From Oikopleura dioica (taxonomy: Eukaryota > Animalia > Chordata), in contig OU015568.1 of assembly GCA_907165135.1 (NCBI GenBank), forward strand, positions 8,804,001 through 8,868,000: a DNA stretch of 64,000 nucleotides, given 5' to 3'. Below the pieces are notes generated by a model. The model saw nothing but the letters and a program-made list of their open reading frames with translations, had not been told where the DNA came from and did no database searches. How positions within the stretch are numbered: the stretch's first letter is position 1; each line of letters starts with the position of its first letter. Both the position numbers and the translations under genes were made by a program. Shown here piece after piece: positions 1 through 64,000 of this stretch.

Positions 1-721
1 GATCAATTGCAAGATTTTCATATCCCGCTTTGGAGTTTAATCTAACTTGAGTCTGCCCCTTCTGCTCATCTCGATAGATATCCGCGAGTTCTAATCGTGA
101 GAAACCCGAAACAGTGACATCTTCTGGCAAAACGGTCGGAATGACGAGCAAGAATGAATATCCATCAGTCGCTTCTGCTGCAGTATTTTTGAAAAACAAG
201 TTGAACATGACAAAACTCGCATCACCCTCGGCATATCGTTGACCGTAGTTTCTGTTGAGCGTGGATTTCTGAGACGTTGATCCAACTTTCTTGTCCGGCT
301 TCAAGCAGCATCCGAACTCGGGGAACTTGTTTTGCTCTCCGCTTCCCCAGTTGCCGCCGTAAGTGTAGTGACAAGCATTATCAGCGTTGCACTGAAAATT
401 TTTAATTTGAAAAGCCAAAAAGACTCAAAAAATTCTCTCATAAAAAATCCTCTTTGATAACTGACCTTGCATTTAGCCCAATGGCTCCAAGACCTGGAGC
501 TTAATTCCCAGCCATTTTGGCACTTTACTTTGCACTGTTCATTATTCGCAATCGAACCCAAATGACAATCATTCAAAGTCGTTGCTTGTGCAATACTCTT
601 AAATCAAAGTTCCATCTCTATTTCAGACCCGCTCTAGTTTTACCGAATAAAAGGGATCGTCAGCCAAGGGCTCGCAATTCTGCGCAAAAGCGGCGGAAAC
701 AACTCCGGCGAGTAATCTCAT
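1..721 (-). CDS. Secreted cysteine-rich protein, probably continuing beyond the left edge (oikosin/extracellular candidate)
   Basis: Hand splicing gives MRLLAGVVSAAFA-QNCEPLADDPFYS | SIAQATTLNDCHLGSIANNEQCKVKCQNGW...WAKCK | CNADNACHYTYGGNWGSGEQNKFPEFGCCLKP...; signal-peptide-like start, GT-AG introns, long open frame with no family recognised. Confidence 0.55.
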
Positions 722-1311
722 CGGGGATCAACTGCTACTGACTTTCAAATTGGAGAGCTCTTTTTTCTGACAATCAAAATGCCCAGAGGCCGACAGGGGT
801 TAAAACATGCGCAGGTCAAAGAAAACGTCATCAAAGATTATTTTTTATGACAGGTGAGGAAAATAAATCCAGTTTTTTCGAATTAAAATTCTTGGTTCAA
901 ATTGGAACTTACTTGCGCAAGGGTTAAAAAGAGGATTGAAATCATCATCTTATTTCATTATTTTCTCGAAGAAGATAAATTTGTCGATGTTTTTTGGGAA
1001 AAAGCGGCGATTTGTATGTTTTGTTGAATTTGAAGGAAATCAGGAAATTGAAAAATACGGTAAAATCGATCGATTTTTCCTCAAATTCGTTTCGAAATGC
1101 TGATCGAGCTAGAACAACTTAGGTACACGTGAAAACCGGCCGCTCGGGCTCATTTCTAAACGATTAAACACGTTTGTGCAGCAGTTGCTAAGCGGATCCG
1201 GTCTTGAGCCTGATCCTCGTTAGCCGATATCATCCGCTTGATGTCACCATATTCTTTCATTTAAATCTTCATGCGGAAGTCATCTTCTACCATTTTGAAA
1301 GAGAGGAAAGG

Positions 1312-2275
1312 ATGAAGTTGTTTTTCTTCCTGGCGCTTTGCGTCGGACTTTTATCTGCTCAAAACGGGAGCGGGAAGGCGCAGAAGAAGTACAACAAGAA
1401 ACTTGAGCGAAAGAGAAGAAAGGGAGTTCCAGTTTCCGCCGAGGAAATTAAAGATCTTGAGAGACGATTCAATCTCGCCCCACGAGCAGAACAACCGACC
1501 CTCAGAGCATCGCAAGAAGAGATTGAATTCCAAGAAACGGCGAAGGAAGTTTTAGAGAGCATCCCAGATGAGTTCAAAAAGTTCGTCCAAACGGAGAAGA
1601 ACAGAGTCAGCACTGCAGGAAACACGGCCGCAAATCCTGAAAAGCTTCAGCATTGCTTCACGTGCTCAGGTTTTTATTAAACAAGGGAAAAGTTCTTGAG
1701 CGAGATTTTTCAGTAAACGTGGATGTAAACAGCGGAGAGGACCCCTGGACAAAGTGCATTCAGAGTGGTGCGATGTTGGAGTGCCGTGGGGACGAAAATT
1801 CATGCTTTACGATTGAAAGGCGACAGGCCGCGAAACCGTACATGGTTCAGATGGGATGCAAGCAGGTTACTTCTTGCTTGAATTCCGTTCCGTAAGTATT
1901 CCATTAAAAACCTATAAATTATAGCCTATAATTAAGAGCCATAATAGCAGAAACAAGTGAAGACTTTGTAAATTTTAAGGCAATACACTTGACGATAATA
2001 AAACGCAATTTATACCCTGATCCATAATTATTATTGCCGTATGAATGATTAAATAATTCTTGTCAACTTTAGTGCTGAAATTAATTTCTAGTGATTGGCG
2101 CTACAACGCCGGCGAATGTCACCCCAACTCCGGCGGCGGCTCCCGATGCGCCCACTGCTGCGACAACAGTGTCCCTAGCCCTACACGAGTCTGCAATCTC
2201 AATAAGTGGCAATCATTCAAACTCGGCGTGCAGCAGAATTGGAACGTTACTGAGACGTTTACCAAGCTCCCGTGA
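1312..2275 (+). CDS. Secreted protein with basic N-terminal region and C-terminal Cys-rich Ly6/uPAR-like (three-finger) domain
   Basis: Signal peptide MKLFFFLALCVGLLSA; spliced CFTCS|VNVD...C..C..C..C..C...C...CAHCCDNSVPSPTRVCN (12 Cys, CxxC start, CC...CN end); two GT-AG introns. Confidence 0.65.
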
Positions 2276-2438
2276 AAGGGGATTATTGCGTCAAACTTTT
2301 TGTTGAAAACTTTTTAACCGTAACATTTCGATTTTTTTACTAACAAGAAAAGAAACTTGATTCCATGCTTGAGCGCGCTGTACAATAAATTTCATTTACA
2401 AAAAAATAGCTTTGTTAGTTTCTCGTATATTTGAAATT

Positions 2439-2840
2439 TCAGCCAAGAACAAGAGCCCAGGAGCTGGCGAGGAATTCGTTGAGAGTGATCTTCCCGTCTT
2501 TGTTCTTGTCCATGTCGGTGAAGGCTTTCTGAAGATTTTTTTAACCTAGTGGAAGTAATGAGAACTTACATCGACCATGCCGTTGAGTTTTTCTTCAGTT
2601 AGTTCGACTCCAACTTTTTCGAAATTGGCTTTATTCGGGTCCTAATTTTTCAATCTACCGTTTTAAAACGGTAATACCGTTTTTCGACATTTTATTAAAA
2701 CTAGGTAGAAGATCAGTTTTGCACCCTTATTCTCTAACAATAATCTTCAGCTCATCCTTATCTAATGCTTGATCCTTGTCGCAGTCGATTTTCGCAAAAA
2801 GTTTCTTAACATTTTCTTCTAATCCGCACGGTAAACCCAT
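2439..2840 (-). CDS. Small two-EF-hand calcium-binding protein
   Basis: MGLPCGLEENVKKLFAKIDCDKDQALDKDELK ... KAFTDMDKNKDGKITLNEFLASSWALVLG*; two EF-hand loops; first intron boundary ambiguous. Confidence 0.75.
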
Positions 2841-3236
2841 CTTTACTGCGTTTGACGAAACTTAACTATGCTACCCCTGCTTATATAGATTTTGTTACGA
2901 CCCGCTGGCTTTTATGCTTTCCCGGAGCTCCTCAATCGTCAGTTTGTCGTCGCCATTTCGGTCGATTTTGAGAAACGACTTTCTCAGGGATGCAATTACG
3001 GACTCTGACTGGAAATATGACTTTTTAAATTGCATGTTTTCTTCCAAAAATAATTGAAGTTTTAAATGCCTCTTACCAGGTTTGTCGTCATCTCAATCTC
3101 AATTTTCTTTTTGAAAAAGATCCTCTCAAAACTGTTTTGCTATCCTTATCCCACTTTGAAAAGACTGACTTTATATTTGAGCTGGTTTATTATTCAAAAA
3201 CAGAATCACGCAGATGAATAAGATTTCTTTTACTTT

Positions 3237-4225
3237 TCAAACTTCAGTGCTGCCACCGGAAATCGGCACACCGATCTTTTTCATCTCCACTGCTGTTTCA
3301 CAAAGATAGTCGATGCATTCCGCTTGCGATTTCGCTTGTTGCCAGGTCGCTCCCCAGACGTAGATTCCGTGGCGGCGGACGATGACGGCATTGGATTCGG
3401 GGTAGTCGCGGATCGCCTTTGCCATAGATTCTTCCAGGTCTTTTTCGAAAAGCGTATTTTCGATTATCTACGGACTTTGTTCAAAACATCATCTTCAAGT
3501 TAACTTACAGGGATGACAACTTCCTCATCATACTTGTAGCTCACACCAGTATTGCCCTTTTTAATGCCTTCGTAAGAGTTTTTAGCTCATGTTTCTTTGT
3601 CTATCAATTTGCTGAGCTTGAACTCTTTCCTTTGATCATTTCAATGTGGCTGATTCTAAACTCGTTTCCGAATATCAAAGACGCTAGAATCAAAATTCAA
3701 AGCTGAGACTGAATCAAACTCGCTCACCCAAGACAACTTTAGAAGAATGGGAATGCATCACCGCCCCTGCATTTCTGATATTGTACGCGTTCATGAAAAG
3801 TGGAGTGCACTCGCTAGGAAGAGTGAGAAAAGAACAAGAGGGGTAAATGAATACCTGAGCTTGAGCTTTTCATCACAGGGCTTTTCAAACTTAGATCCGG
3901 CCATGTCGGTCATAAAAAGATCTTGAGGTCGGATACGCTCTTTTTGAACCCCTTTCGATGGTCATTTTTAAAGTTTTCTTAAGAAACTTTCTTCAAAAAA
4001 ATTTCGACCACCTGCCTGAGGGCGCTATGTAAATATCATCATCATCACGGATGGAGATCCCGCCACCCGTTCCAGTCGCCCAGCCGAGGTTGTAAAAGTG
4101 ACGGCATAATTCTTTCGAGAATCATTAACCTTGGTATTAAATGAGTATCTACCTGGAATCAAGTTCTTTGGATGGTCATTCGGGAACGATGGATCAAATT
4201 GCTCATCGACGAGTTTTCTCGACAT
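3237..4225 (-). CDS. APIP: Methylthioribulose-1-phosphate dehydratase (methionine salvage)
   Basis: HPKNLIP|[21 protein letters not shown]...IYIAPS|GVQKERI; [11 protein letters not shown]...AGAVMHSHS; [20 protein letters not shown]. Confidence 0.93.
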
Positions 4226-4464
4226 TTTTTCACAAAAATCCTTTTTAAGAAATTCTCTGAGAACGTAAACAGAATCGACTAACGAGCAAATATTACTCAA
4301 TTCTGCGTGAGACACAAGATCGCCAATCAACGTGTACCACGTAGTCTTTTTTACCGGTTGATTTATTTTACTTGAACAGGAAGAGTTTGCCGAACAACCG
4401 AAAATTGATCGATATGAATTTAAGACTGACATTGTCAATTGGTGTTTCTTCGTTATAATTTCAA

Positions 4465-5134
4465 TTAAAGCACTCCGCAATCTATGATTTCCACAAGCCT
4501 AGTGCACGACCCAGATTGCGTTCCAGCTTTTTCCATGAGTCGCACAACATCCATGCCGCTCTTCACCTCACCGAAGACGACGTGTCTATCGTCCAACCAG
4601 TCGGTCTTCAATTTGTCTTGCAAAAGTTATGCTGGCATACATACCTTGTCGAGGCTGATGAAGAATTGAGAGCTGTTGGTATCTGGACCCGCATTCGCCA
4701 TAGAAAGGACTCCAGGTCCGATATGCTTGAGGTCAAAGTTTTCATCCTTGAATTTCGTTCCGTAGATGCATTTACCGCCAGTTCCATCTCCCTGAAAGAT
4801 GATCACAGAACTCCTTTTTGAACAACGAACCTTTGTAATATCGCCGCCTTGAACCATGAAGCCAGGAATGATTCGATGAAATTTCGAGCCCTTGAACGTC
4901 AGTCCTTTTCAGGGGTCACATTTTTAGGCTTTCTTAGCAACAGATCGTCCTCAAACCCTTGCCTTTCTCTCCCAAGCAAAGCGCTCTGAAACTCCTGCAA
5001 GTTTTCGGCACAATATCATCCCGGAGCTTTATCTCTATGATTCCAGCCGGAATCTCATCAATCGTAATATCCAGGTAGACATCCCTATGCTCGCTGGACG
5101 CGCTATTCGTCAAAACGCTCGACTTTCCTCCCAT
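4465..5134 (-). CDS. Cyclophilin-type peptidyl-prolyl cis-trans isomerase
   Basis: VYLDITI...[17 protein letters not shown]|[24 protein letters not shown]|[11 protein letters not shown]...[22 protein letters not shown]|[14 protein letters not shown]. Confidence 0.95.
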
Positions 5135-5693
5135 CAAACCTCTCTCTTTATCTCAAGCCCGCGAGTTAAAAGTAAAGGGCATATATAATTTGTCGTCAAT
5201 TTTTACGTGCTCAGCGCTCAAAAATCAATTGCGAAGAAATTAACGAACGAATTCTCAGCTTTTGTAAAATCACATAAATCTGCTGACCTCCTTTATGCAT
5301 CTGTAAACACTCAAATACTGTTAGTAATCACTCAAACATGTAAAAATGAGAGTAACGACACCTTTTTTATTTTTATCAAAAAAGATTTATTTACGAAAAG
5401 AAGGAGTTTAATAAGTTTTGAGAGTGAACACATACCGCTACTTGTTCTAGTTGCAAACAAATATATACTGTACTGTTACAGAGGCAGATAACTGATTGGT
5501 TTTTGCTTTTTGTGTGTGAAAAAATATGAATGATGCTCGACGAAAGTGAGTTTTACATAAAATTTATAGAAAGGTACGACTTTGAATGATGATGATGAAT
5601 TCTTTGTTGGTTGACTGGTTTTTTAGTAAGAACACTTTGATAATTCTTGAAGTTTAAGTTAGAAGACTCTTCGGAATAGATCTCGATTTTTGA

Positions 5694-6829
5694 TCATGGA
5701 CTTCTTCGGACGAGTAGGGTAAAAACAGAAAGTGAAAGGGCAGCGATGGCGATGTAAGTAGCGATTTGCTTCTGCTCGATTAGCGACGAGTTGAGTCTCT
5801 CTAGCTTTGTGATTCGCCTGTTCACCTTGAACATTTGGTGCCTCAGCTTTTCCACCTCGCTCATTTGATCGAAGAACGACGAGTCCATCACTTGACTGTT
5901 TTCGGAAAGGAAGACGTCGCCATCCGAAGCGGGCTCGATGCCTCCCTCCATGGGAAGGTTTTCTTTCAGCTGCAGCATTGATTTATCGACGAGTTGCCTG
6001 GCCGATGGTGCTGGGTCGCCCGGCCCCTGAACATTTCTTTGTTCTCAAGTTAATCAGCAATTAGCTGATTGATAATTAGGGATTTGTGTTTTCATGCGCT
6101 GCTGGATTCTCCTTTATAAAATTGTAAAATAGAGTTTTTATTTGATAATCAAATTTTAAAAATCGATATTTGCGAGGAAATCAACTAGGTGAATCCACTG
6201 GATTCAATCAAGAATCCTTGTTATATTTATTTTTTTCATATTTTTAGCTATGGCCACTGCGCCAGCAATATACTGCAGACTTATGAAAACAGAAGAGCAT
6301 TTAAAAATTTCTTACATTATTTCTTCTTTCATTAAAATTCTTCGCCGCTAGAATGTTTCTTTGGACAAATTTTTCATATCTGTCTTTCTCAAGTCCCTCT
6401 CTCATTTTTATCCTCATTTCAATATTTTCGGTCTGATAAATTTAGGCCAGGAAAAAATCTAAATTTATGGCTTTATCTTATCACCCGATCGACCCCTCTA
6501 GCGCGCTACTTTTTCAGGTCAAATAAAGGATCAATCCTTTTTGTCGCTTTTTGTTGAAAAATGGTTCAATCCCGCAGCGTGGAATCAAACAAACAAATAT
6601 AATAAACCTTTGAGTTGCGCAGATTCCAACAGGAGCTGTCGTCGAGCTTTAGTGTTGTAGGCGGAGTACGTAGGATAATCTTTTCGAAGGGCTTCTTTTC
6701 ATGCACTGGAGAATCGTCACTGTCAAATCCCTGTAGCGAAATGCAGCTTGGGACGCGCATCGCAGCTTGGATTGTTTCTGAGTACTTTTTCCCATCGGCT
6801 AAAGCCCGCAAATCCGATGGAGAGTCCAT
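5694..6829 (-). CDS. MFF: Mitochondrial fission factor homolog (tail-anchored)
   Basis: N-terminal MRVP repeat and LRTPPTTLKL motif (cf. MFF MRVPE / KTPPRVLTL), coiled coil EVEKLRHQMFKVNRRITKLE, C-terminal TM IAIAALSLSVFTLLV. Confidence 0.75.
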
Positions 6830-7082
6830 TTTCTAAAACATTGGGTTTAAAAATAAGAAATTTTAAATGAATATATTGCCATAATAATTTAAATAGGGAA
6901 CACGCATGATTCTCCGTTCGGATGGTTTCAAATTTGAAGGATTTCGTTTTCTTCTGTTCATAAATCTAGCTAAACGAGGGAGAATCAAGGTGAATTGCTA
7001 TTTGATTGAAGAAATCGGACAGTGTGTGACAAGAAAAATGAAGATATTGCACAAATATTGTTAAATAATTAGAAGACGCATC

Positions 7083-9854
7083 TTAGAGGCGATTTTTAAT
7101 AAGTCTTTCTAGTTTTCTCAAGCTGTATTGCTCCGTATCCTCTGCCGTGGTCACATTTCCTCTGTATTTTTCTAGCAGCGAAGTCGCTTCGGATCGCCGA
7201 AGATCTTTCATGTCAATAATCCTCTTGAACGTATCAGCATCGCCGTCAGGAAGAAGCGTTTTGAAATTTTGAATGAATTGCGTTGGGTCGTTGTGGTCGT
7301 TCATTGCCACTTTGAGGATGTTTTCTGCGTGACACATTTTTGAACTCACGGTCTGAGGAAAACGGTAAGCAGAGTTCAGAGAGGGGGCCAGACAAAGGTA
7401 CCTTTGTGTAGGAAAGTGGCGGCTTGCGAGTGATTGAAGAACCAATGGAAGGCAAGTTGAGCAGCGCGGAATGAAGAACTTGTGTATCAATAAGTAATTG
7501 TTGCGCGGGGATGGTGGAGATTGGCTTGCATTTGAACAGCGTTGATGTAAATCTGCCGATGAAGGAGCTAGGATTCAAAGATTAAGACCTGCTCTTAGTC
7601 CAAATAATCAGGGAGCTTACCTGGCAAATTTGATGCAGAACTGAGTAAAATATTTCCTCGCATTTGCAAGTAAATCTCTTATGTACGGAATTTGCTCTTC
7701 CAGATGCTTCAAAATCGCAGTTACATAAGCAGATTGATCTAAATTTTCATGCTCAACGGAAGCGTTACGTAACTAAAGCTACTTACCAGCTACATTGTGG
7801 AAGGCGGCCCAGTTTGTTTTCAAAAGAGCTTGGAAAGCGGGTCCGCAAGCTCCTTCGGTGTCTTGAACGAGGAGGCCGATGCTGGTTTTGATGACGTCGG
7901 AAAAGAGGTCTTTTTCGGGAGAGAAGTCTGAAAGAGGCAATTTGACGATGGCAGCAAGTAGAAATATTTTACCGATTCTCTCTTTGAACTCAGGACTGGC
8001 CTTCTCAATGAGCTTATCTTCCAGTGCTGAGATCGTGTCTATGCAATAATCCGCCGAGTTGAGCAAGAGACAAGTCAGAGCCAAATCATGCCGCGTTAAT
8101 CTCGTCGCCGACTCTTCTTTCAGTAACGCAGTCATTTGGGATAACGCTGACTGAAAGAAAAGAAAATATCCATCCGTGTCCTTAACTCATTTTCTTACCT
8201 GAGCAGCGTTGGTAGTTTTGGTGTTGATTGGTAAATTATTCATAAGTACGTTGTTTCCGTAGTTTCTCAAATGCGCGGCGAAGATCTTGGAAAGATTCAA
8301 AAGTGGCTCTCCTGTCGACAACTGGCTGCATTGAACCAAGCATTTCTTGTAGTAAACAAACAGATCAGCGCAGCTAGGGAGGACTTCGCAAGTCTGGCTA
8401 GATTCTATAGCAAAATCAGTAACAAATCGCTGCACAAGTTCCTTCAACGAACGGTCTTGAGCATTGACGTAGATTGACAAATAATTCGAAAACGCGCACG
8501 TGACCATTCTAGAGAAGGGACTCTCCTTCTTCGCTAGTTTCTCGTCGAGCTTCGTTTCGCTGAGTTCTGATTGACTACCGCTTTCGGATCCAAAATCGTT
8601 CTCAAAAGGATTTGTTGATTCTTTCGGCCCCTCATGCTCGGGTTTCGTTTGATTGCCGGTGATTGTAATGCCACTGTATCTCTTCGCAAGTTGCTCTTCG
8701 AACATCCTCGATCGCTGGATCGCGAAGAGAAGAAGTTTTACGTCGAGTTCGTGATGTCTTTGTTCCAAAACGCTCGACATCATTTCTACCGTCAATTTGC
8801 AAAAAGCAACCGCTACTCGTTCCGAAATCTCCCATGAAGCGGGGAAGATTTCTCCGAATCTTCCTTCTACGTCCATCAGCGCTTTTTTCGCCCAAGCAAA
8901 TCTCCTGTCAATCTTGTCAAACCAAGCCACTTCCTGGCTCGAGTCAAATAGCAACTTGTACTCGGACAGTCGCGACACAATAAAACTGCTAATAACTTCA
9001 TTCCTCACTGTAACATCAAGACAATCGGCGACTTGACATGCCGACTTGACATTTTGAATATCGAGCTTTTCTTTTGACGAAATGGCGAAGGCTTGAGAGA
9101 AGTCCTTGGTGACGAATGTTGAGAGATCGGTGCGGATTTTTGCCATGCGCTGAGTGACGATTTGAATCTCCTCGACGGAGTCTTTGTAAACGTCTAAATG
9201 CTCAATAACGTTCGAAACACCAGGTAAAAGCGTCGCGACAAGGCCATAATCCCTTGCCGTCGTCGCTTTCTCCAAATTTTCAACTCCATCAAGCACGATG
9301 TGTAAATGGTTCAACGTAGTAATCGAAGCGGTGAGATTTCTTTTGGCTTGGTCGAGTTGTCTGATGTCACGGGTGATTTCGGAGACCATTCTTTCCGATT
9401 CTTCAGCTCTGGTTTTGATCTCCATGATTGAGGAGACGAGTTTTTGGAGGTCGACTTGGGCTTCGTCGAGCATTTGAGCGGATTGTTTTCCGTCTTGGTG
9501 GCCTTCGCGGATGAGATTTGAGACTTCACCTGTTTTCTGGTTCAAAAATTTGGCCATTTCCTATTGGAATTCAACGAATTTCGCGACTCTCATGCTACGA
9601 GGCAGGCCCAATTCGCCCCCAGCCGCGTGAAAATCAAATAATTTCTTTCATTATTATTGAACCGCTCCTTCATGATGCTCTATCCTTTCACTCAACTCTA
9701 AAATCACTTCATCCAAGTTACTCAAGCTCTGCTCATTAGGAAACATCGCATTTATATATTGAGTAACGTCAAAATCGACAGAATCGAGAGGATCGTCCGA
9801 CGGGAACATCTTCGCCAGTGCTTCTACCACTGCTGGATTTTCGGTTTCCGACAT
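7083..9854 (-). CDS. VPS53: GARP/EARP complex subunit VPS53
   Basis: [32 protein letters not shown]; [26 protein letters not shown]; [28 protein letters not shown]; C-terminal [16 protein letters not shown]. Confidence 0.95.
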
Positions 9855-10147
9855 TTTCTCTGCTATAATATTTGCAAATAGGTGGATAGGGTGTTTCTTC
9901 AGGGGTAAAACTGGTTTTCCAGCAGCGCGAATTTGTATTGGCCGAGAGGCGAAACGCTCCGCCACTGAGTGAAAAGAAGCAAAAGTCATAAAGAAGTCTC
10001 CAGAGAGAAAATTAAGAATATTTTCAAAAGAGAGTAGAACTTGGAATAAAATGATTATCAACAAATCGTAAATTCTATAATTTCTTGTCAGCATGAAACT
10101 TTCAAGCACAATTTTATTTGACAGCTTGTTGATCATTTTTAATCTCT

Positions 10148-11693
10148 TCAGATTTTCTTATTATCTCGTCTAAAGATTTTAATTCTAAACAACTTTTTCT
10201 GAACGAAATCATTACCAATATCAAATCTTCTTTTGAATTTCCATTTCGGTGAAATCGTCCTTCTTTTCTTCCGATGTTTTCTGTACAAAAATACGCCCGT
10301 CAAACCGATCAAAATTACGCTGTCAATGGATCTGAGGTGGGTTTCGGAATTGGTTGGGAAATCTTGCTCCGGCTGTAGCTCCGGACTTATTTGATAAACC
10401 CCCATCGTTTAACACATGTATCGAAAGAGCTTTTCGAGCTCTACAAACTCTGCATTGGAATTTTCAATATCTCTAGAAATTCCCGGTTTTTCTTTACCGG
10501 TTTTAATCTAAATTATCGGTTTTTCACCAAAATTATGAATCAGATTCTTTTCTATCTCCCTCAGATTGATTAACTCTGCATTTGAATGCCCAATCATCCA
10601 AAAATTACCGGTTTTCAGGCGTTTGAAATGTTGAAATCAACTCTAAATTCATGCCCGGTGCTGTTCAATTTTCAAAAAATGCAACCCAGTTTTGAAGGAA
10701 AAACTCCGATAAAACTGATAATTTTTCATATATTGGGAATTCCAATGCAGAGTTGCTAGATCTTTAAAAGCTCTATCCATACATGTATGACACAATGGGT
10801 TTATATTTTCAAGACCAGAGAGAGCGGGAGCAAGATTTCCCAACCAATTCCGAAACCCACCTGAGCTGTTTTATGATTAATTACTAATAATTTCATAAAA
10901 CGCCAAATTGTGTTTCTCCGACCCTGATTCCTGATTGACAGTAAAAGCGCCAGAATCAGTCCTCCCGCCTTTGATTTATTATTCATCGCCACAGGGGGTG
11001 CTATTTTTACGGGACAGTTTTCGGCCAGTTCGTCGGTTTCTTCGCCCGGGCATTGATTTTTCCCGTCGCAGAGGAAATCCTCGTGAATACATTTTCCCGA
11101 ATCACAAGAGAACAAACCTTCGTGGCATTTATGATCTGCGCCTGACAGCTCGTCTGAAAGAACAATCAACTGTAAGTGACTGTATTTAGCTTTGAAAGCT
11201 CACATGCTGTAAGTTGAAATTGAGCATCAATTAGGGGAGTATCATCAGTCTTCAATCTTATGAGGATTTTATCAGAAGGGAGGATGAGGAGCTGCCCGTC
11301 GTTTTTATCCGTGCAGAGTTTTGGAGTTGCAGAAGGTCCAGAAACCTGCGTTCCGAGGTGAAAACGGACGAAGCTTCCGCACTCTTGTTCTCCAGAGATC
11401 GAAATGATTTTCAGCATGAACATTGCGCTCTCAGATGGAGCGATTATTCCCACTAGAATTTTTCGTTAGTCTTTAGACTAGGTCTTTGGCAGACCTCCTA
11501 CCCTAACGAGTGTCAAATTTTAATGAGAGGCGCTCACTGACAGCGCTCATTACACCTCAATCTTAGAGCGTTTCTTACCTTGGCAATCGATATTTTTCTC
11601 GTCAAAGAAATACATCCCAGAATCATTATGAGATCTGAACTCTTCTCCCCAAGTTATCAAGCTCTCTCCATTGAGCCCCGACAAATCTAGCAT
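10148..11693 (-). CDS. Single-pass membrane protein with CUB-like and LDL-receptor class A domains (NETO-like architecture)
   Basis: CUB-like exon (NIDCQ|VGIIAP...ECGSFVRF...KLC...), LDLa CHEGLFSCDSGKCIHEDFLCDGKNQCPGEETDELAENC, TM AGGLILALLLSI|SVILIGLTGVFLY then RKHRKKRR; no signal peptide found, so the 5' end is uncertain. Confidence 0.7.
10333..10864. mobile_element. Hairpin/MITE-like element with ~150-bp imperfect terminal inverted repeats inside an intron
   Basis: 36-bp perfect inverted match 10335-10370 vs 10827-10862, extending inward with mismatches (acatgtat.ga.agagctttt...actctgcattggaatt..caatat); no clear TSD. Confidence 0.7.
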
Positions 11694-11828
11694 CTAACTT
11701 TTTTTCTTCGTGTGTGTAAGTTTCAACTCCTTATTCGAACATTGAAATTGGGGAGGAATCGACCCAGCGGGGGATGGGTTTATATCTTTTGTTCTGGGTG
11801 GGAAATTAAAGCTATAAAATTGTTAAGA

Positions 11829-13975
11829 ATGCTTACTGGGCAGATTTTGCGGCGAATTGTTCGGACGTCGAGTTTGCGAAGAAACAGTAATGTTTCCAAG
11901 AAGCTGAACAGATTCTCCGGTGAAGAAAGATACGAAGCCTCCCCAAAGCGATACGATGGAAGGTACATCATCGACGAATCTAATCGCGGAGCTTGGAAGC
12001 TGGAACTCTTGAACGAATACAAACCAGACGATGCGATTGTGCTGTTTTCTGGTAGGGATGTAAAATGTGTTGCTTGATTTTTGAAATCAACAACGACCGA
12101 ATTCCGAATCTTAATTTGTATCACGCTCTTTTATCAGTAGGGCGGAAAATGATCATCAAGAGATGACCATTTTTCTCAAGATTTGTAGAGAGGGTAATCT
12201 CAGCTCAAATTTAAATTGGCGAATTATTTATGCACAGCTGAAAAAATGCGCTTTCATGCTAAAGCCTTCATACTTGCTTATTTTTCATTTCCTCCTTCTA
12301 AATCCAAGATAAACAGCGGTGTTCCCCCGATTCTCCGTTTTATCTTCGTCACTCTTCTTCAAAGAGAAAAGCTTCACATTTACATCCCTATCTCCAGGTA
12401 AACGTCGCAACTTCCCTGGCATCGGCCGTCGATACCTTTCCTCCCCCGACTTCCAAGACATCACCAGTATCCCCAAAGAGCTCTATCGTTCAGAAAGTGT
12501 CTTCTCTCAAACAGATTTCCGTGCTCAAACTCTTGCAAATTTGGCACTCAATCTTTGCGCGTACAGAGAATTTTACAGTACCGACTCTCGCTTTTCAAAG
12601 CTAAAAGTCGCCATTGGATTTGGAATCGGAGAACTAGCCGCTTTGGTCGTTTCGAACTTGATAACGACAGAAGATGCTTTTGCCATCGCGAATTTTTTAT
12701 GCGACGAAGTAGCGGCTTCCGAGAAGGAGATGGAAACGCATGCTGCCATTTGCTCCGTGAAGAACAGGCACAAGATTAATTTGGCCTGCCACGATGCTAG
12801 AGATTACGTTTCAAAGACAAGGGGATTCACACTTGAAGATGCGCTGCTCATTCCAGAGCATGAGGAGTATGGGATCCCAACGACAGTCGATGTGGCGGCT
12901 AGAATTGACAGATACAACATCCTGATCGCAGGGCACCCAGTTGGCATTCAGTACATTGCCAGACAAGCGAATAAGTATAACATTAAGGATGTTCAAGTCA
13001 TTCCGAATTATCCAGCGCTAAATACGATGCATTTTCAGGTAAGAAAACATCTGTGCACATATTATTGAACTTCTAGGTTTCTACAGTAAAATATGGCTAA
13101 GTATTGAACTTAAAAAAATGAGAGAATAGGGCAACTTCTTATGGCAAAGTTCAACGGAGTAATACATTCCTTTCGGGAGTATTCAATTTTGCCGTGAGAA
13201 GTTGTTTGAGAATGGGGAACATGGTGGTAAAAGTAGGGAGTTTTCGCGATTTTTAGAGACATTTCGGAATTTCGAGCGAACATTGAGGAACAATCAGATT
13301 CATTTAGAGAAAATAACAGGCAGATAGGGGCGTTCAGAGACATTCTACTGTTTAATTTTGTATTCTACCGAAAAACACTGGATTCTAGCGCAGTGCGGAC
13401 AAGTTATCCAATCTGCTCTCCGAACTTGAAGGTGGAGAGCCATTTCTTGATGTCTGGAATTTCGCAAATTTGAATTCCAAGACGAAGCCTTTCAACCTGT
13501 ATCAAAGCGTAGACCTTTACTCAGCAAAGAACTTGCAATACTTGCTTCCCAAGACTCTCTTTTCCCGACAAATCCTTTGGCAAAACATGATCAATGCCTT
13601 GCTCAATTATAAGAATAAAGAGGGAAGGATGGACTACTCAAAAACACCGACAGTCATAGAAATAGGACAGGGAGGGAGCTTTGGGCTATCAATAAGAGAT
13701 ATTTATGGCTACGAAATGGTGAAGCCGGAAAAATATAGGTAAGTGACATGGAAGTGAGTTTTTCATCAGTTTACAGATGGATCGACGTGGGTGAAAGTGA
13801 TGCGTACAAATTCCAACAAAGTCAACTTTTAACAAGGAACGGATTTTTTAACTTTTCTTCTCTAGATATCTTTTTTCCCTTCCTGGCGGTCCTTTTCCTT
13901 TTTCAGTTGAAAAATCTAAAAAGATGGAATGAGAGAAAATGGAGAGAAAGCAATAATATCACTGCGTCGCACTAA
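11829..13975 (+). CDS. Mitochondrial malonyl-CoA:ACP transacylase (MCAT/FabD)-like protein with degenerate active site
   Basis: Arg-rich presequence MLTGQILRRIVRTSSLRR; colinear with MCAT: VLFS|GKRRNFPGIG, AIGFGIGELAALV, KINLACHDARDY, ILIAGHP, PALNT, ILWQNMI, PTVIEIGQG; 3' end approximate. Confidence 0.75.
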
Positions 13976-14052
13976 TTTTTCCAAAATCATATTGTTCTGC
14001 ACTAACATTGGAACTTTTAGATCTTTAGAGAAATCGGTAAACTGTCTTAATC

Positions 14053-17000
14053 ATGTCTAACGCCCATCGTTTCGATGGGCATCAGAACCATCGAGACTCG
14101 CCTTCAAGGCCTCCTCCTCAAAATCATCCCCAGGCAGCAAGTGGTTGGATTGACGAACCGCCGAAGCCTTGGTATTTCCTCGAGCTTGATGCTCTATTCA
14201 ATAGTCGCAACCCGCTCTTTCAGGATCGGTTGTATTTTCCACATTACACTATCAACACACTAATGTTTACGATTAGTAGAATGCGATTGATCTCCTAGCG
14301 CGTCAGGCGCACTAAATAACACTGCGCTGCTTGTTGTTTAAACAGGATTATTTGAAGAAACCCTAAGAGTTCTTATTTTACCAATTTTCAACCCGTAAAA
14401 AAGCCAATGCGATCGTTCATCGGACGCCCCGAGTTTTATGACGAAAGACCAGAGATTCAACGAGAAATTTTTGCCCGAGAAAAAGAGAGGCTCATCCAAG
14501 AAGATCTTCTCGAAAAGGATAATATCATAAACATCATCAAAAGAGTTTCGAATGAAGGTGAATTTATGCCCATTTTAACTCATAACAAAGGAACAAAATC
14601 ATTCTAGCCCTCGAACAACACTGGCAATCTCTTGTTCAGCGATCAGAAAATCCAAGAAATGTAGAAAAATTAAATAAGTTTGCTGATAATGTCAACGCGC
14701 TGAAAGCGTCTCGTCGACCAAAAGCAGAAATAGATAGAGCAATCGAAATATATACAAGTTCAAAACGAGCGCTAAATCTTATCTGCGAAGATGCAAGAAC
14801 AATAAAAGCAGAACTTGATTGGCGGAATAGTGCACGACAAAATTTTTTGTTGGGAAATCAGCCTCCTTCTGAAGAAACCACTCCTCGTCAGAGACAATTT
14901 CAAGAGCCGAATCCGCCGATCGATCCACGTGTCCGCCCGGGTCAAAATATTTCCCCGCCGAAGAGACTGATCGACTACAGTCAAGGAGACAACAAGGAGA
15001 ACAGAGAGGAATTGGTGCAACGAGATCCACCAATTGTAGTTAATCGAACTCGAAACGCAAGCGGAACCGTTTACAATTACGAGCAAGCTCAAGCAGATCC
15101 ACGTCAACTTCCTCCACGGGCTAATCGAGGGTGGTCTCTAGAGCCGTCATCTGGTTGGAATGATCCTCCGACAAGAAGCGATCAAGCTCTTAGAGGAAAG
15201 TCGCCAGATCCACAACAATGGCATAGTCGCAAAAATGACTGGTCAGCTGAGCCACCAACAAATTGGAATGATCCGACTCCACCAGAAAGAACAACTTATC
15301 AACAAAGAGAACAAGAGTTGTCTCGGATCGCAGAAGACCAACCACGTAGTCGATCTCCTGAATGGAATTCTCAACGCCGAAGGTCACCAGAGCCTCGTCG
15401 TAGGTCCCTAGAACGCCGGAATTCACCAAATCGCGACAGAAAGAAAGGTAGATCGTCTGCGGACTCACCAGAGAGACGGAAATCTCCAAGTCGTCGCCCG
15501 TCACGGGACAAAGGTAATTTTTTCCCGCTTCTAACAGTCAGTCTATCATTTATAGAACGAAAAAGAGGATCAGAGCGCCGAAAATCCTCATCGAAATCAC
15601 CAGAACGACGTCCTTCTCGTGACAAAAGCTCATCTCACACGTCGAAAGAAAGAAGCTCCCGTGAAAATTCTTCCGCTGATAAGCGTCGTGAAAGATCTCC
15701 GCCAGCCCGTCGTAGAACCCCTCCTCGAAGGCGCAGTCCTCCCCAAAGCACTCGTTCTCCTAATAGACAGAGAAAGGATCATAATATTCGACCAGTGTCG
15801 AATCCTCGCCAAACTCCACCGAGTCAACCTGGTCCGAATAACAATTTACCGATGACTCCGGATTCTCAGGTTCAACAGCTGACAGTTACTGTGAACGAGT
15901 TCAGTCCGTTGGGTAATAGTGGTACGATGCCAAGTAGAAGAATGCTGGCAGAAAGGAAGAAACTTGAAGGTGAGCGTCAAGCACTTCAAAAGCAGCGCGA
16001 AGAATTGCACAGAAAGAGGCAAGAGTTAGCGCTTTCGGCTAAGAGGAAAGAACACGATTTTCAACGAAAACGACAGGAATCCACGGATAGTGAATCCCCG
16101 GAAACGTTGCGAAAGAAGGCTCTGGAATCTCAGAGCATTGAAACTTTGAGAGCCAACGCCATCAATTCCATTTCTAGCGTGAGGAAAGCCCTTCCAAACG
16201 AGGGACCGCCAAAGAATGTTTACTCAGTGACCTTGGGTATGAGTGAATCTTCTGAAACATTGCGAAACAAAGCAGCAAATGCTTCTCCTAAAAAACTACC
16301 GCAATTTGATGAATCCGAGAATCGAGGCCAAACTGCTTCTGAACCGCGCAATCCACCAAAAAATGACTCCGTGATCTTGATCGACGATTCTGATGACGAT
16401 AACATGGATATTAGCACCCACGAAGAAGAGCCAAGCCCTCAAGAAATCGCCGCTCAAAAAGCTCAAGAACTTAACAAACGACTTGAAGCAAAAAGAAATG
16501 AGAAAAAGCAACTCCAAAAGCAGAAATCTGATGAGTTTATCAAGCGACTAGAACCTCAGCAAAAAGATGCTGAGAAAAAGAGACAGGACGCGTCGGTCCT
16601 AGAGCAAGAAGCGAAAAGGCAAAAAGCGATTAAATTTGCGGAAGAAAAAGCCAGGCAAATTGCGAATCAACATGCCGTTAGGGAGAGACAGCAAGAGCTT
16701 CAAACAAGAATCAATGCTGGTCTTGCAAAAATGGGAGGAAGCGTAATTGCGACAAACAAGGATAGGGAAGAAATGATCAAAAATAATAGGCTGCAGAGAG
16801 AAATCTCAAACTATCAGCATGCTAAAACTGCTGCTCAACTGAGGTAAAACTTGGAAAACAAAAGGGTGTTAAATGAGTCCGTTTAGGATGGAGGAGAGAC
16901 TGGCAAGAACTAAAAAGTATACTCATTATGCTATTTATTTCAAATAATAATATTAATCAAATAATAAATTATTTGTTATAGTTATTTCTTGGTTTTTTCT

Positions 17001-19054
17001 ATAATTTCAATAACATTAAATTCAGGTTGGCAGAAGAAGGTCTGAAGATGGTTTCCGGAAAGATGCCAGTTCAGAAGAAATTGAGGATGGACATCGAAGC
17101 CCAGCTTGCTGAAAAGTCACCTGAACCGACTCCTAAAAAGAACGAGAAATCTTCAGAACCTGCTAAGAAAAAGAAGCGACGATCTCGATCTAGATCTCGT
17201 GACCGCTCTCGATCCCGTGAGCGCCGTCGACGACGTCGTTCCCGTACTCGCTCTCGCTCAAGAAGCCCTCGAAGAAGACGATCCAGAAGCCGATCAAGAA
17301 GTCCTCGGAGGAGACGAAGATCGCACTCTCGATCAAGATCGCGAGACCGTCACCGTCGTCGCCGCTCGAGATCCCGCTCACGATCTCGCAGACGCGATAA
17401 ATCCAGATCTAGCTCAGTTCGGCGTGAGCGCTCAAGATCGAAGAAGAAATCTGAAAGCGACTCTCGCAAAAGTTCTGAAAGAGCGACTCTCCGACGCAGT
17501 TACACTGAAGAGGAAAAAGAGAAAAACTCTGATAAGAGAAGCGAGCTCTCGGAACTGGAAGAAGTGCCAATTTCATCAGACGAAGATTCTAGCCCTTCTC
17601 CGTCGCCAAAGCCATCTAATTTCAACTTCATGTCCGGCCCTCCGCCCGGAATGGGTCCTCCTGTTCCTCCGATTCCTCCGCCTGTGCCTCCTTTTATGCA
17701 CCCGGCTTTTCCACCATTTGCGCCACCACCTGTTGCCGCTCCTGGGCTTATTCCACAGTTTGCAACCAGAGATCCCTATAATTTCTTGAATCAAATTCCT
17801 AATGTTCCACCTCCGAACTTGGAACCTGCGACTGCTTCAGTCCCTGAAAAAGCTCAGGAAAACGTTCAGCCACCACAAGTTGAGTCAGAAGTAAATGCAC
17901 TTACTGAAGATATCCGTGCGCAAGCCCAAGCTTTTCAGGCAGAAAAAAATACTCAAGATATTGCTGAGCCTGTCGGCGAAAAAGTCACTGACCGAGACTT
18001 TTTCCAAAGTCGTTTTATCAGGACAAAGATTGAGGGTGATAAAGTTGCTTTGATTATTCGAGGTCTTCCAGGTAAGAAAATAATGGTTTTGTGTCTTCAG
18101 CATATTTCTACTTGAAATATTTCAGGCTCAGGCAAAACTACTGTAGCCAGAAAAATTGAAGAAATGGAGCGTGCGAACGGCAAAAAAGTGAAACGGCTTG
18201 ATTTTGTCGACGAGTTCAAGGAAGACAAACATGACGTAATTCACTTGATTTTTATACTTTTTTCTATATTTATAGGATCCGGACTTCACCGATTACGAGA
18301 AGCGAGAAAAGCGCGAAAACTTTTTCCTAAAAATGGAGAAAGAGTTGCGAAAGAGCAAGTACAATGTCATCATCGTTGAAGACATCTTTGCCCACGTGAC
18401 TAGCTTCGAAGATTTCTACGCTACCGCTGTCAAGTGGTTTTACAAGGTTTGTTTTGATAGATTTTCCAAGTTTTTTAAACATTCGCTCTCTAGCCATTCG
18501 TTATTGATGTTGGGAAGACATCTGAAGACGTTGTGCAGGAGTATTTCCTCAATCAAGAAATGATGCGCTCTCTGGAAATGTGCGAGTACTTCCAGAAAAG
18601 CTACCAGAAGACTCCCGAGCGTTTCAACCGGATAATTCTTCGCTACACCTTCGATGTCGAAACTGACATCGAATATGAATCCGGCGAGTGTACTACTGGA
18701 GAGTCTTCCCAGGAAACCATAACCGCGGACATTGATCCGCGTAGAAGTCCAAGGGACAGATTGAGCTTTTCAATTGGCCCAGCTGTCCCTGTTCGTAAGT
18801 CATAATTATTTTGAAAGTATTGGTAAGATTCTCTGTAACAGTTACGTCTATTTTATTTATCTATTTTCTATTTACTTAAATCATTTTCTAGCGCCAAATT
18901 CTGTGAACTTGGACACTTCAAAGGTAATATCTGTCTAATACTCTTTCTGAAGCTTCAAATTTAGTCACACGCATCAACTAGCCTTCCTCCTGGCACTTCA
19001 CCTATCCCGACACTGGCACCTTCGAGAAGAAAAGAACATGCTTACGAAAATTGA
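14053..19054 (+). CDS. YLPM1/ZAP3-like nuclear protein: low-complexity, RS-rich and Pro-rich regions plus C-terminal P-loop domain
   Basis: KVALIIRGLP|GSGKTTVARKIEEME...NVIIVEDIFAHVTSFEDFYATA resembles the YLPM1 C-terminal domain; long exons 14847-16843 and 17026-18070 joined in frame; splicing of 14053-14850 unresolved. Confidence 0.55.
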
Positions 19055-19308
19055 AGTAATGAGAAACAATTCTCTGCTGCTAGTTCTGTCTCATATTCGC
19101 CACTGCTATTTTATTTACGTTCTCCTGTAAGCTTATGATAAATTTTAAAAGGATACTGCCATTTTATGTAGCCTACAGGAGAAATAACGGATAATACTCG
19201 GATATGTTTACTGTAAACTTGTAAAATAGTGATATCATCACGGCAATACATTGATACATCACCACAAAATTCAAACACATTGTTATTTTTGTCAGGGATT
19301 TAGAAAAA

Positions 19309-21966
19309 ATGAGTGATTCGGAAGAGTGGGGCGGGGAAAATGAAGCAGAACTGAGCGGAGACGATGCTTCGGATTATGAAGCACGCCCAGATGAAGCTTC
19401 AGAGTCGTACGAGTCGGAGTCTGACTATTCGGAATCAGAACCAGGTCCTAGTAAGAAGCGCAAGAGGGATCGCCCTCCGAAAAGCACAAAGAAGAAAGCT
19501 GTTGTCTTCGACAATCCAGACATTTCTAATATACCTTCTTCGGAAGTTAAAAAAATTGAAGGCCTCCCAATTCCTTTGTCGATCTGGGATAAGCTAAAAG
19601 ACCACCAGAAGGACGGTGTCCGCTGGCTTTGGAAACGCGTTGGCCACGGTCAAGGGGCGATTTTGGGCGATGAAATGGGTCTTGGCAAGACTGTTCAAGT
19701 TATTGCGATTCTATCCGGCCTATTTGCCGACAAAACGCTTCACAATATCCTGATTATTGTCCCTGCTACGCTTCAAAAGCAATGGGTGCAAGAGTTTCAA
19801 AAGTGGAATACAGCGATCAAAGTCAAAATATTCAACTCTGGAAGAATCAAACCCAATCATGTTTACATAAGTTCATATGAAAAAGTCCGTTCTGATGCAT
19901 CAGGGCTTTTGGACATTGATTGGAACATGGTGATTTGCGATGAGGGCCACAGGTAGGATAGCACTTTTGCTTTTCGTTTGTGCATTCTCCTTGTTGATTT
20001 CAGGCTTCGAAATCCAAAATGCATGACAACTCGCAACATCAAGCGAATCAATTCGACCAAGCGGATCATCCTAACAGGCTCGCCGATCATGAACTCGCTC
20101 ACAGAACTCTGGTCCCTGGTCGACTTCGTCCAGCCTGGATTGCTAGGAAAACTAGAGGTTTTCTCAGTAGAACTAGCGGTTCCTATTCAGCAAGGGAGTT
20201 TGGCTGGTGCTAATCAAATGCAAATCGTGACCGGGCTGAAATGTGCCGAGGAGCTGAGAGCGATTGTCAAGCCTCTATTGCTTCGTCGATTGAAATCAGA
20301 CATCAACCTCGTCAAAGTAGAGAAATCCGACAACGCGCTGTTCATAAAGATGACCGAGGAGCAAGAAGCAGTCTACAGAAGTTATCTTGGGACTCAACGA
20401 GTCAAAGACGCTCTACTAGAGGGCGCTCACTGCTTTGGAATTCTCGCAAAACTTCGGCAGCTGGTCTCGCATCCCTATTTTGTGGGAGATGCTGAAACGG
20501 GGAAAATTACCGATGAACAAATTTCTCGCTCTATTAAAAACCCGACAGTTAGTGGAAAGATGCAAGCATTACTCTCGCTTCTGGGTGGCTGGAGAAAGCA
20601 AAAAAGAAAAGTGCTTGGTAAGTTTTATCAGAAAATAATAAATTAAAAATTGGAGCACTTTTCAGTTTTTTGCCAGTGCTTGCCTTCGCTAAAAATGATC
20701 GTTGGCATGTGCAATCGCAACAATGTCCCAGTTCTGTCAATCTCCGGCCAGACAGCTGTTGCCACCCGCCAAATGCTCATCAATGAGTTCAACGATTCGC
20801 CAGAAGCATTTGCGATGGTGCTGACTTCGCGTGTTGGAGGCGTCGGGCTAAACATTCATGGGGCGACTAGAACTGTAATATTTGAACCTGATTGGAATCC
20901 AGGACAGGACGAACAGGTACCTTTTCAATGTTTCTTCATCAATAAATAGTTTTTAAGGCTGCGGCTAGAATCCATCGCCCTCAACAAAAAGAAAATGTCG
21001 CGATCTACCGTCTAATTACCACTGACAGCATTGAAGAATGGATCTATCAGCGTCAGATCTACAAGCACAGCGTGGCCCAGCATGTTTTATCCGACAAGCA
21101 CAACGATCAGCGCTTATTCGACAAAGCTTCCATGGCATGTTTGCTCTTTGGCAAGGGAGATACGGCAGAAACGTTGAAAATGATCGGCGCGGATATCAAG
21201 ATTGACAAAAAGAAGAAAAAGACAGAGTTGGAGAAAGCAGCTGAAAAAGTTGCAGAAGCACAAGAAAGCTCGATTTCAAAGAGCTTGAAAAAGGTCTACA
21301 AAAAGTTTCCTCATCTCAAGCCGAAAAAGACAGATACGATTGACGGAGAGAAGATAGAAGGGCTCCAGAGTTCGTCGAAAATCGATGTTGGCGAGAAGAA
21401 GGACTACGGGAAGACGGAGGATTGGGTACTAGCGAGATTGTTTAAGAAAGCAGGGTGCGTGATGGACACAGCAGTCGATCAAGCGGCGATAAAACAGGGC
21501 ACTGGTAAGCGATATACATTTTTGATGAGTTCAAAATAATATTTCTACTTTTGTAGACTACAAAAGAATCGACGAAGAAGCCCAAAAAGTAGCTAAAGCC
21601 GCGGTGGCCGCCCTTCACAAGAACCTTAGACAGCCGAAAGTCAAGTCGATCAAAACGAAAGGATCTTCCTCATCCCTCCTTCAAAAGATGCGCCAGCGAA
21701 GAACCGTGGAGGAAGAGGTAGAAGCGCCCATAGCCTTGCCAGATAATGTTCTGAAGAAATCAAAGCTGAATCCAAACTACAAATTGGCGAATAATCTTCG
21801 CAATTACATCGAAGAGTTTTGGCGAGGGCCCACGAGTGACGATTTAATCGCCAAGTTCGATGGAAATGTAAAGGACAAGGCAGTTTTCAAAGCTGTTCTG
21901 AAGCAGATGGCGGTCTTGGATCCGAAAACCAGGCGGTGGAAACTCAAGCCGCAATACGAATCTTAA
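19309..21966 (+). CDS. ERCC6: SNF2-family ATPase, Cockayne syndrome B / Rad26 homolog
   Basis: GAILGDEMGLGKT, CDEGHR|LRNP, IILTGSPIMNSLTELWSLVDFVQPGLLG, LLRRLKSD, LTSRVGGVGLN, FEPDWNP; C-terminal SSSSLLQKMRQR and winged-helix-like end (VFKAVLKQMA...WKLKPQY). Confidence 0.85.
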
Positions 21967-22165
21967 AGATTTTTCTGTAAATAATCACATTTTTTCGCAT
22001 TGATCCTTTTTCTTATTGATATTTTTATCACCATGTTCCTCCTAATGATAGTTCCGAGAATATAACTGACTGTAACGACTACAGTAACTGCCACACAAAA
22101 TATTAATAAAGCTTAAAAAAAAGAATTGACCATTGTAGGATCAGGCAAAGGCGAGTGAAAAGTAT

Positions 22166-22237
22166 TGAAGAAGCCTGGGGTCGAACCAGGGACCTCCGTG
22201 TTCATGAACCGGTGTGCTACCACTGCACTACTTCTCC
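22166..22237 (-). ncRNA. tRNA-derived 72-nt cloverleaf with Pol III A/B boxes in the 3' LTR; anticodon arm degenerate
   Basis: GGAGAAG TA GTGC AGTGGTA GCAC A CCGGT TCATGAA CACGG AGGTC CCTGG TTCGACC CCAGG CTTCTTC A, then ATACTTTT. Confidence 0.8.
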
Positions 22238-22483
22238 GGGGACTTTGTCCGCCATTCGAGCCAGTTACTATGCCTAAGAGGAGAGGACCTTCTCCCACAA
22301 CTCCCTAGTAACTGCTCTAACAACTCGTCTTACATATGCCGCCTTGGGTTTTGGTTCTTTGTCTGGTGCCACGGTCCCCAACCGTTACAAGCCTACCAAC
22401 CCTCCCAACCTTCAGCTTCTCCTGAGCTACTGAGTGAACCTTTGTCAATCTCAGCTTAGGGTTTGTTTTGGCTACCTAGACAA

Positions 22484-22499
22484 CCCACTGTCTTCACCA
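22484..22499 (-). promoter_or_regulatory. Primer-binding site of the TRIM
   Basis: Minus strand TGGTGAAGACAGTGGG, complementary to a tRNA 3' end CCCAC-UGUCUUC-A-CCA (T-stem, acceptor strand, discriminator, CCA). Confidence 0.8.
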
Positions 22500-22534
22500 G
22501 TTTGTAGGATCAGGCAAAGGCGAGTGAAAAGTAT

Positions 22535-22606
22535 TGAAGAAGCCTGGGGTCGAACCAGGGACCTCCGTGTTCATGAACCGGTGTGCTACCACTGCACTAC
22601 TTCTCC
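22535..22606 (-). ncRNA. tRNA-derived 72-nt cloverleaf with Pol III A/B boxes in the 5' LTR
   Basis: Identical to the 22166-22237 copy, offset 369 bp. Confidence 0.8.
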
Positions 22607-23379
22607 GGGGACTTTGTCCGCCATTCGAGCCAGTTACTATGCCTAAGAGGAGAGGACCTTCTCCCACACCATTAATAACGGTCCATTATCGGGGTTTAGT
22701 TGGCAGAACCCAGATGAGATATTCTCCAAGTGACGAGGTCGCAAATTATTATTCTAATGCAGTGGTCAGACTTTGAAGCCAGTGACCCGGTGAGCCGGTG
22801 GTGCTCAGTAATTCTTAATCTTTTCAATTATTCACATACCATTATTGCAGGCTCCATTAAATGTCAGGACTGCCTCGTCCAAACTTCAACTAACAGCAGC
22901 CTAACTTTTATGTTAAACACATGTGATGCTTTTCCCGCAGGTTGAAAAGGTTTTTTCTGACAGATTTTCGATTTCGAAAAAGAGATAAACGCGTATTTAG
23001 CTCAGTGTCCCGTACCTGCTGGTTATAATCGTTCTTGGACTGTATCTTGTTTTTCCGATTATTTTGCTTTTTATTCATATGAAGAACTTAATCCGACAAT
23101 TCATCCGTAAGAGCAATTTTTCGGCGAACGATTTCAGAGCAATACTAATTTTTTAGCTGGAAGACATGTGGAGATAATGGCTATTTGAAGAACTTCGAAC
23201 ACAAAAGAATATTTCAATCCAACACTAGAGAGAAATAAATCTCATTCTGAATGCTTAATTTTTGCAGGGTAGAGTTCTTGCACGGCTGTCAAAAAATGTC
23301 TCCATAAAATGCAAAATTAATATTTGTTCGCGGTACTTTTTGTCTTTGGGGGCTTCTGTTGCACCAGAAACAGCTAAAC

Positions 23380-25321
23380 ATGGAAGAGAATACTTTCAAG
23401 AGACAATTGGGAATCATCGGCGGCATTAGTTTGGCCGCAGGTTCTACTATTGGCTCTGGCATTTTCACAAACCCAACGCTGGTGCTTGGGTACACTGGCT
23501 CCGTAGGTGCGAGTTTGTTGATTTGGGCAGCATGTGGTATAAATGCGATCTTGTGTGGCTTCAGTTATTTAGAAGTTGCCTTATTAATAAGGCAATCCGG
23601 TGGCACTTACGGAACGGCTCTTTGAATATTGATAATTTTAAGGCGCTTTGTTCGAAAAATTGAATATTGGAAAACTTGTCTATATTCTGAGTAAAGCCTA
23701 CTTGAGCGTACTGGCACGAAGCATTTGGCCCAGTCCCTGCGTACTTTGTTTGCTGGTTCTGGTCGGTAATAGATGGCCCTGCGGGATTGGTCATCGTCGG
23801 ACTCACGCTGGCGGATAATATTCTAGCGCCGTTTTACCCCGGATGCTATCCGCCTCAGATACTCGTAAAGATGGTCGCATTCATCGCTGTTCTCCTCCTC
23901 TCAGTAATGAATGGCTACTCAGTTCCGCTTTCAAACAAGCTGCAGATCGTAACAATGGCGGGTAAGATCCTTGTTTTGGGCATGATCGGTGGCGCTGGAA
24001 TCTACAATATCATCATTGGTCAGACAGGGAGTTTATCAACTGGATTCGAGGGCAGCTCAACCAACGTGGCCGACTACGCTGTGGCTTTCTACACTTGTAT
24101 GTGGTCGTATGGCGGTTGGGAGCGCGTGTGCCAGTGTTTCGAAGAGATCAAGAATCCTAGCAGAAATATTCCAATCATCATTGGCGCCTCGATCTTGCTC
24201 ACGACGACCATATATGTTACCGTCAATATTGCATATTTTACGGTGATGACTCCAGCAGAGTTTTTGCAGTCATCAGCAGTCGCGGTCACTTTCGGAGATC
24301 GAATTTTTGGCTCGTTTTCGTGGATTATTCCCGCTGGAATCGCGCTGTCAAGTTTTCAATAACAACAAAGATAATATCTTTTCGGGCATGAAAAACTTCT
24401 ATTAGAGTACTCTTGGATCAATGAATGGTATTTGCTGGGCATATTCGCGAATTCCCTTCATCGGAGCGCGAAAAAACCAGCTGCCGAAGGTTTTCTTGGC
24501 TTTTCAATTTTCATGTCTCGCTAGACCGTTGTCCGCAAGACTTTTATCGGCCTATGAATATGCAAATAGTTGTCTAGCGTTGACAAGATTATGGTCAATT
24601 ATTCTCAAATTAAATGCAAATTAAGCATCTCGGTCTAATTTCATACGAGCGAAAGACGCCTCTCGTCGGCCAAAGCTTTCTGCTGATCATTGCGACTATC
24701 ATGGTGATTCCTGAGTCGACGAATATTGCCTCGCTTATTGATTATGTCTCGCCCTTGACTTGGATTCTAGCGAGCGGAGTGTTTGCTAGTATTTTTGTAT
24801 TCCGATACGGGGTTGATTTGAAACCGGTATTTTTGGAAGAAATCAAGGTTAACCCTCAAAAGCGCTAAGAAAAAGGACAAGAGGGAATTCCGAGTTCCTC
24901 TGGAATGTTTGAAGATTAAACAGAATTAAATTCATTATTCAAACGTTTATTCAAACTTATAAAAGATCATTCCGATTGTCTGAGTATGGGTTTTTCACAT
25001 AAAAAATGCAGAAAGAGGTTATATTCTTAAAGAACCATTTTAAGCTTGATTACCAACTTGGCATCGATTTTCATTCCAATAATTATGCAGCCAAGGAAAG
25101 GATCAATTATGAAAAGGGATTGAGCAAAGAAAGAGCTGCTTGATCCTTTTTGCAGCTTGGAGTACTTGATCGGAGCGGCTGTTATTGCTGCTGGTTATTT
25201 GATCTACATTCCATTTTTCTACTTCGATGTCAATTTTCCAGGCTCCGACAAGATCTATGTCTTCTTGCAGATCTTCTTTGAATGCGTGCCAAATGATTTC
25301 TCGGAAGAAAAACTTGAGTGA
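23380..25321 (+). CDS. SLC7 L-type amino acid transporter light chain (SLC7A9/b0,+AT-like)
   Basis: KRQLGIIGGISLAAGSTIGSGIF; SGGTY|AYWHEAFGPVPAY; WSYGGWE...EEIKNPSRNIP; VYFTVMTPAEFLQSSAVAVTFG; C-terminus FLQIFFECVP. Confidence 0.9.
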
Positions 25322-25469
25322 GATCAACGAAGATTATTTTTCAAAGAAAAATTCCATACTACCATTCTTACTGCAACAGAAGGTCAAACACAGATAGGAA
25401 ATATAAGCGTTAATCGTTTTTTTTTTGTCTTAAACAATTCTACCCCTACGGCAACAATCCTAAATGATT

Positions 25470-25679
25470 TTAACAAGGAGTAATTGAGCGAGCTCCGCCG
25501 GCTGGGCCGTCGATTTCTTCTCCTTTTGTGAAATTATAGATGGACGTACCGGAGGGGAGCCGCGGAGCAAAGAATGCTCCTAAAGGTTGAATAATGTATG
25601 TGCTTGATTGGGCTAGAGCCGTTCCGAAAACCAAACACAAGACCGATAACCTCACGCCCTCGGCAATCAGAGAAACCAT
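25470..25679 (-). CDS. Possible small secreted protein (69 aa)
   Basis: ORF with signal-peptide-like start MVSLIAEGVRLSVLCLVFGTALA-QSS; no homology recognised. Confidence 0.3.
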   Translation of the reverse strand: MVSLIAEGVRLSVLCLVFGTALAQSSTYIIQPLGAFFAPRLPSGTSIYNFTKGEEIDGPAGGARSITPC

Positions 25680-25705
25680 GAAGCATTATCGGAACTAGAA
25701 TTTTT

Positions 25706-26828
25706 GAGTCAGGAGGGACTCGTCTGCCCTGCTATCCGGCGGGTGACCAGAATGGCCGGACCAAGCGGGTGACAAGTCCGCCCTGGCCGGACTGCCCTTC
25801 TCCGCAGGGGACTGCGAGTCTCGGTCGGAAATTGCGAAGTGACCTTACAAAATCTTGATCATAAGGGTGTTCCGACAGTGCAGCTTATCTGCACTAGGTT
25901 CATTTTTCAGAGGATCAAGAGCATTTTTCTTCAAAAATTTTCAGGAAAAAGGCTATTCATACAAAAACGAATATGAAGATTCCGAAAATCGAGGTAATAA
26001 CTTCTGAAAATAAAAGTTTCTTCATGAAAACATGCATCAAAGAACATCCTCTTCTTATCTAATTATATATCAGCTGTCTTATGATCTTCTTTCCTGTTTG
26101 AATTTTCTTTTAACTTTCTTCCAGCTGATCTTCTGACTTTGTCGGAGTAATTACAGATGCTTCGTTTATGTTTTCACCTAACGGAAAGCTATTTAATTGT
26201 TCTGTCCTTCTCGTTCAATCAGAAAGTAAAAGAAATGAGTGAGATATTTTCGAAACTCAAAAAAGCTTTGCCAATTGGTAAAGCAGGCTCAGAGATTTTG
26301 CCACATCCCAGTAATCAACGATTCATCTTTACAGTCAGGAGCGTTTACAAAGATAGCGTACAGCTCACTTGTTTTCACCGTGACGGTAAGAATAAGTGTC
26401 AGAAGATCAGCTGGAAGAACATTAAAGGAAATTCAAACAGGAAAGAAGATCATAAGACAGCTGTTATATAATTAGATAAGAAGAGGATGGTCTTTGATGC
26501 ATGTTTTCATGAAGAAACTTTCATTTTCAGAAGTTATAAACTCGATTTTCGGAATCTTCATATTCGTTTTTGTATAAATAGCCTTTTTCCTGAAAATATT
26601 TGAAGAAAAATGCTCTTGATCCTCTGAAAAATGAACCTAGTGCAGATAAGCTGCACTGTCGGAACACCCTTATGATCAAGATTTTGTACGGTCACTTAGC
26701 AATTTCCCACCGAGACTCGCAGTCCCCTGCGTAGAAGGGCAGTCTGGCCAGGGCGGACTTGTCACCCGCTTGGTCCGGCCATTCTGGTCACCCGCCGGAT
26801 AGCAGGGCAGACGAGTCCCTCTTACCCC
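25706..26828. mobile_element. Foldback-type non-autonomous DNA transposon with ~424-bp inverted arms and 8-bp TSD
   Basis: Arms 25714-26137 and 26398-26820 are highly similar reverse complements around a 260-bp spacer; direct repeat GAATTTTT at 25698-25705 and 26829-26836. Confidence 0.88.
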
Positions 26829-26878
26829 GAATTTTTCAATAGATAGAGATCTAAGAAAAAAAGAAGAACCAACAAACA

Positions 26879-37662
<10,784 letters not shown>

Positions 37663-37767
37663 AATGTTCAATGAATATGCGCTTTGTTTTATTTATATAA
37701 ATCTTTTACATTCAAATAAAGAACAAGTTGATTCTTGTCGAGAACAGACACATAAATAGAAAAGTGG

Positions 37768-38190
37768 TTAGACGTTCATCATTCCACCATCGACGATGGA
37801 GTCGCGAATATCTTTCATGAACCGAGCGAAATCGAGAATTCCTTGGTTGTGATCTTGTGCTAGCAAATCCACCTGAACGATTCTATTCATACTTTCAAAT
37901 AGGAAATGATACTCACACTGTCGCAGGATTTGACAACTCTGAGGGGCGTCTCTTCCGTGATGAACTTGAAATCTTCAGTCATTCCGATGACGTTTACGTA
38001 TTCTGTCGAGTAGGCTCGTCGGTAGTCAGCTCGTTTTGCCAGTGGAGCGTTTCCATCGAATGCGATTGTGTACTATCAAAAGTTTAAGAAACAGGTTGAT
38101 TATTAATTAAATGATAGACATAATATTACTGTAAAAAATTACCTTTACAAGTTCTCTGACATGCTTAGATTTCTTATCAAAGAGTCCCAT
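37768..38190 (-). CDS. Small three-exon protein of unknown function (~100 aa; may extend upstream)
   Basis: MGLFDKKSKHVRELVK|YTIAFDGNAPLAKRADYRRAYSTEYVNVIG...KSCDS|VDLLAQDHNQGILDFARFMKDIRDSIVDGGMMNV*, joined in frame by two GT-AG introns. Confidence 0.55.
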
Positions 38191-38530
38191 GAACACTAGC
38201 AAGGAGAAGAATGAAAAAGATGTGCTAATCGAGAAAAGCTTTCCAGATTGATTCTATGCCTCGGGAGGTCGTATTTATATACGGAAAGTTCCACAAGATG
38301 GCTCCACAGTAGGGCCTCCAAAGTGACGTAAGGTATTTGCCATTTTAAGTTTTACGAGACATTTCCAGAGCAGGCACATTTTCACGTGAACAATAGATGT
38401 TGTAAACAAGTTTGTGTAAGAGTTATCAATCGTCAAGTAACAGATAACTCTTTCTCTTTTTTTAAGATTGCTGGCTGTGTTTATTGCAATTTTACTAGTG
38501 ATCAAAGAACTTTCAAGGAAATGTGCTTAT

Positions 38531-41500
38531 TCAGTTGTCCTCAGCAAGTTTTCCGAAGACAGCTGCAGGAATGGTCTGCTTCTTGATGTCCATTGATGGC
38601 TCTTCTCCTGCAGAATCGTCGTCGTCGTCATCATCAAGGTTGATTTCATCCTTGTTTCCGACAGCTTCGGCTGGAGGAGCATCTTTCTTGAGCAGAGCAT
38701 TGGTGCTTGAAGCGACGAAGCGGATGTTTCCACCCTCGACTTCTTTCGCCTTCTTCGCATGCAACAGGGCTGCTTGCTGTTCCATCATTCTCATGTCGCC
38801 ATCGCCGTCATCTTCCTCATCAGGAGCGAGATCGGCGATTGTACCAGTCGGTTCAGCATTTTGAGCAAGCATAGCAGCGGCCATGTAATTGACCTGAGTG
38901 TTATGAGTAGCTGCGACTTGGCGCTTGACGCGGAGCATTTCGCGAATGGTATCTTCGTTTCCGTGCTCAGTTTCGAACGATTCCCATTTGGACCAAAAGT
39001 CCTTGTGAACGTCTGGATTACACAGATTCGCAGCATGGGTGAAAATAGCCCGCGCTCGGTCCGTTTCGCCGAGTTTTCTGATTGAAATGTTAAAAATGAC
39101 AAAATAAGTAGGAGGATTACCGTTCGAGCTCAGCGTAACGGATACACATTTCCCGGCTTCCATCAGCGTTGAGCTTGTTGATAGCGTCTTCGTAAACTGG
39201 TCGACAGGCAGTGATCCCATGCAGTTCCGCCGTCCGCTTGACGTAGATCGTAAAGACCTCGAGTTTCTCATCCTCTTTGACTGAAATAATCAGTAAGAAA
39301 TTGAATAAGCAGCAGCAGTGTTAACCTTTTTCAATAGATTTTTTGTAGATATCCATCGATCGCTTGACCAACCCATGTTCTTCCTCCAACTTTGCGTAGA
39401 GCAAAAAGATCTTCTTCGAGAACTCTGTCGGCATTCCTTGAATACATTGCTCGAACAAATCTCGCGCGCGCTCCAACTTGCTTCCTTTGAAGCGATCGAG
39501 GAACTTGACAAGATACGTCTGCCAAATGTCGAAAACATGAGGCCAAGTAAAGAGTTCCACACCTCGCTCGTACGCTAAAATAGACTGTTATTGTCGAGCA
39601 CAAACTGACAGGGAAGAGAAACTCATGAGAAAGGGAGATGATTCAAGACAAGGGGAAGGGCTTGGTATTTAGCAAAATGTCAGGTTGAGTAAGACGCAAA
39701 CTCGAGGTCTCAGAGACGATCTGGGTTACTCAGTATCTCTTACCTTTAAAAGACTCCTCGAAATACTGATTTTCTTCCAAGAACAAGGCAAAGTTGAGGA
39801 TAATCTGCGGCGTTGCAATTTTCAAATCAATTATTCTTTCGTACACTTGCTTTGTGCTGCTGAAGTTGCCAAAACTCTCCTCTAAATCAGCGTACATAGA
39901 CCAGAGCTTCAAACTTCTGTAGACACGGTTTTGCACGGGCTCGGAATTGTCAAAGTACTTCGCTCGCTTCTTCGGAATTGCGGTGCTTCGTCGCATGAGG
40001 CTCAAAGCACCATCGTAGTGCTCTTGACGGAGTTCCATCTCGGCGTATTCGCACCAGACAGCGGCCAAATCGTCCACAGATCGGAACTGCACCTTCGCCG
40101 CTTTCTCGAAAATCGTCCGAGCATCGTCGATCTGGTCGTTTTCTTCGTAGAACTTGGCGAACGCGACCCACAACTTGTAAAGCTTGCCGACTGCTTTCAT
40201 CGGATCGACAGTTTGAAGAGCTTCGGTAAATGTATTGATGCACTGACGAGGTTTTTCTTTGTAAAGCTCGGCTCGCTTAAGCCACTCGTGGACATTGTGG
40301 GGGTTTTGGCGAAGAAGAACGGAATTGACCAGGAAGGGTCGTCGCTCAAGGAGGTCTTCGAAACGAGCAAGCTGCATTTCTAGTTCATCTTCATCGGTTA
40401 CGTCCTGAACATGAAGATAAATTCTGAAGAGAATCTCAACTGATTTACCTGCATAGAGTTAGAAATCAGTTCTTCCTCAAACGCCGCAAACGCATCAAAA
40501 ATCTGCGTAAAATCTCTAACAGTCTTAACACTCTGAATTCCTTCTTCATAAACATCTCTGGCTTTCTCAAACAACGCCTGTCGGATGTAATAGTCGGCCA
40601 AGAGACACCATTGTTCCCCAACTTGATCTGTAAACTTTCTAAAGCCGGAACGAATGATCGCATCGGCGTTCAATCCCTTGATCTCGTCAGGATGTTTTGC
40701 GATCAGATCGCAGAGCTCTTGCCACAGCTGGTGCTTCGATTTACCGTTGCGGGAGTTGAAATTGTCGTCGTTCACGATGTCTCAGATTGGCATGAAAATG
40801 ACTATTTCAAGGTGTAGAAAATTTAACAGATGTCGCACTTTTTGATAGTTTAAAATTCGGGTACTGGTACACAGAGTTATAGTCATGTTTTTTTACTCAA
40901 AAATATTGATACGATTAAAATGAAACTGCACACTTAAAAGCTCTGAGTTAACAAGAACCGCCTATTCAGAATAAAGATAGTAGATAAATGATCTTCTTTT
41001 GAAATTATCTCATCCCAGTGCCTGAAAGATATCTCGCAGCTTCATCCATTCGATCGTTCTTGAGCAGGTAGTCAATAAATTCCTCAATGCATTCGGGCGA
41101 GAGCTTCACAAATCGTCTGAAGCATCTAACCGCGGTTTCGGTGATGTCATGTCTTTTCAAGAATTTAATGTAGACCATCCAGATTCGATTGTGCTGAGTC
41201 ACGGGGAGCGCTCGAAGAGCCCTGTCAAATGTTCGTCGAGTTCTAGTGACGTATTCTTGTCGCATTAACCACTCGCCGTAGTCGATCCAGATTCGAGGCA
41301 TTTTGTGCATGAAGACCAGGGCGCGCTCGTGAGCGTTATTTGCGTCTTCATACGAGGGATGCTGGATGGAAAGGCCTGAAAAGGTGATGAAAAAGGGCTG
41401 AAACGAACGATGATTTTACCCTTGCATTGTCTTCTTCGTTCGCGGAGATACTTGTACCAGAGCTTGTATGATCCAGGAAGTTGCTTCAAAGCTCGCTAAA

Positions 41501-41691
41501 AAATTGAAAAATTCAGGTAAAGAAATAGATTTCCGGATCAAAATTTTCACCTCGTAAATCATGTTCAATCCTTCAAAACCTCCATCCTGCTTGTGCTCAA
41601 TGTACCGGAGCCAGGTCTGGACGGAGTGTGGATTTCGCTGACACTCCTCTTCGTACACAAAATCATCATCTGAAATGTCTATCGACACCAT
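38531..41691 (-). CDS. XAB2: Pre-mRNA splicing / TC-NER factor SYF1 (HAT repeats)
   Basis: YEEECQRNPHSVQTWLRYIEHK; LPGSYKLWYKYL; HKMPRIWIDY; LLRQNPHNVHEWLKR; FKGSKLERARDLFEQ; FETEHGNEDTIREMLRVKR. Confidence 0.96.
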
Positions 41692-42842
41692 TCTAAAACG
41701 ACGAAAGTTAAAGCCTTCGTTTCACTTTTTCGTTCTCTCGGAGGAATTTTGAAGGAATGAACAGCGCGGCAATTTTATTGGCTCGCGCGAAAAAATAGGA
41801 AATCCCTCCAAAGTGAATAATTGACCAGAAAGTCCACTGGTTCTTTTGTGTTGCTTGTACTTCCATGCCTGTATCAAAATGTACCAAAATCATGAGATGA
41901 AACTTTCATTTTTGTGAGAAACTGATAATTTTCGAGAACATCAATCATCAATAAGCATTTTCTTTTCTAGGAACAACTGGTCAAGTCTAGGAGTCTGCAA
42001 ATGCACCAATTCTGAAAGTAAATCAGTCTATTAGACTGTAGCTGAGAAAAAGTATGATCTAGAAGCGCAAAATTGTACTAAATTTTCTTCTAGATAGAAA
42101 CTGTACTGAGTACCGGTACTAGTGGTAATTACTTTAATTCCAAGAGAGCTGTTTTTTGGTAAGAATCGAACCATTTTTTTCAATTTTATGTCATATGGGT
42201 CCTATCGGCTAATCAAATCGCTTTATCCACCTCAATAGGTCTTAACAGCGTGGCAAATTTTCGGATCAATAGTCCGCTCCCCTGGAAGTCCCCATTCAAC
42301 TTTTTTTTTAATTCAAATTCAAAAATTGGGAATTCGTTCTTTTTGAATTCGAGCCAAAATTAACAGAGAAGTAAATCGCGAATATAAGAGACAAGTGAAA
42401 AAAGCCACATTCCACTGATTACGTAAGCCTATCAAACAATCAAATACTGTCGACAAGATCAAACATAAGAGAAAGCAAACACAAGCATAAAAATTGCGAG
42501 AGAAAGCAAAAACAAGTCATTCTCACACAGGCGGAGCCGTTGTGACTTGGGCTGAGGCTGAAAAAGGGCCGAGTCATTCGACCGTTTAAAACGGCCCGAA
42601 CTCGCGAAATGGTCTTATCATTCTTTCAGAGATAGAAAAAATAACGTAAACGTGAGTCATAAACAACCCTAAGACCCCATTTTATTGGTGATTGCCGGAG
42701 GAGTGGGAAGTTTTTCGAGACCACCAACGCAGCTCCGGACCAATGATATCTACTCTCTCTTTTGACAGCTACCCTAAACCTACCGTTTCACGTGCGAATA
42801 ATAAGAGATATATTTTCAGAGAAAAAAAATCGGACTGAAAGA

Positions 42843-45800
42843 ATGGACAAGGGAAATCGCAGGGGGCGAGGCCGCGCCGCTAGAATTCAGCGCGATGATA
42901 TTGGTAAGCAAAAATCTAAAATGCCAAGTTTTTAATCTTTTCAGACGTTCAGTCCCTGTCTTCGCAAATGACGGATCTTGATGTCCGCTCAGAGTACGAT
43001 GCTCCACCCAGATCATCAGGTCGAGGACGAGGAAGAGGAGCGCGAATGACTGAGTCTTCGACAATCGATACAATGACCAGCAGCGAAAGCGCCAGCTACC
43101 AGAAACGTTCGTCGAGCAGTGGCAACCACACACCACAAGACAGCACTTCTGGCTCTAGAGAAAGTGGAAAAACCATGAAATCTACGGACAGCGAAGGGAC
43201 GGAAAAAGGCTATCTGCGAGAGCAGAAAAGAGGAATGCAGGTGCTGGAAATGGTCCCAAAGAATGCTGGAGGAACTAAAGGTGCGAGAATCCAAGTCGCT
43301 TCGAATTACTATAAAACGAGCATCGCCCATCAGTAAGTCAACAGCAACAGAATCAAGTCATTTACCTAATTTTAGGCAGTTGAAGCTGTTTGAATACCGC
43401 TTCGAAAGTGGATACGAAAAAGACAAGAACGAACATGGGAAGAAAGTAAGCCTCGAAGAATCGATGGCTTTCTTCAGCGAGTGGCTCAAAGTCGTCGAAG
43501 GAAATTCACCACCCGGCTCGTCATCTTCCAGCTCGAGTTCAAGCGATCATACAGTTCCTCCTCGCTGCTATTTCGACGGCCGAAATAAGGTTTATTCTTT
43601 CGAATACATAAGCGATGGAGAAACGATGGTTCCCTTCCGCTGGCAGAAACACAGAGGCGAATTTGCGGCGAAATTGACCTGCACGAACGACCTTTCGCAA
43701 ATCTGGGAACTCTCCATGCATCGCCTCGAGAAGGGCGTAGCGATCGACCCGATCATCATGCACGTGAAAGAAACCATCATCAAGCACAAATTTGCGCTCG
43801 GCCACATCAAAGTCGGCAGCACCTACTACCCAGAACTTACGGAAGCGAATTACAACTCGATTCCAAAATTCGATATCGCACCGGGAAAAATCGCCTGGAA
43901 AGGCCTGAACGTCACGGTGAAAAACACAATGGGCGGACTTTCAATTCAAGCAAAAACGAAAGCCGCGGTCTTTTACAAGCCATGTCACGTTCTGGACTTT
44001 ATTGCAGATATGACACAAGAAGTGCATGTGGACAGGGAAGACGTCTGGGCGAATCCGCGATTCTTCAACACAGCTCTTACAGCGCTCAAAGGTCTCCTGA
44101 TCAACATCAAATCCCCAGCTGGAATGAGAACCCGAAAAGTAATGGACATTTCTCGAGAGAACGCGGTGATGTTGCGCTTCAAAGTTCGTCACGACGATGG
44201 ATCAGAATACAGCCAAAACGTGGCCGATTACTACAGAAACAAGTACGGTCCGCTTCGATTTCCAAAACTACCGTGCATCAACACTGCTGGCAAAAACGCC
44301 CGGCCAGAGTACTATCCCATTGAGTTCTGCCACATCATGGGCCGTCAACCTGTCAAGGGAAAGCTTGCTGATCGCGAAGTGGCGGCTATGATCAAGTTTT
44401 CTTCCCAACCGGCGCCTGACACATTTAGAGAAATTGGCAACGCGATGAACGAGAAACGAGCGCTCTTCGAACAAGACTTCAAAATCGCCGGATTAAAGGT
44501 CGACGAGAAAATGGTGCGAACCGACGCCCGAGTTTTAGATGCGCCAGAGCTTCATTACGGAAATGGCACTGCTCAAATTCGTAATGGAAGCTGGAACCCG
44601 CTCTGCTTCGTAAAACCGGCCCAGGCAAAGAGATGGACGGCCATGTACATGAATGTCCAGCACTTCAACCCGACGAACAAGATCTGGGATTTCTCCGAAC
44701 TGCTTCGCAGAAATGCCGCTGAGCTTGGAATGCGCGACTTCGGGCACTGCGACCATGTCAATAGTGTCAACCCCGGCGACATCTACGATTACCTAAACTG
44801 GGCGAAAGGCGAAGGATACGACTTCGTTCTATGCGTAATCGACAAGAAATTCTCCGAGTATTATTCGAAGATCAAAGCATATGCGGAGAGAACTTTTGAT
44901 TTGCTCACCCAGTGCTTGGTGCTGAAAAATCTCGAGCGCGCGAACGGCCAGCTCTGCAAAATGCTCCTGGCGAAGATCAACGCCAAGTTGGGCGGTTACT
45001 CCTGTTACGTCGACCTAAAACTCGCCGTTGAACCCGAAAGCCAGAGGCTTTTCGAGGTGCCGGTGATGATTCAAGCCCTGGACATCAACAAGCCCCAAAT
45101 GGATGGTGTCACAATCGCCACTCTTGCTTCGAGCTTTGACGAAAACGCCACTTCCTTCAACATGGTGGCTAGGACGACCTCGGAGCCGAACTTCGCCACG
45201 AAGTTGGAAGAAATGGAATCCGCCGCGCTCGTCAATTTTTACAAGCTCACCCGTGAAAAGCCCCAAGCCATCATTTTCTTCCGCCCGGGAGTCAACGAAG
45301 CCGACATGGCGCAAGTCATGACGCTCGAGGTGAAAGCGATTCAAAATGCTTGCAGGGAACTTGAAGATGATTACTGGTAATTCTTTAGAATGACTTAAGT
45401 CATTTTAAGCCCCTGTTCTTATCAATTCTTTAGCCCGAAAATAACGTACATCGTTGCGTCGAAGATGCACAACACCCGATTTGGATCAATGAATCCCGAT
45501 CTACAAATCGGGAAAGGAAAGAATCTCCCAGCTGGTACCGTCGTCGATACTGAAATCACGAGCAGTGACAAGTTCGACTTCTACCTTCAATCCTCCATGG
45601 GCATTCAGGTATTTCCCTACCGATTTCTCCCTAAAATTAACTCTCTTCCCAGGGCACGAGCATCCCGACCCACTACTACTTCCTGTACGATGAGAACAAG
45701 CTCAACGCTGATTCAGCCCAGGTAATCATTTACAAAGGACATAGTCTATGTCAGTGATATTGTCACATAGTGTCGCTTTTTTCGATCGTGATTCCTCCAT

Positions 45801-46395
45801 GATTTCAACCCTCTAACCTTAAATTTCTAGGGTCTGTGCTACTACCTCTGCCACGGATTCGCGCGCTGTAACCGAACGATTTCCATGCCAAACGCGATGA
45901 AATACGCCCAGCTCGCTTCTGCCCGCGCTCGGAACTGGTGCAAAGAAGTTCCAGCTGCCAACCCGGTAAGTTTTCTTTCGCTCTTATATATATTTGATTT
46001 ATCGCTGCTTCGCTTTTTAAATTTAAATGCTTTTATGTTTTAGTACATTTTAAACACTAAGCATCCTGGCTATAAGGAATTGAAGGTTTGTATTTTGATG
46101 AAAAAGTAGTTTGAATCAAAACTAAAAAAACTGATGGTGATTCATGGTGAAAACAAGAAATTTATTAATAAAGGAAAATAGCGCATATTAATTTAAATTT
46201 TAATTCCATCCAGCTTTATTTATCCCGCTTCGCAAATAATCTCATCCCCTTTTACTAAACTAAATGAAATTCTAGCGCGAGTACGAAGAAAGAATCGACA
46301 ACATGCTCGATACCAAATACCTCATCGACAGAAACGGGAACAAGCCCGAGAAGAAGCAGAAGTCCACCCTCTACCAGAGTTGCTTCTTCTTTTAG
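42843..46395 (+). CDS. Divergent Argonaute (N, PAZ, MID, PIWI), predicted slicer-inactive
   Basis: RG-rich N-terminus; PAZ VADYYRNKYGPLRFPKLPCI...YYPIEFC; MID YSKIK...TQC...KINAKLGG; PIWI QALDINKP, IIFFRPGVNE, DFYLQSSMGIQGTSIPTHY, LCHGFARCNRTISMPNAMKYAQL; ends SCFFF*. Confidence 0.9.
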
Positions 46396-46551
46396 ACCTA
46401 TCTCACCCCACTCTCTCTCTCTGTATACAATTCTATCTATATCTGTTCACTGCAAATTTTTCGTAAAATCAGTGCCAACCCCTAAATATAAAAATCATTT
46501 CAAACCAAAAACCTTCAACCTCTTTTCATTTCACTTTTTCACTTTTTGCAC

Positions 46552-47084
46552 TAACAGGTTTTTTTTTATACTGCTGCAAAATGGTGGAGCACTTTTGACT
46601 ACCTTAAACTCAACATTTTTTAGTTCTCTCTTTTGTGTCATGTAGAGAAAGGTCTGTAGTGTGTTAAATAAGCTTTTGGTGCCATCGACATCACTGGTGG
46701 TGGAGCAATGACGTCATGAATCCGGAATTTCCGACTGGTCGTGGGGGACTTAATAAAATTGAAAAATGCTTACAGTCTATAGATATGCAATTTCATCACT
46801 TAGGGGTGTTCCTTAGATCAATATTAAACATTCTTGACATGTTTGGAGCAAACACCAGTGTTGGTGGTGGAGTAATGACGTCATCAAGATTTTTTCCTAT
46901 GATTTTAGTGTATTTTTGACCACCTGGTTACTCCACCACCAGTTATGGTGTTGACACCAAAAGCTTAATTAACATACTACAGACCCTCCCCAACTTGGAG
47001 CAAAAGAGAGAATTGAAATATCTCGACTCTAACACCTCCAAAAACGCTCCACCAATTTGGAGCAGAATAAAAAAAAACCTGTTA
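46552..47084. mobile_element. Degenerate hairpin/MITE with ~160-bp imperfect TIRs
   Basis: Left arm taacaggtttt...ggtggagc...ggtctgtagtgtgttaaataagcttttggtg...ctggtggtggagcaa matches the reverse complement of ~46930-47084 with mismatches; TSD not resolved. Confidence 0.7.
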
Positions 47085-48128
47085 CTACAGTCTATCGCCC
47101 GAGGGGCGAATTCTCTCTTCGTATTGATCTTTTTTCTCAGTGAGTCACTATTAGTAGCCCTTCCCGCCCCAGTCGAGAGGTAGAGCTGAAGTAGGAGGCT
47201 ACGGAAAAATAGAACAGTGCCTTTTTCTCACTATTTCAGTGCTTTTTTTCTTTCAAAAACTATCAAAAATTTCAGAGATTCGAAATTCTGTTCCCCTGAA
47301 TCTGAAATTTTGCCGTCTATTTTCACTGGTGCAAAGAAAAAAAAAACGATAAAACAATTGCAGCATTTTTACAAGTCACAATTTCAGACAGTTATTATCG
47401 TCCATCTTCAATTTGAGCCCTTCTGGAAGTCGAAAACTTCAATTCACAGAAAAACACTTCTGAAAAACAAGGTACACGTCCCTGGGGTCGCATTTTTTCT
47501 AGCTTTTCCCCCGATCTTCGAAAAAAAAGAGACACAGTTATATTTGTACAGAGTATTCACGCATACTGCCCAGAAATTTATACAGTCACTGTCCGACAAA
47601 GCTGTAAATAACAGTATTACTGTACCCATTTTTTGATACACCACGATTCTGGCATCGAAAAAACCTTTTCTGAAATTCGACATTTTACTGTCTGTTTCCC
47701 AGATTTTTCGCCTGAAATTTTGCCTGAAAAAGATTTTTTCTGATCAAAAAAGTTTCTGTATGAAAAACTTAAAATATACTACCAGAAAAAACACATACTC
47801 ACCCGGTCGGAAAATATGAAATCGAAATATGAATTAAAATATATCTTCTTTCTTTATCGAAAGAAGATTCAAAAAGGTAACTTTCCCTGTACCATGTTAT
47901 TTCTGCTACATGGAAGTTATTACGAATTCATTTATCTCCAGTTAGTTTTATCGCTTAATTTGGCTCTCAAGGAATTCTTGATAAGAATCAAGTTGAAAGC
48001 CAAATTGATAGGAATTCTTTGAGGGCCAAAATTAGGGGTCAGGAAATTCAAGGTCGAAAAAGAGCAAAAGAGAGAACTCACAAGTAACATCAATGTTCAA
48101 GGGCGTCTTTTAAAAACAAGAAAGGAAG

Positions 48129-50653
48129 ATGAGCGCTGTCGAAAATGGAAACAATCTTAAGGAACGTTGAACCAGTTTTTAAATGATAACTTATTATTGA
48201 TAAGATAACTACCAGTTATTAAATATGAATAGATGTTAGTTTGAGTAGACTGAGCCAAGAGAAATGCCGAATTATCATAAGCCCATCAAGTAATTATGGA
48301 AGATGAAGTGAAAATATCTGCAGATGTCCTTACTTTTTAAATTATAGATTTAACATAATTTCGAGAACTGCAATATTCAAACGCGCACATTGGAACAATC
48401 AATCATATTAAGTTTCCATCCTTGTGTCTATGTATCATTATGCTTATATAAGCGTAGTGTATAAATAATCAGTCCCAGCAAGTAATCCCCAGTCTCGAAG
48501 CTTCGAAACATTTATAACGAACTTTTCTCAATTTGCAAAAGCGAGAGCGTGGCATGGAAGACTTTGGCACGACCGGAGCTCCTCAACTTTACACCCAAGA
48601 CGGTCCTCCTGATGCGAAGCGGCCGATGAACGACCTTTTCGGCGGCGAAAATTTGACGACTGAGGAATACCCCGTGCCGGATGCAATGGTTGGGCTGATC
48701 ATTGGTCGTGGCGGAGATCAAATTACGAAGATCCAAGCCGATTCCGGTTGCCGCGTCGCTGTGGTGCCACAGAGTACTGGTGGAACTACCAGACCTTGCA
48801 CAGTGAGTATGAATTCATTACGCCATTTTCAACGCCCCTAGCTCACTGGGAACCCCGAACAAATCGCAGCGGCGAAGAAAATGCTCCAAGACATCATCGC
48901 TCGCGGATCGGTGAAAGAAGGAGAGAGCTACAACGGACATCCAGCACCGTCGGCCAACGAATTGATGAATCAAAATGTCGCTGCTACCGCGTCAATCGAT
49001 GGAAACGTCATGGTATGTTTCTAGAACTCTTTTATTGCGCTAATTACTTTATTTTATTTTGACAGATTTTTCTCTATTCTCAAGGTTAGTGTTTCATTTT
49101 TCGGAACTGGGCGTAAAATAATGACTCACCAAGATAAATCATCAAAATCAATTCATTGTTTTCAGGAAGAGATTATCATCCCACACGATAAGTGTGGAAT
49201 AGTCATCGGCAAAAGTGGCAATACTTTGAGAAATCTCCGTTCCCAATTTGGCTGCTCTGTCAATTTGGATTCTACCGTCAATACTGGCGATCCTAAGCCG
49301 CTTAGAATTGCTGGTCCTCCAGAAAAGGTACATTTTCCAACGGGTGAAAGGCTCTAAAGATGTTCTAGGTGAATTTGGTTGTCGCTGAGGTGCATAAAAT
49401 GATGGCTGCAAAGGAAAACATCACTCATACAAAAGTCCCCGATGGACAGGACCAAGTTACTTTCATGATTCCAAAAGTGTCAGTTGGAGTTGTCATCGGA
49501 AAAGCTGGAGAGACTATCAACAGAATTCAAGAGCAAACGCAGGTACTTGTCTCTCTTCTTTATAATCGCTTAACCTCTTTAGACGCGTATTCAATTTGTC
49601 CCTGATGATCCAAAGATTCTCGAGCGAGGGTGCTACATTATAGGACCGAAAGAGGGATGTCTCCAAGCGCAGAAAGAAGTCCTCGAAGTCGTGCGAAAGA
49701 AGATGGAAGAGGTTGAAGGAAGCAAGCAGCCAATGCCAAAGGTACGGTTCTAGAACTTCTCCTCCGACTAACTTGGATTTTAGCTGGTATTCGACGGCAA
49801 AAGATACGTAAAACAAGACGCAATGAACAGCCACCACGCTGGAGGAGGAGAACAGCAAGTCGACTACCCCGTCCCGGCCAGTCGAGCCGGAGTCGTCATC
49901 GGCAAAGGTGGCGAGACCATCAACAGCATCAAAGAAAAGACCGGCGCGTTTGTTCAAATCAACAAGAATCCACCCGCCGAGCACCCAGACTGGAAATACT
50001 TCACTATCCGCGGCAACTCGCAGCAAATCGCTCATGCTCAAAAACTCATTCAAGAAAAGGTCGGCGGTCCTGCTCCGCCTGGCGCTGCCATCGCCAACAA
50101 CTCTTCTGGAACCGGTTATTCTTACACTGGACAAAACAGCTACGGAAGCAGCAACGGAGGTGGACAGCAACAGGATTACAGTGCTGCTTGGGCGCAGTAC
50201 TACGCTCAGGTAGAAATAAGAGATCCTCTTCCTTGATTTCAATATTGTTTAGCTCGCTCAGCAGCAACAGCAATCAGCTCCAGCAGCAGCTGCTGCTCCC
50301 GCGGCTAGTGGCCAACCTGATTATTCAAAAGCGTGGGAAGAGTACTTCAGAAAGACAGGGCAAACGCCCCAGAGCTACCAGGCTAGCTTAGCTGCTCAGC
50401 AACAACAGCCAGCGGCTCCAGCCGCTGCTGCTGCTCCAGCTACATCCGCAGCGGTAAGTTACTTTCATAAATTTCACGTAATAGATATAAACAAGATAGG
50501 TATGGGAACATCCGTCTTTTTCGCATATTTCTTAATACTCTTGTAATCTTAACTGGTATTCAGCCGGCTTCTGGTGGCAACCAGGATTACTCTGCGCAAT
50601 GGGCCGAATACTACCGTAAACTCGCAGAGTACCAAAAGTCTCAAGGAAATTAA
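48129..50653 (+). CDS. Far upstream element-binding protein / KSRP family (4 KH domains plus Tyr-motif repeats)
   Basis: KH GxxG loops [32 protein letters not shown]; C-terminal [33 protein letters not shown]. Confidence 0.9.
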
Positions 50654-51097
50654 TAAGAACAACAAAAGAATCAGAACCCTTCGTCACAGCGTGTGGCTAT
50701 CACCTTTCCTTCTCTTTCTTTCGTCCCCAACTTTAAAAAGATCCAGTCGAGCCTGTTTTTCCCTGTTTCTCTACATTACATCTTTCCCACACTGTATATT
50801 GTCTCCTGAGTTTAAATAATATATTATTTCTGCTAGCAAATTAAGCTAGAATCATGCCAACTTATAAGAAGATCAAAGTTTAGGAAAAATATTGAACGAA
50901 TTTCATTTTTGAATTCATATTTTGTACTGCCATTATAAAGAAATAACTTTTCTCCTGTCAAACAACGACAAAAATAAACATAGCTCCAAATTTATACGAA
51001 ATTTCTACCAAATATTGCAGGAAAAATTGAGATGTAAATCGTTCAAGAACCACAGTTTACCGCGGGTTCACCGCTTGGTTAAATACCGGTATATAAG

Positions 51098-51832
51098 ATG
51101 TTGAATTCCAGAATGAAATTCATCCCTCGAAAATATTTTCACGAAAATGTACGAGTGGAAGTAGTAGAAACGCTTCCAGACGAAATGGACGGTGAAAATA
51201 TAAATTATCACGGGACGCATTTGTGGGCGAGCGCAGTAGTTCTATCCGCAGTGGTTCAAAAGCTAGGCATCTGTCGCGATAAGAAAGTGCTTGAACTTGG
51301 CTGCGGCTGTGGCCTGCCAGGGCTAGTGGCAGCGCAAGAAGCTGAGTTGGTCGTTTTTACGGATGGGTTTGAATCTGGCTTGCTTTCCGCCCAGAAAGCG
51401 TTGGAAATTAACCAGACAGTGGCGAAGACAGAAGTGAAGAGACTCAAATGGGGTGATAAGGAGGTCTTGCAAAACATGAATCGCATCGATATTGTCTTGG
51501 TAGCTGATTGTTTGTACCCAGATGTCTCCAGCTGGAATGATTTTTTTCTAACAGTGGTTGAGATTTTAAAGAAAAACGAAAGTTCCAAATGTCTTCTCGG
51601 TACTAACTCAAAATTCATCAGTTTTGAACCCATTGTTCTAGCATTTCATAAACGAAGCACATCGGTCCAGCTTGACCCCTTCTTTGCATACTGGAAGCTC
51701 AATGCACGAGTGCTGCCTCTTAGCCACTTTGAGCTGGATTTAGAGGATGATATTGGCGGCACAAGACTTCCAGGAAACAACACTGGATCGATCATCATCT
51801 ATGAGATCACTTCTTCTCTTCTTCAAACTTGA
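51098..51832 (+). CDS. METTL23: Seven-beta-strand methyltransferase, METTL23-like
   Basis: HGTHLWASAVVL, VLELGCGCGLPGL, DIVLVADCLY, YWKLNARVLPLSHF...TRLPGNNT; 48-nt intron read through in the ORF track. Confidence 0.75.
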   Translation: MLNSRMKFIPRKYFHENVRVEVVETLPDEMDGENINYHGTHLWASAVVLSAVVQKLGICRDKKVLELGCGCGLPGLVAAQEAELVVFTDGFESGLLSAQKALEINQTVAKTEVKRLKWGDKEVLQNMNRIDIVLVADCLYPDVSSWNDFFLTVVEILKKNESSKCLLGTNSKFISFEPIVLAFHKRSTSVQLDPFFAYWKLNARVLPLSHFELDLEDDIGGTRLPGNNTGSIIIYEITSSLLQT

Positions 51833-51884
51833 ACAAATTCGCATCAGAAATCAAATCTTGCTGGCATCTTTATTTCTTCTAAGA

Positions 51885-53043
51885 ATGGTCGAATCTTTGG
51901 TCAAAAGCTTTGCTCTTGGAACATCAGCCACAGTAGCTGCTGTAGCTTTTCTCGGCTATGCAATCTATCAAAATCGAAGAGTCTGGTAAGAGAGAAAAAA
52001 TCAATCAACAGTTCGAGCTGATATTTAGCCATCTCCGCGCGGCCCTGGCACTGAAAAAATACCGCGATGCGCATTTAAAAAAACCTTTCGAAATCGAAAC
52101 GCTCTTTTTCCCAGATAAAAGAATTATTTGCTGGAACTTATTATTTTCGAAGTGCAGGTGGGCAGTTCAAAATATTTTCATTTTTCATCGATTTCAGAGA
52201 CGATAGCTGCTCATACTGCCACGATCGAGATGCGCCATTGGCTCGGGTACGTGTACTTAGACGTGACAAGCTTATTTTAGCAAGATCCAAAAAAATTAAA
52301 ATGATTTTTTCTAGCTCGTACGAACTATTCAAAATGCCAAGAGAACCATTGACCTGGCTCTTTTTGAAATAACTTCAGAAGAACTTACACAAGCGATTTT
52401 GGACAAATTGAAAGAAGGAGTCAGAGGTACTTTTGTATTCTTAAACTCTAGTAATCGACAAGAATGGGGACTTGATTATCATCTATATCTTGTTTTTTTA
52501 ATTCAGATGAGTCTCCTGAAACTGTAGTTTCATTTTATTTTACAAATTAACAAGCTCTTCTGCGGATATTTATTCGGGGTAGCAACCGTAAGATGCCGCC
52601 AGAGAGCATCATATCTTAGCGGGAGATCATTTGGTTCGGTTTTTATCAAGTTTAGAATCATGGTGATCCTCATCGGTCGTTACTTAGTTAGCACCACTTA
52701 CCTATGAATATTTTTCTCTGCATGTATTCACACATTTCCAGTTCGACTGATAATTGACAGCGAGTACATGATGACGACTGGTTCAAAGCTTGGAAAGATC
52801 ACCTCTGCAGGATGCGAGTTCATCCACGACCACACGCACGGGCTGTTTCATCACAAGTTCGCGATCATAGACTCGCAACTTGTGATCTCTGGCTCAATGA
52901 ACTGGACTCGCCAGGCGGCTATCGGAAACTATGAAAATGTTTTATTGATCAAAGACAAAAATACAGCGAGCGAGTTTGAGACTGAATACGAAAAGATGTG
53001 GAAAGAGATTACACAGAGGCTTAAATCAGCAACTGGTAATTAA
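51885..53043 (+). CDS. PLD6: MitoPLD/Zucchini endonuclease (single HKD PLD)
   Basis: N-terminal TM anchor ATVAAVAFLGYAIY, LFFPD followed by a Cys/His zinc motif, AKRTIDLALFEIT, VRVRLIID, HHKFAIID...SGSMNWT...NYEN. Confidence 0.88.
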
Positions 53044-53196
53044 TCCTCTTTTTCAGCCTCCTTCCTAATTGACGTTTTCAGAAAAGCTGCCAGACCAAGC
53101 CGGAGATTGGTGAAGAAAGAGAATAGAGAAGCTGTACTGCCAAACAAAACTGCCGAAAGAATCAAAAGATAATGTCACTGAATTACTCTTCTTAGA

Positions 53197-54420
53197 ATGC
53201 CTTGCTCGCAAGAAGAAGCAGATCGAAGATTAGCCGCTTATTTCAGCAAGCTTGATCCTTTATCAGCCGGTATTCTGAGCGAAATCGAGCAAGTAAAGCA
53301 AGCTTACACGAGAGAAAAGTGGAATAAGCTCTCGACAAAGCAACAAGAAGACATTATCGACGGACATTTTGTTCCCGAAAATGTTAGACGAATGTATCGA
53401 AAGAACAGTAGAGCTCGTTCTCCCCCAACAGGTCGGACAAAAATGATTTTTCTGAGATTCTCAAGCAAAATTTTCAGAGGGAATTTATCCTCAGCGACAG
53501 ATAACCACCGGCCAGGGCTTTTACGGGAAGAAAAATAATATCCAAGACGGGTTTTCAGCTCCTTTTCATTGGGAAACTCAAAGTCAAATCAATGAATTTT
53601 ACATTTTGGACGATGATCAACAAACTAGCGGTACTCTTTAACCCATTTCTTCCAATTTAATGCCTCTCGTTCAGCAAAACCATCACTTATCAAATCAGCC
53701 AAGGACAACTCCGACTTCATGGGGAAAATCAATGCGCAGCTAGAAACAGCAGCTTCCACCAAGGGGTTCGTCCAAGAAACGAAAAGTGCAACGAGCACTC
53801 CCTCGTCTTCCAGGCCGAAGAAACTCGCCCCTCCTCCTCCTTCCCGTGAAACTCCTCCGTCTTCAGCTAAAAGTTCTAACAAGCCCTCTACAACTTCACC
53901 TCCTCGTCGAGCAAAGCCTCCACCACCACCTCGAGCACCTTCAACGCGTCGAATCAGCGACGTTTCTGAAATTTCATCCTCTTTGACGCCTTCCACGCCG
54001 ACTCCACCTCCATCCCGACTTGACTTCAACAACAACGGTATGATAAATCCCGCTTTTCTAGGCGACTGTACCTCTTCACTTGATTCTCACTCTGTCAACT
54101 CGCTAAATGCAACCATCGACCTATGAAAAAAAAATCCTCATCTTCAATCCGTTTTCTTTCAAATAAATAACTAAACGCGTATCGATTCTATTTGATTCCA
54201 AGGAACCAGTTCTGAATAAATAATTCCAGTCCCGACGATCAAGGATAAGCCTAAAGCGCCCCTACCTGAAGTGAAAGAAATCACGAGGCAACAAAAAGAA
54301 GAGAGCCCTAGCAGTATTCCGAAGCAGGAAGATTCTGAGCCCGAGAGTCAGAACTTCTCGGATACGGAAGAGTTAATCAAGACGAAGAAAGAAGAGTACA
54401 ACTTTTTGCTCAATTGGTGA
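53197..54420 (+). CDS. C1orf198 homolog (DUF4706)
   Basis: AYFSKLDPLSAGILSEIEQVKQAYTREKWNKL...QQEDIID, QDGFSAPFHWETQSQ, C-terminal YNFLLNW*. Confidence 0.75.
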
Positions 54421-54867
54421 AATCGGAATCGATGGCTCGCCAGGCTCGTTTTTCATATTTTTTATAAACGATTCTGTTAAATTATTGATGAAAAACTGAG
54501 AAAAGGACGTGATAACCCGCGCCGTTCTTCTTCACTGTTTAATGCTCGTTGTTATTTCAAAGTTTATTTATTTTTACTTAATTTTTTATCGTGGAATGTA
54601 GCCTCCACTTATGTGCCTTCCCCTCGAACTCATCTCCGAATATATCATTTAAAACTGTATGATTCTGCGCTCTTGATTCTACCAAACAACTTTCCTCATG
54701 CACTGATCTTTCAACCCCCACTTTCAATTAACAATTTCTTCTGATTATTTCTTTTCGATTTTTGCTTTTGTCATTTTTCCCTTTTATTCCTATGTTCGTT
54801 TCTAGAATACCCTAAATCATTCCAATATTGTTATTTGATCTTTTATAAACCGTTCAGTTAGGCAAAA

Positions 54868-55999
54868 ATGACCGGTCGAAAGCGCACAAACTCTGAAACT
54901 GAAAACGGCGATAATAACGAAACAAAGAAGCCAAGAGTCCAAAAAAGTTTGGAAGCTCCCTTTTCCTTCGAAACTGAGCGACTGGAAAATTTCGTCCGAA
55001 TTGGCAGAGAAGAGGCACTTGCTGGAACAGCGAGCCGCCCAGTCAGGGTCTACTGTGATGGAATTTATGACATGTTTCATGCAGGTAAGTTTTTCTTCTT
55101 TGTATCGCATAAAAATTGCTTTAGGACATGCCCGACAACTCAAGCAAGCAAAAGAAGCCTTCCCAAACGTCTACTTAATGGTTGGCGTCGTCTCAGACGC
55201 TGTCACCCACAAATTCAAGGGCAGGACCGTCATGACCGACACAGAACGCTACGAGGCCATCCGGCACTGCAAGTACGCGGATGAGGTCGTCCAGAATGCG
55301 CCCTGGATCATTGATCAAGAGTTTTTGGACGAAAACCAAATTGATTTCGTTGCGCATGACGATGAGCCGTACACGATTGGCTCTGCTGAAGACGCATATG
55401 GATTCGTCAAGAAAGCTGGCATGTTTCTTGCGACTCAGAGAACTCCGGGAATCTCTACATCAGGTTAGTCATTTTAAAATGATTGAGCGTCTAATCTCTT
55501 TCTAAGACATCATCTGCCGGATTGTTAAAGACTACGACGTCTACGTCCGACGAAATCTCCGCCGAGGATACAAACGAAAAGATCTCAACGTTGGAAAACT
55601 TCATGAAACCCGAATCAAAGTCACTGATTTTGTTGACGACTGTAAACAACAATTGACTGGTAAGAAAGTTGTTTCGGATCTTGATTTAACCATAGTTTAG
55701 AAACACGCGCATCACTGACCGATTTGGTGGACGAGAAGTCTGCTAGAATCAACGAGTTTCTTCGCAAGTGGTTCACTCCTATCAGGTTCGTTTCTCACTA
55801 GAGCTGTTTCTAACAGAGATAAATCAGTGAGGTGATTTCTAATGCAATCAGTCCTTCTCAAACTCCGCCTCAAACAACCGAGGACAGCGAAGACGAAGAG
55901 ACCCCTGCAGATCTTCCTGGTGCTCCTCTGGTAAATAACCGCCACTAAGATTAATCTTTTCACTTGCTTTTTTAGGATACGTCGACTGAAATCCACTGA
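54868..55999 (+). CDS. PCYT1A: Choline-phosphate cytidylyltransferase
   Basis: [17 protein letters not shown]|[27 protein letters not shown]|[22 protein letters not shown]. Confidence 0.92.
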
Positions 56000-56238
56000 T
56001 GAAAAATGAGCTTCATCGTACTCTTCGCATTCTCTAGGATTATTATTTTCGCGCTGAATTCTGTTTTTGAGTCTATCGCAAATCTTTGCAAAATTTTGCG
56101 AGTATCATCACTCCCGTTTCTATTTTTACCTGCTTCAGCCTTCATTTACCTCTTCAATTACTATTTTCTTCAATTTCGTTCAAAGATAATGTTCCAAATT
56201 TCCAATAAATTATTTATTTATTTCCCGATCTCCTCAGA

Positions 56239-57810
56239 ATGTCAGACAGTGTCAATTCTGAAACGGTGACTTTAAAAGTGGGTGATTTGGAACTCGAGGT
56301 TCCCAAAAGCAAGACGATTTGTCCGGCTCAGCGGTGGCATTTGAATCCCTCTGAGTTCGCTCACAGGCTGATTGTCGGTCATGGGTTGAGCCACGGGGTT
56401 GCTGGAGAGCTTGAGAAGGAGATAAGACGAGTTTCCGATCAGCTGTACTTTGAGAAGTACGCTGAGGATGAGGTTCTAGAGCAATTTGATATGGACGAGC
56501 TTGACGATCTTTTGGAAGACTTCGAGGAATCGAGAAAAACGCCGAGTAAGCAGAAGAAAAAGATCGATATCTTCGACCAGGGCCGATACAACATCATGGA
56601 GAAACTCGTCAACTCCGAGGCGGTTACTCACGTGATCGAGTTGGAACAACGGATGCGGAATCAGCGTAAAATCATCGTAAAGAATCGAGGAATTTCGATC
56701 CAGAAGATGATTGAGCGGCATCAAAAAGAACTCGGCGAGTCCTCTGTCGATGCGACGATAAAACGTCATCTCGATGATCGGGAACGCATTGAGTCGCACT
56801 TTCGGGATGAAATCCAGATTCTAGAGCAGAAACAACGCGCCGAGTTCATCTTTAATGCCGAGCGATTGATCAAAGAAGCTGCTCGTGGAAATTTGAAACC
56901 CAAAGATGTTACAGAAGGCGACTGGGTCGAAGTACCAGAAAATCACATTCCTCCAAATCAAGAGTCATTCACTGTGAACCTGGGAAATCAGCTGAAGCTC
57001 ACGCAAAACTTGAGATTAGTTCAATGCAATCTTGCAGAAGAAATAAAACCGCCAAGGAATTCAAAAACAGCAAGACTGGAGAGTTTGTTTAATTTGTTTG
57101 CTGGAAGGCCTTCTGGGATCGTTTTTCCTGTCACAAATACCTCCATCCGTAAGTACAGTATATTGTCTGCATTACTGACTAATGATCGTCCTTGAAGGGT
57201 ACATCGATGAGCAGTTCGACGAAGTCCGCCGAAGCTGCATCGAAAACACGGATTTTCTATTCCCTTCTATTGACGAACAGCTAATCCTCGCTGCCGATAA
57301 AGTTGACTCTTTCCCAGAGGATTTTCCAATCATCACTCGTCACTCGAACCTTTCTGCCTCGGCTCACGTGTTGTTCCATCTATATGTCGGAAAACTGCAC
57401 ACGGAAAAGTCGGTTGAATCGAGACATCCGACTTTTAAAGCACTCAGATTGGCCATAAAAGAAGCATTCAAGGTGATCGACCCATTTGATTTCCATGTAT
57501 TTATGCATTCCTAGGCGGATTTGGCTTCGTTAATGATTCCCCTGCTTCTAACAAACACGATGCATGAAACTATGACAGCTCCTTGGTGCCTTAGACGAGC
57601 GGAAATTGTCATGAAGTGCATCAAAGGTCAATATTTCGTCAAAGATTTTTTGATAACCTGGCCTTATCTTAAGGATATCTGATCGAATTCCCTCTTACTC
57701 GCTGCACGGTCCACTTCACCGTGCCGATGGGCATCGATAGCGTCGTTTTCAAGCGCATCAGAGACCTCATCCCGGAAAATTTCCGCCTAACAGTAGCCTT
57801 GAACATCTAA
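56239..57810 (+). CDS. C12orf4: C12orf4 / FERRY complex subunit 3 homolog
   Basis: [56 protein letters not shown]. Confidence 0.85.
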
Positions 57811-58158
57811 AAAATCACGACCACAACCACTAGCACCCGTCCTCCTTCAAGTTCTTCATCAATACCTTTTCTTTTATATTTATGTAACTGTTACTGATAA
57901 AACTGTGCAATTTCTCATCCAAGATTTTTCATAAAAACAATACTCAAAAAATTCAAACGTCCTGGATTTATTCTTTGAGCTGAGATACAGGGACTCTTAC
58001 TCAGTGAATGTGTTGCCTTATTTTTGTTGGCGGTAGGGTTCAATCTTTCAGTACTCGTTGTTCTTAGCGCTAGTGTAGAGAGTGAAGTCTTTTCGGCCAG
58101 ACATTTTTTTATTAATAGATGGGATCTAAACTCAGGTTCAAAAAGGAGAACATATAGA

Positions 58159-58562
58159 ATGACGAAGATCGAATTTTTCAAAAAGACGAGTATCTGGTGG
58201 GTCTTGCCGATCAGTTTCGGAATGAGCTTGCTCGGCTGGTGCGTTTACGAGCCATCTTCAGTGCCCCACAAAGAGCTCGGAATCCTAGGCAAGCTGACCA
58301 GGGAGCTCGTTGACAACTACCCTGTTCTATTGCAAGTCACGTGGTATGCCGCTGTTGCCGCGCATGTTGGCGAGGCTATTTATGCGTATAAACTTGCATC
58401 CAAAATGGTAAAAGACCAGTTTCTCGGGTTGGAGATGATGAGTTTTTATAGAACATCAAGGAACAATTCTGCAAGGCCTGGTTCGTCCAAACTCTATTTT
58501 TTGGCTACGCATCGCTCATGCATCTCAAAGAATTCGAGGGCGAGCAAATCAAATCAAAATGA
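58159..58562 (+). CDS. TMEM254: Transmembrane protein 254 homolog
   Basis: FFKKTSIWW, LGILGKLTRELVDNY, AHVGEAIYAY, WFVQTLFFGYASL. Confidence 0.78.
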
Positions 58563-58667
58563 CTATTACGTGTAGAAAATAATCAAACCACTTCTGTAAC
58601 TTCCACAAACTAGACCAATGCCTAATACTGTTCGTAACCCATCTTTGAGTTTCCCCTCTTCAGAGAA

Positions 58668-59339
58668 ATGTCACGTGACGAGACGAAGAGTATACTCGAG
58701 CGTCCCCTGAGCAAGGGGAATCAGGAGTTCAGCCTCAGTCTGTACACACTTCTTTTCGCTGAAATGGTCAGATATTGCCAGGATCGAGCGAACTCGCTAG
58801 ACGATGTGGCAGATATGCTCGCAGAAATGGGCAAAGATGTCGGATGGAGGAGTATTGACTTGCTATATCACAGAGAAAAGGTACCCTTGCCTGTTTCAAA
58901 GCTTTTCTAAAATTTGCACCAAGAAAAACAAGCGCGATAACAAAATTTTGGACATCTTGCTATTCATCAAAAAGACATTGTGGACGAAACTGTTTGGCAA
59001 GGTACTCAAAGGAATCTTTCCTGACGTTATTTCATATTTCAGGAAGCTGATAAACTTGAACAAGCAGCTGACGACCCTAGAAACTATTACGTAATCGAGA
59101 AAGAGCCAATTATTTGTAAATATATCTCAAATCCAAAAGGTAAGAAAATTGGTCTAGAATCTCTGTTAATCCGTCATTTAGATAAATCCTCGCTGAACTG
59201 CGCCGCTTTTGCTGGTGGAGTCATTGAGGCTACTCTCTGTGCCGGCGGATTCCCCTGCAAAGTAACGACGCATTGGCATAAAGGCACTACCTTCATGATC
59301 CAATTCGACGAGTCCGTCGTCAATCGAGAAAAAGCATGA
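58668..59339 (+). CDS. TRAPPC5: TRAPP complex subunit 5
   Basis: SILERPLSKGNQEFSLSLYTLLFAEMVRYCQ, LWTKLFGK|EADKLE, SSLNCAAFAGGVIEA, HWHKGTTFMIQF. Confidence 0.93.
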
Positions 59340-59510
59340 TTTCCACCCCTTATTTATCTATTTTCTACTCTTTGATCTGTCATAAAACTATTTCCACGCT
59401 CTTCTTCAGCCTCGAATCTTTTTGTTACTGTAAGTCTGTAACTATGAACTGCCTTTAAAGTTGTGTAATCATTCATTCCGCAGATTTTTTTTAAATACAG
59501 GCTCTATAGA

Positions 59511-59856
59511 ATGCTGTTTTATTCATTTTTCAAATCGCTGGTTGGCAAGGAAGTCACTGTCGAGCTCAAAAACGATCTGGCAATCACAGGCACGCTTCAC
59601 TCAGTCGACCAGTACTTGAACATCAAGTTGAACGATATCTTCGTCACTGAGCAAGGTTCCCCTTTCTTCCTCCAAATCATGTCTTTATCTACCCTTTTCA
59701 GACAAATACCCGCACCTGCTTTCTGTGAAAAACTGCTTCATCCGCGGCTCCGTGGTGCGCTACGTCCGTCTCCCCGCCGAGGAAATCGACCACCAACTGC
59801 TCCAAGACACGGCGAGAAAAGAAGCCGAATCGAACCGCACCAACCCGACGGCTTAA
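59511..59856 (+). CDS. LSM2: U6 snRNA-associated Sm-like protein LSm2
   Basis: MLFYSFFKSLVGKEVTVELKNDLAITGTLHSVDQYLNIKL...|KYPHLLSVKNCFIRGSVVRYV. Confidence 0.96.
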
Positions 59857-60046
59857 AATAAATTTTAGTTCAATTTTTTTGATTATTTTTCATTCAAACA
59901 CAATGTTGGATTATTGTGTTGTTACTGCCCTTACTCTCTACTCTAGCTCTCTTTTTCTCAGCTCTCTGTTTTCTGACGAGTTTGCAAAATTAAAAAATCT
60001 ATTGAACTACTTCTTCTTTTCATCCCTTTTTTTGTTATAGAAAGAG

Positions 60047-61193
<1,147 letters not shown>

Positions 61194-61462
61194 TTTTATT
61201 CTAATTTCAATTGAATTGCATCAAAAATGCCTGTTACGGATAGTCCTTTACATTTACATTGTTTTTTCTTTCAACTGCTGGCAACAACACATGTGTTTTG
61301 ATCTTCTTTCTTCTTTACATAAAATATCACATAAGCTCACGAATAATCTTGTAATGAGTTCAAAACATCCAATATCACAGGTCACACGGGTTGTAGAAAG
61401 AAAATATATTGACTTTTAGAACGCGCAAGTAATTCAAAATCAGTTTTAAGATAAGAAAAAGA

Positions 61463-61764
61463 ATGCGTTCCCAGCTGATTCAGGTCTTGAAACAAACCGT
61501 GAAGACGTCACAGAAATTCAACGATTACAATTTCCGAAGCTACTTCGTGAGAAAATACTCGGCTGAGCTTGCTGCGGTAGAGAGTAACGAGGGGATGACG
61601 GTTAGCCAGGAACTTTTGGAGCAGGCGCAGAGGTATAAAAGGAGCCAACCAGTACTCGTCATTTATCTTCTTTTTCTTTCAGAGACCTAGCCCTGATTGA
61701 GCGACAAACCGTCGTCCAGGGACTTTACAATATTGAACCGACAGTTGTTGAAGTCCAAAAATAA
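61463..61764 (+). CDS. LYRM4: LYR-motif protein 4 (ISD11)
   Basis: SQKFNDYNFRSYFVRK ... |DLALIERQTVVQGLY. Confidence 0.8.
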
Positions 61765-61879
61765 GCAAAATGCTTTAATTTTATTTACTGCTTGACTGAT
61801 ACTCCTCCTGATCACTGATTCTATCTTACTTACAAGTTATAACTAACCCTGAGTTTTACGATTTTGAAATTTAAGGAGC

Positions 61880-63016
<1,137 letters not shown>

Positions 63017-63716
63017 ATTTAAGTGTTCTTAATTTGCCGATACCAAGAATATGACACATTTTTACTGTGTCCTATTCTTTCATTTAACTAGCCATATTAT
63101 ACCAATTTCCTAACTCTTCATAATTCCGGACTTTCGGAAGCCTTAGTAAACTAAGAAAACGCGCACTTGAGAATCACGTTAGTGAATCACTAGAAATTCA
63201 ATGAACTGCACTGCTATTTATCTAAAAATATATTTTGAAGTGAACCTTTCTTTCTGTCTGCCTAAAAGCCATTCATTGTCAAACGCCCTTGTCTAAAGCG
63301 GGGACATCAATAATTCAAGACCCTAAAATTGTAGGTATTCCCTTTTGTACGCCAAAAAATAATCGTTCTCGTCATTTAAATTATGAGCAGAATTGACGTA
63401 TGCTCGTGCAATCATGCAGATTGTAAGTGAATATATTAATATCAAGCTACCTACAAATATTTGACCATTTCTCTATACGCGGCCTACAAAGCCTGCAATT
63501 TTCTTTTTTTTTTCTTCTTTCGATTAATAATTGCGCAGCTTGGTCGATAACCCTGCCGTCCGTGGAATACTTTCGCTGACGAAAATATTTTATTCAGTCG
63601 CGATCGGCAGAAAAGGAGCACAAGGGACAGTGTTCTGAGCCGCGATTTCTTCTAAACCTAGTTCTGCTTTAGAAATTGATCAGGCAAGAAAGTGGGAGCG
63701 GGGAGAAATAGTAGAG

Positions 63717-63786
63717 ATGGCGGCGAATAACGTAAACAGGAAAAACACGAACGAGAAAAATGGAGATATCAGTGCACTTATTAGAG
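63717..63786 (+). CDS. Possible first exon of a gene continuing past the right edge
   Basis: AG-AG-ATG context, MAANNVNRKNTNEKNGDISALIR followed by a GTAATC donor. Confidence 0.3.
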
Positions 63787-64000
63787 GTAATCACAACACT
63801 CAGTATCTTCTTGGACGTGAAGCTGTCAACGGTTAGGGTTGTCACAGTTATTTTTTATTATTTTATCTACGAGCTCCCGCGCTAGAATTTGTTATTCAGA
63901 TGAATTATCAGTGCGATAATTTAGTAAACAATTAACTGCCACTAACTTACTTTCGTAAATATAGTGGTACTCCTCCTTGATTTCACCTAGGAGGGAGAAT

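Follow-up and report, generated by a model that had tools for sequence, protein, structure and literature searches.

The element at the locus

The window analysed here is a stretch of 64,000 nucleotides of the Oikopleura dioica genome (contig OU015568.1, positions 8,804,001 to 8,868,000). Its minus strand carries a miniature LTR retrotransposon (TRIM) of 535 bp at 22134-22668, which consists of two LTRs and an interior. A repeat search of the locus returns a single direct repeat pair (22133-22299 and 22502-22668) with 100% identity. As one shared T belongs to the flank, the LTRs are bounded at 22134-22299 and 22503-22668 with a length of 166 nt each. These ends are also fixed by the target-site duplications (TSDs) of 14 genomic sites. 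Read on the minus strand, both LTRs run from TGTGGGAG to TCCTACA. The interior of 203 nt holds no ATG-started open reading frame of at least 70 aa on either strand. The polypurine tract (PPT) takes the form AGGGGGAG in most sibling copies, and the form of the family can be written as AGGG(GG)AG. All features are listed in Table 1.

The original prediction had described two identical 166-bp LTRs, a CCAT duplication, a non-coding interior of 203 bp, a primer-binding site (PBS) 3 nt past the 5' LTR and a short purine tract, together with a 72-nt cloverleaf in each LTR that has A and B boxes, a TTTT and two mismatches in the anticodon stem. All of these are present: the repeats, the duplication and the interior lie in the sequence as described, the PBS is a TGG site, the purine tract is AGGGAG, and the cloverleaf is recovered by both ARAGORN and Rfam. 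Each LTR can be divided, by our interpretation, into U3 (approximately positions 1-62), a proposed R with the tRNA-like unit (63-142) and U5 (143-166).

Table 1. Features of the miniature LTR retrotransposon and its target site, with positions counted from the first letter of the window.
Feature	Position	Strand	Evidence or remark
TSD, left copy, CCAT (plus strand)	22130-22133		Same 4 nt at 22669-22672
3' LTR, 166 nt	22134-22299	-	100% identity with 22503-22668
T4 run 4 nt past the unit of the 3' LTR; putative terminator for Pol III and boundary between R and U5	22158-22161	-	Place and length as in host tRNA terminators
tRNA-like unit of 3' LTR (LTR positions 63-134)	22166-22237	-	ARAGORN; Rfam RF00005, 50.5 bits
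A box; B box of 3' LTR	22220-22230; 22177-22187	-	Inside the tRNA-like unit
Non-coding interior, 203 nt	22300-22502	-	13 interiors genome-wide
Polypurine tract AGGGAG, 1 nt before the 3' LTR	22301-22306	-	Copy alignment
Candidate PBS TGGTGAAGACAGTGGG, from 3 nt after the 5' LTR	22484-22499	-	Identical in ten copies compared
First 9 nt of PBS, able to pair with the CCA-extended 3' end of the LTR's tRNA-like unit	22491-22499	-	Pairing computed
5' LTR, 166 nt	22503-22668	-	Repeat pair
T4 run after the unit of the 5' LTR; Pol III would need to read through it to make the full-length RNA	22527-22530	-	Sequence; comparison with host tRNA genes
tRNA-like unit of 5' LTR	22535-22606	-	ARAGORN; Rfam
A box; B box of 5' LTR	22589-22599; 22546-22556	-	Inside the tRNA-like unit
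TSD, right copy, CCAT	22669-22672		Repeats 22130-22133

The tRNA-like unit

The unit of 72 nt in each LTR is called a tRNA by ARAGORN and Rfam alike. Its match to RF00005 scores 50.5 bits in both LTRs (E 3.4e-9) against a gathering score of 29. The A box reads TAGTGCAGTGG and the B box GGTTCGACCCC, and a TTTT follows 4 nt downstream of the unit. The acceptor stem, D arm and T arm are intact; the anticodon arm alone is degenerate, with two of the five stem pairs broken, a C instead of U at position 33 and ATG as anticodon. Thermodynamic folding alone loses the T arm and gives no cloverleaf (z-score -0.73). Because the folding energy misses this arm, the call of a tRNA depends on the covariance model.

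The score of 50.5 bits compares with 63 to 75 bits for the best 63 of the 3,446 candidate tRNA matches in the genome. To our knowledge, an ATG anticodon with A34 is not normal for histidine. The RNA of the LTR is probably not a working tRNA, judged from its letters. The closest host type among twelve sampled isoacceptors is Cys-GCA, which agrees with the unit at 50 of 72 positions, and a stand-alone tRNA-like gene elsewhere in the genome (L017) shows 80% identity to it. No other tRNA is found within 1.5 kb of any copy of the element, so the insertions do not lie beside host tRNA genes. A practical consequence concerns annotation: the LTR units inflate tRNA prediction by 27 false 'tRNA-His(ATG)' calls in the genome.

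Copies in the genome and their target-site duplications

A search of the animal's own genome (64.3 Mb in 19 contigs) with the whole element yields a total of 27 LTRs and 13 interiors at 14 sites. These comprise ten full-length elements that stand singly and measure 517-542 bp, a tandem array with four LTRs and three interiors, and three solo LTRs. Two of the solo LTRs share their flanks and represent one insertion inside a duplicated segment; apart from these, the flanks differ from site to site, which excludes segmental duplication as the source of all 14 sites. At 13 of the 14 sites the element is enclosed by a perfect 4-bp TSD of its own, which directly abuts the ends TGTGGG...CCTACA (AGCG, ATGG, GAGT, GGTC, CGAT, GTAC, GATC, GGAT, TTAT, CTAG, GTAC, GTAC and GGAC). 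The remaining site has an imperfect duplication (AACC/ACCC). As the same structure recurs at 13 other sites, the arrangement in the window is not due to chance. By this census, at least 13 sites were reached through independent transposition with 4-bp duplications.

The copies are highly similar. The window copy has a twin, L001, at a distance of 1.9 Mb on its contig; the two agree at 535 of 535 positions, and L001 sits in other flanks with AGCG as TSD. Both LTRs are identical in eight of the ten copies that have two; the other two pairs differ by one or two positions. Scans of metagenomes with 22-mers of the family gave no match.

Polymorphism of the insertion

Logan contigs from three DNA runs of three different studies (X1, X5 and X6) cross the site without the element. 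The clearest case is X6, where a contig joins position 22128 to 22668 with six shared letters (ACCATT). It skips exactly 539 nt, the length of the element and a single CCAT together, with coverage equal to that of the flanks, and thus corresponds to the predicted empty site. In X5, which carries another organism label, the same gap is seen at a diverged target with GAATCGACT replacing the reference letters. X1 contains two haplotypes of the left flank, and its bridging contig omits 549 nt, which exceeds the prediction for an empty site by 10 nt. In each of the three runs the family reaches a depth several times that of the flanks. In addition, one loose contig end of X5 agrees with sequence flanking copy L011, and hence at least one older insertion is common to the organism labels.

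Empty alleles of the window insertion exist; contigs cannot show that a filled allele is absent, and the claim is therefore limited to their existence. Given the identical LTRs, the siblings with their own TSDs and the empty-site contigs, the window insertion is recent and polymorphic. This had been put forward in the original prediction as a recent and possibly polymorphic event, along with an empty site bearing one CCAT, which is found exactly in the X6 contig. It had also called for copy number, solo LTRs and 4-bp TSDs to be sought elsewhere in the genome, and had named a single locus without TSD-flanked siblings as the result that would speak against it; the genome holds siblings, solo LTRs and 4-bp TSDs at a total of 14 loci.

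Distribution of variation along the element

To see where the copies vary we aligned 13 element units. Nearly all variation in the LTR falls within positions 13-62, with 11 substitution sites and two sites with indels (a 10-nt deletion and a 1-nt indel). The variation common to both LTRs of a copy lies entirely within this part of U3. A variant that is present in both LTRs of a copy was inherited from the parent RNA. The differences listed for other runs, beyond which 30 more exist, likewise fall at LTR positions 31-43. No copy differs within positions 1-12, which form the integrase end. Positions 63-166 show one substitution and one insertion, each private to a single LTR of copy L007; these changes are decay after insertion. 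The tRNA-like unit is accordingly invariant in 26 of the 27 LTRs, the exception being one LTR of L007, whose D loop has a 1-nt insertion. At the start of the interior, 37 nt show a single variant, which affects PBS position 10 of the array's middle unit; no copy varies in the first 9 nt of the PBS.

The difference between 11 sites in 62 nt and 1 site in 104 nt corresponds to a Fisher p of 9e-5, which counts sites along a small tree of related copies rather than independent trials. A U3 without a promoter that is free to vary, next to a fixed internal promoter, R, U5 and PBS, is the pattern that a Pol III-driven element would be predicted to leave. This constraint lends support rather than proof, as any LTR element conserves R-U5-PBS.

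A model for transcription by Pol III

Among 33 distinct host tRNA genes the first run of four to eight T residues starts 0-6 nt downstream in all but two cases. About one third of the 33 have T4 only, and most of these are backed by a second T run within approximately 20 nt, which makes T4 a plausible leaky terminator. Since the T4 behind the LTR unit is placed as in the host genes, the unit looks like a complete host-type tRNA transcription unit. By default its product should be a short tRNA-like RNA. The body of the predicted transcript contains no T4, a property shared by 58% of shuffled sequences and hence not significant.

We consider it probable, with good confidence, that the element is a TRIM of the Helenus/TRIMp3 type (see below) and a recent polymorphic insertion, which would be transcribed by Pol III and mobilised in trans by a gypsy-order partner. 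The tRNA-like unit in each LTR would serve as an internal Pol III promoter by means of its two boxes (A and B), followed by T4 as a minimal terminator. Pol III would start at the unit of the 5' LTR and leak through the 5' T4. The transcript would then include U5, the PBS and the whole interior, continue into the 3' LTR across its U3, and end at the T4 located there. The product would be an RNA of approximately 450 nt with a terminal repeat R of about 80 nt, which would be the tRNA-like unit itself. Reverse transcriptase and integrase would be provided in trans by an autonomous element of the Ty3/gypsy order that makes 4-bp duplications. One property of the element counts against this mechanism: much of the Pol III transcription should end at the T4 of the 5' LTR and fail to reach the PBS.

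Candidate autonomous partners

The genome contains more than 150 matches to integrase domains. A complete element among them (L098) measures 6,487 bp and has identical LTRs of 256 bp, a CTCT duplication and a frame of 1,726 aa with the order RT-RNase H-integrase. Twenty of the integrase matches share this uninterrupted frame of 1,726 aa. From these features of L098 it follows that young machinery of the Ty3/gypsy order, making 4-bp duplications, is present in the host.

We also considered L098 as kin of the TRIM by shared ends. This was rejected, as its PBS (TGGTATCAGAG) and its LTR ends differ from those of the TRIM in a comparison with this one element. A genome BLAST with the whole element, with U5 plus PBS and leader, or with the PPT plus the start of U3 gave no match outside the family at E values up to 10. 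At this level of BLAST, no autonomous element resembles the TRIM in its ends, PBS, PPT or interior, and nothing ties L098 in particular to it. According to Kojima (PMC10886601), a TRIMp3 element and its partner do not have to agree in LTR sequence.

The primer for reverse transcription

The 3' end of the tRNA-like unit (..GGCTTCTTCA), extended with CCA, pairs over 9 contiguous nucleotides with TGGTGAAGA at interior positions 4-12, and four more pairs form past a small internal loop. The duplex of unit and PBS has an energy of -19.6 kcal/mol against -13.1 +/- 2.6 for shuffled leaders, of which 17 in 1000 perform as well. In LTR retrotransposons the primer pairs over about 8 nucleotides for Ty3 and 10 for Ty1; a match of 9 is short, yet lies within this range.

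The search for a host primer covered the genome with patterns for the exact PBS complement, for a T loop followed by ..TCTTCA or ..CTTCA, and for acceptor pairs with or without a T loop. Assuming a standard T loop and spacing, these patterns reveal no host tRNA complementary to the PBS over 8 nt or more. Sequences of tRNA shape that end in ..TCTTCA or ..CTTCA are limited to the 27 LTR units and chance matches that are not tRNAs. A 13-mer complementary to the PBS, with one mismatch allowed, finds the family copies and matches at chance level, none of them in a tRNA. Also, none of the twelve sampled host isoacceptors matches the PBS over 6 nt or more.

Several individual candidates were read and set aside. 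The sequences of L078-L081 and L093-L097 contain no tRNA; within this set, the near-match of L094 to the PBS (14 of 16 positions) is due to chance. A frequent 12-mer (TGGTGAAGCCAG) that differs from the PBS by one mismatch is part of an unrelated repeat and does not lie at an LTR end. Four other exact 12-mers of the PBS do not adjoin LTRs.

These observations raise the possibility that the element primes itself. In this variant the unit, made by Pol III, stopped at T4, trimmed by RNase P and RNase Z and provided with CCA, would anneal to the PBS and prime reverse transcription. It is compatible with Pol III transcription as outlined above and would add to it. We regard it as possible but rather unlikely. 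Besides the 9 + 4 pairs with their duplex energy and the pattern searches that return own units and chance matches only, it is favoured by the intact acceptor and T arms, which would be needed for end processing and CCA addition, and by the invariance of both partners (the first 9 nt of the PBS and 26 of 27 units). On the other hand, only 9 of the pairs are contiguous, the catalogue of host tRNAs is partial (63 of 3,446 candidates were scored with Rfam) and the patterns presume a standard T loop and spacing. As the pairing regions of unit and PBS are without variation, no covariation signal is possible. The match could also be a relic, if PBS and unit both descend from one former host tRNA. 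Moreover, Kojima looked for complementarity between unit and PBS, saw none in any of the described Helenus families, and drew the conclusion that the unit is not the primer (PMC10886601). If self-priming holds true, the TRIM would need the enzymes of its partner alone and no host tRNA, which would give a non-autonomous retroelement a novel route of escape from the choice of a host tRNA.

Possible transcription by Pol II and other explanations

An alternative is that the element is an ordinary TRIM driven by Pol II, in which a passenger SINE or tRNA gene has landed in the LTR. Transcription would then result from a promoter in U3 or from read-through of a neighbour, and the tRNA-like part would be retained solely through its position in R/U5. 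We judge this improbable. It is true that conservation of R-U5-PBS is general to LTR elements and does not single out the Pol III boxes, and that the T4 after the unit would hamper read-through by Pol III. An origin by insertion of a SINE into an LTR has, furthermore, been proposed by Kojima (PMC10886601). However, positions 13-62 of U3, where a promoter would be expected, are the most variable of the element and tolerate the 10-nt deletion. By inspection, the 62 nt of U3 contain no TATA-like motif, and the LTR has no AATAAA. In one oligo-dT RNA run (approximately 1.8 billion letters) no read is found on any copy, which speaks against strong transcription by Pol II with polyadenylation in that sample. 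The lack of such reads fits a non-polyadenylated Pol III RNA, though it proves nothing.

That the locus is a local duplication of a tRNA gene, or the family a set of working tRNA genes, has next to no probability: ARAGORN and Rfam do call the unit a tRNA, but the copies occupy 14 dispersed sites with LTR structure and TSDs, an empty allele exists, and a working tRNA gene is rejected on account of C33, the two broken anticodon-stem pairs, the ATG anticodon and the score below those of the best 63 tRNA matches of the genome.

Comparison with known elements

Pol III transcription with a partner in trans remains the explanation we prefer, and the group with which the element is best compared is Helenus (TRIMp3), as defined in Kojima 2024, Biology 13:119 (PMC10886601). 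The original prediction had pointed to a TRIM group of this name, with tRNA-like LTR sequence and with 4-bp TSDs in animals, and did so correctly (PMC10886601). Judged on features read from the sequence, and not on sequence homology, the element is a Helenus; the one feature that stands apart is the PBS, for which no host primer tRNA was found. Helenus arose several times according to Kojima (PMC10886601), and homology to a named family is consequently not required by the definition. The likeness extends to a TRIM of less than 1 kb with two LTRs that each contain a tRNA-like sequence with conserved boxes A and B; the boxes of the group follow TRGCY..YGG and GGTTC, and those of the element are TAGTGCAGTGG and GGTTCGACCCC. 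Helenus has a PBS and a PPT between its LTRs, where the element shows a PPT and a candidate PBS (a TGG site matched over 9 nt by the element's own unit and, with the patterns searched, by no host tRNA over 8 nt or more). The TSDs have the 4-bp length shared by every animal member of Helenus, both solo LTRs and tandem arrays are seen, and the tRNA-like sequence can hardly be that of a working tRNA.

Differences concern the host, the copy number and the PBS. The chordate hosts of Helenus reported by Kojima are coelacanth, sturgeon/paddlefish and ostariophysan fishes, with no Oikopleura, other tunicate or Ciona among them (PMC10886601), whereas the host here is a tunicate. The 27 LTRs compare with hundreds to thousands in several families of the same study. 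The PBS is complementary over 9 nt to the 3' end of the element's own unit, and neither a host primer tRNA nor a gypsy element with a similar PBS was found here (at the level of L098 and BLAST).

Cassandra of plants and Ajax of nemerteans are TRIMs with LTR sequence derived from 5S rRNA; transcripts are shown for Cassandra alone. Genomic RNA made by Pol III from the small-RNA promoter of the LTR, which defines TRIMp3 in the strict sense, has so far been validated for Cassandra only. They resemble the present element in having no protein and in a small-RNA Pol III promoter and terminator within each LTR, which is predicted here from sequence. In contrast to their 5S-type promoter, the unit here is of the tRNA type with A and B boxes. 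The E-value search with Rfam gives no 5S match in 21000-24000, and tRNA is the sole Rfam family in the element. Cassandra and Ajax have TSDs of 5 bp against 4 bp here, and the R of Cassandra measures 18 bp against a predicted length of about 80 nt. Identity with Cassandra or Ajax was rejected, as the element is without 5S rRNA-derived sequence. A retrozyme, which would carry a hammerhead ribozyme in each LTR, was likewise rejected, since Rfam reports no ribozyme family at E <= 1 in 21000-24000.

With SINEs derived from tRNA (SINE2) the element has in common a head that resembles a tRNA and contains A and B boxes, a short non-coding sequence and a borrowed reverse transcriptase. It differs by its LTRs, PBS, PPT and fixed 4-bp TSDs, and has no A-rich or LINE-derived tail. 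Its mobilisation would be of the LTR type rather than by target-primed reverse transcription. A tRNA-derived SINE, which would have TSDs of variable length and no terminal direct repeats, was rejected because of the LTR structure and the fixed TSD length of 4 bp at the sites.

Ordinary animal TRIMs (PbTRIM in ants, the TRIMs of bivalves and the TRIM of Echinococcus) agree with the element in size, in the LTR-PBS-PPT-LTR layout, in being non-autonomous and in forming tandems. They are taken to be transcribed by Pol II, and we know of no small-RNA gene in their LTRs.

Implications for tunicates

The literature yielded no report of a TRIM or Helenus in Oikopleura. The family described here is the first tunicate family of the published Helenus kind, and it extends the miniature LTR retrotransposons of the Pol III type (Helenus/TRIMp3) to tunicates. 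The host genome is among the smallest and fastest-evolving of animals, and the family in it is small (27 LTRs), young and still polymorphic. In a host that can be cultured, such a small and active family offers a practical system to ask whether the LTR unit drives a genomic RNA by Pol III, and how the terminator is bypassed.

Insertion site of the window copy

The miniature LTR retrotransposon (TRIM) of the window has an SNF2-family helicase gene on one side, an amino-acid permease gene on the other, and runs antisense to both. It lies downstream of the helicase gene, approximately 165 nt from the stop codon. For window positions 22127-22675, the element-free haplotype found in the public DNA run X1 is 10 nt shorter than the predicted empty site. 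The 10 nt that are additionally absent are TGACCATTAA, including the CCAT target; the difference reflects either a target region that is polymorphic for an indel or a loss that was imprecise.

Locations of the features discussed (G000, the genome of the window)
Feature	Location	Strand	Remarks
SNF2-family helicase gene	window 19309-21966	+	final ORF runs to 21966; AATAAA at ~22105
Amino-acid permease gene	window 23787-24362	+	
L004, tandem array	L004:771-2037 = G000:C1:2724384-2725650		
L011, family copy	G000:C3:542979-543519	+	
L013, family copy	G000:C3:540168-540709	-	
L014, solo LTR	G000:C5:16057306-16057471		
L015, solo LTR	G000:C5:16038752-16038917		
Dispersed repeat, unclassified	L082:628-639 and 1761-1772; L083, L086, L087		
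Short repeat with GGTTCAACTCWAGAAACCTTCA	L093 = G000:C1:8893560-8893660, plus ~8 similar sites		
L098, gypsy-order LTR element	L098:1574-8060 = G000:C2:605773-612259		6,487 bp
L017, stand-alone tRNA-like gene	L017:1501-1572 = G000:C1:10853572-10853643		Rfam 51.1 bits; ARAGORN

Other copies of the family

At L004, four LTRs and three interiors are arranged in tandem, with one TSD (GGTC) around the whole. Because the middle interior of this array carries a 13-nt deletion and the PBS variant TGGTGAAGATAG, simple recent duplication of a single unit does not account for it. Copies L011 and L013 belong to one subfamily and are found 2.3 kb apart, in opposite orientation and with different TSDs; that of L011 (AACC/ACCC) is the only imperfect one in the family. 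The same solo LTR occurs twice (L014 and L015) at a distance of 18.5 kb, with identical flanks and TSD GTAC in both cases; this pair is a segmental duplication with the solo LTR inside.

Repeats and a gypsy-order element

A 12-mer one mismatch from the TRIM PBS has at least 17 occurrences on contig 1, and four of the seven examined fall in a dispersed repeat (L082 type). This repeat, which contains TGGTGAAGCCAG and GAAGAAGCCAGGATTG-like subrepeats, has no relation to the TRIM. In the L093-type repeat, met in the search for a host primer tRNA, GGTTCAACTCWAGAAACCTTCA resembles the T arm and 3' end of a tRNA; ARAGORN makes no tRNA call here.

The gypsy-order element L098 has an identical pair of 256-bp LTRs, starting with TA and ending with CA, a CTCT TSD, and a PBS (TGGTATCAGAG) 1 nt past the LTR. 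Reverse transcriptase, RNase H and integrase are encoded in one frame of 1,726 aa, a length common to 20 integrase matches in the genome.

A stand-alone tRNA-like gene

The gene at L017 has no LTR context and is 80% identical to the tRNA-like unit of the LTRs; in the D stem, the two differ by a compensatory pair. The ARAGORN call is 'Ser(TGA)', with no long arm, and a T7 terminator is present 3 nt 3' of the gene. The LTR unit may have come from the lineage that this gene represents.
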